A stretch of DNA of 64,000 nt from Armatimonadota bacterium (GTDB taxonomy: Bacteria > Armatimonadota > Fimbriimonadia > Fimbriimonadales > GBS-DC). A model generated the notes under the pieces. It searched no databases, had not been told where the DNA came from, and was given only the letters and a program-made list of their open reading frames with translations. The translations under genes and the position numbers were made by a program. Of the stretch, positions 1-64,000 are shown in pieces (the first letter of the stretch is position 1; every line of letters begins with the position of its first letter). The stretch is from the NCBI GenBank assembly GCA_037445735.1, contig JBBIJY010000004.1:1-64000 (forward strand), in the 5' to 3' direction.

Positions 1-174
1 GGGGATTAAAGGGCGCCTGCTCCGTGGCCATTTTGAGGGTTTCGGGCTATTAATTAAGGTGGAGGGGCAAACCGAATGCCCCCATCGGAGGAGGAACAGG
101 AGATGCGTGGGAATAAGGCTTTGGCACTGGTCGCAGAAATGTTAGTGTTGATGCAAAGTGTGACGGGTAGTGTT

Positions 175-519
175 ATGCCTGTGAAACGGTTGCTGACGCT
201 GATAGGGTTATGGCTTCTGCTTAATGGGTTGATATGTGCGCAGACATCTGTCCCGGTTCCGCCCTGTCAGGGTCAGAGATGGATTTGCTCTAACTTAGCT
301 GCTTGCATTAGCCCCATTGATTGCCAGCTTGGTGCTATAGCGAGAAGCGAGGTTCATTGTAGTCAAGTTGGAACTATATGTTGTCTATACATACTGCATA
401 TCTATGAGTGCGTATGTAGCAGCTCCGGTAGCCGTTGTGGCAATGCCGGTATTTCAACCGTTTTTTGGTGGGCAAATGGAATATGTGGGCCTCCGCCCAC
501 TCCCATGTGCATCTATTGA
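175..519 (+). CDS. Small secreted cysteine-rich hypothetical protein
   Basis: In ORF 76..519, the ATG at 175 gives a signal-peptide-like MPVKRLLTLIGLWLLLNGLICAQ followed by a region with 12 Cys; lower-GC segment. Confidence 0.5.
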   Translation: MPVKRLLTLIGLWLLLNGLICAQTSVPVPPCQGQRWICSNLAACISPIDCQLGAIARSEVHCSQVGTICCLYILHIYECVCSSSGSRCGNAGISTVFWWANGICGPPPTPMCIY

Positions 520-535
520 TTCTGGGGTGATCGCT

Positions 536-1672
536 ATGGGCAAGTTTAACTTACTTGTGCTTCGAATGATTTGTGGCATTTGTCTAATGAGTAAAGCAGG
601 TATTATGGCTCAGGAAGGCAGGGTTCCTCTCCCTGTTCCTATTCCTACAGCCTCTCGATGTGTTGTCGTGGCAACACCTGAGGAGCGATCACAGGCACTA
701 ACAGCAATCTCAATTGCGGAGCGTGGCGACCGTGAAGGTCTGCAGACTTTTGTGCAAGCCAACCGCTGGATTATTGAGGAGCGCTCCTTCACAGGATCAG
801 CCTTTTTTGTTATCTCTGCAGGGGCTGTGCGTGTTGCAGAAGGGCGTATTCGTCTCGACACAGACTTACTCGAGCTGCTTCTTAAAAGCGGTGGAGGACT
901 GGACTTGTCTACCAATCCTGCTGCACGCGCTTTGGTTGCCGAATGGATTGATGCAGTGCTTTCTCCTAGCATGGCTCACTTTGCTACAGCGCGCGGCTTT
1001 ATTAGTAATTTCTTTGGGGCACCGTTGGCGGAGGTGCTTCAAAAAGGGTTGACTCGTGTCGATCTGATGGGACGGGTGTGGCTTATGTATCGCATTCCAG
1101 GTGTGGATGGCTCTCCTATGGTCACAGTGGAGTATCTGCCCTTTTCTGGTGGTGAATCGCCGAATAGTTTCAAGCCCGACTCAGTATCACAACAATCATT
1201 TGATAACAAAAATAAATTTAATGAATTAATCATTCTATTCTCAAGCGGTGTGCCATCTGATCAACGCGATGACACCTTGATATTTATTTCTGAGATTATG
1301 AAAATTTTGAAGCAAAATGCTATTAATGAGTATAAAGAATTAATTAAGCAAGTTAAGAATCGACTGAGTCAATCTTGGAAAGGACCCCAGCTGGACGAAT
1401 GGCATTCTTATGAGGTTCTCTCCAGCTCAATGCAAAATGATGTGCTCAACAGCCTGCAGTCGATGAGAAAGCTGTTCGAGAGTATGGGGCAATCTTTCCC
1501 ACAAGGTGGGCTTCCTGCTGGCTCTCAAATATCATACGCCTTGATACCAACCGCCTATCTCACGCTTGAATATAATGGTCGCAAATTGCAATTTACTCTG
1601 GAGATTGGAGAAGTCGAACATGGTTCTCCACTTATGCGGAGCATCGATTTCGTCCCAGCTAACAGCCCCTGA
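536..1672 (+). CDS. Hypothetical protein, probably exported
   Basis: Long ORF 368..1672 in lower-GC DNA; the ATG at 536 follows the upstream stop and begins a hydrophobic N-terminus. Confidence 0.6.
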   Translation: MGKFNLLVLRMICGICLMSKAGIMAQEGRVPLPVPIPTASRCVVVATPEERSQALTAISIAERGDREGLQTFVQANRWIIEERSFTGSAFFVISAGAVRVAEGRIRLDTDLLELLLKSGGGLDLSTNPAARALVAEWIDAVLSPSMAHFATARGFISNFFGAPLAEVLQKGLTRVDLMGRVWLMYRIPGVDGSPMVTVEYLPFSGGESPNSFKPDSVSQQSFDNKNKFNELIILFSSGVPSDQRDDTLIFISEIMKILKQNAINEYKELIKQVKNRLSQSWKGPQLDEWHSYEVLSSSMQNDVLNSLQSMRKLFESMGQSFPQGGLPAGSQISYALIPTAYLTLEYNGRKLQFTLEIGEVEHGSPLMRSIDFVPANSP

Positions 1673-1673
1673 T

Positions 1674-2471
1674 TCACGAACTGGCGCTGGTGTAGCTGCG
1701 CAGGGCGAAGCGCCAGAAGAGACGACCCGCGATAAAGAATGCCAGCGCCCAGAGCGTCGCAAACAGCAGGAAGCCACCCGATGCCTTGCCCAGCAGCGCC
1801 TTCGCAGGAATTGTCGCCAGAAACGCCACCGGCAATACATAGGTGAACAGCCGACGCAACACCGCATCGAACACATCGGTCGGAAAGCGCCCAATCTGTG
1901 CGAACACATCCGAGAGCACCCACAGGTTCTCCACGCGCACCAGCCAGATGCTCAGCGTCATCATCATAAAGTGGAACGAATAGAAAATCAGCACGCCCAT
2001 CGCCACCATGCCCAGATAGAGCAGGATGTTCGTCAGGGGTGGGATGTAGCCCAGCGAGAGCAGCGCGTAAACGCCCAGCAGCACCGCCACCATCAGCGAG
2101 CCGAGCTGGTCGAAGTTCACCCGCCGCAAAGAGAGCCAGAACTGCGAATCGACCGGCTTCACCAGCACATAGTCGAGCGTGCCCTGACGCACCATCGTGG
2201 GCAGTTCGGACAGCCCGAAGTAGAACAGCGTGGCAATCAGCGCGTCCAGAAAGTAGAGCGTGGCTGCCAGCACCAGCGCTTCGGGTTCCGTCCAGCCTGC
2301 AATCGCCTCCGTGTGCCGATAGATAATCTTGAGCGTCGCGAGGAAAAAGCCCAGCCAGAGCAGGTTGAAAAACACCTTCGCCCAGAAGTTGGCGCGGAAC
2401 TCCATCTCGCGCACCAGACTGGAGCGCAGGAACGCCCGATAGACCCGCGCGTAGAACGCCAGCCGCTTCAC
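1674..2471 (-). CDS. ABC-2 family permease (DUF990 / ABC2_membrane_6 type)
   Basis: EMEFRANF and VRQGTLDYVLVKPVD motifs, multiple TM segments; GTG start overlaps the upstream gene's stop (ATGTGA). Confidence 0.85.
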   Translation of the reverse strand: MKRLAFYARVYRAFLRSSLVREMEFRANFWAKVFFNLLWLGFFLATLKIIYRHTEAIAGWTEPEALVLAATLYFLDALIATLFYFGLSELPTMVRQGTLDYVLVKPVDSQFWLSLRRVNFDQLGSLMVAVLLGVYALLSLGYIPPLTNILLYLGMVAMGVLIFYSFHFMMMTLSIWLVRVENLWVLSDVFAQIGRFPTDVFDAVLRRLFTYVLPVAFLATIPAKALLGKASGGFLLFATLWALAFFIAGRLFWRFALRSYTSASS

Positions 2472-3271
2472 ATTCCCACCCCACTGTACTGGCGGATGCC
2501 CGCTCGCCACAGCCGCCAGCCAAGCAGCGCCGCCAGCCCTATCCAGACGATTTGCCCCGCGATGCTCAGCCATGCAGCTTCGCCAGTCAGCTTGCCAATC
2601 GCAATCTCCACTGGCACCGCCGTCGTGTATCGGAACGGCAGCCCAACCGCCAGCGCCTGCAGCCAGCCCGGCATCAGCCCGATCGGCGCGACCCAGCCCG
2701 ACAGCAGCAGCATCGGCGCGTAGTAGAGCGAGAACACGCTCTGCGCCTCCTGCAGCCAGAACGCCAGACATGCCAGCGCGAACGCCATCAGGAACGACAC
2801 CAGATGCCCCAGCAGGACACTCAGCCAGAACAGCGCGCCCAGATCGAGCGGCGCCAGCGACACCTTCTGACCGTAATAGAGCCACGCCAGCAGCGCGACG
2901 GGCACAAACAGCACCATGCGCAACAGCCGCCACGAAATGTTGCGCGCGAACAGCATCCAGAACACGGGCACAGGACGCAACAGCCACTGCGAGAGCACGC
3001 CCTCCTTGATCTCCCATGCCAGATCCCACATCAGGTGGCTGACGATGAAGTTGGTCACGAGCGCCATCACCACATAGTAGCTGACCATCTCGCCGGGCTG
3101 GTAGCCGCCGAGCGTGGCGCGCCCGTTATATGCCGCCAGCCACACCAGCGGCATCACCAGACACTGCACCACATCGGTCAGCATCCAGATGAACGCGCTG
3201 GCGCGGTAGGCGAGGCTGTCCTCCATGTAGATGCGCAGGAGCGCCCCGATCTTGGGCAGGAGCCGTGCCAT
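2468..3271 (-). CDS. ABC-2 family permease (DUF990 type)
   Basis: LAYRA and EIKEGVLSQWLLRPV motifs, about 6 TM segments, translationally coupled to its paralog. Confidence 0.85.
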   Translation of the reverse strand: MARLLPKIGALLRIYMEDSLAYRASAFIWMLTDVVQCLVMPLVWLAAYNGRATLGGYQPGEMVSYYVVMALVTNFIVSHLMWDLAWEIKEGVLSQWLLRPVPVFWMLFARNISWRLLRMVLFVPVALLAWLYYGQKVSLAPLDLGALFWLSVLLGHLVSFLMAFALACLAFWLQEAQSVFSLYYAPMLLLSGWVAPIGLMPGWLQALAVGLPFRYTTAVPVEIAIGKLTGEAAWLSIAGQIVWIGLAALLGWRLWRAGIRQYSGVGM

Positions 3272-3289
3272 CGGTAAGATTGTACCTGC

Positions 3290-3472
3290 AGGAAGGGGGT
3301 TCAGGGTATCGCCACGCTTCAGGCAACCTCGCCTTGTTCAGCCGTCTTGGGCGGGACGCCCCAGCCGCGGGAGCCAGCGAGCTGGATAGCGCTGGGCGTG
3401 GGTCTGGCGGGTCTGCTGGGCTGGCGTCGCCGTCGGATGTAGCCCTCTCCGCTGTGCCCCAGGCTTGTTAGC
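3290..3472 (-). ncRNA. Candidate structured ncRNA resembling HEARO/omegaRNA (IS200/IS605 IscB-type), no cognate ORF
   Basis: Minus-strand motif order GCTAACAAGCCT, GCTAC, ACGCC-CAGCG-ctatccagct-CGCTG-GCTC, AACAAGGCGAGG; intergenic; several complementary segments. Confidence 0.45.
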
Positions 3473-3473
3473 T

Positions 3474-3695
3474 CCCTCACCCCCGTGCCCCCTCTCCCCA
3501 GGCTTGGGGAGAGGGGGTTTTTGCGGGCGAGTGTGCGGCTCCCCTCTCCCCTCTGGGGAGAGGAGCTGGGGGTGAGGGGTTTTCTACCAGTGTGAGGCAC
3601 TTAGCCCCCTCACCCGTACCCTCTCCCTCTTTGGGGGAGAGGGGTTTTGAATCCCTCTCCCGCAGCGTGGGAGAGGGGCTGGGGGTGAGGGGTTT
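3474..3695. repeat. REP-like palindromic array (CCCTCACCC / CCCTCTCCC..GGGAGAGGG / GGGTGAGGG)
   Basis: Four CCTCTCCC-loop-GGGAGAGG hairpins with flanking CCCTCACCC/GGGTGAGGG arms. Confidence 0.9.
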
Positions 3696-3696
3696 A

Positions 3697-4833
3697 TTAC
3701 TCATACAGCAGGTAGGGCTTGCGTCGCTGGCGGAAGGCGCGTTCGTCGCGGGCGCAACGCCGGAGCAGCTGATCCAGATCGGCGCCCTCCATCAGCATGC
3801 TGTGCAGTTCGCGGTTGGCGAGCAGTCCCAGCATGCGCTGCGCTTCCCATTCGCGCGGGTAGAGCCGTCGCAGGGTGCAGGCGATGCCCAGCCCCAGCGC
3901 GACCGGGCGCACCCGCGAGCGCTCCGTGATGAAGATCGACACGCCCTCGCATGCCACGCCCCTGTAAGTGCTGGCAGCTGGTGTGAAGGTGATGGGAATG
4001 AAGCGCACGCCCGTGCTGGTGGGCAGCTCGTTCAGCGCGTTCGCCAGCCGCCGCCCGTCGAGCCACGGCGCGCCAATCAGCTCAAAGGGCGTGTCGGTGC
4101 CGCGCCCCACCGACAGGTTCGTGCCCTCCAGCAAGCCGATTCCTGGATAGAGCAGCGCCTGCTGGAGGCGACGCATATTCGGCGATGGGTTCACCCAGTA
4201 AAGCCCGCACTCGTCGAACCAGCGCGCTCGGCGCCAGCCCTCACAGCGCACAACCGTCAGCGTGGCGTTCAGCCCCCGCTCGGCGTTGAACAGCTGCGCC
4301 AGCTCGCCGACGGTCATGCCATGACGCACGGGCAGCGTGTGATATGCCGTGAACGAGAGCCTGTCGGGATCGGACAGAGCGCCCTCCACCGCCACGCCGC
4401 CAATCGGGTTGACCCGATCCAGCACCATGAAGGCGACCCCCGCCTCCGCGCACGCCTCCATCGCCAGCCCCATCGTGGAGATATAGGTGTAGAAGCGCGT
4501 GCCGATGTCCTGAATATCGAACACCAGCCAGTCGACGGCTTTGAGTTGCTGGGCGGTGGGCTTGCGTCGCTCGCCGTAGAGGCTGTAGATGGGCAAGCCG
4601 GTGCGCTCGTCGACCGAGTCGGGCACGCGCTCGTCCAGCTGCCCGCGGATGCCATGTTCGGGGCTGAAGAGCGCGGTCAGACGCACTTCGAGCGTGCGCA
4701 GCGCGTCGATGGTCGACTGCCGGTCGGCGGTCAGCCCCGTGTGGTTGGTAATCAACCCCACCCGCGCGCCCTTCAGCAACGCCGCGCCCTGCCGCAGCAG
4801 GGCATCAATCCCGTTGAGAACCGTTGCGGTCAT
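3697..4833 (-). CDS. DUF1343 family exo-beta-N-acetylmuramidase (NamZ-like)
   Basis: GLITNHTG, LFSPEHG, DIQDIGTRFYTY, RHGMTVGELA, PSPNM and SVGRGT motifs. Confidence 0.9.
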   Translation of the reverse strand: MTATVLNGIDALLRQGAALLKGARVGLITNHTGLTADRQSTIDALRTLEVRLTALFSPEHGIRGQLDERVPDSVDERTGLPIYSLYGERRKPTAQQLKAVDWLVFDIQDIGTRFYTYISTMGLAMEACAEAGVAFMVLDRVNPIGGVAVEGALSDPDRLSFTAYHTLPVRHGMTVGELAQLFNAERGLNATLTVVRCEGWRRARWFDECGLYWVNPSPNMRRLQQALLYPGIGLLEGTNLSVGRGTDTPFELIGAPWLDGRRLANALNELPTSTGVRFIPITFTPAASTYRGVACEGVSIFITERSRVRPVALGLGIACTLRRLYPREWEAQRMLGLLANRELHSMLMEGADLDQLLRRCARDERAFRQRRKPYLLYE

Positions 4834-4849
4834 GGCGACCTGTGCTGAT

Positions 4850-4873
4850 GCCTGGGCAGGATGCCCTGACTAC
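4850..4873 (-). repeat. Second REP-like family (GTAG-nn-AGGGCATCCTGCCC)
   Basis: Minus strand GTAGTCAGGGCATCCTGCCCAGG; a related copy lies near 24989. Confidence 0.5.
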
Positions 4874-7116
4874 TATTCATATCGGCGCAGGAGCTGTTCA
4901 GCTTCCTCGCGAGTGACCAGCACCTGACGCGGTTTGGCGCCGTCGAGCGGACCCACGATGCCGCGTCGCTCCATCAGATCGAGCAGGCGCGCCGCGCGCC
5001 CGTAGCCGATTTTGAACCGCCGCTGTAGCATCGAGGTGGACGCCTGACCGTGCGCCACCACCAGCCGCACCGCCGCCGGGTAGAGTTCGTCCTCTTCCTC
5101 GTCGTCATCGTAGAACGGCGATTCCGGCTCAAAATCGGATGGCTGCAGGAGATACACGGGCGACTCCTGCGCCCGCCAGAAGTCCACCAGCGCCTCAATC
5201 TCGGCTTCGGAGATGTAGCAGCCCTGAATGCGCGTCGGCTTGGCGGCGTCGATGGGCAGAAAGAGCATATCGCCGCGCCCCAGCAGTCGCTCCGCGCCGT
5301 TCATGTCCAGAATCGTGCGGCTGTCCACCTGACTGGAGACCGCGAAGGCGATTCGGCTGGCGATATTGGCTTTGATGGTGCCCGTGATGACATCGACCGA
5401 CGGGCGTTGCGTGGCGACCACCAGGTGGATGCCTGTGGCGCGTGCCAGTTGCGCCAGTCGGCAGATGGAGGTTTCGATCTCGGCGGCTGCCTGCATCATG
5501 AGGTCTGCCAGCTCGTCGATGATGACCACGATGTAGGGCAGGCGCTCGCTTTCGGGTGCGCGTTCGTTGTAGCCCTGGATGTTGCGCACGCCCGTGTTCG
5601 CAAAGAGGTCATAGCGCCGATCCATCTCGGCAAGGATGGCTCGCAGTGCGCCCGCCGCCTGCTTCACATCGCGCACCACGGGGCACAGCAGGTGCGGAAT
5701 GCCGTCGAACAGCGACAGTTCGACGCGCTTGGGGTCAATTAGCACGAGGCGCACCTCGCGCGGCGTGGCGCGGAACAGCAGGCAGGCAATCATCGAAAGC
5801 AGGCACATGCTCTTGCCGGAGTTGGTCGCGCCGCCAATCAGCAGGTGGGGCAGGCGTCCGAGATCGGTATATTTGGGCGTGCCCGCCACATCCTTGCCCA
5901 GCGCGACGGTGAGCAGGCTGGGCGAACTCCAGAACTCCTCGCGCTCGATCACCTCGCGCAGGGTCACTATCTGCGGGCGGTCGTTGGGCACCTCCACGCC
6001 AATCGCGCTCTTGCCCGGAATCGGCGCCTCCACCCGCACGGCAATCGCGGCGAGCGCCATCGCCAGGTTATCCGCCAGATTGACCACCTTGCTCACCTTG
6101 ATGCCAGGGTCCAACTGAATCTCGTAGCGGGTGACGGTCGGACCGTGCGCCACTTCGACCACATTCGCGCCGATGCCGAAGTCTTCGAGCGTGCGCTCCA
6201 GCACTTCGATCTTTTCCTTGAGTTCGGCTTGCGTGCGTTTGGGTGGCGGTGCTGGCTCGCGCAGGAGGGAGAGCGGCGGCAGGGTGTAGTTGCCCTCACT
6301 GGCGGGCGGAGGTGCTGGCACGGTTGCGGGGCGCGGCTCGCGAACGGCAGGTGTGCGCTCGCCTGTTGCGGGAGCTTCAGCGCGGCGGTCGGGCTCGCGA
6401 GGTGCCGCCGTTGCCGCCTCACCTGCCTGCGGGCGCGGTAGCGGGCGCGCGGGATGGCGTTCCGGCTTGCGTTTGAGCACACTGCTCGCCTTCTGCACGG
6501 TGGCGGTGGTGGCGTGCGCGACGGCTTGCGTGGTGACGGTGGCGCCGCGCCAGCCTGTCCACAGCACGCGCCACAGCCCGCGCAGGACGCTGACCAGCGG
6601 CAGGTTGAACATCATCAGCAGTCCCAGCACGGCGAGCGCGCCGAACGCGACCTTCCTGGCTTCGCCGAGCGCCATCTGGAACAGGAAGCCGACCACCGCG
6701 CCCAGATAGCCGCCCGTCGCCTTCAGCGCGCCCGGATGGAACCAGTTGCCCGATTTCGATTCGGGCTGCGCCATCCAGCCGAGCAGCACCACATAGAGCA
6801 GCAGCCCGCCACCAATCACTTCGGGCAGCGAGAGGCGTCCGTAGCCGAACACCAGTGCGCCCGCCGCCAGCCACAGCACCACAGGCAACAGATACGTGCC
6901 GTTGCCGAACAGCAGGCGCAGACCGTCGCGCAGCGCGCTGCCAATCACGCCGCTGTCAGGCACGGTCAGGCTCAACAACAGCACCAGCCCTATCGCCACC
7001 AGCGCAATCGCGATGCGGTCGTAAAACTGCTGCGAGCGTTCTTTGGGCGGCTCGGTCGCCCGCCGCGTCGGCGTCTTCGCTCGTGTGCCCGATTTCGCGC
7101 TTTTGCTTCTCGCCAT
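4873..7116 (-). CDS. ftsK: DNA translocase FtsK/SpoIIIE
   Basis: N-terminal TM segments, PHLLIGGATNSGKS, DPKRVEL, ATQRPSVDVITG, C-terminal gamma domain STSMLQRRFKIGYGRA. Confidence 0.97.
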   Translation of the reverse strand: MARSKSAKSGTRAKTPTRRATEPPKERSQQFYDRIAIALVAIGLVLLLSLTVPDSGVIGSALRDGLRLLFGNGTYLLPVVLWLAAGALVFGYGRLSLPEVIGGGLLLYVVLLGWMAQPESKSGNWFHPGALKATGGYLGAVVGFLFQMALGEARKVAFGALAVLGLLMMFNLPLVSVLRGLWRVLWTGWRGATVTTQAVAHATTATVQKASSVLKRKPERHPARPLPRPQAGEAATAAPREPDRRAEAPATGERTPAVREPRPATVPAPPPASEGNYTLPPLSLLREPAPPPKRTQAELKEKIEVLERTLEDFGIGANVVEVAHGPTVTRYEIQLDPGIKVSKVVNLADNLAMALAAIAVRVEAPIPGKSAIGVEVPNDRPQIVTLREVIEREEFWSSPSLLTVALGKDVAGTPKYTDLGRLPHLLIGGATNSGKSMCLLSMIACLLFRATPREVRLVLIDPKRVELSLFDGIPHLLCPVVRDVKQAAGALRAILAEMDRRYDLFANTGVRNIQGYNERAPESERLPYIVVIIDELADLMMQAAAEIETSICRLAQLARATGIHLVVATQRPSVDVITGTIKANIASRIAFAVSSQVDSRTILDMNGAERLLGRGDMLFLPIDAAKPTRIQGCYISEAEIEALVDFWRAQESPVYLLQPSDFEPESPFYDDDEEEDELYPAAVRLVVAHGQASTSMLQRRFKIGYGRAARLLDLMERRGIVGPLDGAKPRQVLVTREEAEQLLRRYE

Positions 7117-7246
7117 ACTCTCACCAGGCAGATGTTGCGCTCCCTGTTCTGCCCGCCACCATCTATTGTACCCGATTCGTTCACGGCTGACTTTATCCTG
7201 CTGAGGGTGTTCGAAAAATCGCTGGCATCAGATTCGCCCGTGTGAA

Positions 7247-7333
7247 GCCCCCTCAACCGTACCCTCTCCCCCGCAGGCGGGGAGAGGGGCTGATAAACTC
7301 CCTCTCCCTCTGGGGAGGGTAGGGGTGAGGGGT
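7247..7333. repeat. REP-like palindromic doublet
   Basis: CCCCTCAACCGTACCCTCTCCCC..GGGGAGAGGGG ... GGGGTGAGGGG. Confidence 0.85.
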
Positions 7334-7341
7334 ATCCTTAG

Positions 7342-9108
7342 ATGGTGCTGAAGTGGTGGCTGTGGCGATGGGGTGTGCCGTGCGCGCTGGCGCTGTTTGC
7401 TCCAGCACAGGTTGCTGTCGCCCAGACGGAGATCAGCGTGCGCAACCTGCTCGGTGAGCAGGCGATTACTGACCCGCTGCCCGTGCGTGTGGAGCTGCGT
7501 CAGCGGGGCGAAGCAACGCGCGGCATACTGGAGTGGTGGACAGGCACGGGACCCCGCCACCGAATGGCGATCGAGCTGCCCGCAGGCGCCCGCAAGGTGG
7601 TCTACCTGCGCCTGTCGCTGGATGCATGGCGGCTCCCTGAACGGCGCAGACGCGCACTGATGAGCGTCCCAACCCTGCTGTGGCGCTCCGAAACGGGCGA
7701 ATGGCGCCTGCTCGATGTGCCAATCGGCTGGGGCAATCGCCTGCCGCTGGTGATTATTGGCGATGTGCAGGGCGGGTTCGAACAGTGGAAGCAGGCAAGC
7801 TTCAGCCTGCAATCCCGGTTCGGCACGCAGGTGGTCAGCAGCCCCGACTGGTCGCTCCAGCCCGTGTACTGGTCGCCTGAGATGGTGCCCACCGAGTGGA
7901 CTGCTCTGCTGGGTATCCCGATGATGGTGCTGATGGAGGGCAGTGAGCGGCTCTCACGCGAGCAGTGGGACGCCCTGCTGGCGTGGATGCTGGCAGGCGG
8001 TCATCTGGTGGTCTCTGTCGGCTCGGTTGGCGAGCCGCTCAAAGGCACGCCGCTCGCCCCGCTGCTCAACAAACCGCCTCTCCCCCAGCACGCGAGCGAG
8101 GCAAGGGGTGAGGTACACGACTCCCCTCTCCCACAGCGTGGGAGAGGGGCAGGGGGTGAGGGCAATCTCCCGCTCGCCAGCAGTCGGCGCGTGGGGCGCG
8201 GGACGCTGAGCCTGTTCGCGGGCGACCTGAGCGCGCGACGCTGGCGCGAGTGGCAGGGACTGAACGCGCTTATTAATCAGTGGACAGCACGGCTCACGCT
8301 GCCACTGGATGGTATTCGCACGGGGTTCGAGAGCGAATCGCTGCGTCCGTCGGTTGCGCGGGCGCAGATTCTGGGCGTGCTGGGCGTGTTCGCGCTCTAC
8401 TGGCTCGCGCTCTATCTCGCCTGGCGTATCCTGCGACGGCGACGACGGCTGATTCGCGCCCCGCTGGTCGTGCTGCTGCTCACGGCAGGCTGCTGGCTGG
8501 CGCTGGTTCAGCTGGTGCCTGCGTCGGTCCATCGGGCGCAGCGGCGTGAGGTTTGCACACTCTTAGCCGACTCGCGCCTGCCCGTCGCGATTGAGCATCG
8601 CCTTTACCACTTCCTGCTGCCCGCGGGCGTGCATCGCCTGCGCTGGGCGGGCGCGATTCAACCGCTCGTGTCGCGCCAGCAGGCGTTGCTGGGCGAGCGC
8701 ATCATCGTGGAGCACGGCGCGGACACGCTGATGCGAATCCAGCCGATGGGCGCGCTGGAGATGCAGGTGCAGATGGTGCGCCTGCTCCATCTGCCTGCGC
8801 CCGTTCGTGTTGAGCGACAGGGCGAGCAGTACACCCTTCACAACCCGCTGCCCTACCCCCTGCAGCAGGTTCATATTCGGCGCGGATTGTTGAGCGGCGC
8901 TCCCACGGGCACTTTTGAGCTGGCGGATCTGCTGGCGAGTGGCGCAAGGCTGACCGCCACCCCGCGCAAGGTGCTTCGCCTGTATGACGGGCTGACCCCG
9001 CGCGAGGGCGAATGGCTCACCGCGACGATACCCGCCATGCCATCGCCCCTGCGAACCCCCATAGACGGTCAGGAGGAACCAGCACGCTTATGGGTGTGCA
9101 TACGATGA
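7342..9108 (+). CDS. Hypothetical exported/membrane protein containing an in-frame REP insert
   Basis: Signal peptide, QWDALLAWMLAGGHLVV (GATase-like motif), two TM segments; first gene of an apparent operon with permease-like genes. Confidence 0.7.
   Translation: MVLKWWLWRWGVPCALALFAPAQVAVAQTEISVRNLLGEQAITDPLPVRVELRQRGEATRGILEWWTGTGPRHRMAIELPAGARKVVYLRLSLDAWRLPERRRRALMSVPTLLWRSETGEWRLLDVPIGWGNRLPLVIIGDVQGGFEQWKQASFSLQSRFGTQVVSSPDWSLQPVYWSPEMVPTEWTALLGIPMMVLMEGSERLSREQWDALLAWMLAGGHLVVSVGSVGEPLKGTPLAPLLNKPPLPQHASEARGEVHDSPLPQRGRGAGGEGNLPLASSRRVGRGTLSLFAGDLSARRWREWQGLNALINQWTARLTLPLDGIRTGFESESLRPSVARAQILGVLGVFALYWLALYLAWRILRRRRRLIRAPLVVLLLTAGCWLALVQLVPASVHRAQRREVCTLLADSRLPVAIEHRLYHFLLPAGVHRLRWAGAIQPLVSRQQALLGERIIVEHGADTLMRIQPMGALEMQVQMVRLLHLPAPVRVERQGEQYTLHNPLPYPLQQVHIRRGLLSGAPTGTFELADLLASGARLTATPRKVLRLYDGLTPREGEWLTATIPAMPSPLRTPIDGQEEPARLWVCIR
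8074..8163. repeat. REP-like element inside a CDS
   Basis: CCCCTCTCCCACAGCGTGGGAGAGGGGCAGGGGGTGAGGG closely matches the intergenic copies at ~3652-3693 and ~26750-26793. Confidence 0.85.
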
Positions 9109-10196
9109 CCCTGCTGAAACGCCTCTATCAGCAGGCGTGCGAATGGTGGGACGAATACTACACCGACAACCCCATCGCATGGCGGCTGACAGGGCGCTAC
9201 AGCTCCCTGAACCGCGTCGGGACGCTGCCGCCTTCGGAGGAACTCCGCGAACTCATTCGTCGGCACGCAGAAAATAATCCTGAACTGGCTCAGCGCGTGC
9301 TGGAGGAGGTTCGGCAGCATCGGGCGGATCCTGCCAAACCCGTTCGTTTCTGGGGACGACACGACCGCCGCTGGATGATTACCCTCTGGTGCATCGCATT
9401 GCTGATTGCTGTCATCTGCTTCGCGCAGGGCTGGACTGGCTCCGCCCAGCAGGGATTGTTAGCCATCCCGCCCAAGCATATTGGTTCGTCAGCGATGGCA
9501 TTTGTTCTGTTTGGCTCAATTGCTGGCATTTATCTGGCAAACGCCGCTCCGCTTTATGCGCTCCTTGTTCGGGAGCATGCGGAAGGTACGGCGGTCTTTC
9601 TGTGGCTCACGCGCCTCACAGGGCAGCACCTGATTTACGGCGCGATAACCGCTTTATTCATGCGGCTGCAGGTGCGCGGCTATCTGGTGTATGTGGCGCC
9701 GTTTATGTGGGCGGTCGGCGCTCTGGCATGGGACAGCGGGTGGCGCGGCATCTGGTTCGCCGTGCAGGCAGGCTGGCTCGGATTGACCTCCTCCCTGTTC
9801 TGGCTGTTGCTGAATGTGTTTTTGGTGCCGAAACCGAGGGATGGGGCAGCAAGCCGTTGGTCAGAGTCCTCCGCATTAGGAGCAGCGAGTTTTCTCATCT
9901 TTATATTCGCTATATCATCTTCAATTTTCTTGATAAATCCATCTTTGCTTTCTTTATTCAAGCCAGTTAACACAGCCCCATTGTGGAGCTGGTTCCTGTT
10001 GCCAGTGTGGTGGATCAGTTTGGTGCCGCCTGTGGGATTAGCTTCGCTGCTGTTTGTTCGTCATCCGCTGTGGGGGATTATGCAGGGGCTGGTCTATCTG
10101 GGTCTGGCGGCGATGTTGCTGCCCCGTGCGATTCGGGTGGCGCGGGAGCGGTTGCGCCCGCAGGCGGAGGTGCAGCCTGACGAGGGAGACTGGTGA
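9105..10196 (+). CDS. Multi-pass membrane protein, ABC-2 permease-like
   Basis: REHAEGTAVFLWLTRLT resembles an ABC-2 permease motif; ATGA overlap with the upstream gene. Confidence 0.7.
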   Translation: MTLLKRLYQQACEWWDEYYTDNPIAWRLTGRYSSLNRVGTLPPSEELRELIRRHAENNPELAQRVLEEVRQHRADPAKPVRFWGRHDRRWMITLWCIALLIAVICFAQGWTGSAQQGLLAIPPKHIGSSAMAFVLFGSIAGIYLANAAPLYALLVREHAEGTAVFLWLTRLTGQHLIYGAITALFMRLQVRGYLVYVAPFMWAVGALAWDSGWRGIWFAVQAGWLGLTSSLFWLLLNVFLVPKPRDGAASRWSESSALGAASFLIFIFAISSSIFLINPSLLSLFKPVNTAPLWSWFLLPVWWISLVPPVGLASLLFVRHPLWGIMQGLVYLGLAAMLLPRAIRVARERLRPQAEVQPDEGDW

Positions 10197-11812
10197 TGTG
10201 GGACGAGGTGCGCGCGGTGTTCTGGCTGGAGTATCGGCGCCATTTGCGCTCGCGTCGGTTCTGGAGACACCTGCTGCTGATAGCAGGTTTGAGCCTTGGG
10301 CTGGCAGGTGGTGTGGGGATGTGGTTCAGCCAGAGTGAGATGGCGTCTGTTCTGGTGCAGGTGATGCCGATGACCAGCGTGGTGGTTATCGGCTTGCTGG
10401 GCAGTCTGGCGATGCTGGCGCCGGCGTTGATAGTACCCCACATCTTCAGCGACAGCCACAGGTCCCGCGAGCTGCCCGATATTTACCTGACCGCGCTGCA
10501 TCCGCTCTCAATAGTGCTGGGGCGCTGTCTGGCGGCGGGGGCGCAGATGGGTATCGTGCTGCTCACGCTCGCGCCAGCAGGCGTTCTCATCTGTCAGATA
10601 GCGGGCTTTGCTCCCAGCTACTGGCTGGCGGTGCTGGCAATGACATGGTTTTCGCTGCTGATTCTCGCGGGTCTCAGCGTGCTGGGGCTGGGCAAGCATT
10701 TTCCGGGCGACAGCGAGGGGCGGTTCACGGAGACCAGCCACAATCCCACAGGCTGGCTCTTCTATTTGCTGCCCGTGTCGTTGCTGGTCTTCACATGGAA
10801 CTCCCTTTTTGGCGTGGAGATTCATCTCCCGTTCTTACTGATTTCGCCCATCCTGATCCCGTACGAGATGCTGAACGCCTGCCGGATTGGGAGTCTGGAG
10901 CTGCCGCTCTGGTTGCTTGCGCTGCCTGTGCTGCTGGGTTTCGGGCTGCTAACGGTGGTGGCGTCGGCGCAGTGGCTGGGCTGGTGGTCAGATACAGCCT
11001 ATCGGTTTCAGCGCTGGGGCGGCACGGCATTCTTTCTGACAGTCTATGCGCTGCATCTGGGCATCTACGCGCAGAGCGGGGTGCGCTCGGCGGTGGAGGC
11101 GGAACGGATCGCCTTTATCGGGATGCTGCTGGGCGTGGCGGTGTATCTTATTTTATTTGTGCGCGTGCTGGGCTACTATGGGATTGGGGCGCGCCCGCGC
11201 CCGTTGCGCCATGCACTCCCCTATCCGCTGGGCGGCGTTGTGTGGGAGTGGGCGCTGGTGCTGGCAATCGCACTCATCGCGTGGCTAACTGTCGGCTGGG
11301 CATCGGGCTACTGGGTCGACCCGCGACGCTGGCTGATGTGGAGCCTCTGCCTGATGAGCCTGCTCTGGCTCATGCACGCCGTCAACGCACGATTTCTGAC
11401 CCTTCACTGGCTCAAGTTCAACCAGCCGTTTGAGGGGCGATACCTGAACCTGACAGAGGCACGGGTGGAGGTCGAAAGCACAGGAACGCAGATAGTGAGA
11501 TTAACCGCCGCGTCTCTAATCGGGCTGATACTTGTCTGCTTTGTGCTGAGTCGCGCGCCTGCATTTGAGATTTTCAGGGCTATCGGGCGCGTGTTGATGT
11601 GGCTGAACCCGGTGAATGGCTTAAGCGCGCCCGACCACAGCCTGTTGCATTATGCTCTTTATAGCCTCTACGCGCTGGGGCTGGCGCTGTTTTTCGCCTG
11701 GAGAGGCGTTCGTAAAGGGCGTGAGAAATTCGCTTTAGAGAGGCGCGCGCAGTCGGTGCTGGAGTCTATTGGGACGGCTCTGGAACAGCGGGAGCGGGTT
11801 CGCAATGAGTAA
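10193..11812 (+). CDS. Multi-pass membrane protein, ABC-2 permease-like
   Basis: SRELPDIYLTALHPLSIVLGR motif, more than 10 TM segments, coupled to the upstream gene. Confidence 0.75.
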   Translation: MMWDEVRAVFWLEYRRHLRSRRFWRHLLLIAGLSLGLAGGVGMWFSQSEMASVLVQVMPMTSVVVIGLLGSLAMLAPALIVPHIFSDSHRSRELPDIYLTALHPLSIVLGRCLAAGAQMGIVLLTLAPAGVLICQIAGFAPSYWLAVLAMTWFSLLILAGLSVLGLGKHFPGDSEGRFTETSHNPTGWLFYLLPVSLLVFTWNSLFGVEIHLPFLLISPILIPYEMLNACRIGSLELPLWLLALPVLLGFGLLTVVASAQWLGWWSDTAYRFQRWGGTAFFLTVYALHLGIYAQSGVRSAVEAERIAFIGMLLGVAVYLILFVRVLGYYGIGARPRPLRHALPYPLGGVVWEWALVLAIALIAWLTVGWASGYWVDPRRWLMWSLCLMSLLWLMHAVNARFLTLHWLKFNQPFEGRYLNLTEARVEVESTGTQIVRLTAASLIGLILVCFVLSRAPAFEIFRAIGRVLMWLNPVNGLSAPDHSLLHYALYSLYALGLALFFAWRGVRKGREKFALERRAQSVLESIGTALEQRERVRNE

Positions 11813-11838
11813 GCGTGCAGGGTGGGTATCCTAAAAGT

Positions 11839-12978
11839 ATGCGCTTTGAGACCATCGCTATTCGGGTGGGTCAGGAGCCGGACCCGACCACTGGCTCGGT
11901 GGTGGTGCCCATCTATGCGACCTCCACCTTTCGGCGTGCGAGCGTGGATCAGGAAGGGGGCTACGAGTATTCGCGCGTGTCGAACCCGACGCGGGCGGCT
12001 GCCGAGCAGTGCCTCGCCGCGCTGGAAGGCGGCAGGTACGGCTTGCTGTTCGCCTCCGGCATGGCAGCCGAGAGCGCCATCATCGGCTTGCTCAAGCCCG
12101 GCGAGCATGTGGTGTGCATTCGCGATGTGTACGGCGGCACGATGTCGCTGTTGCGACTGGCGCAGCAGCGCGGCATCCACTACACGCTGGTGGACGCCAC
12201 CCAGCCCGACGCGGTGGAGCGCGCCATCCGCCCCGAAACACGCCTGCTGTGGCTCGAATCGCCCACCAACCCGCTCACCTATGTGGTCGATCTGGAGCAG
12301 TTAGCCGCGCTGGGGCACGCCTGTGGGCTGCTCGTGGTGGTGGACAACACCTTCGCCACGCCCTATTTTCAGAACCCGCTCGCGCTCGGCGCCGATATCG
12401 TGGTGCATAGCGCGACCAAATATCTGGGCGGGCACAGCGACCTGATTGGCGGCGCGCTGGTGTATAATCGCGACGACCTGCACGAGCCGCTCTGGGATCA
12501 GCAGGCGGTGGGGGGCGGGATACTGTCGCCCTTCGATAGCTGGCTGCTGCTGCGCGGGCTGAAAACGCTGGCGGTACGCATGCGAGCGCATGAGGCGAAC
12601 GCGCTCGCCGTCGCCCGCTACCTGCAGGAACATCCGAAGGTGGAGCGCGTGCTATATCCCGGCTTGCCCGACCATCCGCACCATGCGCTGGCGAAACGCC
12701 AGATGCGCGGATTCGGTGGCATGCTCGCCGTCTATCTCAAGGGCGGGCGCGAGCAAGCCAGGCGATTCTGCGAATCGACGCGACTCTTCCTTCTGGCGAG
12801 CAGTCTGGGCGGCGTCGAATCGCTGATTGGCTATCCGCCCGTGATGTCGCACTCCAGCCTGACGCCCGAAGAGCGAGCCGCCTGCGGCATCACCGATAAC
12901 CTCGTGCGCCTCTCCGTCGGCATCGAGCATATTGATGACCTGCTGGATGATCTGGAGCAGGCGCTGGCGAAAGTGTAG
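11839..12978 (+). CDS. PLP-dependent cystathionine gamma-lyase/synthase (Cys/Met metabolism family)
   Basis: YEYSRVSNPT, FASGMAA, ESPTNP, VVDNTFATP, HSATKYLGGHSD, SLGGVESL. Confidence 0.93.
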   Translation: MRFETIAIRVGQEPDPTTGSVVVPIYATSTFRRASVDQEGGYEYSRVSNPTRAAAEQCLAALEGGRYGLLFASGMAAESAIIGLLKPGEHVVCIRDVYGGTMSLLRLAQQRGIHYTLVDATQPDAVERAIRPETRLLWLESPTNPLTYVVDLEQLAALGHACGLLVVVDNTFATPYFQNPLALGADIVVHSATKYLGGHSDLIGGALVYNRDDLHEPLWDQQAVGGGILSPFDSWLLLRGLKTLAVRMRAHEANALAVARYLQEHPKVERVLYPGLPDHPHHALAKRQMRGFGGMLAVYLKGGREQARRFCESTRLFLLASSLGGVESLIGYPPVMSHSSLTPEERAACGITDNLVRLSVGIEHIDDLLDDLEQALAKV

Positions 12979-12989
12979 CAGGGTGGCGC

Positions 12990-15005
12990 ATGGCACAGAG
13001 CGAGTGGCGTGTGGGCGTGGACACAGGTGGCACTTTCACCGACCTTGTGGCATGGTCGGGTCAGCAGCTGCTGTTGCTGAAGGTGCCCTCCACACCTGCG
13101 GCGCCGGAGCGGGCGGTTCTGCACGGGCTGGCGTGGCTCCAGCGCGAACTGGGTGCAGGGCGACCTGCGATGGTGTTGCACGGCACAACGGTCGGCACAA
13201 ATGCCATTCTGGAGCGCAGGGGCGCCCGTACCGCTTTTCTGACCACGCAGGGCTTCCGCGACCTGCTCCATCTGGCGCGTCAGACCCGTCGGGAGCTGTA
13301 TAGCCTCTGTCCGCAGCCGACGCCGTGTCTGGCGGAGCGCGCGCTCTGCGCCGAAGTGCCCGAACGCCTCGCCTCTAACGGTCTGGTTCTACAGCCGCTG
13401 GACACGAGCGAGTTGCCGCGTCTGATTCGCCGCTGGAAGCGGGCGGGTGTGGAGGCGGTCGCCGTGTGCCTGCTGTTTTCCTATGCGAACCCTGCGCACG
13501 AGCGGCGGCTGGGTGAGCTGCTGGCGCCCCATTTCGCCGTCGCGCTCTCCAGCGAGGTCGCGCCCGAGTTCCGTGAGTACGAACGCGCCAGCACCACCTT
13601 CCTGAACGCCTATCTCATGCCCGTGCTGACCCGCTATCTGAACGCGCTGCGCAGCCAGCTCCATGAGTCAGATGGGGAGCCATCGCCGACGCTGTTATTG
13701 AGCCATTCGAATGGGGGACTGATGGGCATCGCGCAGGCGTGTCGGCTGCCGATCAGCACGGTGCTGTCGGGTCCGGCGGCGGGCGTGATGGGCGCATGGG
13801 CAATCGGTCGGCAGAGCGGGCATCCGCGCCTGCTCACGCTCGATATGGGCGGCACCTCCACCGATGTCGCGCTGATTGAGCGTGAGCCGACGCGCGTCGG
13901 GCTATCGGAGATCGCGGGCATGCCGCTCCGCCTGCCCCAGCTGGAGATTCACACGATTGGCGCGGGCGGCGGCTCCATCGCCTATCTGGACGCGGCGGGC
14001 AGCCTGCGCGTCGGACCGCAGAGCGCGGGCGCCGATCCCGGTCCCGCCGCCTGCGGTAAGGGCGACCAGCCCACCGTCACCGACGCGCACCTCGTGCTGG
14101 GGCACCTGCTGCCCGAAACTTTCGGCTTCGGACAGATCGAGATTCAGCCCGATCGCGCCTGGCGTGCGCTGGAGCCGCTGGCGCGGGCGTTGCAACTGAG
14201 CGTGGAGGAGACGGCGGAGGCGGTTCTGGAGCAGACGCGCGCCCGCATGAGCAAAGCGTTGCGCACGGTCTCCGCCGCGCGCGGCTATGACCCCGCCGCC
14301 TTCACCCTGCTGGCGTTCGGGGGCGCAGGTCCCTTGCAGATATGTGCCCTGACACGGCTGATTGGAGGGCAACGCTGGCTCTTGCCACCCCATCCGGGCG
14401 TGCTGTCAGCATACGGACTGCTCTGGATGGATTGCGTGCATGAGGCGGTGCGCACGCTGCTGGCGCCGCTGGACGCCCTGCCCAATTTGCATTCGCTGAT
14501 GGACGCCCTGCGTCAGGAGTGCCTGCGCGCCCTGCAGGAAGCCGGCGCGTCGATGGACGAAGCGCAGCTCCACCTCTATGCCGACCTGCGCTATCGCGGG
14601 CAATCGTACGAAATCACCTTACCGTTTGACCCACTGCGCCCGCAGCAGGCAGCGAAGGCGTTTCACGCGCAGCATGAGCGTCAGTATGGCTTCGCGCTGA
14701 CCGAACGGGCGCTGGAGCTGGTGAATCTGCGCATGCGGGCAATCGCGCTTCAGCCGAAGCCTGTGGGTGGCGAGTGGCGCGTGGCGGAGGACGCATGGCA
14801 ACCGATGCGCGGGTTGCCGTCATCTGTGCGCCTCTATCTCTGTGGCGAATGGCGTGAGGTGCCCGTGATTCATCGCGCCGAACTGAGCGCGCGCCAGCGC
14901 GTGCCCGCGCCCGCGCTCATCCTCCAGCCCGACACCACCCTGCTGATTGAACCCGACTGGCAGGTATCGGTCGATTCACAGGGCAATCTGGTGGGTCAGC
15001 TGTGA
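12990..15005 (+). CDS. Hydantoinase/oxoprolinase A subunit family protein
   Basis: VDTGGTFTD, HGTTVGTNA, REYERAST, DMGGTSTD, IGAGGGS, SAGADPGPA. Confidence 0.93.
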   Translation: MAQSEWRVGVDTGGTFTDLVAWSGQQLLLLKVPSTPAAPERAVLHGLAWLQRELGAGRPAMVLHGTTVGTNAILERRGARTAFLTTQGFRDLLHLARQTRRELYSLCPQPTPCLAERALCAEVPERLASNGLVLQPLDTSELPRLIRRWKRAGVEAVAVCLLFSYANPAHERRLGELLAPHFAVALSSEVAPEFREYERASTTFLNAYLMPVLTRYLNALRSQLHESDGEPSPTLLLSHSNGGLMGIAQACRLPISTVLSGPAAGVMGAWAIGRQSGHPRLLTLDMGGTSTDVALIEREPTRVGLSEIAGMPLRLPQLEIHTIGAGGGSIAYLDAAGSLRVGPQSAGADPGPAACGKGDQPTVTDAHLVLGHLLPETFGFGQIEIQPDRAWRALEPLARALQLSVEETAEAVLEQTRARMSKALRTVSAARGYDPAAFTLLAFGGAGPLQICALTRLIGGQRWLLPPHPGVLSAYGLLWMDCVHEAVRTLLAPLDALPNLHSLMDALRQECLRALQEAGASMDEAQLHLYADLRYRGQSYEITLPFDPLRPQQAAKAFHAQHERQYGFALTERALELVNLRMRAIALQPKPVGGEWRVAEDAWQPMRGLPSSVRLYLCGEWREVPVIHRAELSARQRVPAPALILQPDTTLLIEPDWQVSVDSQGNLVGQL

Positions 15006-15074
15006 ACCCTTTGAGGGAAGCAGGTTGTGTCCAGGAAGCCAGGATTCGGGCACGGGTATACTTCTCACACAGCA

Positions 15075-16409
15075 ATGCAACTCCGATTCTTTGAGAAGGA
15101 TGACTCCGTGTGTTTGGAGAGAGCGCAGGCAGCTACCTGCACGCATCGCGACTCTCTCGAAAAACGCTTCGCACCCCTTATGCGCGAGGAGCCGCAGCTG
15201 GGGGAAATGGTTTCCTATTCAGGCAACAAAAAGGTTCCCCTGCTTCGGCTCTATCGCTATAAAGAAGCGTTCGCTTTCAGGTTTGTTGAGCAGTTCATCA
15301 ATCGCTTCGGCTTGACCGAAGAAGATTGCATCTTTGATCCGTTCTGTGGCATGGGCACCACCTTATTTGTGGCTGCATCCAGAGGTATACCAGCTGTGGG
15401 CATCGACAGATTACCCATCGCAGTGTTCGTTGCACAGACGCTCTTTCTGTTTCATCAGGTTCAGGAAGGGCAGCTTCGGGCAACTTTCGAGCATTTGCGA
15501 AGCAGGGTTCCAGCCGCTTCGCCTGCGCCTGTAGCCATGGATGTGGCGATTATGAAGATCGCCTTTCCGCCAGAGACACTTCTTGCCTTGCGAAAGTGGA
15601 AAACAGTCATAGACGAGTTAGATAATCCATTAAGAGATGTGTTTCGGCTACTGTTCTTCTCGATTCTGGAATCGTGCAGCTATACCTCAAAAGATGGTCA
15701 GTTTCTGCGCCTGCTTCGGCACAAGAGAGTGGCGAACCCGGAAGCAATGCTGGAGCGCAGGGTGCTTGAAGCAGAGCGCGACATCAAACTGGTTCGGGAA
15801 CTGCAGTGGTGGAGACGGCTTCGCATGCCAGCAGTCTATCTGGCGGATACTCGCAACCTCAGCGATGTACCGCTCGACCGCCCACCCACAGCCATCATCA
15901 CCTCGCCTCCGTATGTGAATCGCTACGATTATACTCGCTCCTATTCACTGGAGCTGTGTTTTCATTTTGTAAAAAATTTTGATGAGTTAAAAGCTCTGCG
16001 ATTGGGCATCCTGCGTTCCCATATTGAGTCGAGAGTTAGCTCTGATGAGAAGCCTCCTCATCCTGCGGTTCAGGAGGTTGTGGAGACGCTGCAGGCGAAG
16101 CGTAAGGTACTGAATAATCCGCGCATTCCTGCCATGCTAACGGGATATTTTGTGGATATGGAGCATGTGATACGCGAATGGGCGCGCGTGCTGGCACCCG
16201 GCGCAAGGGTTGCTATGGTAGTGGACAATGTGCGCTTTGAAGGCGAGCTGCTACCTGTTGATCTGGTGCTGTCTGAAATGGCGGAGGCAGCTGGATTTCA
16301 GGTGGAGCAGATCGTGGTCGCGCGATATAAAGGCAACAGCTCTCAGCAGATGGGTAAGTACGGGCGTGTCCCTGTGCGGGAAAGCGTGGTAATCTGGAGA
16401 AAACCATGA
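15075..16409 (+). CDS. Amino-type DNA methyltransferase (probably m4C) of a type II R-M system
   Basis: DPFCGMGTT SAM-binding motif then TSPPY catalytic motif; lower GC; start uncertain (ORF opens at 15027). Confidence 0.88.
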   Translation: MQLRFFEKDDSVCLERAQAATCTHRDSLEKRFAPLMREEPQLGEMVSYSGNKKVPLLRLYRYKEAFAFRFVEQFINRFGLTEEDCIFDPFCGMGTTLFVAASRGIPAVGIDRLPIAVFVAQTLFLFHQVQEGQLRATFEHLRSRVPAASPAPVAMDVAIMKIAFPPETLLALRKWKTVIDELDNPLRDVFRLLFFSILESCSYTSKDGQFLRLLRHKRVANPEAMLERRVLEAERDIKLVRELQWWRRLRMPAVYLADTRNLSDVPLDRPPTAIITSPPYVNRYDYTRSYSLELCFHFVKNFDELKALRLGILRSHIESRVSSDEKPPHPAVQEVVETLQAKRKVLNNPRIPAMLTGYFVDMEHVIREWARVLAPGARVAMVVDNVRFEGELLPVDLVLSEMAEAAGFQVEQIVVARYKGNSSQQMGKYGRVPVRESVVIWRKP

Positions 16410-17350
16410 GACGCAGACGCACCGATTCAGATACCAGATCGTGGACACTGGATCAGCTCGCCAAAAGCGAGTTCTTTCGTCAAAAAGTGCATGAGTGGGG
16501 ATTGCTGACCACTGCCAGCAAGATTGAGCAGGTTCGTGGTGAAGATCTGGACTGGAATCTGGAAACTTTGGGCATTACAGAGCGAGCGTGGAGCCGAATG
16601 ATTCATCGCGGCATTAAGCCAGTTGTCGTGTTTGCACATCCAGCAGTATTGATCACCATACCCGATGCTGTTGGGTACTATCGCATGCTGGCGATGGTGT
16701 CCCAGAAATCGATGAATCGCGTGGGATTACCTGTCCAGCGTTACGAGTTAGGTCGGGGCTACCCCGATGAAACAACTGCACTTTTGATTGCCCGGCACTT
16801 GAATCAGATAATTAGTCGTCTGGTTGAAATGGAGGAGCGTATCGATTCGCGCGGGCTCGATCTATGGCGCGGCATGGCTGCAGGCTCACAGGCACAGGGT
16901 TCATGGCAAAATGCGAAAGGAGATCAGGTTGAAGCGCTGGTCAAGAGTATTGTGCAAAAACGGTTGCATGAAAAACTGCTTGTACCCGAAGAGACCAGCC
17001 CTGCTGTTCGAATGAGCCTCATAGACGGGCGCGTAATGGCTTTTGGGGACGAGCCGGATGTCGCCATCTATCGTGCCAATCGAATCGAGGCTGCGATGGA
17101 GATCAAAGGTGGGATAGACCCGGCAGGAGTTCTGGAGCGATTGGGCGCCGCCATCAAAAGTCTGCGCCGGGTTAAGGAGGCAAATCCGAACGCAGTCACT
17201 ATTTTGCTGGTTCGGCAGGTGTCGCTGACCGAGCGTGCTAAACAGGACCTGGAGATGCACCGTGATACAGTGAACCGCTGGTTCGCAATAGAAGATTTCG
17301 TGGATAGCGAGCCAGTTCGCGAGGAGATATTTACGCTTCTGGGAATCTGA
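16406..17350 (+). CDS. Type II restriction endonuclease, XcyI-like
   Basis: GSWQNAKG and EPDVAI..MEIKGGIDPAG PD-(D/E)xK motif; ATGA-coupled to the methyltransferase. Confidence 0.75.
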   Translation: MRRRRTDSDTRSWTLDQLAKSEFFRQKVHEWGLLTTASKIEQVRGEDLDWNLETLGITERAWSRMIHRGIKPVVVFAHPAVLITIPDAVGYYRMLAMVSQKSMNRVGLPVQRYELGRGYPDETTALLIARHLNQIISRLVEMEERIDSRGLDLWRGMAAGSQAQGSWQNAKGDQVEALVKSIVQKRLHEKLLVPEETSPAVRMSLIDGRVMAFGDEPDVAIYRANRIEAAMEIKGGIDPAGVLERLGAAIKSLRRVKEANPNAVTILLVRQVSLTERAKQDLEMHRDTVNRWFAIEDFVDSEPVREEIFTLLGI

Positions 17351-17397
17351 CGCTGTTCTGGATAGGGTGAGGGGCTGAGATTGGGTATCCTCTTAAT

Positions 17398-18954
17398 ATG
17401 GAGCGGGCGTTGGCTGCAGGCGGTCCGCATGAGCAGGTGGTGGTGCTGGACTTCGGCGGTCAGTACACCCAGCTGATTGCGCGGCGCGTGCGCGAGTGTC
17501 AGGTCTTCTGCGAGATTCTGCCCTACAGTACCTCCATCGAGTCCCTTTGTGCGCGTGCGCCGAAGGGCATGATTCTTTCGGGCGGTCCTGCCAGCGTGTA
17601 TGAGCGGGACGCGCCGCGCGTGCCGCCTGCGCTGTTTGAACTGGGCATTCCCGTGCTGGGCATCTGCTACGGGCATCAGCTGATGGCGCAGCTGCTGGGC
17701 GGCGTGGTTCAGCCCGCTGCTCAGCGCGAGTACGGGCGAACACCGCTGCGCGTGCTGCACGCCGAGCCGCTCTTTGAAGGGCTGGAACCCGACCTCATCT
17801 GCTGGATGAGCCACGGCGACCAGGTGGTTCAGCCGCCGCCTGGCTTCACCCTGCTGGCGACCACCGGGAACACGCCCGTCGCCGCGATGGGCGACCTGCA
17901 GCGCCACCTGTACGGCGTGCAGTTCCATCCCGAAGTGAGCCATACGCCGTTCGGCAAGCAGCTGTTGCGCAACTTCCTGTTCGGCGTGTGTGGCTGCCGC
18001 GGCGACTGGACGCCCGTGAGTTTTATCGACGAATCGATTCAGGCGATTCGGGAGCGGGTGGGCAACGCGCGCGTGCTGTGCGCTATCAGTGGCGGCGTCG
18101 ACTCCTGCACCGTAGCCGCGCTGATCCAGCGAGCGGTTGGTGAACAGCTCACGGGCATCTTCGTCGATCACGGGCTGTTGCGCAAGGGTGAAGCCGACGA
18201 GGTGCGCGAGCTGTTCACCCGCCACTTCCCGACGCGCCTCATCTTCGTGGACGTCCGCGAGCGGTTCCTGCAACGGCTGCGCGGCATCACCGACCCCGAA
18301 GAGAAACGCAAAGTGATTGGCGAGGAGTTCGTGCGCGTGTTCGAAGAGCATGCCGATGCGATGGGCGACTGCCGATTTCTGGCGCAGGGCACGCTCTATC
18401 CCGATGTGATCGAAAGCGGCACGCCCATCGCCGCCAAAATCAAGACCCACCACAATGTGGGCGGGTTGCCGCCCGGGATGCGTCTGGAGGTGCTGGAGCC
18501 ATTGCGCTATCTGTTCAAGGATGAGGTGCGGGCAGTGGCGCAGGCGCTCGGCTTGCCCGAAAGCATCGTGTGGCGCCAGCCCTTCCCCGGACCAGGGCTT
18601 GCAGTGCGCGTGATCGGCGAGATCACCCCGGAACGGCTCCAGCAGGTGCGCGAAGCCGACGCGATTCTGAACGAGGAGCTGACCCGCGCAGGCTGGCATC
18701 GGCAGGTGTGGCAGGCGTTCGCCGTGCTGCCCGCTATCCGCAGCGTCGGCGTGATGGGCGATCAGCGCACCTATCACCATCCGATTGTGCTGCGCGTGGT
18801 GCTCAGCGAGGACGCGATGACCGCTGAACCCGCTGAGCTGCCATGGTCGCTCCTGCGCCGTATCGCGGACCGAATCGTGAACGAGGTGCCGGGCATCAAC
18901 CGCGTGCTGTATGATTTGAGTTCCAAGCCGCCCGCGACCATCGAGTGGGAGTAG
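17398..18954 (+). CDS. guaA: GMP synthase (glutamine-hydrolyzing)
   Basis: [63 protein letters not shown]. Confidence 0.98.
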
Positions 18955-18964
18955 GAGGTTGCCT

Positions 18965-19594
18965 ATGTCGGTTCAGACGATGGCTGTGCCCTGTTCACTG
19001 GAGGCGACGGAGCAGTCCCTGTGGCAGGCGCGTTTTCCAGAGGTGCAGGTGCTGATCGACGCGCCGACCCTGCAGGCGCGCGTGCGCGAGCTGGGCGAGC
19101 AGATTGCCCGCGATTACGACCCGCGGGTGCTGCAACCGCCCAGCAGCGAGCCGCTGCTGCTGGTGGGCGTGCTGAAAGGCTCGCTGGTGTTCCTCGCTGA
19201 CCTGATGCGCTATATCCCGATCCCCGTCTCGTACGATTTCGTTGCCATCTCCAGCTACGGGGCGGAGACGCGCACCTCTGGAGTTGTGCGCCTGCTGAAG
19301 GACCTCGACACCAGCATCGGCGGTCGCCATGTGCTGGTGGTGGAAGACATTCTGGACACGGGGCTGACACTCTCGTACCTGCTGGAGCTGCTGCGCACAC
19401 GCGCGCCCGCGAGCCTGCGCGTCTGCACCCTGTTGCGCAAGCCCACTCGCCAGAAGGTCGCCGTGCCCGTCGACTACTGCGGGTTCGATATCCCCGACCA
19501 GTTCGTCGTGGGCTACGGGCTGGATTACGCCGAGCGATACCGCAACCTGCCCTTTATCGGCGTGTTGCGGGATATTGAAGTGGCGACGAAGTAG
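18965..19594 (+). CDS. hpt: Hypoxanthine phosphoribosyltransferase
   Basis: VLKGS, VLVVEDILDTGLTL, FVVGYGLDYAERYRNLP. Confidence 0.96.
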   Translation: MSVQTMAVPCSLEATEQSLWQARFPEVQVLIDAPTLQARVRELGEQIARDYDPRVLQPPSSEPLLLVGVLKGSLVFLADLMRYIPIPVSYDFVAISSYGAETRTSGVVRLLKDLDTSIGGRHVLVVEDILDTGLTLSYLLELLRTRAPASLRVCTLLRKPTRQKVAVPVDYCGFDIPDQFVVGYGLDYAERYRNLPFIGVLRDIEVATK

Positions 19595-20264
19595 GTTCCG
19601 GGCGAACCTGCACCGCCGCCCGATCCGTCAGCAGCGGACGATAGCAGGGATTGTGCCACACCAGCTTCAGCGCACAGTTGAGCGAGTCGCGATCACCCTC
19701 TAAATAATCCACCACCCCATATTCAGGCGTGAGGTTGATCCCCTCGTAGAACACCTGATAGGGGTCATGCAGGGTGTTGATATAGATGCCCAGCAGGCGC
19801 TGCTTCTGCGCGTACGCGAGCTGATCCGGGTCATACCCCATCTGCTCGACCCACTGACGGAATCGGGGCAATCGTCCATAGATGACCGCACGCGCCAGAT
19901 GCGAACGGGCAAACAGCCGCCGATTCATAATAAAGAGCGCACGCGCCGCCTCCATCTTTTGCGAGGCGATGCTGACCGCATACAGCGTTTCGCCCGACGG
20001 CACATGCGTGGCGCAGGTGCCGCCTGCCGTATCCAGCCACCAGTTTTCGCGGATCTGATCCTGGTGCAGCAGTATCACCATGCTGTAGGCGCAGGGACGC
20101 CCGTTGTACAGAGCGACCAGGAACCCTTCGGGATGATGATCCAACCATGCCTCGAAGTAGTCCCTCGTCAGCGCCGCGCTGCCAAACAGCTGATCCAGTT
20201 CCTCAATCCGTTCTAAATCGGTTTCCCCAGCCTGCCGAACCTCGAATGCTCCTATTTTGACCAT
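19554..20264 (-). CDS. GNAT-family acetyltransferase-like protein (YkwB-like)
   Basis: FEVRQAGETDLERIEELD, HPEGFLVA, THVPSGETLYAVSI, GRLP; overlaps the hpt 3' end convergently. Confidence 0.6.
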   Translation of the reverse strand: MVKIGAFEVRQAGETDLERIEELDQLFGSAALTRDYFEAWLDHHPEGFLVALYNGRPCAYSMVILLHQDQIRENWWLDTAGGTCATHVPSGETLYAVSIASQKMEAARALFIMNRRLFARSHLARAVIYGRLPRFRQWVEQMGYDPDQLAYAQKQRLLGIYINTLHDPYQVFYEGINLTPEYGVVDYLEGDRDSLNCALKLVWHNPCYRPLLTDRAAVQVRPEPTSSPLQYPATRR

Positions 20265-20425
20265 AGCGCACCCCTTTCAGAAGCGTTGGGAACGCATCCT
20301 TTATTATAGCACATCCTTCACCCTTTTCCTGCTTGCCGGGTTGCAGAGTTTTGAAACCCGATGCGTCCGCCGAGCAGGTCGGTTCAGCCATCCCGGCACA
20401 CTGCTGTTCGAGTAAAATAGGGGCG

Positions 20426-20947
20426 ATGAAGTGTCCGCGCTGTGGGTGGATTGGGGAGCAGCGGGTGGACGCCTGCCCTGGCTGCGGCTTCACGCTGCTG
20501 GCGCTTCAGGTCCCAGCCCATCTGCAACTGCAGCGCCAGAACACGGTGAACGACTTCGCGAACCTGTTGAGCGATTCGGAGCGCGAACAGCTGAAGGAGC
20601 GATTGCAGCAATTGAGTGAAACAATGGGCGGTGTGCTGGTGATAGCGACGGTGCTGGCGGTCGCGCCACTCAAACCCGGCGAGTACGCCTTCTGGCTCTA
20701 TCACCACTGGCGACTGCCTGCGAACGGACTGCTGCTGTTGATTGCCCTTCAGGAACGCTGGATAGAGAGCGAGGTGGGACTCGCGTGGGAGCCGTTGCTT
20801 TCGGATGTGGAGACGGGCGAGGCGTTGCAAGCTGCCGTGCCCCTGTTCAAGGAGGGGCGCTACGCCGACGGGTTGCTGAACGCGCTGCAGGTCATTGAGC
20901 AGCTCTATCGTATTCGTCAGGAGGCGATAAGCCATGAGAGGAGTTAG
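20426..20947 (+). CDS. TPM domain protein with N-terminal zinc ribbon
   Basis: CPRC..CPGC, then VNDFANLLS, IESEVG, FKEGRYADG. Confidence 0.8.
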   Translation: MKCPRCGWIGEQRVDACPGCGFTLLALQVPAHLQLQRQNTVNDFANLLSDSEREQLKERLQQLSETMGGVLVIATVLAVAPLKPGEYAFWLYHHWRLPANGLLLLIALQERWIESEVGLAWEPLLSDVETGEALQAAVPLFKEGRYADGLLNALQVIEQLYRIRQEAISHERS

Positions 20948-22238
20948 CCTGCTGTTGATGGTGCTGGTCGCCACAGGCACATGGGCACAGCGCGTGCAGG
21001 AGGTGCCCAACCCGCGCGAAAGGGGCGGCTGGGTCACCGATATGGTGGGCATTCTGACACCCGACCAGCGGCAACACCTGAACGAGGCGATTAACTCGCT
21101 CGAACGCGATACGGGCGCCGAGATGGCAATCGTCATCCTCCGACGCACGGTGGACGCTGAGCCGAAAGAGTTCGCCACCGAACTGTTCAACCGCTGGGGC
21201 GTCGGCAAAAAAGATATTAACAACGGCGTGCTGATCCTGGTCGCCCTGGAGCAGCGGCGTGTGGAGGTCGAAACAGGCTACGGCATCGAGGCAATCATCC
21301 CCGACTCTGAAGTCGGACTGCTGTTGCAGGATTTCATGGTGCCTGCGTTTCGGCGGGGCGATTATGCGGGCGGGCTGATGGCGCTGGTGCGCGAGTTGAG
21401 CCAGCGCATTCGTGACCGTCTGGCGGAGCCAGCTGCAGCGCCAACCGCGCAGGCGCCCCCCATCGGGGCGATACTGGGCGTGTTGCTAACGGCAGGCGGG
21501 GTGGGGCTGGCGGGCTGGCTGCTGTTGCGCGAGCGGGCGCCTCGTTGCCCCACCTGCCGCCAGCCGATGCGCCTGCTCACCGAACAGCAGGATGACGCCT
21601 ACCTCAACCCTCTGCAGCTGCTGGAAGAGCGATTGAAGAGTGTCGACTATCGCGTGTGGCGCTGCGATCGGTGTCAGACGCTGGAGATTCGCCCGCGCGT
21701 GCTATGGTGGTCGGGCTACGAAAAGTGCCCGAAATGTGGCGGGCGCACGGTGCAGACGCGCAGTTATGTGGTGCGCGAACCGACCTATACGCGGTCGGGG
21801 CTGGAGATGATTCATAAGGTGTGCAAGAACCCGCGCTGCGACTATGAAGATGAGCAGCAGCGCGTGCTGCCCCGCCGCGAGCGGGCGCCCAGCGTGATTG
21901 TCACGGGCGGAGGCGGCTCATCGCGAAGCGGCGGCTGGTTCGGCGGCAGCGCTTCTGGCGGGGGCGGTGGCTGGGGCGGATGGTCAGGTGGCGGCAGCTT
22001 CGGCGGCGGCAGTTCAGGAGGCGGCGGCGCGGGCGCCAGCTGGGTCATCAGCCTGCCAGATAACAGCTGGAGCGGTTCGACCGCAAGCAGCGGCTGGACG
22101 GACAACACCACATCCAGCAGCGCGACAGAGAGCAGTTTCAGCGATAGCGACTCGATGGAGAGCGGCAACGAGTCCGATAGTGGCGGCAGCTTCGGCGGCG
22201 GCGAGAGCGGCGGAGGCGGTGCAGGCGCCAGCTGGTGA
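20934..22238 (+). CDS. TPM domain (YgcG-like) membrane protein with CxxC motifs and a Gly-rich tail
   Basis: WGVGKKDINNGVLILVA, VETGYGIE, TM segment, CxxC pairs, GGSFGGG..GAGASW. Confidence 0.9.
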   Translation: MRGVSLLLMVLVATGTWAQRVQEVPNPRERGGWVTDMVGILTPDQRQHLNEAINSLERDTGAEMAIVILRRTVDAEPKEFATELFNRWGVGKKDINNGVLILVALEQRRVEVETGYGIEAIIPDSEVGLLLQDFMVPAFRRGDYAGGLMALVRELSQRIRDRLAEPAAAPTAQAPPIGAILGVLLTAGGVGLAGWLLLRERAPRCPTCRQPMRLLTEQQDDAYLNPLQLLEERLKSVDYRVWRCDRCQTLEIRPRVLWWSGYEKCPKCGGRTVQTRSYVVREPTYTRSGLEMIHKVCKNPRCDYEDEQQRVLPRRERAPSVIVTGGGGSSRSGGWFGGSASGGGGGWGGWSGGGSFGGGSSGGGGAGASWVISLPDNSWSGSTASSGWTDNTTSSSATESSFSDSDSMESGNESDSGGSFGGGESGGGGAGASW

Positions 22239-22244
22239 ACAACC

Positions 22245-22913
22245 ATGGAAAAACGGTTCGAGCAGGAAGAAGCGCAGGAAGTGATTCAGGAAGCCATTCG
22301 GCTCCAGCAGGAGCACGAATCGGGCATTTCGCGGCAGGTGCTGGAGCAGAGCGCAGCCGAGCTGGGCATCGAGCCCGAGCGGTTGCGCGAGGCGATCCGC
22401 CGAATTGAGCAGGAGCGCGAGCGCCGCGCCCGAATCCGACGCAACACCCTGATTGCCGTTGGCGTCGCCGCCCTGCTGATGGTGCTGAACCTGATTTACA
22501 GCCATTTCGCCCTGAGCGACGCGTGGGCGGAAGTGCAGATGCGCAAAGCGCAGGTGGAGACTGTGCAACAGCGACGCCAATCGCTCATCCCGCGCCTGGA
22601 GATGCTGGTACAGCAGGCGAATACCGCCCAGCGCGAACAGCTGCAGCAGGTGCTGAATACCCTGCGCCAGTCGGGCGACGAGACGCAGGCGGCACAGCTA
22701 CTCCTGCGGCAGATATTGAGCAATCCCGCCCTGCGCAACGACCGCCTCATGCTCGTGCTGATGTACGAAATCGCGGGCGCGGAGAACCGTATCGCGGTGG
22801 AACGCGGGCGCTATGCGCAGGCTGCCGCTCGCTACAATCAGGTGGCAAACCGTTTCCCCATCTTGCTGGCGCGTCCCCTGCTGGGCTACCCCGCCCGGGC
22901 GCCTTCACTGTGA
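22245..22913 (+). CDS. LemA family protein
   Basis: QRRQSLIPRL, IAGAENRIAVERGRY, RFP; clustered with the TPM genes. Confidence 0.82.
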   Translation: MEKRFEQEEAQEVIQEAIRLQQEHESGISRQVLEQSAAELGIEPERLREAIRRIEQERERRARIRRNTLIAVGVAALLMVLNLIYSHFALSDAWAEVQMRKAQVETVQQRRQSLIPRLEMLVQQANTAQREQLQQVLNTLRQSGDETQAAQLLLRQILSNPALRNDRLMLVLMYEIAGAENRIAVERGRYAQAAARYNQVANRFPILLARPLLGYPARAPSL

Positions 22914-22983
22914 TCGCGCACTTTGAACGCTCTCCCGCATGGTCTGCCCCGAAACGAGGTACGCTTAACTGCCCGGAGGGTCT

Positions 22984-23517
22984 ATGAGCTACGGCTGGAC
23001 AGGTGAAAAGGTGCGACTGGTGCCGCTGGACAAAGAGAAGCACTTCGAGAACGCCCTGCGCTGGGTCAATGACCCCGAAATCACGCAGTGGACGCTTATC
23101 GGCGACTTCCCGCTGAGCCGATTAGCCGAAGAGGATTGGTTCGACCGCATGATGCGGGGTACGGAGCGGGATGTCGCCTTCGCCATCGAGACTCTGGAGG
23201 GTGAACACATCGGCTTCACCGGCATTCACCAGATTAGCTGGCGGCACGGCACGGCGACAACGGGCACGATGATCGGGCGCAGCGATTTGTGGGGCAAGGG
23301 CTACGGCACTGACGCGGTGCGGGTGCGCACGCGCTACGCCTTTGAGGTGCTGGGTCTGCGCCTGCTGCTCTCTGAGGTGCTGGATGGCAACCATGCCTCG
23401 CTGAAGATGCTGTTGAAGGCGGGCTATCGGGAGGTGGGTCGCATCCCGCGCCGCTACTGGAAACGGGGCGCCTACCGCGATGCCATCCTGCTGGTCAGGG
23501 AGCGCGATGTGCCATAG
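22984..23517 (+). CDS. GNAT acetyltransferase, RimJ/RimL family
   Basis: WGKGYGTDA, NHASLKMLLKAGY. Confidence 0.88.
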   Translation: MSYGWTGEKVRLVPLDKEKHFENALRWVNDPEITQWTLIGDFPLSRLAEEDWFDRMMRGTERDVAFAIETLEGEHIGFTGIHQISWRHGTATTGTMIGRSDLWGKGYGTDAVRVRTRYAFEVLGLRLLLSEVLDGNHASLKMLLKAGYREVGRIPRRYWKRGAYRDAILLVRERDVP

Positions 23518-23531
23518 CGCAGCTTTACCAG

Positions 23532-23574
23532 CCCCCCTTCACCCGTGCCCTCTCCCCCTTCAGGGGGAGAGGGA
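23532..23574. repeat. REP-like palindrome between convergent genes
   Basis: CCTTCACCCGTGCCCTCTCCCCC..GGGGGAGAGGG. Confidence 0.8.
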
Positions 23575-23578
23575 CTCG

Positions 23579-24979
<1,401 letters not shown>

Positions 24980-24988
24980 TCACCGTAG

Positions 24989-25011
24989 TAGCAGGGGCAT
25001 CCTGCCCCTGA
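24989..25011 (+). repeat. Second REP-like family (GTAG-nn-GGGGCATCCTGCCCC) in the thiC leader
   Basis: GTAGCAGGGGCATCCTGCCCCTG hairpin. Confidence 0.5.
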
Positions 25012-25032
25012 CGCGCGACGCTGACGCCACTG

Positions 25033-25127
25033 ACCGCGTTCCCTCCGCCGGTATTACCCGGATCAGGTTCCAGGGGTTTCCCCACAAACGGGGATCTCAG
25101 CCGCCTGACGGCAGCACCCCCCGCGGC
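25033..25127 (-). promoter_or_regulatory. TPP riboswitch
   Basis: Minus strand GGGGTGC..GCTGAGA..ACCC..AACCTGATCCGGGTAATACCGGCGGAGGGAA, upstream of thiC. Confidence 0.96.
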
Positions 25128-25185
25128 TGATAAGAAGTATACCCGTCAATGGGTCGGAAGGGTCGGAAGGGGTATAGTAGAGGGG

Positions 25186-26088
25186 TTGATCGGGATGCTG
25201 AAGGGGCTTGCGTGGCGTGAAGGGCAGGGCGCGGGCGAGCGGGATCGGGCGTGGCTGGGCTGGAGTGTGGCTTATCTGGCGCTGCAGACAGCGACGCCGT
25301 TCGTGGTGGTGCCGCTGGGCTGGGTGTGGGTCGGCACGCTGATCAGCACGCTGGCATTGATGGCAACGCTGCTGGGGCTGGTCTTCGCGCTTGCCCGATT
25401 GTGTGAGGCGCATCGCTGGCTGGCGCTCGCGCTGCTGATGGGGGGCGCAAGCGCGTTCGCGCTGTGGCTGCTGCTGCCCACCCTGCTGGGGCTGTCCGCT
25501 CACCAGCGGGTGTCGCCCCTGATCGCCGTGCCCTATCGCGCCGTGCACGGCTATCTGCTGATCCTGTCAGCGATCGGGCTGGGCTGCCTGCTCTCCCGAA
25601 TCGTTCGGGAGAAGAACCTGCTGGTGCCGGTGGTGCCGTTCGCGGCGCTGATCGACGCCTTCACGGTGCTGACGCCTGCAGGCTTTGTGAAGCGGGTGAT
25701 GGAGACGGCACCAGCGGTGATGGAGCGGGCAGCGGTGGCGATTCTGGCGTCGCCCGGTCTGGCGACGCCTGCGGTCAAGCGTGTGGTGCCGATTGCACTG
25801 GTGGGCGCGGGCGATTTCGTGTTTCTGGCGCTCTACGCGGCGTGCCTCTATCGGTTCGGGCTGCAACCCTTCGCCACGGCGGTCGGGCTGTTTTTAACGC
25901 TGTGGGCGTATCTGGTGCTGGTAATGGTGGGCGTCACGCCCGCGCTGCCCGCGCTCGTGCCGATGGCGGTCGTCATCCTCGCGGTCAACTGGCGGGCGTT
26001 CCAGCTCTCCCGTCAGGAGAAGTGGGCGAGCCTGCTCGTGCTGCTGCCGACCGCCGCGCTGCTGCTCTATCTGCTCTGGCGATTCTGA
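25186..26088 (+). CDS. Polytopic membrane protein, candidate presenilin/SPP-like GxGD aspartyl protease
   Basis: About 9 TM segments; ALIDAFTV, VGAGDFVF and LPAL motifs in A22 order. Confidence 0.6.
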   Translation: MIGMLKGLAWREGQGAGERDRAWLGWSVAYLALQTATPFVVVPLGWVWVGTLISTLALMATLLGLVFALARLCEAHRWLALALLMGGASAFALWLLLPTLLGLSAHQRVSPLIAVPYRAVHGYLLILSAIGLGCLLSRIVREKNLLVPVVPFAALIDAFTVLTPAGFVKRVMETAPAVMERAAVAILASPGLATPAVKRVVPIALVGAGDFVFLALYAACLYRFGLQPFATAVGLFLTLWAYLVLVMVGVTPALPALVPMAVVILAVNWRAFQLSRQEKWASLLVLLPTAALLLYLLWRF

Positions 26089-26089
26089 G

Positions 26090-26590
26090 ATGGAAACGAT
26101 ACGGGATGCACTGTTTGCACTGCTGTTCGTGGCGGATTCGCCGCTGACCATCGAGACGCTGAGCGAGGTGCTGGGTCAGCCGCCCGATGGGGTGGAGGCT
26201 GCGCTGAACCAGCTGGAGCGCGAACTGACGGCGCAGGGACCGATTCAGCTCCTGCGCGTCGCGGGCGGCTACCAGCTCGCGACGAAGCCCGAATATGCGC
26301 CCTATATCGCCCGCCTGCTGAACCCGCCTCCGAAGAAGCTTTCGCGCGCCGCGCTGGAGGTGCTGGCGATTGTCGCCTACGAGCAGCCCGTCACGCAGGC
26401 GCAGATCGACGCCCTGCGCGGCGTGGACAGCAGCCACACCGTGCGCCAGCTGGTGGCAAGAGGACTGATCGCCGAAGTGGGGCGCAAAGAGGCGCCCGGT
26501 CGACCCGTGCTGTACGGCACAACGGCGCAGTTCCTGCACTACTTCGGGCTGAACAGCCTGGACGAGTTGCCCGAACCGCCGGAAGAGTAG
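26090..26590 (+). CDS. scpB: SMC-Scp complex subunit ScpB
   Basis: VAGGYQLATK, LSRAALEVLAIVAYEQPVT, RGVDS, GRPVLYGTT..FLHYFGL. Confidence 0.96.
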   Translation: METIRDALFALLFVADSPLTIETLSEVLGQPPDGVEAALNQLERELTAQGPIQLLRVAGGYQLATKPEYAPYIARLLNPPPKKLSRAALEVLAIVAYEQPVTQAQIDALRGVDSSHTVRQLVARGLIAEVGRKEAPGRPVLYGTTAQFLHYFGLNSLDELPEPPEE

Positions 26591-26617
26591 AGGCATGGCT
26601 CCCACGACCCTTTACTC

Positions 26618-26796
26618 GCCCCTCATCAATCTCATGCCCTCTCCCCTGTGGGGAGAGGGGCTGGGGGTGAGGGGTTTTCTACCAGTGTGAGGCACTTAGC
26701 CCCCTCACCCGTACCCTCTCCCCCTGAAGGGGGAGAGGGATTAGACTCCTCCCCCCCTTCCACAGCGTGGGAGAGGGGCTGGGGGTGAGGGGTTTC
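26618..26796. repeat. REP-like array, near-identical to 3541..3695
   Basis: Shares the linker TTTTCTACCAGTGTGAGGCACTTAG and the arm order. Confidence 0.9.
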
Positions 26797-26803
26797 TCGC
26801 AGG

Positions 26804-27373
26804 CTACGGGCGGGTCAAAAAGTTCTTCAGCAGCTCCTTGCCTGCCTCACTCATGATCGATTCGGGATGGAACTGCACGCCTTCGATGGGGTAGCGTCGA
26901 TGGCGGACGCCCATAATCTCGCCCTCGTCGGTCTCGGCGGTGATTTCCAGCTCGGCGGGCAGGCTCTCGCGGCGGATGACCAGCGAATGGTAGCGGATGA
27001 CCCTGAGCGGGTTCGGCAAGCCGCGAAACACGCCCTGATCGGTATGGCGCACGAGCGAGGTCTTGCCATGCATCGGGCGCAGGGCGCGCACAATCTCGCC
27101 GCCGAACGCCGCGCCAATCGCCTGATGACCCAGACACACGCCCAGCAGAGGGATTTTGCCCGCCGCCGCGCGAATGAGTGGCACGCAGATGCCCGCCTCA
27201 TTCGGCGTGCAGGGTCCAGGCGAGATCACCAGGCAATCGGGTGCCAGCGCCAGCACCGCGTCGACGGTCAGCGCGTCGTTGCGCACCACCTGCACCGTCG
27301 CGCCCAGCTCGCCCAGATACTGAACCAGATTGTAGGTGAAGCTATCGTAGTTATCGATCACCAGCACGCGCAT
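26804..27373 (-). CDS. Anthranilate/aminodeoxychorismate synthase component II (TrpG/PabA)
   Basis: [36 protein letters not shown]. Confidence 0.95.
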
Positions 27374-27391
27374 CGGCAACCTCCCTCACGG

Positions 27392-29467
27392 TTAACTTGC
27401 TTCCTGCACGCGGAGCTGACCGCCGAGCAGCTCCACGCGAAGGGCGCGGGGCGGCTGACCCGCGCTGTCGACAGCGGTGGGCACATAGGGCGCAATCAGC
27501 ATCAGCAGCTCGCGTTCCACCGCCCGCTCCAGCTCGCGTGCGTCGTAATGCTCATGATAGCCCTGCTCCGCCAGCCAGTCGATAACGGCGTCGTCCACCG
27601 CCACCTCCAGCCCGCGCCGCCGATACATCTCCTGCAGGCGCGGCAGGAAGCGCGTCTCGATAATCTGCCGCATATGCGCCTTCTCCAGCGGCTGAAAGAT
27701 GCACAGCGCATCGATCCGGTTCACAAACTCTGGCGAGAAGCTTTCAGCGAACAGCCGACGCCAGTCTTCGGGCGAATGCTTCTCGCGCAGGAAACCGACC
27801 GCTGTCTCTGGATGCAGGTTGGAGGTCATCACGATAATCGTGTCGGCGAACGAGACGCGCCGACCCTGCGTGTCGATGATATAGCCATCATCAAAAATCT
27901 GCAGGAAGACCTTATGTACCTCCGCGTGCGCCTTCTCGATTTCGTCTAACAGCACGACGCAGAAGGGGTTCTCGGCGACGAAATCGAGCAGAGGGCTGCC
28001 CATTTCAAAGCCCACATAGCCGGGTTCCGCGCCCAGCAATCGGGCGACCGTGTGCGCCTCAAAGAACTGGTTCATATCGAGGCGGAGCAGTCGGTCGCGC
28101 GAGCCGAAGAAGTATTCGGCGAGGGCGCGCGCCATCTCCGTCTTGCCCACGCCCGTCGGTCCGACAAACAGGAACACGCCGTTCGGGCGCTCCGGGCGCA
28201 GGTCCAGCCGCCGAATCTTGAGGCTGAACACCCGCACCAGCGTTTCGATGGCGGCGTCCTGACCAACGATGCAGCTTTTCAGATAAGCCTCCAGCCCCTG
28301 CAGCCGCTCCATCAGCGACCGTTCGCCCGCGCCTATCGGCAGACCCGTGATGCGCTCCGTGACCTCCCACACGAGGCGCGGCTCAATCTGGTTCAGCCCC
28401 AGCATGCGGGCGCGACCGACCGCCTGATCCAGAATCATAATCGCTCTGTCGGGGAAGGGGCGATGGCGGATGTTCTCGTCGGCGACCTGCACCATCAGCT
28501 GCAGCGTCTCGTCGCTGATGTCGATGCCCAGCTGCGTACGGAAATGGTCGCGCAACTGCTGCAGCACAATCAGTGTCTCCTGCGCGTCCAGCGGATGCAC
28601 GGGAATGGGCTGGAACCGCTTGAGCAGATCGGGCGCGTGCCCGACCTGACGCTGCAGGTTTTCAAGGCTGCTCACCGCGCCGATAACGGGGATGCGGCGG
28701 GTCACCAGATCGCTCAAGAACTGCAGGCGCAGCGCTTCCAGCGGCGGCGCGGGCGCGTTCAGGAAAATCTCGAACGGCTCCAGATAGAGAATCGCGTTCG
28801 CTGCGCTCGCCTCCTCCACCAGCTGAATATAGAAATCGGGCGCGTCGATGAGCTGCGGGAACAGGATCACGGGTCGGTTCTGAAGCGTTGATGGCACGGT
28901 GCCTGCCGCGATGCGCTGTGCCAGCCCCTGCACGACGGCGCGTCGCCCGACGCCCTCCAGCCCTACCAGCACCGCGTAGGGATTGATCGGGCGGCACAGC
29001 ACCTCCATCAGGCACTCGATCTCCGTGTCGCGTCCCACCACCTGCGGCAGTGCGCCCGCCTTCGCCTGCTCGGTCAGATTCAGCCCCGCGCTCAATATGC
29101 GGAAGCCCGACCCGGAAGCCGACGCCCGATGCTGGCGCAATAGCAGCAGCGACTGACCCAGGTGCCGCACCGAGATCCATCGCTTGCCCTCGCGCACCGC
29201 CTGCTCCGCCGCCAGCTGAACCACCTGATCGAGCGTGAAGGCGAACGATTCATCGCCGCCGTTCAGCTCCTGCTGGAGCGCCTGCTGAAGCGCATCGATG
29301 TCCAGCTCCGGCGCCAGCTGGTGGAGCGTGTTGCGGTGATGCTGAATCAGCGCCAGCAGCAGGTGGCGGGCGTCGGCGCGGATTGACTGCGCCAGAACCT
29401 GCGCATGATGTAAGAGGCGCATCGCGGGCGCGGAAATCCGCACCCGCACCACCGATAGCTCCTTCAT
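27392..29467 (-). CDS. ClpA/ClpC-like AAA+ ATPase with a degenerate first ATPase module
   Basis: Clp-N-like domain, VVGRDTEI, D2 GPTGVGKT and LLDEIEKAH, VGF loop. Confidence 0.88.
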   Translation of the reverse strand: MKELSVVRVRISAPAMRLLHHAQVLAQSIRADARHLLLALIQHHRNTLHQLAPELDIDALQQALQQELNGGDESFAFTLDQVVQLAAEQAVREGKRWISVRHLGQSLLLLRQHRASASGSGFRILSAGLNLTEQAKAGALPQVVGRDTEIECLMEVLCRPINPYAVLVGLEGVGRRAVVQGLAQRIAAGTVPSTLQNRPVILFPQLIDAPDFYIQLVEEASAANAILYLEPFEIFLNAPAPPLEALRLQFLSDLVTRRIPVIGAVSSLENLQRQVGHAPDLLKRFQPIPVHPLDAQETLIVLQQLRDHFRTQLGIDISDETLQLMVQVADENIRHRPFPDRAIMILDQAVGRARMLGLNQIEPRLVWEVTERITGLPIGAGERSLMERLQGLEAYLKSCIVGQDAAIETLVRVFSLKIRRLDLRPERPNGVFLFVGPTGVGKTEMARALAEYFFGSRDRLLRLDMNQFFEAHTVARLLGAEPGYVGFEMGSPLLDFVAENPFCVVLLDEIEKAHAEVHKVFLQIFDDGYIIDTQGRRVSFADTIIVMTSNLHPETAVGFLREKHSPEDWRRLFAESFSPEFVNRIDALCIFQPLEKAHMRQIIETRFLPRLQEMYRRRGLEVAVDDAVIDWLAEQGYHEHYDARELERAVERELLMLIAPYVPTAVDSAGQPPRALRVELLGGQLRVQEAS

Positions 29468-29637
29468 CCCGGCGCGATTATACCGCAACTTTAAACTCGC
29501 AGGGGCAACAGCGAGGAGGAGTATCTGTTTCATTGGTACAGGAACAGCCCCCGGTCGTTAGCAAACCGCCACCCGCATGGGTTAAACTTGCAACAAAACA
29601 GCGCGGAAGGGAGTTAAAGGTCTATGAGGTGACGACC

Positions 29638-31683
29638 ATGCGAAACGGGCAACTCAGAACCGCGATTGGCAGCGTCATTACCGTCTGGCTGGTCTCAGCG
29701 ATTCTGGCTCAGACGCGCCCTGACATCCTCTGGATGCGTGGCGGACATCGGACCTCCATGGGCAACTGGAACTCCTATGTGACTGATGTTGCTTTCTCAC
29801 CCGATGGGCACTACTATGCTTCGGTCCACAATGAATTCACGGTCAAGATATGGCGCGTGCGCGACGGAATCCTTGTGCGGAGCATCTACTCCAATCGTGC
29901 AACGCCATATAGAGTCGCTTTTTCACCTGACAGCAGATCCATCGCTATTGGTGATGCGTATTCAGGCAATATCCAGATTGTGCGTCTTTGCGATGGGGTC
30001 GTGATACGGACGCTCACAGGGCATACCAATGCGATTCTGTCGCTTGCCTTTTCGCCTGATGGGCAGTATCTTGCCAGCGCCGGATACGATGGTAAAGTGC
30101 GCCTGTGGCGAATGAGTGACGGCATAACCGTCTACACCCTGAACTACTTCAGCCTATCGGTCGCGTTCTCGCCTGATGGGCAAACCCTCGCATGCGGACT
30201 GGCCGACGGGAGTATCCGAATCTTTCGAACCAGTGACGGAACGCTACAACAGACTCTCACGGGACATACAAACAATGTATACGCCGTCGCTTTTTCACCG
30301 AACGGGCAATATCTGGCAAGTGGCAGCCGTGACAATAGTATCAAGCTCTGGAATCTGAGCGATGGCTCTCTGATATACACCTTTACGGGACACTCGGCAG
30401 TGGTCTTCGATGTGGCGTTCTCGCCCGACGGAGCGTACATAGCCAGTGCCAGCGGCGATAACACTGTGAAAGTCTGGCGGGTGAGCAATCGCTCGATCGT
30501 GTATACCATCAACACGCCCGATCAGGTCGGACCTTTTGCGGTTGGCTACACAACCGATGGACAGTCTATTGTGAGTGCAGGTCAATACATCCATTTCTGG
30601 CGTGCCAGTGATGGGGAGCATATGCGTAGCGGTTACGACTTTAATGATGCAGTTTATTCCGTTGCTTTTTCGCCGGATGGGCAGTACTTGGCGACAGGCA
30701 GTGAGGACGGTTCCGTGAAAGTCTGGCATACGCGCGATTCGACGCTGGAACGGGCGCTCGTGCCCTTCAATGGCTTTAATGTTCTTGCCGTAGCGTTCTC
30801 GCCTGATGGACAATATCTGGCGGCGGGCGGCGCATCCAGTGAGGTCAAAGTGTGGCGTACCAGCGACTGGGAGCTGGTAGCCACTCTGGGGTCGCATCTA
30901 TCGGTCTGGTCGCTGGCATTTTCACCCGATGGGCAATATCTCGTCAGCGGCGACGCTTATGCGACCATTCGTTTCTGGCGCGTGAGCGACTGGACTCTGA
31001 CACGCACGCTCACCCATGCGTCGGGAGGGTTCGCGATTTACTCCCTCGCCTTCTCACCTGATGGACAGTACCTTGCCAGTGCCTGCCGCGACACCACTGT
31101 CAAAGTCTGGCGCCTGAGCGATGGAACCAGCCTTTACACGCTCACAGGGCACAATACATCCTATCCGTATACGGTGGCTTTCTCCCCAAACGGTCAGTAC
31201 CTGCTCACAGGTGGCAGCACGAATCTGGCTCGACTCTGGAATGCGAGCAACGGTACCCTTGTACGCCAATTTGTCCACAGCCATGACCCCCTCCAGGTGG
31301 CGTTCACTCCCGATGGACAGTACCTGATAACAGGGGGATACTTCAACCTTAACTACTGGAACATTAATCAGAACAACGCCCCTGTGTATGCGTATACGGA
31401 AGAGATAGGGCACGGCGTGCGTTGCCTCGCTGTTTCATCCGATGGGGAGTGGTTCGCCTACGGTCGATGGGATTCAACTGTCGTGCTGGCGCGCAGCCCC
31501 TTCACGCCCACAACCGAAGGGGATGTGAACGATGACGGTTGCGTGGACGATGCGGACCTGCTGGCGGTGCTGTTCGCCTTCGGCGAGACAGGACTATTGC
31601 TGCCTGAAGACCTGAACGATGACTGTGTGGTGGACGATGCAGACTTGCTGATAGTGTTGTTCAACTTTGGGAGCGGATGTTAG
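29638..31683 (+). CDS. Secreted WD40-repeat protein with a C-terminal dockerin-like module
   Basis: Signal peptide, about 14 AFSPDG-type repeats, GDVNDDGCVDDADLL..DLNDDCVVDDADLL..GSGC. Confidence 0.9.
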   Translation: MRNGQLRTAIGSVITVWLVSAILAQTRPDILWMRGGHRTSMGNWNSYVTDVAFSPDGHYYASVHNEFTVKIWRVRDGILVRSIYSNRATPYRVAFSPDSRSIAIGDAYSGNIQIVRLCDGVVIRTLTGHTNAILSLAFSPDGQYLASAGYDGKVRLWRMSDGITVYTLNYFSLSVAFSPDGQTLACGLADGSIRIFRTSDGTLQQTLTGHTNNVYAVAFSPNGQYLASGSRDNSIKLWNLSDGSLIYTFTGHSAVVFDVAFSPDGAYIASASGDNTVKVWRVSNRSIVYTINTPDQVGPFAVGYTTDGQSIVSAGQYIHFWRASDGEHMRSGYDFNDAVYSVAFSPDGQYLATGSEDGSVKVWHTRDSTLERALVPFNGFNVLAVAFSPDGQYLAAGGASSEVKVWRTSDWELVATLGSHLSVWSLAFSPDGQYLVSGDAYATIRFWRVSDWTLTRTLTHASGGFAIYSLAFSPDGQYLASACRDTTVKVWRLSDGTSLYTLTGHNTSYPYTVAFSPNGQYLLTGGSTNLARLWNASNGTLVRQFVHSHDPLQVAFTPDGQYLITGGYFNLNYWNINQNNAPVYAYTEEIGHGVRCLAVSSDGEWFAYGRWDSTVVLARSPFTPTTEGDVNDDGCVDDADLLAVLFAFGETGLLLPEDLNDDCVVDDADLLIVLFNFGSGC

Positions 31684-31707
31684 GTCATCCTCTTTTGGAG
31701 GCTGGGT

Positions 31708-31796
31708 TCCTCACCCCCGTGCCCCCTCTCTCATGCTGCGGGCAAGGGAGGCTGAATCCCTCTCCCCAGGCGGGGGAGGGTACGGGTGAGGGGGTT
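31708..31796. repeat. REP-like doublet, partly degenerate
   Basis: CCTCACCCCCGTGCCCCCTCTC...CCCTCTCCCC..GGGGGAGGGTACGGGTGAGGGG. Confidence 0.8.
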
Positions 31797-31870
31797 TGGC
31801 ACACCGGCGAATACGATGCCCCTCCATTCAGGAACTCAGGTATAATAGCTCATTGTGGGAAGGAGCCGCG

Positions 31871-32854
31871 ATGGGCTATCGCTGGGGTATTCTGGGCACG
31901 GGTAAGATTGCGCATCGCTTCATGCAGGCTGCGGCGCTGGTGCCCGAAGCGCAGGTGGTGGCGGTCGGATCGCGCGCCGCTGCAACCGCCGAAGCGTTTG
32001 GGGAACACTATCGCATCCCGCGCCGATACGCCTCCTATGACGCCCTGCTGAATGACCCCGAAGTGGAGATTGTGTATATCGCCACGCCGCACACCCTGCA
32101 CGCCGAGAACACGCGCGCCGCGCTGGAGGCGGGCAAGCATGTACTGTGCGAGAAGCCGTTCACGCTGAACGCGCGTCAGGCGGAGCCGCTCGTCGCGCTC
32201 GCCCGCCAGAAGGGGCTGTTCCTGATGGAGGGCATGTGGACGCGCTGCTTCCCGCTCATACGCGAGATTGTCGCTCGCGTGGGGGCTGGCGAGATCGGAG
32301 CTATCCGCATGATTCAGGCGGACTTCGGCTTCCGTGCGCCGTTTAACCCGTCGGGGCGACTGCTGAACCCTGCGCTGGGCGGCGGCGCGCTGCTCGATGT
32401 GGGCGTGTACCCCGTCATGCTGGCGTTCCTGTTTCTGGGCGAGCCTGTGCGCATCCACTCTGCCGCCGCCATCGGCGCAACAGGCGTGGACGAGCAGTGC
32501 GCGATCCTGTTCGAATATGCGGATGGCGCACTCGCGCTACTGGGCGCCGCCATCCAGACCGACACGCCCAAAGAGGCGACGATTTGCGGCACAGACGGGC
32601 GAATCCGTATTCACACGCCGTGGTGGAAGCCGTCGGAGGCGACGCTCACCCGCGCCGACGGCAGCGAGGAGCCAATCCGCCACCCCTACACGGGCGACGG
32701 ACTGCAGTTCGAAATCCGCCATGTGCATGACTGCCTGCGGGCAGGGCGCATCGAGAGCGGCTGGATGCCTCTGGACGAAACGCTCCGCATCCTGCGCGTG
32801 CTGGATACCATTCGCGCCCGGTGGGGGCTGATCTATCCCGACGAGAGGGAGTGA
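31871..32854 (+). CDS. Gfo/Idh/MocA family oxidoreductase
   Basis: WGILGTGKIA, YIATPH, GKHVLCEKP, GGGALLDVGVY. Confidence 0.93.
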   Translation: MGYRWGILGTGKIAHRFMQAAALVPEAQVVAVGSRAAATAEAFGEHYRIPRRYASYDALLNDPEVEIVYIATPHTLHAENTRAALEAGKHVLCEKPFTLNARQAEPLVALARQKGLFLMEGMWTRCFPLIREIVARVGAGEIGAIRMIQADFGFRAPFNPSGRLLNPALGGGALLDVGVYPVMLAFLFLGEPVRIHSAAAIGATGVDEQCAILFEYADGALALLGAAIQTDTPKEATICGTDGRIRIHTPWWKPSEATLTRADGSEEPIRHPYTGDGLQFEIRHVHDCLRAGRIESGWMPLDETLRILRVLDTIRARWGLIYPDERE

Positions 32855-32860
32855 GCGCGT

Positions 32861-34705
32861 ATGAGAGGGAGCGCCTTCGGATGGCTGATTGTGCTGCCCA
32901 TCTTCGCGCTGGCGATAGGGCTGCGACTCTACAGCCTCGATGCTGACCCCGACTGGCGGCTCGACTGGAACCCCGGCCTGCTCACCGATGAGGCGTTCTA
33001 CATGCACAACGCCCGCAATCAGGTGCTGTTCGGGCAGGCGAATCTGGATGAGTTCAACAATGCGGTGCTGAGTCCGCTGGTTCACTGGCTGCATGTGTGG
33101 GTGTTCTCGCATTTTGGGGTGGGCTATGTGCAGGGTCGGCTGGTGTCGGTGGCGCTGGGACTGCTCGGTGTGATGCTGTTTGCCCGTCTGTTATGGATTG
33201 CGTTTCGGGGTGCGGGCGTGGCGCAGCGGGCAGTGCCCTCGGCAGCGGCTCTGGCGTGGCTGGGCGCGGCATGGCTGGCGTATGAGCATCTCTATCTGCT
33301 GTATAACCGCACCGCGTTGCTGGAGACGCCCGCTGCGTTCTTCTGTCTGTTGAGCCTCTGGCTGTTCGCGGAGGCGACGGTCAGCTCGCGGTGGTGGGGC
33401 GCGCTCGTCTGGGGCGGGCTGTCGGGCATAGCGGCATTACTGGCGCTGGCAACCAAGTTGACCACACTGCCGTTCGTGATGGCGCTGATGGCGGTGGCGC
33501 TGCTCACACCGCTTCTGGATCGCGAATCGGCGGCGTCGGGGCGCGTTATCGGGCGGGCGGTGCTGACAGGCATGCTCATAGCCGGTGCGCTCTGGCTCTT
33601 CCTGTGGCTGATGCCCCACTGGGAGACATGGAGCCGCATGCAGGCGTTCTATCTGCGCGTGCAGGGTCGCCCGCACAGCTGGGCGGAGGCGTGGCGGGCG
33701 GTTCAGACCGCGCTGATCGGCGAGCGCTACGGGCTGATGCAGTTCCTGTTCCTGCACGCGCCGCTCGCGTGGCTGGGCAGCCTGCTTATGCTGGTGGGCG
33801 TGGCGCGCTCCGTGCGCCTGCGCGCCGCACTGACGCCGATTGAGTGGGTACTGATTGGCTGGGTCGCGCTGAGCTGGTTGCAGATGGCGCTGATGCGGAT
33901 CGCTCCCACGCGCTACACAGCGGGGTTCATACCCGCAATGGTCGCTTTGCTATGGATTGCGATTGCCCGCTTCGAGCATCTGCGCTGGCTGCTCACCGAT
34001 GCAGGTTTCAAAAGCTGGCTGGCGCGGCTGCTAATTGGCGCGGGTGTGGTCTATTTCCTGCTGTTGCTGGCGTTGCCCGGTGTGGAGTGGCGCACGATGG
34101 AGTTTCCTGTGCTGGACAATCGCCTGCGTGCGCGATTGCTGGTGGTGGCGTTTGTGGCGGCAGGCTGTCTCGCCTGGCTGCTGCCGTGCGTGGCAGGGCG
34201 TTTCGCCCTGCGTGCCTCACCTGCCCTCGCCACGCTCATGATGGTGGTCGGGCTACTGCTGAACACGCCGTGGTACATCAGCTACTTTGCCGGGCGCACC
34301 TATCAGCTCAGGGAGTTCAATCAGCAGTTGACTCGCGCGTTGCCGGAGGGGTCGGTGCTGGTGGGCGTGGCGTTTGAGACGCCGTTCCGCTACTTTTTCG
34401 TGTTTCGCGGGCTGTGCAACGACCGTCAGTCGCCGCAGGCGATGGGCGCCACGCACCTGCTGGTGGTCGGCTCCGAAGAGACGCTGATTCGGTTCTGGAC
34501 ATCGGGTGCTGATCTGAGCCGCTGGTACACGGTGTCGGATCGGGTGGAGCCGGCGGCGCACCCGATGCTGCGCGGGCGCGTGGGACCCTATCGCCTGCTG
34601 GTGTACGAGCTGCCCCGTATCGACGCGCTCGGCTGGCGCGAATCGTCGCTCGTGCCCCGCCCGCGCATGGCGCCCAGCGCGATTCTGAAACCCCCTGCAC
34701 CCTGA
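32861..34705 (+). CDS. GT-C fold glycosyltransferase (ArnT/PMT-like)
   Basis: TDEAFY loop after TM1, many TM segments, ALLE, ATK. Confidence 0.75.
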   Translation: MRGSAFGWLIVLPIFALAIGLRLYSLDADPDWRLDWNPGLLTDEAFYMHNARNQVLFGQANLDEFNNAVLSPLVHWLHVWVFSHFGVGYVQGRLVSVALGLLGVMLFARLLWIAFRGAGVAQRAVPSAAALAWLGAAWLAYEHLYLLYNRTALLETPAAFFCLLSLWLFAEATVSSRWWGALVWGGLSGIAALLALATKLTTLPFVMALMAVALLTPLLDRESAASGRVIGRAVLTGMLIAGALWLFLWLMPHWETWSRMQAFYLRVQGRPHSWAEAWRAVQTALIGERYGLMQFLFLHAPLAWLGSLLMLVGVARSVRLRAALTPIEWVLIGWVALSWLQMALMRIAPTRYTAGFIPAMVALLWIAIARFEHLRWLLTDAGFKSWLARLLIGAGVVYFLLLLALPGVEWRTMEFPVLDNRLRARLLVVAFVAAGCLAWLLPCVAGRFALRASPALATLMMVVGLLLNTPWYISYFAGRTYQLREFNQQLTRALPEGSVLVGVAFETPFRYFFVFRGLCNDRQSPQAMGATHLLVVGSEETLIRFWTSGADLSRWYTVSDRVEPAAHPMLRGRVGPYRLLVYELPRIDALGWRESSLVPRPRMAPSAILKPPAP

Positions 34706-34751
34706 ACAACAGAATCGGGTATACTCTGACGGGTTGCAGCAGGTCGGCACG

Positions 34752-34784
34752 GAGTGGGAGTTCTATAACCCCACTCTTTTCTTT
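34752..34784 (+). promoter_or_regulatory. nusA-operon leader hairpin / attenuator-like element
   Basis: GAGTGGG-loop-CCCACTC then TTTTCTTT, between a TATACT -10 box (~34720) and nusA. Confidence 0.6.
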
Positions 34785-34823
34785 AAAAGACCGAATCCAT
34801 GCTGCGCCGAAGGGGGTATCGGA

Positions 34824-35939
34824 ATGCACTGTGAAGAGATCATCGAGGCTTTACGACAACTGGAGCGGGAGCGCCATATCCCGTTTGAGGAGCTGATGGC
34901 GACCCTTGAAGGAGCGTTCGCCAACGCCTATCGGCGGCAGACGCACCTGCCTTCCAGCGCGCGCGTGCAGGCAAAGTTCAACCCCGCAGCCCCCCACTGC
35001 TTCTGCGTCATCGCAGAAAAAGAGGTGGTTGGTCTCGTAACCGACGAACACACCCAGATCAGCGTCGAAGATGCCCGCAAAATCAAACCCGACGCCGAAG
35101 TTGGCGAGATTATCCAGGTGGAGTTGCCCGTCGAAGAGTTCGGGCGTGTGGCGGTTCAGAACGCGTTTCAACTCCTTGTGCAGCGACTGCGTGAACTGGA
35201 ACGCGAGCATACGGTCAGAGATCTGCTCACCCGCAAAAAAGAGGTCATTCCCGCGCGGGTGGAACGATTTATCGGTCCGAAGGTTCTGCTCTCATACGGA
35301 CGCCTGGAGGTAATCCTGCCCGAAAAGCATCAAAGCCCGCGCGATGTGTATGAGATTGGCGATACCATCAAGGTGTATGTGCTGGAGGTGCGCACGCCGC
35401 CCGCCGAGCCAGGGCGCGAGCCGCGCCTGCGCGATGTGAAGGTCATCGCCTCGCGCACCGACCCGATGCTGGTGGCGCACCTGCTCAAACAGGAGGTGCC
35501 CGAAGTCGCCAGCGGCGATGTGGAGATCAAAGCGATTGCTCGCGAGGCGGGCGAACGCACCAAAATCGCCGTCACCTCCAAAAACCCACTGATTGACCCT
35601 GTGGGCGCGTGTCTCGGCTCGCGCGGCATGCGCATTCAGGCAATCAGCAACGAGCTGTTCAACGAACCCATCGATGTGGTCAAATGGAGTCGCGACCCGG
35701 AGCAGTTCATTCGCGAAGCGCTCAGTCCCGCCCGCGTGAACCGCGTGATTCTCAACGCTGACAAGCGCGAGGCGCTCGTTGTAGTGCCGAACCATCAGAT
35801 GCGTCAGGCGGTGGGGCGTGGTGGCGTGAATGTGCGCCTCGCTGAACAGCTCACCGGCTGGCGGCTCGATGTGCGCTCCGAAGGCGAGATAGCACGCGGC
35901 GAGGTCAACGGCGGTATCCCCTCCGCCCGACGCCCATGA
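34824..35939 (+). CDS. nusA: Transcription termination/antitermination factor NusA
   Basis: EFGRVAVQ, S1 domain, EVPEV, AREAGERTKIAV, DPVGACLG, KH domains. Confidence 0.96.
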   Translation: MHCEEIIEALRQLERERHIPFEELMATLEGAFANAYRRQTHLPSSARVQAKFNPAAPHCFCVIAEKEVVGLVTDEHTQISVEDARKIKPDAEVGEIIQVELPVEEFGRVAVQNAFQLLVQRLRELEREHTVRDLLTRKKEVIPARVERFIGPKVLLSYGRLEVILPEKHQSPRDVYEIGDTIKVYVLEVRTPPAEPGREPRLRDVKVIASRTDPMLVAHLLKQEVPEVASGDVEIKAIAREAGERTKIAVTSKNPLIDPVGACLGSRGMRIQAISNELFNEPIDVVKWSRDPEQFIREALSPARVNRVILNADKREALVVVPNHQMRQAVGRGGVNVRLAEQLTGWRLDVRSEGEIARGEVNGGIPSARRP

Positions 35940-36196
35940 AGCGCGAACCCGTTCGGCGGTGCGCCAGCTGCCGGCGCACCGCCCCCAAAAAGGAACTCCT
36001 CCGTTTCGCCCGCCTGAAAGAGCGCGAGGGCTGGCGCATCGTGCTGGATCAGGCACAGAACCTGCCCGGACGCGGCGCGTACCTGTGCCCCCAGCGCGAA
36101 TGCATTCGTCAGGCGCTCAAAAAGCGCGCTCTGGACAAAGCCCTCCGCGCGCCCGTACCCCGCGAACTGCTGGAACAGCTGATGGCAGACCTCTAA
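35936..36196 (+). CDS. ylxR: YlxR/DUF448 RNA-binding protein
   Basis: PVRRCASCR..KKELLR..GRGAYLC; follows nusA. Confidence 0.92.
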   Translation: MKREPVRRCASCRRTAPKKELLRFARLKEREGWRIVLDQAQNLPGRGAYLCPQRECIRQALKKRALDKALRAPVPRELLEQLMADL

Positions 36197-36264
36197 TGGT
36201 CAGATTCAAAGCAGGAATCCCGTCTCCGCTGGCGAATCGGTCATCTGCCACAGGAGGAATGGGC

Positions 36265-39200
36265 ATGGAAGCCAGGTTCGTTCATCTGCATCTGCACACG
36301 GAGTACAGCCTGCTGGACGGGGCGATTCGAATCCCCGAACTGGTCAAAACGGTCGCGCACTATGAGATGCCCGCCGTGGCAATCTCTGACCACGGCGTGA
36401 TGTACGGCGTGATCGACTTCTACAACGCCTGCACAGAGGCGGGCATTAAACCGATTATCGGCTGCGAACTCTATCTGGCGCCGCGCCGCATGCGCGACCG
36501 CACCCGCCAGGATCAGACCAGCTACCACCTGCTCATGCTGGCAAAAGATGAACGCGGTTATCGCAACCTGCTGCGACTCAGCACGATTGCCCATCTGGAA
36601 GGCTTCTACTACAAGCCGCGCGTGGACAAGGAGGTGCTGCGTCAGCATGCCGAAGGGCTGATTGCCACCTCCTCCTGCCTTGCAGGCGAGATACCCGACG
36701 CCCTGCTCAAGGGCAACTATGAACGCGCCCGCGCCCTCGTGCAGGAATATTGCGAGATTTTCGGACGCGAGAATTTCTATATCGAACTGCAGGATCACGG
36801 TCTGTCTGAACAGCGCACGGTGAACGAGGGACTGCTGAAGCTGGCGGAGGAGTTTCGCCTGCCCCTGCTGGTCACCAACGACGCGCACTATCTTAATCGC
36901 GAGGACGCCGAGATTCACGATGTGCTGCTGTGCGTGCAGACCAACTCGCGCATCGATGATCCGAAGCGGCTCCGATTTGGCACGCAGGAGTTCTATCTCA
37001 AGTCGCCGCAGGAGATGGCAGAGCTGTTTGCCCGCCATCCCGACGCGCTGGCGAACACGCTGGAGGTCGCCGAACGCTGCAATCTGGCTCTGGAGTTCGG
37101 TCGCGCTCAGCTGCCTGCGCCCGACCTGCCGGAAGGCAAGACGCCGATGGCGCACCTGCGCGACCTGTGCTACGATGCCCTGCCGCGCCTTGTGCCCAAC
37201 ACGCCTGACACCTATCTCCAGCGGCTGGAGTACGAGCTGTCGGTCATCGATAAGACGGGCTTCGCGCCCTACTTTTTGATTGTGCGCGACTTCGCCCAGT
37301 TCGCCCGTCAGCAGGGCATCTATTTTGGCGTGCGCGGCTCCGCCGCAGGCAGCCTCGTCTCCTACTGCCTCGGCATCACCGATATCGACCCCATCGAATA
37401 TGACCTCACCTTCGAACGCTTCCTGAACATCGAGCGCATCCAGATGCCCGATATCGACATGGACTTTGAGGACGCGCGACGCGATCTGGTGATCCGTTAT
37501 GTGCGCCAGAAGTACGGGGAGGAGCGCGTGGCGCAGATTATCACCTTCGGCACGCTGGCAGCGAAAGCCGCCCTGCGCGATGTGGGACGCGCCCTGAACA
37601 TCAACAGTGCCCTCATCGACCGCATCACCAGAGCCATCCCCAGTATGCCTGGCATGACCATCGAGCGCGCGCTGAGAGAATCGCCCGAGTTCCGCCAGGA
37701 GTACGAGCGCACGCCCGAAGTGCGGCGGCTGGTCGATCTGGCGCGGCGGCTGGAGGGCATCACGCGCAACGCCAGCGTGCATGCGGCGGGCGTGGTGATT
37801 GCCAGCGAGCCGCTGGTGGAGCGCGTGCCGCTCGCCCGCAGCGCCGACGGCGAACTCATCACTCAGTTCCATATGGGCAATCTGGAGCAGATTGGACTGC
37901 TCAAGATGGACTTTCTGGGACTGATGAACCTCTCCGTGCTGGCGAAAGCCGTGCAGAACATCGAACGCTCGCGCGGCGTTCGCATCAACCTGCGCGAGAT
38001 ACCGTTCAACGATGCGAAAACTTACGAGATGCTGGGGCGCGGCGAGACCACAGGCGTATTCCAGTTAGAGAGCGCGGGTATGCGCCGCTACATCCAGCAA
38101 CTGAAGCCCCAGAATGTGCGCGAACTCGCCGCGATGGTCGCCCTCTATCGCCCCGGACCGATGGAGCATATCCCTACCTACATCGCCCGCAAGCACGGAC
38201 GCGAACCCGTTACCTATCCGCATCCCCTGCTGGAGCCGATTCTCAAGGAGACCTACGGCGTGATTGTGTATCAGGATCAGGTGCTGAAGTGCGTGCAGGC
38301 GCTGGCGGGCTTCTCGCTGGGTAAGGCGGACATCCTGCGCCGTGCGATGGGCAAAAAGAAGCCCGAAGAGATGCGCCGCATGCGCTCCGAGTTCGTCAAA
38401 GGCGCCGCCGAAAGAGGCATCGACGAAGCGGAAGCCAACCGCCTGTTCGATCTGATCGAGCCGTTCGCTGGCTACGCCTTCAACAAGGCGCACGCCGTCT
38501 GCTACGCCCACATCGCCTATCAGACCGCCTACCTGAAGGCGAACTACCCCGTGGAGTATATGGCGGCGCTGATGGCGGTCTACAAGGAGAAGACCGATAA
38601 GATTGCCAGCTGCATCGAGGAGTGCCAGTCGCTGGGGATTGCGGTGCTGCCGCCGGATATTAACCGCAGTGAGGCGGTTTTCACGGTGGAGCCAGTCGAA
38701 TCGGCGCCTGGCTCCTCTCAAGCCTATGCGATTCGTTTCGGGCTGGGCGCGATCAAAAATGTGGGCGAGTCGGCATTAGAGGCGATTCTGCAGGCGCGGG
38801 CGGATGGAGGCGCGTTCGAAGATGTGTTCGACTTCGCTGTGCGGCTGCACGAGCGGGGCGGGCTGAACCGCGCCACTTTAGAAGCGCTCATTCAGGCGGG
38901 CGCTTTCGAATCGCTCCATCCCAATCGCGCTCAGCTGCTCGCCGGGCTGGACACGATTCTCAACTATGCGCAGTCGGTGGCGCGGGCGCGCGCGGCGGGG
39001 CAAAACTCGCTGTTTGAGGGCGGACAGGAGGTGCATATCCCGAAGCCCGCTCTGCCTGCCATCGACGATATGGGCACGCCCGAAAAGCTGGCGCTGGAGC
39101 GGGAGCTGTTAGGGGTCTATCTGTCGGCGCACCCGGTGCGCCCCTACGCCCGCGCGCTGGCGAAGGTCGCCACGCCCATCGCCCACGCCCGCGAGCGCGA

Positions 39201-39741
39201 ATCGGGCGCCTCCGTCACCGTCGGCGGCATCATCACCAGCCTGCGCACGCGCACCACGCGCCAGAGCGGCGCCCGCATGGCGGCGCTCGTGCTGGAAGAC
39301 CTCACAGGCAGCATCCCCGTCACGGTGTTCCCGCAAACTTACGAGGCATGCAAAGGCGCCCTCATCAAAGACCGTGTGGTGCTGGTTCGCGGCAGGCTCC
39401 AATCGCGCGAGAACGGCGACCGCAACGGCAACGGCGAGGGGAACGGGCTGGAGCTGATTGCTGAGCATGTGGAGCTGTTCGAACCGCCCGCTGACGGAGA
39501 GGAGGCGCTGCAGGATGGCGGTTCCTGCCTGCAGATTCGCCTGCGCCGTTGCCAGCCTGACCAGTTGAGCCACCTGCGCCAGTTGCTGGAGCGCCATCCG
39601 GGGGAGGCGATTGTGCGCTTCGGCGTGGGTACAAATGGCACAACACGCTGGGTGCAGGTGCCCCAGCGCGTCGCGCTCACGCCGCAGGTGCTGGACGCCC
39701 TGCGGCAGATGCTACCCGACGCCGAGATTTACGCCTTATAA
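36265..39741 (+). CDS. dnaE: DNA polymerase III alpha subunit
   Basis: PHP domain HLHLHTEYSLLDG, RGSAAGS, MPDIDMDF, YAFNKAH; AGGAGG RBS. Confidence 0.98.
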   Translation: MEARFVHLHLHTEYSLLDGAIRIPELVKTVAHYEMPAVAISDHGVMYGVIDFYNACTEAGIKPIIGCELYLAPRRMRDRTRQDQTSYHLLMLAKDERGYRNLLRLSTIAHLEGFYYKPRVDKEVLRQHAEGLIATSSCLAGEIPDALLKGNYERARALVQEYCEIFGRENFYIELQDHGLSEQRTVNEGLLKLAEEFRLPLLVTNDAHYLNREDAEIHDVLLCVQTNSRIDDPKRLRFGTQEFYLKSPQEMAELFARHPDALANTLEVAERCNLALEFGRAQLPAPDLPEGKTPMAHLRDLCYDALPRLVPNTPDTYLQRLEYELSVIDKTGFAPYFLIVRDFAQFARQQGIYFGVRGSAAGSLVSYCLGITDIDPIEYDLTFERFLNIERIQMPDIDMDFEDARRDLVIRYVRQKYGEERVAQIITFGTLAAKAALRDVGRALNINSALIDRITRAIPSMPGMTIERALRESPEFRQEYERTPEVRRLVDLARRLEGITRNASVHAAGVVIASEPLVERVPLARSADGELITQFHMGNLEQIGLLKMDFLGLMNLSVLAKAVQNIERSRGVRINLREIPFNDAKTYEMLGRGETTGVFQLESAGMRRYIQQLKPQNVRELAAMVALYRPGPMEHIPTYIARKHGREPVTYPHPLLEPILKETYGVIVYQDQVLKCVQALAGFSLGKADILRRAMGKKKPEEMRRMRSEFVKGAAERGIDEAEANRLFDLIEPFAGYAFNKAHAVCYAHIAYQTAYLKANYPVEYMAALMAVYKEKTDKIASCIEECQSLGIAVLPPDINRSEAVFTVEPVESAPGSSQAYAIRFGLGAIKNVGESALEAILQARADGGAFEDVFDFAVRLHERGGLNRATLEALIQAGAFESLHPNRAQLLAGLDTILNYAQSVARARAAGQNSLFEGGQEVHIPKPALPAIDDMGTPEKLALERELLGVYLSAHPVRPYARALAKVATPIAHARERESGASVTVGGIITSLRTRTTRQSGARMAALVLEDLTGSIPVTVFPQTYEACKGALIKDRVVLVRGRLQSRENGDRNGNGEGNGLELIAEHVELFEPPADGEEALQDGGSCLQIRLRRCQPDQLSHLRQLLERHPGEAIVRFGVGTNGTTRWVQVPQRVALTPQVLDALRQMLPDAEIYAL

Positions 39742-39783
39742 GCCCTGCGACGACAGGCGACGGGTATAGTGAAGGGCAGGGCG

Positions 39784-40635
39784 ATGGGACACATTTTGCT
39801 GGTTTATAACGCGGGCAAGGCGGCGGCGGTGCGTCAGGCGCAGGAGGTCGCCCGCTGGCTGCGAGCGCGCGGCTATGAGGTGGTGCTGGCGGACCAGCAG
39901 ACGGCGATGGCGTGGGAGAGCCTGCCCGACCCGAACATCGCGCTGGTGGTCACCCTGGGGGGCGATGGCACGCTGTTGACGGCGGCGCATTTAGCCGCGC
40001 CAGCTGGCGTGCCGATTCTGGGCGTGCATCTGGGACGGTTCGGCTTCATTGCGCAGGTGGAACCTGACGAGTTGCAGGGCGCGCTGGAGCGGTGGCAGGC
40101 GGGCGACTGCACGGTGCAGGAGCGACTGATGGTGCAGGCGCGGGTGGCGGGCGAGGTGCGCCTCGCGTGGGCGCTAAACGAAATCGCGCTGCTGCGCCAT
40201 CCCACCTCGCCGATGCTCAACTTCGGCATCGCGATTAATGGGCTGCCGCTGACCACCTATCCCGCGGACGGCTCACTGGTGGCGACGCCGACCGGCTCCA
40301 CCGCCTACGCGCTGTCGGCAGGCGCACCCGTGATGCATCCCGCGACCGAGGCGCTGATTCTGACGCCCATCTCGCCCCACACGCTGGGCGCACGCCCACT
40401 GGTGCTGCCGCCCGACGCCCGCATCGACATCACCGTCGGTTGTGAGGCGACAGGCGACCCCGAAGTGCAGGTGCTGATCACCGCCGACGGACGCCGCCAC
40501 CAGTGGTTGACCGTCGGTCAAACGGTGAGCATCTCCGCTGCCCCCTTCCGCGCCAGGCTGCTCGTTTTTAACGAGAGTGAGTTCTTTGAGAAACTGCGCG
40601 ACCGCCTGCTGTGGGGCGCACGCGTGAATGAGTAG
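39784..40635 (+). CDS. nadK: NAD(+) kinase
   Basis: LGGDGTLL, ALNE, TPTGSTAYALSAG. Confidence 0.95.
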   Translation: MGHILLVYNAGKAAAVRQAQEVARWLRARGYEVVLADQQTAMAWESLPDPNIALVVTLGGDGTLLTAAHLAAPAGVPILGVHLGRFGFIAQVEPDELQGALERWQAGDCTVQERLMVQARVAGEVRLAWALNEIALLRHPTSPMLNFGIAINGLPLTTYPADGSLVATPTGSTAYALSAGAPVMHPATEALILTPISPHTLGARPLVLPPDARIDITVGCEATGDPEVQVLITADGRRHQWLTVGQTVSISAAPFRARLLVFNESEFFEKLRDRLLWGARVNE

Positions 40636-40644
40636 CTTGCGAAA

Positions 40645-40803
40645 ACCCCTCTCCTCCGCCTGCGGGGGAGAGGATGCGGGTGAGGGAGCTGACTCCACCT
40701 GCAAGCGGATGCAACCCCTCACCCCAACCCTCTCCCCAGAGGGGAGAGGGAGAAGTTAGCCCCTCTCCCCCGCCTGCGGGGGAGAGGGTACGGGTGAGGG
40801 GGC
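40645..40803. repeat. REP-like array between convergent genes
   Basis: Three CCTCTCC..GGGGAGAGG hairpins with GGGTGAGGG arms. Confidence 0.9.
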
Positions 40804-40809
40804 ATAACT

Positions 40810-41985
40810 TCAGCGCGGCGAAGAGACCCTGCCCGGTATTCGGTGAGTCGCGCGAATGCGAGCAACCTCTCTCTCCAGCACTTCCACCGCGCAGGTGAGG
40901 TCGTCGCGTGTGGTGTGGCGTCCCAGCGAGAAGCGGATGCCCTGCTGGGCGGCGTCTTCGTCCCAGCCGAGCGCGAGCAGCACATGGGAGGGTTCCAGCG
41001 AGCCAGCGCTGCACGCCGCGCCACTGCTCGCGGCAATCCCTGCCCTGTCGAGCGCAATCAGCAAGCTGTCGGACGGCACACCTGCGAACCGAAAGTGGGC
41101 GTTGCCAGGCAACCGCTGATGGGGATGCCCCGTGAGGGTGGCGTCGGGCACACGCTCCAGAACCTGCTGGATGAACTCGTCGCGCAGGGCGGTCAGCCGC
41201 AGGGATTCCGATTCGCGCACCAATTCGGCAATCGCGGTCGCCTTCGCGAAGCCGACGATGCCTGCCACATTTTCGGTGCCCGCGCGTCGCTCCCGCTCCT
41301 GACCACCCCCGACCATCAGCGGCTGCAACGGCGTGCCCGCGCGAACATAGAGCGCGCCCACACCCTTCGGTCCATAAATCTTGTGCGCCGAGATACTTAA
41401 CAGATCGCAGCCGATGGTCTCCACCTTCACAGGCAACAGCCCGAAGGTCTGAACGGCATCCACATGGAACAGCACGCCCCGCTCGCGGCAGACCGCGCCG
41501 ATTGCCTCCACGGGCTGAATCGTGCCGATCTCGTTATTCGCGTGCATCACCGACACCAGCCATGTGTCAGGGCGGATTCGGCGACGCACCTCGTTGGGGT
41601 CGACCTGCCCGAAAGAATCCACAGGGATCAGCTCCAGCTCGTAGCCGAAGGGGCGAAGCCACTCGGCGGCGTTCAGCACGGCGTGATGCTCAACGGCGGA
41701 GACGAGCAGGTGGCGGCGGTGGGGAGGCGCCTTGAGTGACGCGCCGATAATCGCCAGATTGCACGATTCGGTGCCCGACGAGACGAAGCAGATTTCAGCG
41801 GGGTCGCAGCCGAGCGCCTGCGCCAGCATCTCCCGTGCCTCGTCGATTGCCAGCCGCGCCTCACGACCCCAGCGGTGCAGGCTGGACGGATTGCCGAAGG
41901 CATCCGTCAGAAACGGCTCCATCGCCTGCTTCACCTGCGGATCTAACGGCGTGGTGGCAGCGTGATCGAGATAGACACGACGCAT
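40810..41985 (-). CDS. iscS: Cysteine desulfurase (IscS/NifS family)
   Basis: YLDHAATTP, GNPSSLH, HANNEIG, SAHKIYGPKGVG, SSGAACSAG. Confidence 0.93.
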   Translation of the reverse strand: MRRVYLDHAATTPLDPQVKQAMEPFLTDAFGNPSSLHRWGREARLAIDEAREMLAQALGCDPAEICFVSSGTESCNLAIIGASLKAPPHRRHLLVSAVEHHAVLNAAEWLRPFGYELELIPVDSFGQVDPNEVRRRIRPDTWLVSVMHANNEIGTIQPVEAIGAVCRERGVLFHVDAVQTFGLLPVKVETIGCDLLSISAHKIYGPKGVGALYVRAGTPLQPLMVGGGQERERRAGTENVAGIVGFAKATAIAELVRESESLRLTALRDEFIQQVLERVPDATLTGHPHQRLPGNAHFRFAGVPSDSLLIALDRAGIAASSGAACSAGSLEPSHVLLALGWDEDAAQQGIRFSLGRHTTRDDLTCAVEVLEREVARIRATHRIPGRVSSPR

Positions 41986-42045
41986 CTCTTCAAAGTGTAC
42001 CCCATATCCGGGGTATAATCTGCAGAATGCAGGAGGCGAGTGGGT

Positions 42046-42336
42046 ATGGCGCTGACGATTGAGCAGATGCGGCATGTGGCGAAGCTGGCGCGACTGGAAC
42101 TGCCCGACGAGAAACTGCAACAGTTGATGGGGCACATCAACGCCCTGATGGCGCACTTTGAGCGGCTGCAGTCGCTGCCCACCGAGACGGTGGAACCGAC
42201 CTCGCACTCGATCCCCGTCTATAACGCCTTTCGGGAGGATGTGCCGGGCACACCACTGCCGCGCGAGGACGCCTTAGCCAACGCCCCGCAAGCCCGCGAT
42301 GGGCTGTTTATCGTGCCCCGCATCGTGGAGGAGTAG
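42046..42336 (+). CDS. gatC: Asp/Glu-tRNA amidotransferase subunit C
   Basis: HVAKLARL, EPTSH, FRED, LANAP, VPRI; directly upstream of gatA. Confidence 0.95.
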   Translation: MALTIEQMRHVAKLARLELPDEKLQQLMGHINALMAHFERLQSLPTETVEPTSHSIPVYNAFREDVPGTPLPREDALANAPQARDGLFIVPRIVEE

Positions 42337-43812
42337 ATGGAACTGATTACGCGCAGCCTGTCGGAGCTGAGCGAGCTGCTGCGTCGGCGCGAAATCTCCG
42401 CGATGGAGCTGACCGACGCCGTGATTCAACAGATTGATCGGCTGGAGCCGACCATTCAGGCTTACATCACGCTTGTGCCCGAACAGGCGCGCGCGATGGC
42501 GCGTCAGGCGCAGGCGCGACTGGATGCAGGCGAATGGAACCCGCTGTTGGGCATCCCTGTTGCGATAAAAGACAACATCAGCACGCGCGGCATCCGCACC
42601 ACCTGCGCCTCGCGCATTCTGCACAACTATGTGCCACCCTATGACGCCACCGTCACGGCGCGGCTGAAGGCGGCAGGCGCCGTGATTCTGGGCAAGACCA
42701 ATATGGACGAGTTCGCGATGGGCAGCTCCACTGAGTACTCGGCGTTCCATCCGACGCGCAACCCGTGGGATTTATCGCGTGTGCCCGGCGGCTCGTCGGG
42801 CGGTTCGGCAGCGGCAGTCGTTGCGCAGATGGCGGTCGCCGCGCTCGGCTCCGACACGGGCGGCTCCATTCGTCAGCCTGCCGCCTACTGCGGCGCAGTC
42901 GGACTGAAACCGACCTATGGGCGCGTCAGTCGCTACGGTCTGATCGCCTACGCCTCCTCACTGGATCAGATTGGTCCCATCACGCGAACCGTCGCCGACT
43001 GCGCCCTGATGATGAATGTGATTGCGGGCAAGGATCCGCTGGACGCCACCAGCGTGGATGTGCCCGTGCCCGATTATCGGGAGGCGTTGCGCCCTGAAGT
43101 GAAGGGCATGCGGTTGGGCGTGCCGTGCGAGTTCTTCGCGCAGGGCGTTCAGTTAGAGGTCGCGCAGGTGGTGCGTGCGGCTATCGATCGGCTCGCCGAT
43201 GAAGGCGCAATAGTGGAGGAGACCTCCATCCCGATGGTGGAATATGGGCTGCCCACCTACTACATTCTCGCGCCAGCTGAATGCTCTTCGAATCTGGCAC
43301 GGTACGATGGCGTGCGCTACGGGCTGCGCGAGGGCGCGGAGCGGGGGCATGTCGGCATGATGGAGCGCACCCGCGCCGCCGGCTTCGGCGACGAGGTTAT
43401 CCAGCGCATTATCATCGGCACTTACGCGCTCTCCGCCGGCTACTACGATGCCTACTATCTCAAGGCGCAGAAGGCGCGCACCCTGCTGCGCCAGGAGTTT
43501 GACCGCGCGATGGCACAATTTGATGCGCTGCTGTGCCCCACCGCGCCGACGCCCGCCTTCAAAATCGGCGAGCTGGTGAGCGACCCACTCGCCATGAAAC
43601 TGATGGATGTGCTGACCATCCCCATCAATCTCACGGGCGTGCCCGCGCTCTCGGTGCCATGCGGCTTCGTGGACGGTCTGCCCGTCGGACTGCAGATTAT
43701 CGGTAAGCCGTTCGATGAAATGACCGTGCTGCGCATCGGCTACGCCTGGGAGCAGATGGCGAACCTGCAGGAGCCGTTGCGTACTCCGCGCGGCTTGCAG
43801 ACCATCGCCTGA
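42337..43812 (+). CDS. gatA: Asp/Glu-tRNA amidotransferase subunit A
   Basis: GKTNMDEFAMGSS, PGGSSGGS, GSDTGGSIRQPA, SSNLARYDG, GYYDAYY. Confidence 0.97.
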   Translation: MELITRSLSELSELLRRREISAMELTDAVIQQIDRLEPTIQAYITLVPEQARAMARQAQARLDAGEWNPLLGIPVAIKDNISTRGIRTTCASRILHNYVPPYDATVTARLKAAGAVILGKTNMDEFAMGSSTEYSAFHPTRNPWDLSRVPGGSSGGSAAAVVAQMAVAALGSDTGGSIRQPAAYCGAVGLKPTYGRVSRYGLIAYASSLDQIGPITRTVADCALMMNVIAGKDPLDATSVDVPVPDYREALRPEVKGMRLGVPCEFFAQGVQLEVAQVVRAAIDRLADEGAIVEETSIPMVEYGLPTYYILAPAECSSNLARYDGVRYGLREGAERGHVGMMERTRAAGFGDEVIQRIIIGTYALSAGYYDAYYLKAQKARTLLRQEFDRAMAQFDALLCPTAPTPAFKIGELVSDPLAMKLMDVLTIPINLTGVPALSVPCGFVDGLPVGLQIIGKPFDEMTVLRIGYAWEQMANLQEPLRTPRGLQTIA

Positions 43813-43817
43813 ACCGT

Positions 43818-45662
43818 TCAGCAGCCGCCACCGAAATCAAACAGCACCATCAACAGGTCCGCATCGTCCACAGCGCCGTCCCAGTTCAGATCGGTCTGGC
43901 GGTAGCCAGTGCCGCCGAAGTTGAACAGCACCATTAGCAAATCGGCGTCATCCACGCAGCCATCGCGGTTCGCATCGCCCTGCAGGCGTCGCTCCCAGCG
44001 ATAGTCGTTTCCCATCGCCTCACGCCAGTCCTGAATCGTGTTCCATTTGCCCTGGATGTAGTAGCCATCGTACGGCGGCCAGCGATAAAGGCACAGCGCG
44101 CGAATCACCGGATTGCCCACCACGCGGTTCCAATCGTTGATCTCGCGATAGGCGTTTTTGATCCAGCCGTTGTTCACATCGGGCCATGGCTCGCCCATGT
44201 TGCTCTCGGTGATGAACACGGGCAGATGGCGCAGCGACGGCGGGATGCGACTGAGCAGATTGCGATACACACGAAAGTGGAAATAGACCTCCTCATAGGG
44301 CGGATCCATGCGTTGCTCGCTGAAGATGAGATTGGGGTCGGAGCCGTGTGTGTAGGCGTGCAGGATGAAGCCATCCTGCTCGCTGCCCAGCGCCTGAACC
44401 ACCTGCGCCCAGTAGTCCAGAAAGCCAGGGATGCCATATTCGGGGAAGGGCGGGGCATAGGGCGCCACTGGCGCCGCGCACACGATGTCATCTTCGTGCC
44501 CCGGTACCGATTTGATGGCGTTGCGGCACAGGCGAAACGCCTGCACATAGCGCTCGACGGTAATCGGCTCGCCGCTCTGACCGCCTGGCCATTCCGGAGG
44601 GATGTTCGGTTCGTTGCCAATAATCCAGATGTGGGGTGCGCCCTGTGAGGCGCGCACGAAGTTCGCCACACGCTGCGCGAAGTTTGCGTACTCCGCGTGG
44701 GGTGGCAGCGTGCCGAGAGGGTAATAGCCGTAATTAAGGCGCACAATCACGCCGTGCCCCGCGCTCGTCCACGCACGATAGTCGCCCCCACGCTGATCGC
44801 TGGGATCGCTGCCCAGCCCCTCCGTGAACAGGATCCAGATACGCTTGCCAGCCGATTCGGCAACGAACTCGCCGCCTGGCTCATGCATCCCGAATATCCA
44901 GGGCGGATCCACCGGGTCGGTGGGCAGTGGCACAATCTGCACATCGTCAATATAGACCACATAGGGGCGGTTATCGGCGGGATTGACAGGCGTGAACGCC
45001 AGATGTTCCAGCGTGCCTGTGCGCCCATCCAGCGTGCCGTTTGCCGATGCGCCGGCAAAGGGACGCACTGGCTCACTCAGGGGGTCAAACACCACCCGCA
45101 CCCAGCGGTCTTTCTCGGTGATCAGCTTGCCGATAGGTGGATTGTTCATATCGCCCGATGTGGCACCAATCCATTCGATTCCGCCTGTTGTGCCGCCGTT
45201 CGCGCCGTAGGCGGCTCTGGTGCCCGTTTCCCGCACGCCCAGCGTCAGATAGAAATCGGGCGTGCCCGACGGCACATAGAGCCACACCGCTATCGGGCGG
45301 CGGAAGCTGACGGTGGGGTTCGCATAGTGCAGGGTGTTGAAGGTGGTCAATCGCAGCCATGCGCGCGCGTTGCCGTTGAACTGCCACATCACCTTCAACG
45401 ATTGGGTGCCGCCGGGTGTATGGTTCTGCTCGCTGGTGGTCAGGGCGCAGTTCGGTCCTGCACCACATGAGCCTGTGTAAGCCAGAAAACCGCTGGTGGA
45501 CCCCGAAAAGCTCGGCTGGCGGAACATCACCGCCCCATTCAGGTTCGCTGCGAAGCCCTCAAAGTCCGTGATTCGCCCCTGCGCGTGCGCGATGCAGACA
45601 AGCCCTGCGCCCATCAGCATTAGCAACGCCCGTATCCCACGCTGATTGTTTCCCTTTCGCAT
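43818..45662 (-). CDS. Secreted glycoside-hydrolase-like protein with a C-terminal dockerin-like module
   Basis: Signal peptide; WIIGNEPN and VFITE (clan GH-A-like acid/base and nucleophile); GDANRDGCVDDADLL..GGGC. Confidence 0.75.
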   Translation of the reverse strand: MRKGNNQRGIRALLMLMGAGLVCIAHAQGRITDFEGFAANLNGAVMFRQPSFSGSTSGFLAYTGSCGAGPNCALTTSEQNHTPGGTQSLKVMWQFNGNARAWLRLTTFNTLHYANPTVSFRRPIAVWLYVPSGTPDFYLTLGVRETGTRAAYGANGGTTGGIEWIGATSGDMNNPPIGKLITEKDRWVRVVFDPLSEPVRPFAGASANGTLDGRTGTLEHLAFTPVNPADNRPYVVYIDDVQIVPLPTDPVDPPWIFGMHEPGGEFVAESAGKRIWILFTEGLGSDPSDQRGGDYRAWTSAGHGVIVRLNYGYYPLGTLPPHAEYANFAQRVANFVRASQGAPHIWIIGNEPNIPPEWPGGQSGEPITVERYVQAFRLCRNAIKSVPGHEDDIVCAAPVAPYAPPFPEYGIPGFLDYWAQVVQALGSEQDGFILHAYTHGSDPNLIFSEQRMDPPYEEVYFHFRVYRNLLSRIPPSLRHLPVFITESNMGEPWPDVNNGWIKNAYREINDWNRVVGNPVIRALCLYRWPPYDGYYIQGKWNTIQDWREAMGNDYRWERRLQGDANRDGCVDDADLLMVLFNFGGTGYRQTDLNWDGAVDDADLLMVLFDFGGGC

Positions 45663-45827
45663 CTTATGCGCTCCCTGTGGTTAATCCATACGCATTGTCA
45701 CCAGCGTTCTCCTGCCAGCCATCAAAGGGGGAAAGAATGTCGGGGCTTTCCCATCACGGGGTATCGCTTTCGAATCTGCTCACGCAGGCAAATGGCGATT
45801 GGTAGATAGCTTTGGGCGGTTCCGTCA

Positions 45828-46697
45828 TCAGCGCTGGCGGAACTCGATAACTCCTCGCGAGATCTCGCCTTTGAGTATCCATTCGACGCTGTTTTGTTCG
45901 GCGAGCCGTTTGGTGGTTGCTGTTGCCCACACTTCGCCAATCACAACTGGAATGGCGTCTACACCCGCACGGCGCAGAGTGTCGGCACGCTGGCGTGCGC
46001 GCAACACATCACGGCGATTGACCTTGAGGGCGACCTCCACCACGGCGACCCGATCCTGCTTCCACCAGATGAGGTCTGCCAGCGTGGGGTCGCTTTCCTC
46101 ATCGGGATAGCCATCCTCTTCGGGTGGCAGGCGCTGGAGCCACTCCCGCAATCGTTGCTTTACATGCGGATCGTCCGTCTGTCCGCCGTCACCACCGTTC
46201 AGCAGGCGCACGGCGCGTTTGGCAATCTGTCTTTCGAATCGTTCGCCCGCGCGGCGTCCCTCCTCGCCCTCGCGCCACTTCCGCATCTCTTCAAAGTCGC
46301 GCTCCAGCCGCTCCTGCGACGCCATGACTCGGTTCAGCAGCTCATCGTGGCGCTGGAGCAATTCATCGTGGCGCTGGAGCAGTTCCGCAAATCGCCGCTG
46401 CTCGGCTATCATCTGCTGGAGCAGCTCATCGTGGTGTTGCAATCGTTCATCGTGGCGCTGGAGCAGTTCCGCAAATCGCCGCTGCTCGGCTGCCAGCTCG
46501 TGAACCAGCGCGGGCAGCTGGAGCAGTTCATCCTGCAGGATGAGGCGACGCGCCGCGTCACGCAGCTCCGCCCGCTGCTCCAGCAGGCGAATCAGCGTTC
46601 GCTCATTGACCAGTCGCTCCTGCAACGCCTCTGCCCACTCTGGATGCTCATCCAGCAGGCGAATAAGGCTTTCCAGATCAGCAACGGAAAGTGGCAT
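45828..46697 (-). CDS. Coiled-coil heptad-repeat protein with a C-terminal PD-(D/E)xK nuclease-like domain
   Basis: LLDEHPEW N-terminus, QRHDELL repeats, ADLIW..VVEVALKV..DVLRARQRA. Confidence 0.75.
   Translation of the reverse strand: MPLSVADLESLIRLLDEHPEWAEALQERLVNERTLIRLLEQRAELRDAARRLILQDELLQLPALVHELAAEQRRFAELLQRHDERLQHHDELLQQMIAEQRRFAELLQRHDELLQRHDELLNRVMASQERLERDFEEMRKWREGEEGRRAGERFERQIAKRAVRLLNGGDGGQTDDPHVKQRLREWLQRLPPEEDGYPDEESDPTLADLIWWKQDRVAVVEVALKVNRRDVLRARQRADTLRRAGVDAIPVVIGEVWATATTKRLAEQNSVEWILKGEISRGVIEFRQR
46336..46495. repeat. Intragenic 21-bp-unit tandem repeats with an ~84-bp duplication
   Basis: Repeated TCATCGTGGCGCTGGAGCA and two copies of GTTCCGCAAATCGCCGCTGCTCGGCT. Confidence 0.85.
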
Positions 46698-46733
46698 GCC
46701 TTGCCCAAATTATACCATGGGATGGTGTGATAG

Positions 46734-46758
46734 TGGGGACGCGACGGTCGCGTCCCCA
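46734..46758. repeat. Strong hairpin downstream of the Ro60 gene (terminator or REP-like)
   Basis: TGGGGACGCGAC-G-GTCGCGTCCCCA, a perfect inverted repeat. Confidence 0.6.
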
Positions 46759-46769
46759 TGTGGATGGGT

Positions 46770-48353
46770 TCACAGGTTGCCCTGCACGAACTCGGCGATT
46801 GCGTTTGGCGTGCTGGGGTCGAACCCCACCACATCGAGCATGCCGGCGTCGCTGGGGTCGGCGATAGTGAACGGGTTCGCCAGCATGCCGACCACCACCA
46901 GTCGGGCAGGGATACCTGTTGCCCCGCGATACATGCGCAGCGCTTCGACGGGATGCACTGCACCGTACCAGGTCTCCGAGTCGGTGTAGATGATGAAGGC
47001 GTCCGCCTCCACCCCGCGCTCGAGCGCCCAGAGCATCGGCAGGGCGCAGTCGGTTGCGCCAAACGGCAGGCTGGCAAGGTAACCCATCGCCTGCTCCAGC
47101 GGCATCTCAGGGGTCAGCTCCAGCGGAATCAGCTGGTGCGAGAAACCGACCACCTGGGCGCCCGTCTCCACATTCAGCGTGACGAGCGCGAGGGCTGCAC
47201 TGGCAGCACGCGGGGTCAGCCCAACGATGCCGCCCACATGACCCCAGCCCATCGAGCCAGAGATGTCAAGCGCCAGCACGAGCCGCTTGCCGGTGGGCAC
47301 CACATTTTCGAAGGTGGCGTAGAACGCCCTGTTGAGTGCCTTCACGATGGCGGGCACTGGCTGCCATGCACCACTGCCGCGTCCGCCGTAGCCGCGCTCA
47401 TAGGTCACCAGTGCAGTTAGTACCTGCAGCGGGTGAACCCGTGCCTGGCGCAGGCGCGCGCGGTCGTTGAGCTGCTTCACCACGAAGCGTGCGGCGTCGC
47501 TACCCTTTGTGAGCAGTCCCACGCGCGTCATCGTGGCGAGGTTGCGAATCATCGCCGTCATCGGCATCGCGGGCAGCAGCGCATCCCACACCGCCGCCGA
47601 GGTCAGCAGGTGGGTGGGCACAACCTCGCGCGGCAGCGCGTGATCACGAATCAGTCGCACCGCCTCCTGTAGCGGCAGATCGGGCTGATTCAGCCACTCG
47701 ACCGCCTCCAGGTACGCGCCGACCTCCGCAGGCAGCTCGGCTGCCACCTCGCGCGTGAGGATGTAGCGATAGAGCGCGTTGCGCCCGGCGGTGTCTGCCT
47801 TCGGGTGCGCCAGACGCAACAGGTCGCGGTGCGACCAGCCGTAGCGCTGGCGATACTTGGTGACCTGATAAGCCAGCTCGCGCAGCTCCCGTGTCTGATA
47901 CCAGCGTGCCACTGCGCGGCGCAACGCCCGCCCCCAGCCGCGCAGCTGCGTCAGGTAATCGATGAGGGTGAACAGATGGGTTCCTGTGCGCACGATGCGC
48001 GGCATCGCCTCAAGCGCGAGCGCGCGAACCTCGTCGCGCCCCGACGCTAGGGCGAGCGCCAGCACGAACAGCGCAGGATCGTTCTTGTAGGCGCGACCCT
48101 GCTCGCTGATCTCGGCAGTGCGCGCCAGCACATATGCCGGCTCGCGATAGAGCAGCTCCAGCACCGCCTTCGCGTTATCCAGCGTCAGGCGCTGCTCCGA
48201 CACATAGTAGGTTCCGCCCTCTGTGCCGAGAATAAGGAACCTGTCCAGCTGCTGGCGCGGCTCCAGCGGATAGGCAAAGCCACCCGCATAGTTGCGCACC
48301 TGCCCTGTCAGTGCCACGCGCTGCGTGCGCGAAAGAGACCCTGGGATTCGCAT
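46770..48353 (-). CDS. Ro60/Rsr TROVE-domain RNA-binding protein with vWA domain
   Basis: NYAGGF, RFLILGTEGGTYY, RTGTHLF, GWGRALRR, KYRQRYGWSHRDLLRLAHP, LDISGSM, GATDCALPM, YTDSET, MLDVVGFD; GGGGAG RBS before ATG 48353. Confidence 0.96.
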   Translation of the reverse strand: MRIPGSLSRTQRVALTGQVRNYAGGFAYPLEPRQQLDRFLILGTEGGTYYVSEQRLTLDNAKAVLELLYREPAYVLARTAEISEQGRAYKNDPALFVLALALASGRDEVRALALEAMPRIVRTGTHLFTLIDYLTQLRGWGRALRRAVARWYQTRELRELAYQVTKYRQRYGWSHRDLLRLAHPKADTAGRNALYRYILTREVAAELPAEVGAYLEAVEWLNQPDLPLQEAVRLIRDHALPREVVPTHLLTSAAVWDALLPAMPMTAMIRNLATMTRVGLLTKGSDAARFVVKQLNDRARLRQARVHPLQVLTALVTYERGYGGRGSGAWQPVPAIVKALNRAFYATFENVVPTGKRLVLALDISGSMGWGHVGGIVGLTPRAASAALALVTLNVETGAQVVGFSHQLIPLELTPEMPLEQAMGYLASLPFGATDCALPMLWALERGVEADAFIIYTDSETWYGAVHPVEALRMYRGATGIPARLVVVGMLANPFTIADPSDAGMLDVVGFDPSTPNAIAEFVQGNL

Positions 48354-48387
48354 AGTATCTACTCCCCCTGAGCTCTGGTTTTTAGAG

Positions 48388-48569
48388 CGGGAGGCGGGCG
48401 GGGGGAGGTCGAACCCCCCAACAGCCAGCAGGCTGGGCGACCGATAACCATCTCCGTCCGACCCGGCGGATAAAGAGGCGGCAGACGGGGGCAGCGCGTC
48501 CTCAACGCGATAACCATCTGCCTTCGACCCGCTGGATAAATAGGTGGAGACGGCAAACCCGCACTCCCG
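48388..48569 (-). ncRNA. Y RNA-like (Yrl-type) tRNA-mimic RNA with duplicated Ro-site-like modules
   Basis: Immediately upstream of Ro60; GGGTCGAAG and GGGTCGGAC motifs, T-arm-like GGGGGG-TTCGACCT-CCCCCC, terminal stem CGGGAG(T)GCGGG/CCCGCCTCCCG. Confidence 0.82.
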
Positions 48570-48663
48570 TTTCCCCTGCAACGGCAGAGGAACAGGCATT
48601 TTTAACGGCATCTTGCGCCAGAAAGTTCCCGCCATGCCCGCAGTGGGTATCCTTTACACCGTC

Positions 48664-50703
48664 ATGCCAGAGCCAGTGGAGTGTCATCCCTCGGTAGAAA
48701 GCGTGCTGGAGCAGCTGGAGCGGATTGCGCCGGGCGTGCCGCTGCTGGCGCTGGGTCAAACGGTGTTCTGGGACGAGCCGACCAAGAGCGGACTGCTGCT
48801 GTTGATGGCGGCGTGTGGACGCACGCGCCCCTTCTTCTTTGGCGTGCATGACACTGACTATTTCGGTCGCCTGCACACGAAGCGCCTGCCCAAAGAGAGT
48901 GTGCCCCCACCCGTCCCCGCTTCCCCAAAGCGGGAGGGTGCCGACTGGCTGCTGATGTTGCCGCATAATGATGGCTCCACGCGCGGGCTATGGTCGGCGG
49001 CGGGCGAAATCTCGTGCCTGTTCGGCAGCGAGACGGTTCCGACGCGCGCTCGCTATGCGGAGGCGGGCGCCCAGCTGGAGAAGGTCGCCCGTCGCCATCC
49101 GCTGGGGCGCGAGGCGTTTCTTGACGCGATCACCGAAGCGTGGGGCTGGCGCGGGCTGGTGGCAACCGACAGCGTGGCGCGCCCCGTGTATGAGATGTCT
49201 GTCCGCGAGGTGCTGCCCGCCCTCGACGCACTGCTCCAGTGGGGCTTCGAAAACACCCTCGAATGCCTAGCAGACCCCGACCAGCGCGATCGCGCCCGCC
49301 AGCGTGCTGACGCCATCCGTCAGCGCGTTCACGAGCTGGCGAGCCTCGCCGAATCGCTCTCGCTGGCAGACCTCTATCGCTACCTCTATCGCGATTTTCT
49401 CGTGTGGCTGATCGGCGAGGTGCCGGAGATGGTGGGCTTCACGCGCACGACGGAGCTGCTGCGCTTCGCACCTGACACCGCACACCTGCCGCGATTCCAG
49501 CTGCTGCAACGGTTTCTGGACCCGCGCACGCGCCCTATCTGTGAACGCGCCTACAACGATGCGGTTGCCGGCACCGATATCTATGCCCTGCGCGAGTTCG
49601 GCGAGGGCGCACTGCCGTTCGATCTGCTCATCCCCCGACGCGGGCGCGGCACGCTGATGCTCACCGAGCGATACCTCACCGTGCTGACGCCTGAACCCGC
49701 TGTGGTTCGGCTGGCGGAACCCGTGCAGAGCGTTGACGCGCTGGCGCGCGTGATCGCGGAGGCGTTCGGCGAGGGTGTCACGCTGATTGGCAAAGCGCTC
49801 ACTCTGGTGCCGATGCTGGCGCACGAGTTCATCTGTGTCTTCAACGAGCGTGGCTCGCCCTACTTGAGCCAGAGCGCTCGCATGCTGGATCAGATTCAGC
49901 GCGACGGCGTGGCGATAAACCTTCACCCGCTGTTGCGCCTGCGCTACGCGACATGGGACACGATGGGCGCGGAATGCATCCAGTTGCGTTTGCCAGAGCA
50001 TCTCGCGGCGGCGTTTGGCGAGCGCGAGCTGTGTTCGGAACGGTTCGCGCGGCGCTGGCGGGCGGTGGTGCAGGCGCAGCGCGAGCGGTTGCACGAGCTG
50101 CGCCGATGTCGCAGCCCACGCGAGCTGATGCGCTACCTGGCAGCGCATCTGAGCGAGGAGTGGCGCGACAAAGCCCGCGAGTATGAACAGCTGCACGCGC
50201 GATTACAGCAGGTCGGCGAGCAGGCGGCTTATCTGCGCCAGCAGGCGCACGCCCTGCACGCCGAACGCCGCGCCCTGCAGAGCGAACGCATCCGTCTGGA
50301 ACGCGAGAAAGGCGAGCTGTTCCGACAAGCCCGGCAGAACCCGTCGACGCGAGGCGCCTGCCTTGCCCAGCGCGAAGCGTGCGAGGCTCGCCTGCAAGCC
50401 CTCTCCGCACGATTGCGGGCGATCCGTCAGCAGCTCAGGGCGTTGCTGGCTCAACGGCTCCAGATCGGGCGCACGCCGGAGCTGACCGCCATCCGCGAGC
50501 GCGTGCAAACGCTGGAGTACGAAGCCGAACTGACGCGCGTGGAGCTGGTTCGAACTGCCATTCTGACCGCCGACGGGCTGGTTCACACCAGTGCCCGCCC
50601 CGCCGCATGGTGGTTCCTGCTGCTGTCGGAGCGATGGTTCCGCGCCAATATCCAGCAAACGGAACTCTATTTAGAGTGGCTTACTGGGGAGCGCAGTAAG
50701 TGA
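48664..50703 (+). CDS. Hypothetical protein with a long C-terminal coiled coil
   Basis: Long ORF with typical high-GC codon use; start uncertain (48634 or 48664). Confidence 0.75.
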   Translation: MPEPVECHPSVESVLEQLERIAPGVPLLALGQTVFWDEPTKSGLLLLMAACGRTRPFFFGVHDTDYFGRLHTKRLPKESVPPPVPASPKREGADWLLMLPHNDGSTRGLWSAAGEISCLFGSETVPTRARYAEAGAQLEKVARRHPLGREAFLDAITEAWGWRGLVATDSVARPVYEMSVREVLPALDALLQWGFENTLECLADPDQRDRARQRADAIRQRVHELASLAESLSLADLYRYLYRDFLVWLIGEVPEMVGFTRTTELLRFAPDTAHLPRFQLLQRFLDPRTRPICERAYNDAVAGTDIYALREFGEGALPFDLLIPRRGRGTLMLTERYLTVLTPEPAVVRLAEPVQSVDALARVIAEAFGEGVTLIGKALTLVPMLAHEFICVFNERGSPYLSQSARMLDQIQRDGVAINLHPLLRLRYATWDTMGAECIQLRLPEHLAAAFGERELCSERFARRWRAVVQAQRERLHELRRCRSPRELMRYLAAHLSEEWRDKAREYEQLHARLQQVGEQAAYLRQQAHALHAERRALQSERIRLEREKGELFRQARQNPSTRGACLAQREACEARLQALSARLRAIRQQLRALLAQRLQIGRTPELTAIRERVQTLEYEAELTRVELVRTAILTADGLVHTSARPAAWWFLLLSERWFRANIQQTELYLEWLTGERSK

Positions 50704-51484
50704 TTTGCACGAACTCTTCGGCGTCCAAGCTGGCACCGCCGACCAGCACGCCATCAATCTCAGGCTGATGCAGTAGCCCGCGCGCGTTCGACGCCGTCAC
50801 GCTGCCGCCATACAGCACGCGCACATAGTTGCCCAGCTCTGGCTCGTACAGCTCGCGCAGTTGCTGGCGAATGAAGGCGCAGATGCGGTTCGCTTCGGGC
50901 GCATCGCACACCTGCCCGGTGCCGATTGCCCACACCGGCTCGTAGGCAATCACCAGCTCGTACAGCTCGTCCGCCTCCAGCCCCTGCAACGCGCCCCTCA
51001 ATTGCTGCTGAATGACCCTCTCGGTCTGGCTCGCCTGACGCTCCTGCAGGGTCTCGCCGACGCACAAAATCGGCTTCAGCCCGTGCGGCAGCACCGCTTT
51101 GAGCTTGAGGTTCACCGTGGCGTCGTTCTCGCCGAAGTAGCGCAGGTGCGCTTCCGTGAGGCTGGGGTCGGGCTTTCCGAACCGTCCGCGCGTCTCCGAG
51201 TGCCCGATAATCACATATTCGCAGCCGACGGCGACCAGCATCGGGGGCGATACCTGTCCCGTGTAGGCACCCGAATCGCTCCAGAACACCGTCTGCGCGC
51301 CCAGTTTCAATCCGCTGCCCCGAATCGCCTCGGCGACAGCTGGCAGCGCGACAAATGCGGGGCACAGCACCACCTCCACATTCAGGCGCGTGCCGATACG
51401 CTGGCGCAGCGTGTTCGCAAGAGCCGCCCCCTCCGCAGGGGTCAGATTCATCTTCCAGTTGCCTGCAATCAAACAGGTGCGCAT
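50681..51484 (-). CDS. tpiA: Triosephosphate isomerase
   Basis: AGNWKMN, IIGHSE, AYEPVWAIGTG, LYGGSV, LVGGASL. Confidence 0.97.
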   Translation of the reverse strand: MRTCLIAGNWKMNLTPAEGAALANTLRQRIGTRLNVEVVLCPAFVALPAVAEAIRGSGLKLGAQTVFWSDSGAYTGQVSPPMLVAVGCEYVIIGHSETRGRFGKPDPSLTEAHLRYFGENDATVNLKLKAVLPHGLKPILCVGETLQERQASQTERVIQQQLRGALQGLEADELYELVIAYEPVWAIGTGQVCDAPEANRICAFIRQQLRELYEPELGNYVRVLYGGSVTASNARGLLHQPEIDGVLVGGASLDAEEFVQITYCAPQ

Positions 51485-51568
51485 GATTCCACCATCTGAA
51501 TCGCTTCGACGCTGGCGCCACTTTTCCTGCATAGCGGGTATTATAGAGGATGCAGGAGGGAAAACAGT

Positions 51569-51949
51569 ATGAAACGATGGATCGCAACGCTGATTTGCGG
51601 TGGACTGATGGCAGTGTGGGCGCAGAACTATATCGATATCGCGCTCGGTGGGGAGTTCATTCTGCGCCTGCGCACAGGCTCCAGCGGCTACTCGCTGGAA
51701 GAGCGGGCACGCATCGTGGAAGAGCGACTGGTCAATGTGTTGGGCACGCCGCTGCAGCCCAGCGACATCCGGCTGAAAGAAGTCAAGCCCAACGCTCAAT
51801 ATGAGATTTATGTGCGCCAGAAGCTGCTGCTGACGGTGACACCTGAGGATGCGAAGGCGGCGCAGATGAGCATCAAGCAACTGGCGCAGCACTGGCTTCG
51901 TGCGCTTCGAACCAAATTGCCTGAGCTGAGCGCGCATCCGCAACCGTAG
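51569..51949 (+). CDS. Small exported hypothetical protein
   Basis: Signal peptide MKRWIATLICGGLMAVWA; AGGAGG RBS. Confidence 0.75.
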   Translation: MKRWIATLICGGLMAVWAQNYIDIALGGEFILRLRTGSSGYSLEERARIVEERLVNVLGTPLQPSDIRLKEVKPNAQYEIYVRQKLLLTVTPEDAKAAQMSIKQLAQHWLRALRTKLPELSAHPQP

Positions 51950-52061
51950 CGCGATGCCAGAAAAGGGGTGGCGGCGAAATGTATCAGGCTGCTACCCCTT
52001 GTTGCTCAATGGGGTGCGCATCAGCAGGAATCGGGTGGCAGATGTCGTAGAGGGCGGATTA

Positions 52062-52343
52062 ATGGCTGGAGGGAGACGACTGGGCTGGTTATGGCTGTGG
52101 GTGCTGACGGCGCTGATGGGCATCGGGCTGGCGCCGCGCTCGGTTCGCATCTATGCCCGGTGGTGGCAGACCCGTCAGGAGGTTCAATCGCTGGAAGCGC
52201 AGGCGCAGGCGTTGCGACAGGAGCAGGCGGAACTGCGCCAGCAGCTGCAGCGGCTCTCCACCCCGGCGGGCAAAGAGGCGCTCGCCCGCGAGAAAGGCTG
52301 GCTCAAACGCGGTGAAAAGCCCCTGCACATCGTGCCCCGATAG
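52062..52343 (+). CDS. Septum formation initiator (FtsB/DivIC-like)
   Basis: One TM segment, coiled coil, EALAREKGWLKRGE. Confidence 0.8.
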   Translation: MAGGRRLGWLWLWVLTALMGIGLAPRSVRIYARWWQTRQEVQSLEAQAQALRQEQAELRQQLQRLSTPAGKEALAREKGWLKRGEKPLHIVPR

Positions 52344-52405
52344 GTGATTCACCCCGCAAAAATACCTGTTTTTGCCCGAATCGCCCGAAAAAATGCCCCG
52401 CCCCC

Positions 52406-52435
52406 TTGACATGAGGGGGCAAGATGTGCTATAAT
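52406..52435 (+). promoter_or_regulatory. Sigma70-type promoter of the PEP-CTERM gene
   Basis: TTGACA-18 nt-TATAAT with TGn extension. Confidence 0.8.
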
Positions 52436-52496
52436 AGGAACCGACAGGCTGGTATGCCCGCCAGCCGACAAATCCGGCACACCCGGAAAGGAGGAT

Positions 52497-53078
52497 ATGA
52501 TGATGGTATTGAAACGACTGGCTGGAGTGGCACTTGGTGCCCTGTTGGCTGTGAATGCGTTCGCGCTCTTTAGCGAGACGGAACCGAACAACACGCGCGC
52601 CACATTCGACCCGAATGTGTTTGCACCGCCTGCTTACAATGTGCCGTGGTCCGATGTCGGCGTTCTGAGCCTGACCACCAACGACTCCGACTTCTTCAAA
52701 ATCCGGCTTAACGCTGGGGACTGGCTGACCGCCATTACCTTCCCCATCAGCAACGGGAATACCGATCCCGATACCGTGATGGCGCTCTTTGACGCCACTG
52801 GTAACACGGCGCTTGTCTTCAACGACGACGCCGGGTCTATCAGTGGGCTTGGCTCCGCCATCCGCTGGCAGGCGACAACTTCGGGCGACTACTACCTGGC
52901 TATCACAGGCTTTCACGGCTTTGCTAATCAAGACGACCTCAGCTACTATGAAGGCGCCACCCATACCGCAACCGGCTCCTACATCCTGACCCTCAGTGTG
53001 GTGCCGGAGCCTGCCAGCATGATTGCGCTGGGCACGGGTCTGGTGGGTCTGCTGGCGCTGCGCCGACGCCGCCGCTAA
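52497..53078 (+). CDS. PEP-CTERM sorting-domain protein
   Basis: Signal peptide, ETEPNN, PPC-like domain, VPEPAS-TM-RRRRR. Confidence 0.92.
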   Translation: MMMVLKRLAGVALGALLAVNAFALFSETEPNNTRATFDPNVFAPPAYNVPWSDVGVLSLTTNDSDFFKIRLNAGDWLTAITFPISNGNTDPDTVMALFDATGNTALVFNDDAGSISGLGSAIRWQATTSGDYYLAITGFHGFANQDDLSYYEGATHTATGSYILTLSVVPEPASMIALGTGLVGLLALRRRRR

Positions 53079-53110
53079 ACTGTCAGCAAACAGGGACACC
53101 TTTTATTGCA

Positions 53111-53140
53111 GGGAGGTGCGCGGGGTGCACCTCCCGTTTT
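53111..53140 (+). terminator. Intrinsic terminator
   Basis: GGGAGGTGC-loop-GCACCTCCC-GTTTT between convergent genes. Confidence 0.75.
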
Positions 53141-53144
53141 CGAT

Positions 53145-56100
53145 TCAGGCAATCGGCTCCACGATGAACTCCTGCGCTTCCATCGCCTGCAGCAGCGCCC
53201 ACGCCGTATCCAGCGCGGTCAGGCAGGGGATTCCGTGTTCGACAGCAGCGCGACGGATGATTAACCCCTGCTGTTCCGCCTTGCGGTCAGGGCTGGGCGT
53301 GTTGATGAGCAGCTGCACATGCTTATGCGTGATGTAATCCAGCAGATCGGGCTTGCCCTGCCCCATTTTGGGCACAATCTGCGCGGGCAGCCCTGCTTTT
53401 TGCAGGGCGCGGGCAGTGCCGTGCGTGGCGTAGAGCCTGAACCCGCGCCGATGGAACGCCTTCGCCAGCTCCACACCCTCCGCCTTGTCTTTATCAGCAA
53501 GGGTCAGCAGCACACTCCCCCTGCGCGGAATATGAATGCCGGCGGCGACCATCGCCTTGTAAAGCGCGTTCGCGTAGGTGCGGTCGATGCCCATGACCTC
53601 GCCTGTGGAGCGCATTTCAGGTCCGAGCGCCACCTCCACACGCCGCAGCTTCAGGCTGGAGAAGACGGGCGCCTTGACCGCCACGCGCGATAACCCCTTA
53701 CCCATACCCCTGCAAGCGGCAGATTCGGAGGGAAGCGGCTGACCCACTTGCGCGGACACCGCCAGCTTCACCATCGGCACGCCCGTAATCTTGGAGAGGT
53801 AGGGCACGGTGCGGCTCGCCCGCGGGTTAACCTCGATTACAAACACCTGCTCGCCGTCGATAACGAACTGCACATTCATCAGCCCGCACACTTTGAGCGC
53901 GCGCGCCAGTCGCAGCGAATAGTCGGTAATCTGCGCCTGCACCTCTGGGCTGAGCGTCTGGGGCGGCACGACGGTCATGCTATCGCCCGAATGCACACCC
54001 GCCCGTTCAATATGCTCCATAATCGCGGGAATGACGAACCGTTCCCCATCGCCGATCAGATCCACTTCCGCCTCTTTGCCCTCGATATATTTATCGACCA
54101 GCACGGGCGCGTCGGGGAACGCCAGAATGGCGGAGCGCCAGAAGGTTTCCAGCTCCTTATCGTTGCGCACGATCTCCATCGCTCGCCCGCCCAGCACATA
54201 GGAGGGGCGCACCAGCACAGGGTAGCCCACCGCGCTGGCGATCGCCTTCGCCTCCTCGAGGCTCCGCACCGCCCGCCCGTGCGGGCGCGGAATGCCCAGC
54301 TGCTCCAGCAGCGCGTCGAACCGCCGACGGTCTTCCGCGATGTCTATCGATTCGGGCGGCGTGCCCAGAATCGGCACGCCGAACGCCTGCAGCTGTTTGA
54401 CCAGATTAATCGCCGTCTGCCCGCCGAACTGCACCAGCACAGGGATCGAGCGCTGGCAGGAAGCCCCCTCACCCGTACCCTCTCCCCGCTGGAGAGAGGG
54501 TTGGGGTGAGGGGCTATCCACAGGCGCGGGGCGAGCTACCCCCTCACCCGTACCCTCTCCCCCGTAAACGGGGGAGAGGGACTTAGATACTCCCTCTCCC
54601 CGCTGGGGAGCGGGCTGGGGTGAGGGGTTACTCCCCTCTCCCCCAGCGGGGGAGAGGGGCAGGGGGTGAGGGCTACCCTCATACTCCAGCAGGTTCAGCA
54701 CATCCTCCAGCGTGATGGGGTCAAAGTAAAGCGCGTCGGAAATGTCGAAATCGGTGGACACCGTTTCGGGGTTATTGTTCAGAATCAGCGCGCAGTAGCC
54801 CAGCTCGCGCAGGGTCTTGACCGCATGCACTGCCGAGTAGTCGAACTCTATTCCCTGCCCGATGCGGATGGGTCCGGAGCCAAGCACCAGTACCTTGCGC
54901 GGGTGGCGGGCGGGCGGGCGGTCATGCTCGCCGTGATAGGTGCTGTAGAAATAGGGCGTTTGCGCCTCGAACTCGCCCGCGCAGGTGTCCACCATCTTGT
55001 AGGCGGGGCGGATGCCCAGCGCGTGGCGTGCCCTGCGCACCTGCGCCTCGCTCAAGCCCGTGATCTGGGCGATGAACCTGTCGGGGAACTGCCACTGCTT
55101 CGCCTGACGCAGGAGTGTCAGTGCCTCCCCGCGCTTTTCGCCCATCAGCAGCACCCGCAACTCACTGCTACGGGCTATCAGCTCCTGCTCCAGCTCCACC
55201 AGTTTCTGAATCTTGTGCAGGAACCAGGGGTCAATCTGGCTCAGGTCATGCACCTCTTCCACCAGCCAGCCGCGTCGGAACGCTTCGGCGATATAAAACA
55301 GGCGCATGTCGTTCGGGGTGGCAATCAGCATTTCCAGCTCCATCGGGCTGAGATGCGCTGCGGGCGGATAGCGCAGGTCGCTGACGCCCACCTCCAGCCC
55401 GCGCACCGCCTTCATCAGTGCGCCCTCGAAGGTGCGGTCGATCGCCATCACCTCGCCGGTGGCTTTCATCTGCGTGCCCAGCGTGCGGTCGCCCGTCGGG
55501 AACTTATCGAACGGGAAGCGCGGGATTTTCACCACGCAGTAATCGAGCGCGGGTTCGAACGCCGCCGAGGTGCCCGTGATGGGGTTTTTGATTTCGTCCA
55601 GTCGCAGCCCAATCGCGATTTTGGCGGCGATTCGGGCGATGGGGTAGCCAGTGGCTTTGGAGGCGAGCGCGCTGGAGCGGCTCACGCGCGGGTTCACCTC
55701 AATCACATAGTAGTCGCTGCCGTTCGGGTTCAGCGCGAACTGCACATTGCAGCCGCCCTGAATGCCCAGCGCGCGGATAATCTTGAGCGACGCGGTGCGC
55801 AACAGCTGATACTCGAAATCGCTCAGCGTCTGCGACGGCGCGACCACCATCGAATCGCCCGTATGCACGCCCATCGGGTCGATGTTTTCCATATTGCAGA
55901 CGATGATGGCATTATCGGCGCTGTCGCGCATCACCTCATACTCAATCTCTTTCCAGCCGAGCAGGGAGCGCTCCACCAGTATCTGGTGGCGCATGGAGAG
56001 TTGCAGTCCGCGCGCACCGATTTCGAGCAGTTCATCGGGGTTGTGGGCGATGCCGCCGCCCGTGCCGCCCAGCGTGTAGGCAGGGCGCACGATGCAGGGA

Positions 56101-56591
56101 TAGGGCACGATTCGGGCGATGCGGCGCAGCTCACCCATGCTCTCCACAATCCACGATTCGGGCACGGGTTCCCCAATCTGGCGCATCAGCTCGCGGAACC
56201 TTTCGCGATCCTCGGCTGCCTGAATGGCGGAGAGCGGCGTGCCCAGCAACCGCACGCCATACTTATCCAGAATGCCACGCAACGCCAGCTCGGTCGCCAG
56301 ATTCAGCCCCGTCTGACCGCCCAGTGTGGGCAGTAAGCCGTCGGGACGCTCCTGCGCAATCACCCGCTCCGCGAACTCCACCGTGAGCGGCTCGATATAG
56401 ACGCGATCCGCCATATCGGGGTCGGTCATAATGGTGGCGGGATTGGAGTTGATCAGCACGACCTGCAGACCTTCCTCTCGCAGGGAGCGACATGCCTGGG
56501 AGCCAGAATAGTCAAACTCGGCTGCCTGTCCGATCACGATCGGACCCGAGCCAATCACCATCACCTTCCGTAGCGACCTGTCAATCGGCAT
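53145..56591 (-). CDS. carB: Carbamoyl-phosphate synthase large subunit with an in-frame REP-derived insert
   Basis: [60 protein letters not shown] domain. Confidence 0.98.
54463..54674. repeat. REP-like array inserted in frame in carB
   Basis: Four CCCTCTCCC..GGAG hairpins with CCCTCACCC/GGGTGAGGG arms inside the open frame. Confidence 0.92.
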
Positions 56592-56599
56592 CCTATCCT

Positions 56600-56631
56600 C
56601 CCTTGTCGCCTCACCGGGCAGACTTAAAGGG
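56600..56631 (-). promoter_or_regulatory. PyrR-binding loop overlapping the carB Shine-Dalgarno sequence
   Basis: Minus strand CCCTTTAA-GTC-TGCCCGGTGAGGC-GAC-AAGGG(AGG) matches the PyrR binding-loop pattern. Confidence 0.8.
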
Positions 56632-56739
56632 TGTGAAGAGGAGTATACCCGATGGTGGCTTGCGAAGAGCGCCTTTGCACTTCAACCGTTCACACCCACC
56701 CATGGAGGTATACTCGCCATTAAGATAGGTGATGGGCAG

Positions 56740-57198
56740 ATGGGCTATTCGGAGTATGACTTCAAGTTTGCAAAGACGATCCTGCACCAGCATTTTCCGC
56801 AACAGATGCAGGAGATACTCGGTGCTATTGCGCAGCTGCAAGTACCTCTGGGGCGCGGCGTTCGCCCGACACCTGCACAGCAGCTGGAAACTTTGCTGGC
56901 AAGCCTGGGCTGGCAACGCCAGCAACTCGTGACGCCCAACCACACGCACCTGCGCTTTGATCTCAAAAAGGATAAGGTGGCAGTTGAAATCCAGCTTTCC
57001 GACCCTGCCGACTGCTACAACGATTTTCTTAAGTTTTTGCTGGCTTACAATCTGGAAGTCATCGATGTGGCAGTGGAGATTTTTTACGATGATAGCGTTC
57101 AGGGCAGGAATCTGCCTCATTTGAGCAAGGTTCAGCGCGATCTGGAGGTTTATCGGCGCGTTCTTCCTTGCCCGATATGGGTCATCGGGCTTCGGTAA
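56740..57198 (+). CDS. BglII/BstYI-family restriction endonuclease-like protein (orphan)
   Basis: RFDLKKDKVAVEIQL..YNDFLKF (D..ExQ motif); lower GC. Confidence 0.7.
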   Translation: MGYSEYDFKFAKTILHQHFPQQMQEILGAIAQLQVPLGRGVRPTPAQQLETLLASLGWQRQQLVTPNHTHLRFDLKKDKVAVEIQLSDPADCYNDFLKFLLAYNLEVIDVAVEIFYDDSVQGRNLPHLSKVQRDLEVYRRVLPCPIWVIGLR

Positions 57199-57245
57199 AA
57201 AATACTTTTCTCTTGATGTCCTGATGGCGGTGAAGAGGTCATTTT

Positions 57246-58568
57246 TTACAGACGCTTCGCTGGGGCAGGGGCGAAACGGGTGTGGCGGGTGCGTTCGAGC
57301 CAGAGCTTGACCTGCTGGGCGCAGCGGCGAGCAGCGCCCTGATGGCGGGCAATCAGCTCGCGTGCGCTTTTTTCGATTTGCTGGCGGGCTTTCTCGTCGC
57401 GCAGCAGGCGCAGGATGCCCTCCGCCAGTTCGGCTGCGGTGCGCACTTCGAAGCCGACGCCTGCCTCCTTCGCCAGTTGCGCAATATCGCGGAAGTTGTG
57501 CGTGTGGGGCCCGAAAAACACGGGCTTGCCGTGCGCCAGCGGCTGGAAGAGGTTCTGCCCGCCCAGCGGTGCGAACGCGCCCCCGACCACCGCCACATCC
57601 GCCACCGAATAGATGGCTGAGAGTTCGCCGAAGGTATCGACCAGCACCACCTGCGTGGTCTGACCGTCGGGCAGTGGCAGTTGCGTGCGGCGTATGGGGT
57701 TCAGCCCCCTCTCGCGCATGAGGTTCTCCACTTCGGGCACGCGCTCCAGGTGGCGCGGCGCCAGCACCAGGCAGACGGCGGGCAGTGCCGCGCGCACGAG
57801 GCAGCAGGCTTCTATCACGAGCTGCTCCTCTTCGGCTGTGCGCGTGCTGCCCACCACAATCACGGGCGCACCGGTCGGCAACGACAGGCGCGCCCGCCAC
57901 TCATCGGGCGAGGCGTCCGCCGACTCCAGCGCCTGATCGAACTTGGTGTTGCCCATCACCTCCACCCGTGCAGGCGACAGTCCCAGCTCCACGAAGCGCA
58001 GCGCGTCTGTTGGCGACTGAACACAGGCGCAATCGACACAGCGCAGAATCGAGCGATAGAACATGCGCAGCGCCCGCGCCCGCCGAAACGAGCGATCGCT
58101 CAGCCGTCCGTTCAGCACCATCACCAGCCCGCCCCGCCGACGCTGCGCCGCAACCAGATTGAGCCACAGCTCTGTCTCGAACAGGATCAGCGCGTCGGGC
58201 TGGATGCGCGAGAGGGCACGGTTCACCGCGAAGGGCACATCCAGCGGGAAGTAGGCGATATAGTCCACCCAGTTGCGGGCAGTATCGTGCGCCGTGCGTT
58301 GACCTGTGGGTGTGGTGGTGGTCAGCACGATTTCGTAGTCGGGCAGCGCCTTGCGCAGCGCTTTCAGCACGGGCAGCGCTGCCAGCGTCTCGCCGACCGA
58401 CACACAGTGAACCCACAGCCGGCGCCTGTTAGCGAGCGGTGGGATCGGCACGAAGCCGAACCGCTCCCACCACCGCTCGCGCCATGAGCCGCCCACGATG
58501 CGCGTTAGCACATAGCTCATCCACAGCGGCGCGGTCAACAGCAACAGCAGGTTATAGAGCGCTCTCAT
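57246..58568 (-). CDS. waaA: 3-deoxy-D-manno-octulosonic acid (Kdo) transferase
   Basis: WVHCVSVGE, YFPLD, ETELW, NGRLS, GNTKFD, APRHLER, DTFGEL. Confidence 0.95.
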   Translation of the reverse strand: MRALYNLLLLLTAPLWMSYVLTRIVGGSWRERWWERFGFVPIPPLANRRRLWVHCVSVGETLAALPVLKALRKALPDYEIVLTTTTPTGQRTAHDTARNWVDYIAYFPLDVPFAVNRALSRIQPDALILFETELWLNLVAAQRRRGGLVMVLNGRLSDRSFRRARALRMFYRSILRCVDCACVQSPTDALRFVELGLSPARVEVMGNTKFDQALESADASPDEWRARLSLPTGAPVIVVGSTRTAEEEQLVIEACCLVRAALPAVCLVLAPRHLERVPEVENLMRERGLNPIRRTQLPLPDGQTTQVVLVDTFGELSAIYSVADVAVVGGAFAPLGGQNLFQPLAHGKPVFFGPHTHNFRDIAQLAKEAGVGFEVRTAAELAEGILRLLRDEKARQQIEKSARELIARHQGAARRCAQQVKLWLERTRHTRFAPAPAKRL

Positions 58569-59254
58569 CGGGCGTCACCTCCGCGTCGACCGCAGGCGAG
58601 CTGTTCCGCGCGCGACTCCAGCGCATTAATTGCTGCCTCCACCACCTCGGCGAGCTGGGAGAAAGCATCTTTATCGGCGTCAGGCGGCACATGGATGGGT
58701 TCCCCAATCAAAAACACGGCGCGGGCGAACGGCAGGGGGATCAGATAGCGATCCCATGTGGGCAGCAGAATGCGCGGGCATGCGGAGATGCCGGCGGGGT
58801 AGATGGGCACGCCCGCCTTCTGGGCAATCAGCAGGGCGCCAGGTTGACATTTGCGACTTGGACCGCGCGGTCCGTCGGGTGTGAAGGCGAGAATCCCGCC
58901 TGCCTGCACCACGCGCGCCGCCTCCAGCGCCGCCCGCAAGCCGCCCCGACTGGTCGAACCGCGCAGAATCTGGAAGCCGAACCGCCGAAAAATCTCCGCC
59001 TGAACCTCGCCATCCCGTGAGAGCGAGATGATAGTCCAGAAGCCTTTATCTTTCATATAGTTGGCGGGTATGAAGGTGCGCCCGTGCCAGGTGACCATCA
59101 CAGCGCCTGTGCCCTCGCGCAGGTGGCGTTCAATCGGTTCCCAGCCCTCCACATGGAGGCGCAGGGTTGTGCCGATACTGCGTGCCAGAGCATAGATCAG
59201 TCGTCCCAGCCGTCTGGCTCGCCGCCGATTGGGTTCCGATGGCTGTTGCTCCAC
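58565..59254 (-). CDS. DUF374 / lysophospholipid acyltransferase family protein
   Basis: TWHG, SLSRDGE, RGSTSRGG, TPDGPRGP, WDRYLIPLPF. Confidence 0.9.
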   Translation of the reverse strand: MEQQPSEPNRRRARRLGRLIYALARSIGTTLRLHVEGWEPIERHLREGTGAVMVTWHGRTFIPANYMKDKGFWTIISLSRDGEVQAEIFRRFGFQILRGSTSRGGLRAALEAARVVQAGGILAFTPDGPRGPSRKCQPGALLIAQKAGVPIYPAGISACPRILLPTWDRYLIPLPFARAVFLIGEPIHVPPDADKDAFSQLAEVVEAAINALESRAEQLACGRRGGDAR

Positions 59255-59262
59255 GCTTCCGA

Positions 59263-59859
59263 TTATACCGCGCTACCCTCTTCGGGCAGGCGCACCACCA
59301 TGCGTTTGCCAGGCACATCCACCTGCAGGATGAACTGGCGATGCGCGGGGATCAGATGGCGCCCGACCTCGTAGAAGTCGTAGGCGGCGCCTGCAATCAC
59401 ACGCTTCAGGATGCCCAGTCGTTCGCCCGATTCGGTGTAGACCGTCATGCCGATGAGGTCGTCCAAGTAGTACTCATCGTCGGGCAGGGGCATGCGCTCT
59501 TCGGGCGGGATCATCAGTCGTGCGCCGTGCAGCCGCTCGGCGTCCTCTCTCGTGTCGATGCCTTCGAGTTTGACAATCAGCCACTGCCCGTGCCAGCGTA
59601 CCGATTCGACGAAGCATTCCTGGGGTTGCATTGTGCGCGGGGGGCGCTTGCTGCGCGAGGGGTTTGTGGGCGTTTCATCGGGCGCAAGTGGCGGTTCAGG
59701 TGGGCGCCACCAGTAGAGGCGCGCACCCACGCGAAACCGCTCTTGCGGGAAAGCGGTCTCCGGTCGCACCTTCAACTCGCCCCGTATGCCGAACGGTCGC
59801 ACGATAATGCCGACCGTGACCCAGCGCCTGACTATCTTGGGCACATGGCGTTCGGGCAT
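59263..59859 (-). CDS. rimM: Ribosome maturation factor RimM
   Basis: VGIIVRPFGIRGELKV, EYYLDDLIG, LIPA; lies in the rpsP-khpA cluster. Confidence 0.92.
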   Translation of the reverse strand: MPERHVPKIVRRWVTVGIIVRPFGIRGELKVRPETAFPQERFRVGARLYWWRPPEPPLAPDETPTNPSRSKRPPRTMQPQECFVESVRWHGQWLIVKLEGIDTREDAERLHGARLMIPPEERMPLPDDEYYLDDLIGMTVYTESGERLGILKRVIAGAAYDFYEVGRHLIPAHRQFILQVDVPGKRMVVRLPEEGSAV

Positions 59860-59862
59860 AGG

Positions 59863-60135
59863 CTACGCTTCGGGTTCATTCTCCGATGCTGGCGTGCCTT
59901 CATCCGTAATGACCAGAATCTGCACGCGCACGCGGTTCTTGCTGCCGACCGCCTGACCGACGGTGCGCAGGGCGTTGATGATGCGCCCGTTCTTGCCGAT
60001 CACACGCCCGCGGTCCGATTCGGCGACCCGAATGCGATAGCGCAGCAGTGAACCGTTGCGCTCCTCCTCGATCTGGATCGAGTTCTGGTCATCGACCAGT
60101 GCCCGCACCGAGGCTTCCAGGAACTCTCTGAGCAT
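59863..60135 (-). CDS. khpA: KH-domain RNA-binding protein KhpA
   Basis: DRGRVIGKNGRIINALRT; between rpsP and rimM. Confidence 0.92.
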   Translation of the reverse strand: MLREFLEASVRALVDDQNSIQIEEERNGSLLRYRIRVAESDRGRVIGKNGRIINALRTVGQAVGSKNRVRVQILVITDEGTPASENEPEA

Positions 60136-60164
60136 GGTTTATCCCCTTCCTTAAGGTGTGTGGT

Positions 60165-60455
60165 TCAGGAGGTCGGGCTCGTTTCGGATTGAGTCCCTTC
60201 CCGCCCTGAAAACTTTTGCCAGACGCCTGTCAGGGTCAGCAGGCGCTGCACGGTCTCCGTCGGCTGCGCTCCGACACGCAGCCAGTACAGCACGCGCTCC
60301 TCGTCGAGTTGAATCTGCGCCGGGTTCGGCAGCGGGTTATAGTACCCGACGACCTCCACGCACCGGCCCGAGCGCGGGTTCTGGCTCGGCGCCACCACAA
60401 CCCTGTAAAACGGCTTCTTCTTTTTGCCCATGCGCATCAATCGTATCCTTAACAT
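60165..60455 (-). CDS. rpsP: 30S ribosomal protein S16
   Basis: IRLMRMGKKKKPFYRVVV, GYYNP, WLRVGAQPT. Confidence 0.97.
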   Translation of the reverse strand: MLRIRLMRMGKKKKPFYRVVVAPSQNPRSGRCVEVVGYYNPLPNPAQIQLDEERVLYWLRVGAQPTETVQRLLTLTGVWQKFSGREGTQSETSPTS

Positions 60456-60557
60456 TCGCGATGCCTCCGTTCTCTCCTGCTCTCAGGCGAGATATTATAC
60501 CCCATTCCCACCGGCGATGGTGTGGGGGTATAATCCTCTCCAGTTGAGGAGCAGAGG

Positions 60558-62072
60558 ATGGCAGATCCACAGAAGGTATATCGGCAGCTGGAGGTGTGGT
60601 CGCGGGAGACCGCGCTGTTGAGTTCAGCGATAGGCGTGCTGGGCTGGGATCAGCGCGTGATGATGCCGCCCCGTGTTGCCCCGCACCGCGCGAACCAGAT
60701 CGCGCTGCTGGCGGGTATGGTTCATCAGCGGTTGACCGACCCGCGCATCGGCGAGTGGCTCGCCACGCTCGAAAAGAGCGATCTCGTCGCTGATCCCGAA
60801 AGCGTCGAGGCGGTCAACATCCGTCAGTGGCGGCGCACTTACGACCGCATGACCAGGCTGCCCCACAAGCTGGTGGTGGAGTTCGCGCGCATCACCTCGC
60901 TGGCGGAAAAGGCATGGGAGGAGGCACGCGCTCAGTCGAACTACGCGCTGTTCAAGCCCTATCTGGAGCAGATTGTTCAGCTCAGCCGCGAAATCGCCGA
61001 GCGATTGGGCTACGAATCGGAGCCGTACGACGCCCTGCTGGACGAATATGAGCAGGGTATGACGGCGCAGCAGGTGGAGCGCCTGTTTACGCCGTTGCGC
61101 GAGCGCACGCCGGAGCTGATTCAGCGCCTGCAGAGCGCACCGCGCCAGCCCAACAGCGCGATCCTGCACCGCCACTACCCCCGACCTCAGCAGGAAGCGT
61201 TCTGCCGTCTGATCGCCGAGCAGCTCACCTTCGACTGGCAGAGCGGGCGGTTGGACCCCACCGTGCATCCGTTTGCTACACGGCTTGGTCCGGGTGATGT
61301 GCGCATCACCACCCGCTACTACGAGGATTTCCTCTGCCCCGCGCTGTTCGGCACAATCCACGAGCTGGGGCACGCCCTCTATGAGCTGGGACTGCCCGAA
61401 GAGCATTTCGGCACGCCGATGGGCGAATCGGTCTCGCTCGGTGTCCATGAATCGCAATCGCGCATGTGGGAGAACTTCGTGGGGCGTAGCCGCGCCTTCT
61501 GGGAACATTTCTACCCCATCGCCCAGCAGTATTTCACCGCGCTGCAGGATGTGAGCCTCGACGAGTTCGTGTTCGCCATCAACGAGGTCAAGCCGTCGCC
61601 CATCCGTGTGGAAGCGGACGAGGTGACCTACAACCTGCATATCCTGCTGCGCTTCGAGCTGGAGCTGGCGCTGATGCGGGGTCAGTTGCAGGTGGATGAC
61701 CTGCCTGATGCATGGAACGAGCGGTTCGAGTCGTATCTGGGCTTCCGCCCTGCGAACGATGCCGAAGGCGTGCTGCAGGATGTCCACTGGTCGGGCGGGT
61801 TAATCGGCTACTTTCCGACCTACACGCTGGGCAATCTGTACGCGGCGCAGCTGTTCGAGGCGGCGGCGCGCGATCTGGGCGATTTGCCCGCGATGTTCCG
61901 CAAGGGCGAGTTCGTGCCCCTGCTGGAATGGCTGCGCGAAAAGGTGCATCGGCAGGGCAAGCGCTACGCGCCAGCCGACCTGATCCAGCGTATCACGGGT
62001 CAGCCGCCCAGCGCCGAGCCGCTCCTGCGCTACTTCGAACACAAGTTCAACGAACTCTATTTCGCGAGTTGA
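60558..62072 (+). CDS. M32 family thermostable carboxypeptidase
   Basis: WDQ, HPF, DVRITTR, HELGH, HESQ, IRVEADE, QDVHW, GYFPTY. Confidence 0.96.
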   Translation: MADPQKVYRQLEVWSRETALLSSAIGVLGWDQRVMMPPRVAPHRANQIALLAGMVHQRLTDPRIGEWLATLEKSDLVADPESVEAVNIRQWRRTYDRMTRLPHKLVVEFARITSLAEKAWEEARAQSNYALFKPYLEQIVQLSREIAERLGYESEPYDALLDEYEQGMTAQQVERLFTPLRERTPELIQRLQSAPRQPNSAILHRHYPRPQQEAFCRLIAEQLTFDWQSGRLDPTVHPFATRLGPGDVRITTRYYEDFLCPALFGTIHELGHALYELGLPEEHFGTPMGESVSLGVHESQSRMWENFVGRSRAFWEHFYPIAQQYFTALQDVSLDEFVFAINEVKPSPIRVEADEVTYNLHILLRFELELALMRGQLQVDDLPDAWNERFESYLGFRPANDAEGVLQDVHWSGGLIGYFPTYTLGNLYAAQLFEAAARDLGDLPAMFRKGEFVPLLEWLREKVHRQGKRYAPADLIQRITGQPPSAEPLLRYFEHKFNELYFAS

Positions 62073-62102
62073 GGCGGTTGCTTGAGAAGCGAGACATGGC
62101 TG

Positions 62103-62987
62103 GTGAATCTGGACGCCTATCTCCAGCCGCGCCTGCAGGCGATTGAGCGGGCGCTGGACGAGTGGCTACCCGCGTCTGGCGAGCGCCCGCGCATCCTGCC
62201 AGAAGCGATGCGCTACATGACGCTGGATGGGGGCAAGCGGCTGCGCCCGATTCTGTGCATCGCGGCGGCGGAGGCGGTCGGCGGCACGCTCGCACAGGTT
62301 CTGCCCACCGCCTGCGCCCTTGAACTCATTCACACCTTCAGTCTCATTCACGACGACCTGCCCGCGCTGGACAACGACACCCTGCGGCGCGGCAAGCCCA
62401 CCTGCCATGTGCAGTTCGGCGAGGCGATGGCGATTCTAACAGGCGACGCGCTGTTCGCCCACGCCTTCGGTCTGATCGCCCGTCAGGCGGAGATCAGTCC
62501 GCCCGAACGGGTGGTGCGCGTGCTCAAACTGATTGCCGATGCGGTTGGCGTGGACGGCATGGTGGGCGGGCAGGTGGAAGATATTCTTTCTGAAGGGGAG
62601 CCAGTAACCCCGGCACAGCTCGCCTATATCCATTCGTGCAAGACGGGCGCGCTCATTCGCGCGGCGGTGCTTTCGGGCGCGATCCTCTGTGGCGCCGATG
62701 CGGACGCCGAGCGCGCGCTGGACGCCTACAGCCGTGCGCTGGGGCTGGCGTTCCAGATTGTGGACGATATTCTGAACGAGACGGGCGACCCCGCACGACT
62801 GGGCAAGGCGACGGGCACCGACAGGTCGCGCCAGAAGGCGACCTATCCGCGCCTGTACGGGCTGGACGCCGCTCGCCAGCGCGCCCAGCAGGAACTACAA
62901 ACCGCCCTCGATGCCCTCCAGCCTTTCCGCACCGAAGCAGACCCCCTTCGCTGGTTAGCTCACTATGTCATCACCCGCGAACGATAG
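62103..62987 (+). CDS. ispA: Polyprenyl (FPP/GGPP) synthase
   Basis: GGKRLRP, SLIHDDLPALDND..RRGK, KTGAL, FQIVDDIL; start uncertain (62082-62103). Confidence 0.9.
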   Translation: MNLDAYLQPRLQAIERALDEWLPASGERPRILPEAMRYMTLDGGKRLRPILCIAAAEAVGGTLAQVLPTACALELIHTFSLIHDDLPALDNDTLRRGKPTCHVQFGEAMAILTGDALFAHAFGLIARQAEISPPERVVRVLKLIADAVGVDGMVGGQVEDILSEGEPVTPAQLAYIHSCKTGALIRAAVLSGAILCGADADAERALDAYSRALGLAFQIVDDILNETGDPARLGKATGTDRSRQKATYPRLYGLDAARQRAQQELQTALDALQPFRTEADPLRWLAHYVITRER

Positions 62988-63034
62988 CGTGATCCTGAGC
63001 AGGCAGGTCCCTAATCAGGTAAAATAGCCCGCGT

Positions 63035-64000
63035 ATGCAGGAGCCGCTGCACCCGATTGAAGAGGAGAACCAGCTGGTTCAGGTCCGACTGGAGAAGCTC
63101 CAGCAGCTGCGCGCGCAGGGGCTGGACCCCTTCGCCATCGAACGCTACCCCATCACGCACACCCTCCAGCAGGTGCATGAGCAGTACGAGCCGCTGGAGG
63201 GTCAGACGGTGGTCGTCGCGGGGCGAATCTTCTCTATTCGCCCGATGGGACGCGCCACCTTCGCCCACCTGATGGACAGCACGGGCAAACTGCAAATCTA
63301 TCTCAAAGCCGATGAGCTGGGCGAGCGCTATGCGCTGATCGACCTGTGGGATATCGGCGACTATCTGGGCGTGAAAGGCGTCGTGTTCAAAACGCGCACG
63401 GGCGAAATCACCGTGCATGTGCAGGAGTTCGCTCTGCTGGCGAAGGCGATTCGACCTGTGCCGTTCCCCAAAGAGAAGGGCGAGCAGCGCTGGTACGGTC
63501 TGCACGATGTGGAGCTGCGCCATCGCCAGCGCTATCTGGACCTGCTGGTGAACCCCGATTCGCGACGGCGATTGATTGCCCGCTGCCGCATGGTGTCCGC
63601 CATTCGCCGATTTCTGGAGGCGGAGGGCTTTCTGGAGGTGGAGACGCCCGTGCTTCAGCCGCTGGCGGGCGGTGCGGCGGCACGCCCCTTCATCACCTAT
63701 CACAACGCGCTGGATCGCACCTTCCAGCTGCGAATCGCGCTCGAACTCCATCTCAAGCGGCTGCTAATTGGCGGCATCGATAAGGTGTTCGAGATCGGGC
63801 GCGTGTTCCGCAACGAGGGCATCTCCACCCGCCATAACCCCGAGTTCACCATGCTGGAACTCTATCAGGCGTACGCCAACCTGGAAGACATCATGGCGCT
63901 GGTGGAGCGGCTCTTTCGGCATGTGGCGCAGACGGTGTTCGGCACGACCGTGTTTGAACGGGAGGGCGTGCAGGTCGACTTCAGCCAGCCGTGGCGGCGC
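63035..64000 (+). CDS. lysS: Lysine--tRNA ligase (class II), truncated by the window end
   Basis: Translated by hand from ATG 63035: RLEKLQQLR..HRQRYLDL..FLEVETP..GGAAARPF..LRIALELHLKRL..FRNEG..HNPEFTMLE. Confidence 0.96.
   Translation, partial: MQEPLHPIEEENQLVQVRLEKLQQLRAQGLDPFAIERYPITHTLQQVHEQYEPLEGQTVVVAGRIFSIRPMGRATFAHLMDSTGKLQIYLKADELGERYALIDLWDIGDYLGVKGVVFKTRTGEITVHVQEFALLAKAIRPVPFPKEKGEQRWYGLHDVELRHRQRYLDLLVNPDSRRRLIARCRMVSAIRRFLEAEGFLEVETPVLQPLAGGAAARPFITYHNALDRTFQLRIALELHLKRLLIGGIDKVFEIGRVFRNEGISTRHNPEFTMLELYQAYANLEDIMALVERLFRHVAQTVFGTTVFEREGVQVDFSQPWRR

Follow-up and report, generated by a model that had tools for sequence, protein, structure and literature searches.

The Ro60 locus

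The minus strand of the window (the whole 64-kb stretch of DNA that was analysed) carries a Ro60/Rsr gene of 527 aa (46770–48353), recognized by the Pfam domains TROVE (9e-44) and vWA_Ro60 (4.7e-62), by the NCBIfam model Rsr (520 bits) and by its match to PDB entry 2nvo (Rsr; 4e-125). A Shine-Dalgarno sequence, GGGGGAG, is present at positions 48362–48368. On the same strand, 34 nt upstream of this gene, we identified an RNA element (48388–48569), whose sequence suggests a small RNA with two candidate Ro60 docking sites combined in one symmetric rod and provided with a tRNA-like handle. The rsr open reading frame extends upstream through this RNA (to 621 or 627 aa, depending on the listing). 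The host is an uncultured soil or subsurface bacterium. The public sequencing runs listed as containing this DNA are four DNA runs, all from one subsurface study, with no RNA run among them. At Rfam gathering thresholds the sole match in the whole window is a TPP riboswitch, located elsewhere.

Upstream of the element, at 48601–48630 (minus strand), there is a promoter-like pair composed of GGGAACTTT (48622–48630) and CCGTTAAA (48601–48608). Its spacing, GGAAC-N17-CGTT, is what we take to be the ECF sigma type, and no sigma-70-type promoter was found in 48150–48850. The same pair occurs at the same upstream distance in the seven other loci that carry a two-site element (see below) and in front of both Y RNA genes of the sister genome G008; within its own genome, the pattern GGAACTT-N13-16-CCGTTA has one site only, at this promoter. 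Between the presumed transcription start and the element, the minimum free energy (MFE) structure contains a 5′ leader hairpin (48571–48592, minus strand; UUCCUCUGC / CGUU / GCAGGGGAA), for which RNAalifold analysis of five genomes gave nine pairs, three of them with changes on both sides. A hairpin is also present at this position in three metagenomic loci and in G008.

Predicted structure of the element

The element is built around two direct repeats of 40–45 nt on the minus strand, which pair with each other and not with themselves. A repeat search returned a single direct repeat (48442–48481 / 48508–48547; 40 nt, 83% identity, spacing 66) and no inverted repeat at seed 7: G-U pairs in the arms leave no exact seed of that length. 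When the reverse complement of 48380–48600 was folded with RNAfold, as proposed in the sequence-only reading of this DNA, the MFE structure and the centroid structure both showed the cross-paired rod. The predicted energy was −110.5 kcal/mol, compared with a mean of −88.5 (sd 4.7) for shuffled sequences (z = −4.69), and none of the 200 shuffles folded as well. The outer helices of the rod have pair probabilities of 0.998 and 0.97. When the rod region was considered alone, cross-pairing gave −50.9 kcal/mol, as against −18.7 and −14.1 for the separately folded repeats.

The three pairings originally proposed between the repeats were all recovered on the minus strand: CCGTCTCC (48546–48553) with GGAGATGG (48448–48455), GGCAGATGG (48514–48522) with CCGTCTGCC (48480–48488), which includes one G-U pair, and ATCCAGCGGGT (48527–48537) with ATCCGCCGGGT (48461–48471), in which 10 of the 11 positions are paired and one is an A·C opposition. 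These helices form two putative Ro60-binding modules (all parts on the minus strand). The inner one (module A, 48466–48532) has the classical hairpin order: a lower stem GCGGGU, the loop CGAA (48523–48526), an upper stem GGCAGAUGG (48514–48522), a UUAUC box, the apical hairpin (48495–48509) and a return strand consisting of CCGUCUGCC (48480–48488), GCCUCUUU and AUCCGC. The outer one (module B) is split into two halves. Its 3′-strand-like half (48534–48554), which pairs with 48447–48464, comprises the upper-stem strand GCCGUCUCC (48546–48554), the pyrimidine-rich loop strand ACCUAUUU (48538–48545) and the lower-stem AUCC (48534–48537), while its 5′-strand-like half (48443–48464) consists of GGGU (48461–48464), the loop CGGAC (48456–48460), GGAGAUGG (48448–48455) and a second UUAUC box (48443–48447). 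The rod thus contains two GNCGRA-type internal loops one helical turn apart, which in the structural model would lie on opposite strands of one continuous helix of 10–11 layers and be related by a pseudo-two-fold axis.

Besides its apical hairpin, the rod bears a side hairpin (CAGCC UGCU GGCUG, 48422–48435), at the position of the YrlA V-region, a T arm with the tRNA-type T loop GGTTCGA (48400–48419) and a terminal, acceptor-like stem; the coordinates given earlier for the three hairpins (minus strand) proved to be correct. For the terminal stem, 11 bp had been claimed, but RNAfold predicts 12 bp plus a bulged U (48557–48569 with 48388–48399). Its 5′ strand is made up of CGGGAG (48564–48569), the bulged U (48563) and GCGGGU (48557–48562), and its 3′ strand of GCCCGC (48394–48399), directly after the T arm, followed by CUCCCG (48388–48393).

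Conservation of the cross-paired fold

The same layout is common to eight loci, all of them from Fimbriimonadales (Armatimonadota) or metagenomic, and each was independently predicted to fold as a cross-paired rod with the T arm and terminal stem, so that the structural core of the sequence-only reading (two Ro-site-like modules cross-paired into a pseudo-symmetric rod) is borne out. Five genome loci adjoin a Ro60 gene confirmed by tblastn; at the three metagenomic loci the next ORF starts like Ro60, as judged by eye. In the model-fitted alignment of the eight loci, 55 pairs were 95.1% paired and nine pairs showed changes on both sides, values reached by none of 500 shuffles in either case, although these controls ignore relatedness and the eight loci are closely related (mean column identity, 77%; effective sequence number of the model, 1.1). 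The three rod helices were paired in 97.2%, 100% and 98.5% of cells, and compensatory changes in the rod were limited to two pairs: 23/124 (UA4, UG3, CG1), in the upper helix of module B (97.2%), and 51/94 (CG5, AU1, GC1, other1), in the upper helix of module A (98.5%). The expected retention of the cross-copy pairing in homologues was therefore found. Self-pairing of each repeat was rejected: it was 85.5% paired and showed no compensatory change, 338 of the 500 shuffles scored as high, and the discriminating pairs 24/51, 94/123 and 96/121 were formed in one, two and none of the eight sequences, respectively. Four of the eight have a linker of 2 nt, which makes closure of the self-paired hairpin impossible there.

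Outside the rod, the terminal stem was paired in 97.7% of cells, with both-side changes at 4 of the 11 counted pairs, and the side hairpin has such changes at two of its six pairs; the side-hairpin loop of G020 and G023 is 7 nt long and anticodon-loop-like. GGTTCRA within a hairpin of 5–6 bp is present in all eight sequences. An unpaired base occurs at the position of the terminal-stem bulge in all eight two-site loci and in the G008 monomer, and its distance from the T loop along the 3′ strand is 11–13 nt, mostly 12 (11 or 13 in four of nine sequences read). Both modules keep GGGUCG-R-A-(N0-1)-GG and YUUAUCC in 8/8 sequences, including the invariant CG-R-A of module B, and the opposite loop strands vary. 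This conservation of the loops may partly reflect the short divergence among close kin.

The fitted model gave the eight loci 158–191 bits and everything else among the 32 loci searched at most 38 bits. Scanning of metagenomes for the repeat junction returned at least 118 stretches, and five of the matches listed contained the module motif. At least three true two-site elements were obtained in this way (L125, L143 and L183); L102 and L215 were chance matches. Further two-site members probably exist in metagenomes. A strict junction pattern matched three of 401 Armatimonadota genomes, and its control none. The loose pattern matched 135 of these genomes, but the reversed-pattern control did so about as often, and the result is uninformative; the tandem arrays that it matched in G355 are unrelated 100-nt repeats. 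In each two-site genome, one such element was found. A motif search of the element's own genome revealed no other convincing Y RNA module; two matches (C26 and C5) were taken as chance, each lying in a frame that is open throughout the surrounding sequence examined. A crude complement search and a regular expression for capped lower stems were too permissive, and permuted modules were tallied by MFE instead.

Relationship to known Y RNAs and to tRNA

Rsr protects the motif GNCGAAN0-1G, which Chen et al. (2014, PMC4201824) place in the 5′ strand of a helix with a bulge. The inner module (GUCGAAG) fits it exactly, while the outer one, GUCGGACG, has G for A at position 5 (GUCGGA); GNCGRA is the form found in most of the Ro60-linked modules that we compared. 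No Y RNA family was detected by Rfam in the 64-kb window at gathering thresholds (69 bits for YrlA, RF02553), nor was any Y RNA, YrlA or sbRNA match obtained for 48200–48900 at E values up to 10. ARAGORN detected no tRNA at the element, and the only tRNA-type match, to tRNA-Sec, was weak (15.2 bits, E = 5.2). The tRNA-like scaffold of the sequence-only reading stands in part. The terminal stem is acceptor-like, and the T arm immediately precedes its 3′ strand, the order found in true tRNAs, but the D stem-loop is absent (between the terminal stem and the Ro arm there are only 2–5 unpaired bases) and the element is recognized neither by the tRNA and YrlA models of Rfam nor by ARAGORN. Standard annotation will miss such an RNA, which is invisible to Rfam and tRNA finders and lies inside an over-long rsr frame.

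Much of the anatomy is shared with YrlA of S. Typhimurium and M. smegmatis (RF02553), which is likewise encoded beside rsr. There, a bulged helix bears a GNCGAA-type motif on its 5′ strand; a GGUUAYC box and a V-region hairpin come next, and the T arm, of tRNA type, stacks on an acceptor-like stem (PMC4201824; 10.1101/312249). The topology differs. YrlA starts and ends in its Ro60-binding (anticodon-like) stem, and its acceptor-like stem, situated between the T and D arms, is closed as a hairpin, which is the order of a circularly permuted tRNA. The element described here ends in the acceptor-like stem, has no D arm and contains two Ro modules; the Ro-binding helix is not made by the 5′ and 3′ ends, since these pair in the acceptor-like stem, leaving the outer arm closed and the inner module nested within it. 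The partner strand of the outer module lies on its 5′ side. In M. smegmatis, RNase P cleaves YrlA within the acceptor-like stem, whose 7 bp determine the cleavage, and the RNA is CCA-tailed; in vivo it exists as two Rsr-bound pieces, with open tRNA-like acceptor ends that resemble those of the element (Chen et al. 2014, PMC4201824). The open acceptor of cleaved YrlA, however, arises from a cut closed loop and leaves two pieces, whereas that of the element is encoded in the order of the gene, in one piece. By analogy, the two-site element may also be cleaved by RNase P.

Taken alone, the inner module (48466–48532) has the anatomy of small classical Y RNAs (YrlB/Yrn2 type; G008, L010) and of nematode stem-bulge RNAs (RF01656): a lower stem of 6 bp leads to a CGRA loop that faces a pyrimidine-rich strand, and beyond this an upper stem ends in a small apical loop. 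It differs from the small classical Y RNAs in having no free ends and in being inserted in the arm of another Y RNA. RF01656 scored above threshold on the bacterial RNAs L010 (42.8 bits) and L066 (52.8 bits) and did not match the inner module. The outer module has the topology of a second set of RNAs, the closed-arm, acceptor-ended single-site Y RNAs, which we found beside Ro60, in other lineages too, in L057 (two), L064 (three), L066 and L063, and also as G008 L261; from its sequence, it is a member of this wider set. In these RNAs, unlike the element, the cap is a loop of 3–10 nt (3–4 nt after a 5–6-bp lower stem in L064, L066, L057 and G008), and some have a full D arm and an Rfam tRNA score: the two from L057 pass the tRNA model RF00005 with 43.4 and 38.8 bits. 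No description of closed-arm single-site Y RNAs was found in the literature searched. As claimed at the outset, the two-site architecture likewise appears to be undescribed, in agreement with literature searches and with the available text of Chen et al. (2014; PMC4201824) and Wang et al. (2018; 10.1101/312249).

The sister genome G008 carries both types of module on separate RNAs. Its single-site orthologue of the element has the same type of promoter, the leader hairpin and a near-identical terminal stem, with the arm capped by a tetraloop; it is followed by its own terminator, and rsr lies on another contig, where a classical small Y RNA, encoded separately, adjoins it. This distribution loosely favours two working sites in the two-site element.

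A C2-symmetric Ro60-Yrl2 particle with two Ro60 rings has been reported for the Thermus phage phiLo; it is made of two proteins and two separate RNAs held by protein-protein contacts, and represents a minor population (PMC12135203). In our element the symmetry would be built into one RNA, as read from the sequence.

Alternative explanations

The element may well be a Y RNA that serves the neighbouring Ro60 (Rsr) as its partner, with an undescribed two-site, closed-arm, acceptor-ended layout; we consider the chances of this to be about even. Several other explanations have to be weighed against it. One, which we take seriously but think improbable, is that the element is a Y RNA for a single Ro60, in which the inner module serves as a structured cap or as an alternative docking register, and steric overlap allows one ring at a time; the second motif would then be kept since it pairs with the first and stabilizes the closed arm. 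The short loops that close the single-site arms (L064, L066, L057, G008) indicate that only a cap is structurally required, and the cap found in L076, a large hairpin, has no CGRA motif. Moreover, both sites lie within one helix of 10–11 layers, and much of the conserved sequence of each module pairs with the other. Each site has only about 5–6 bp of lower stem before the other begins, and two 60-kDa rings may therefore clash, so that binding could be 1:1. Against this, the inner module has the same UUAUC box and the same CG-R-A loop bases in all eight sequences, even though these pair with nothing in the model, and no counterpart of the separate small Y RNA of G008 was found in the two-site genomes. 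It is also conceivable, but unlikely, that the element is a precursor of two RNAs, in which the inner 67-nt module (48466–48532) is released by excision and becomes a small classical Y RNA, while the outer halves stay paired and form a two-piece tRNA-like Y RNA. The inner module alone matches the small Y RNA of G008 in every part of its anatomy, the 6-bp lower stem included, which would suit such a precursor, as would the location of the two module types in two genes in that genome and the two-piece, Rsr-bound state of M. smegmatis YrlA after RNase P cleavage (PMC4201824). The centre of the rod nevertheless lacks a conserved cleavage feature: the base opposite the A is C, U or A, and this site is fully paired in two of the eight sequences and a bulge in some others. 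No bacterial enzyme is known that would excise such an insert. Splicing-type endonucleases are lacking, according to Wang et al. (2018; 10.1101/312249).

The position of the element raises the further question of whether it is a cis-acting leader of the rsr mRNA, through which Ro60 binds its own 5′ UTR and autoregulates translation or stability, with no accumulation of free RNA. The promoter is upstream of the RNA, and no terminator was found between the end of the element and the rsr start codon, 34 nt further on, so the element might act solely as an mRNA leader. We regard this as very unlikely. In G008 the single-site orthologue is a gene of its own, provided with a promoter and a terminator, on a contig other than that of rsr; an insertion of about 110 nt between the RNA and rsr in G023 leaves the RNA undisturbed; and Y RNAs are known as a rule to be transcribed together with rsr and then processed, as in Salmonella and M. 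smegmatis (PMC4201824). That the whole structure results from chance complementarity in GC-rich DNA, or that the region encodes a small protein (an ORF of 65 aa is listed at 48359–48556), is almost certainly wrong, GC-rich as the region is. Both ideas are already contradicted by the fold energy (z = −4.69), by the recurrence of the same fold with covariation in eight loci, by one-nucleotide indels between homologues, which would shift any reading frame, and by the separation of the eight loci from all others searched with the model.

A model of the two-site RNA

The favoured reading, a two-site Y RNA partner of Ro60, contains two novelties: acceptor-like ends combined with a closed Ro60 arm, the reverse of classical YrlA, and a predicted arm cap that is itself a second complete module. 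The RNA would be about 180 nt long (about 205 nt with the leader hairpin), as estimated from its presumed ends, and would be co-transcribed with rsr from the ECF-type promoter. Its ends would pair in an acceptor-like stem that stacks on the tRNA-type T arm. In this clade the Ro60 arm would have exchanged its closing loop for the second complete Ro60-binding module, most likely because the arm was duplicated in tandem and the two copies then paired with swapped strands. We infer that both modules are working Ro60 sites, and one RNA could therefore carry up to two Ro60 rings beside its tRNA-like handle. The mature ends are probably made in the manner of tRNA, because the unpaired base of the terminal stem sits where RNase P would cut; the outer 6 bp of this stem would then represent leader-trailer pairing. 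That some tRNA-like Y RNAs might be processed like tRNAs has been suggested by Wang et al. (2018; 10.1101/312249).

A more far-reaching reading, possible but rather doubtful in our view, is that two Ro60 rings are brought together on a single RNA as a pseudo-C2 particle, that RNase P matures the tRNA-shaped handle of this RNA, to which CCA may be added, and that closed-arm, acceptor-ended Y RNAs are ancestral and YrlA a later permutation. Closed-arm Y RNAs would then be true tRNAs in which the anticodon arm turned into a site for Ro60, dimeric tRNA transcripts would not be the source of classical YrlA, and the element would represent a new architecture of the Ro60 RNP.

Y RNAs are thought to serve as one-to-one tethers and gates for Ro60. 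Two conserved predicted Ro60 sites placed one turn apart would offer a direct test of paired Ro60 action and of the purpose of a second ring, and the closed-arm, acceptor-ended Y RNAs, some of which score as tRNA, may bear on the origin and the tRNA-like processing of Y RNAs.

The two-site element upstream of the Ro60 gene

The sequence-only reading had described a minus-strand RNA element at 48388–48569 (approx. 180 nt), built of two Ro-site-like modules cross-paired into one rod on a tRNA-like scaffold. Its coordinates were all confirmed by reading the minus strand of 48300–48700. A repeat search recovered the two direct repeats at 48442–48481 and 48508–48547 (40 nt, 83% identity, spacing 66); no inverted repeat was reported at seed 7, since the complementary arms, which include G-U pairs, lack an exact seed of that length. 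Each copy follows the same pattern: a segment beginning with CCGUCU, a pyrimidine-rich stretch of 8 nt, AUCC, 2–3 nt, GGGU, CGRA, a segment ending in AGAUGG, and UUAUC.

RNAfold analysis of the reverse complement of 48380–48600 returned the proposed architecture as both the MFE and the centroid structure (−110.5 kcal/mol versus −88.5 ± 4.7 for shuffled sequences; z = −4.69, with 0/200 shuffles as good). The sole correction concerned the terminal stem, which has 12 bp and a bulged U (48563) in place of the 11 bp proposed. For the rod alone, the cross-paired form reached −50.9 kcal/mol, and the repeats folded separately −18.7 and −14.1 kcal/mol.

The inner module (48466–48532) has the classical order of 5′ strand, apical loop and 3′ strand. 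In the outer module the 3′-strand-like half comes first (48534–48554) and the 5′-strand-like half last (48443–48464), and at its far end it gives way to the tRNA-like part, composed of the UUAUC box with 7 unpaired bases, a side hairpin and a T arm, followed directly by the 3′ strand of the terminal stem. The tRNA-like scaffold was thus upheld as regards the T arm stacked on the terminal stem, but a D arm is absent.

The RNA is followed after 34 nt by the Ro60/Rsr gene (46770–48353, minus strand; Pfam TROVE and vWA_Ro60; NCBIfam Rsr, 520 bits), and the solved structure nearest to its product is D. radiodurans Rsr (2nvo). GGGGGAG located 8 nt upstream of 48353 supports the start there, as does the alignment of homologues from residue 1. 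The rsr frame remains open for approximately 94 codons upstream of this start, through the Y RNA (46770–48635, minus strand; 621 or 627 aa), so that gene prediction could extend Ro60 too far and miss the RNA; burial in an over-long rsr is likewise noted for M. smegmatis in the available part of Chen et al. (2014).

Neither a sigma-70 promoter nor a minus-strand terminator was found in 48150–48850. Upstream of the RNA there is a promoter-like pair, GGGAACTTT-N14-CCGTTAAA (48601–48630, minus strand), whose GGAAC-N17-CGTT spacing we take to be ECF-sigma-like. Under a strict pattern it occurs only once in its own genome. The pair, as GGGAACTTT...CCGTT(A/T), is conserved upstream of every Y RNA gene of the window's family, namely that of the window, seven other two-site loci, and the small rsr-linked Y RNA (L010) and single-site RNA (L261) of genome G008. 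A leader hairpin of 22 nt (48571–48592, minus strand) separates it from the terminal stem, and both pair and hairpin are present in all eight two-site loci.

The divergent gene (48664–50703, plus strand; 679 aa) matched no Pfam or NCBIfam family, and, judged by eye, the DNA encoding its N-terminal region seems to be conserved in the G003 upstream flank. The window also carries a TPP riboswitch (25022–25131, minus strand; 80.2 bits in Rfam). The sequencing runs holding this DNA were subsurface metagenomes only.

Relatives of the element

The Ro60 protein was matched in 17 of 61 related genomes, and reading of upstream regions revealed the same two-module element in four (G011, G020, G023 and G003). 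When metagenomes were scanned for the repeat junction, at least 118 stretches matched; among the matches listed, five of the 118 carried the module motif, at least three being true two-site elements (L125, L143 and L183) and two further ones chance matches. Another group picked up by a loose junction pattern (G355; L254, L255) consists of tandem repeats of approximately 100 nt with two hairpins each, which are not Y RNAs. Together with the window, the two-site set comprises eight sequences, of which L143 is almost identical to G011.

The Ro60 gene follows directly in the five genome loci (confirmed by tblastn), and in the three metagenomic loci the next ORF starts like Ro60 (by eye). The cross-paired rod was predicted for each of the eight sequences folded singly. 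The covariance model built from them (R1) scored the eight at 158–191 bits and the best other locus at 38 bits (32 loci searched); in the family's 29 genomes it found the two-site element once in each of five, plus one 69-bit match in G008.

Several loci showed peculiarities. In G003 (L008/L018/L022), of the same genus, the two-site Y RNA is intact upstream of a Ro60 gene lying in two frames (residues 1–213 and 214–526; six stops if read through), which points to a sequencing error or else to a pseudogene of recent origin. In G023, approximately 110 nt with internally complementary ends, possibly a small mobile insert, separate the Y RNA from rsr (L004:~1385–1500). In G028 (L005/L040), whose Ro60 is 74–75% identical, the contig ends 102 nt before rsr; the upstream 3′ part differs, with the side hairpin present and a canonical T loop absent, and the R1 match is limited to positions 115–177 (13.9 bits), the remainder falling beyond the contig end.

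Cross-pairing versus self-pairing of the repeats

The two possible structures were tested on the alignment of all eight sequences fitted to R1 (A4), which, being model-fitted, leans towards the model's structure. The cross-paired structure (55 pairs) had 95.1% of cells paired (0/500 shuffles as high; mean 91.5%) and nine pairs changed on both sides (0/500), whereas the self-paired repeats (25 pairs) had 85.5% (338/500 shuffles as high) and no pair changed on both sides; the eight sequences are closely related (mean column identity 77%, effective sequence number 1.1), which the shuffles do not take into account. Covariation falls mostly in the terminal stem (4/11 pairs), the leader hairpin (3/9 pairs) and the side hairpin.

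When the 3′ partners were slid by 1 to 3 columns, pairing of the cross-paired structure fell to 39–55%. The three rod helices were 97.2%, 100% and 98.5% paired, and compensatory changes were seen at pairs 23/124 (UA in four sequences, UG in three, CG in one) and 51/94 (CG in five, AU in one, GC in one, unpaired in one). Self-pairing failed exactly where the models differ: it was possible at 24/51 in one of the eight sequences, at 23/52 in three, at 94/123 in two and at 96/121 in none. Moreover, the gap between AUCC and GGGU in repeat 1 is only 2 nt in four of the eight, which makes hairpin closure impossible there. The covariation thus agrees with the claim that the copies pair with each other, and the two-module cross-paired element beside Ro60 was borne out by fold, relatives and covariation.

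The rod centre is one continuous helix of 10–11 layers, in which AUCC-A-(G)CGGGU lies opposite AUCC(G)C-N-GGGU, and the CGRA loops, one on each strand, are therefore separated by about one helical turn and arranged about a pseudo-dyad. Its irregularity varies among the eight sequences (a single A.C in three, A.A in one, an A-U pair in two and one bulged base in two). Both modules keep GGGUCG-R-A-(N0-1)-GG and YUUAUCC in 8/8, the remainder of the loop strands being variable, and the T-arm GGTTCRA is likewise kept in all. GNCGAAN0-1G is the motif protected by Rsr in footprinting, according to the available part of Chen et al. (2014). Ro60-linked modules from other phyla often have R at motif position 5 as well.

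Single-site and closed-arm neighbours

In a rough tally based on MFE folds of 400-nt windows around 93 distinct 5′-strand modules from all loci compared, the partner of the upper stem was downstream in 60, as in classical Y RNAs, and upstream in 19 (a closed, i.e. capped, Ro arm), eight of the latter being outer modules of two-site elements; 12 modules were unpaired and two mixed. On inspection, members of Armatimonadota and Chloroflexota, as well as an alphaproteobacterial MAG, proved to carry closed-arm Y RNAs with a single site, located next to Ro60 or close to it. These RNAs end in an acceptor-like stem and have the Ro arm capped by a small loop, an order that matches tRNA and is opposite to that of classical YrlA. 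Two copies in a Chthonomonas MAG (L057:1105–1227 and 1288–1413) have a full acceptor stem, D arm and T arm, and the place of the "anticodon arm" is taken by the Ro module, which is closed; the Rfam tRNA model scored the two copies at 43.4 and 38.8 bits (threshold 29), and ARAGORN found no tRNA in them. A Fimbriimonadaceae MAG carries three copies of decreasing tRNA likeness (L064:935–1035, 1040–1175 and 1258–1385), and single copies occur in a Roseiflexaceae MAG (L066:~1228–1340) and a Rhodobacterales MAG (L063:~570–720).

In a Fimbriimonas MAG (L076:1190–1345) the closed Ro arm is capped by a hairpin of approximately 115 nt without the CGRA motif, a nested layout resembling the two-site element, with the inner part decayed or different. 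In a Promineifilaceae MAG (L042:1–1170), seven tRNA genes and one tRNA-Sec-like match are interleaved with Y RNA modules upstream of Ro60.

The most telling relative is the 118-nt single-site closed-arm RNA of G008 (L261:1501–1618), from the same family as the window. It has the promoter type of the two-site element and a leader hairpin, and its terminal stem is nearly identical (CGGGAG and GCGGGU separated by a single bulged base). A UGAU tetraloop caps the Ro arm; the T arm comes next, then a run of U and, further on, a terminator. This RNA and rsr are on separate contigs, and rsr in G008 is accompanied by a simple Y RNA of classical form, which is preceded by a promoter of the same type. 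The module types are thus carried by two RNAs in G008 and by one in the two-site genomes. A pattern search of the window's own genome revealed no further convincing Ro module, two more matches lying in open frames.

Within the eight, repeat 1 copies are closer to one another (mean identity 85.8%) than to repeat 2 (77.0%), and the duplication is therefore older than their divergence. In a simple scenario, a closed arm would be duplicated in tandem, the copies would pair with swapped strands, and the loops would then shorten.

Relation to known Y RNAs and possible mode of action

Classical YrlA is described, in the available parts of Wang et al. (2018) and Chen et al. (2014), as a circularly permuted tRNA whose acceptor stem is closed and which ends in the Ro60-binding anticodon-like stem; "Permut" itself does not occur in the available text of the latter. 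The two-site RNA is connected the other way round, has no D arm, carries a second Ro module and was not matched by the Rfam YrlA model, and for these reasons we do not file it as YrlA, although gene linkage and motif identify it as a Y RNA. In the closed-arm forms found here, the open acceptor ends are encoded as such in the gene. The supplementary table of Chen et al. (2014; four of five supplementary files) contains one Armatimonadetes YrlA, from Fimbriimonas ginsengisoli. The Thermus phage Ro60 dimer seen by cryo-EM contains, according to the part available (PMC12135203), two separate RNAs and is held by protein contacts; here, in contrast, both Ro-type motifs are on one RNA. In line with the suggestion that the architecture was undescribed, a search of the text of the literature found no published Y RNA in which the Ro arm is closed or a second Ro site is present.

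A stable RNA would be made by trimming a transcript that starts at the ECF-like promoter and includes rsr. In the eight two-site sequences and the G008 monomer, the 3′ strand was measured between the end of the 7-nt T loop and the base facing the bulge; this stretch is 12 nt long in five of the nine, 11 in three and 13 in one. In tRNA the same count is 12 (5-bp T stem plus 7-bp acceptor stem), which would place the bulge, a U in six of the eight two-site sequences, at the RNase P cut site. The outer 6 bp of the terminal stem would then correspond to a leader-trailer duplex.

Ro60 would bind at both modules, and we rate the chance that one stable RNA bears two working Ro60 sites as about even. 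The leading rival is binding at 1:1, the inner module then being a cap. Smaller odds attach to excision of the inner module from the element, and to a purely cis-acting leader lying 34 nt before rsr. The comparisons show a conserved, structured, rsr-linked RNA element that displays two Ro-type motifs in fixed geometry. It is a real Y RNA of a new form: acceptor-ended, closed-arm and two-site.
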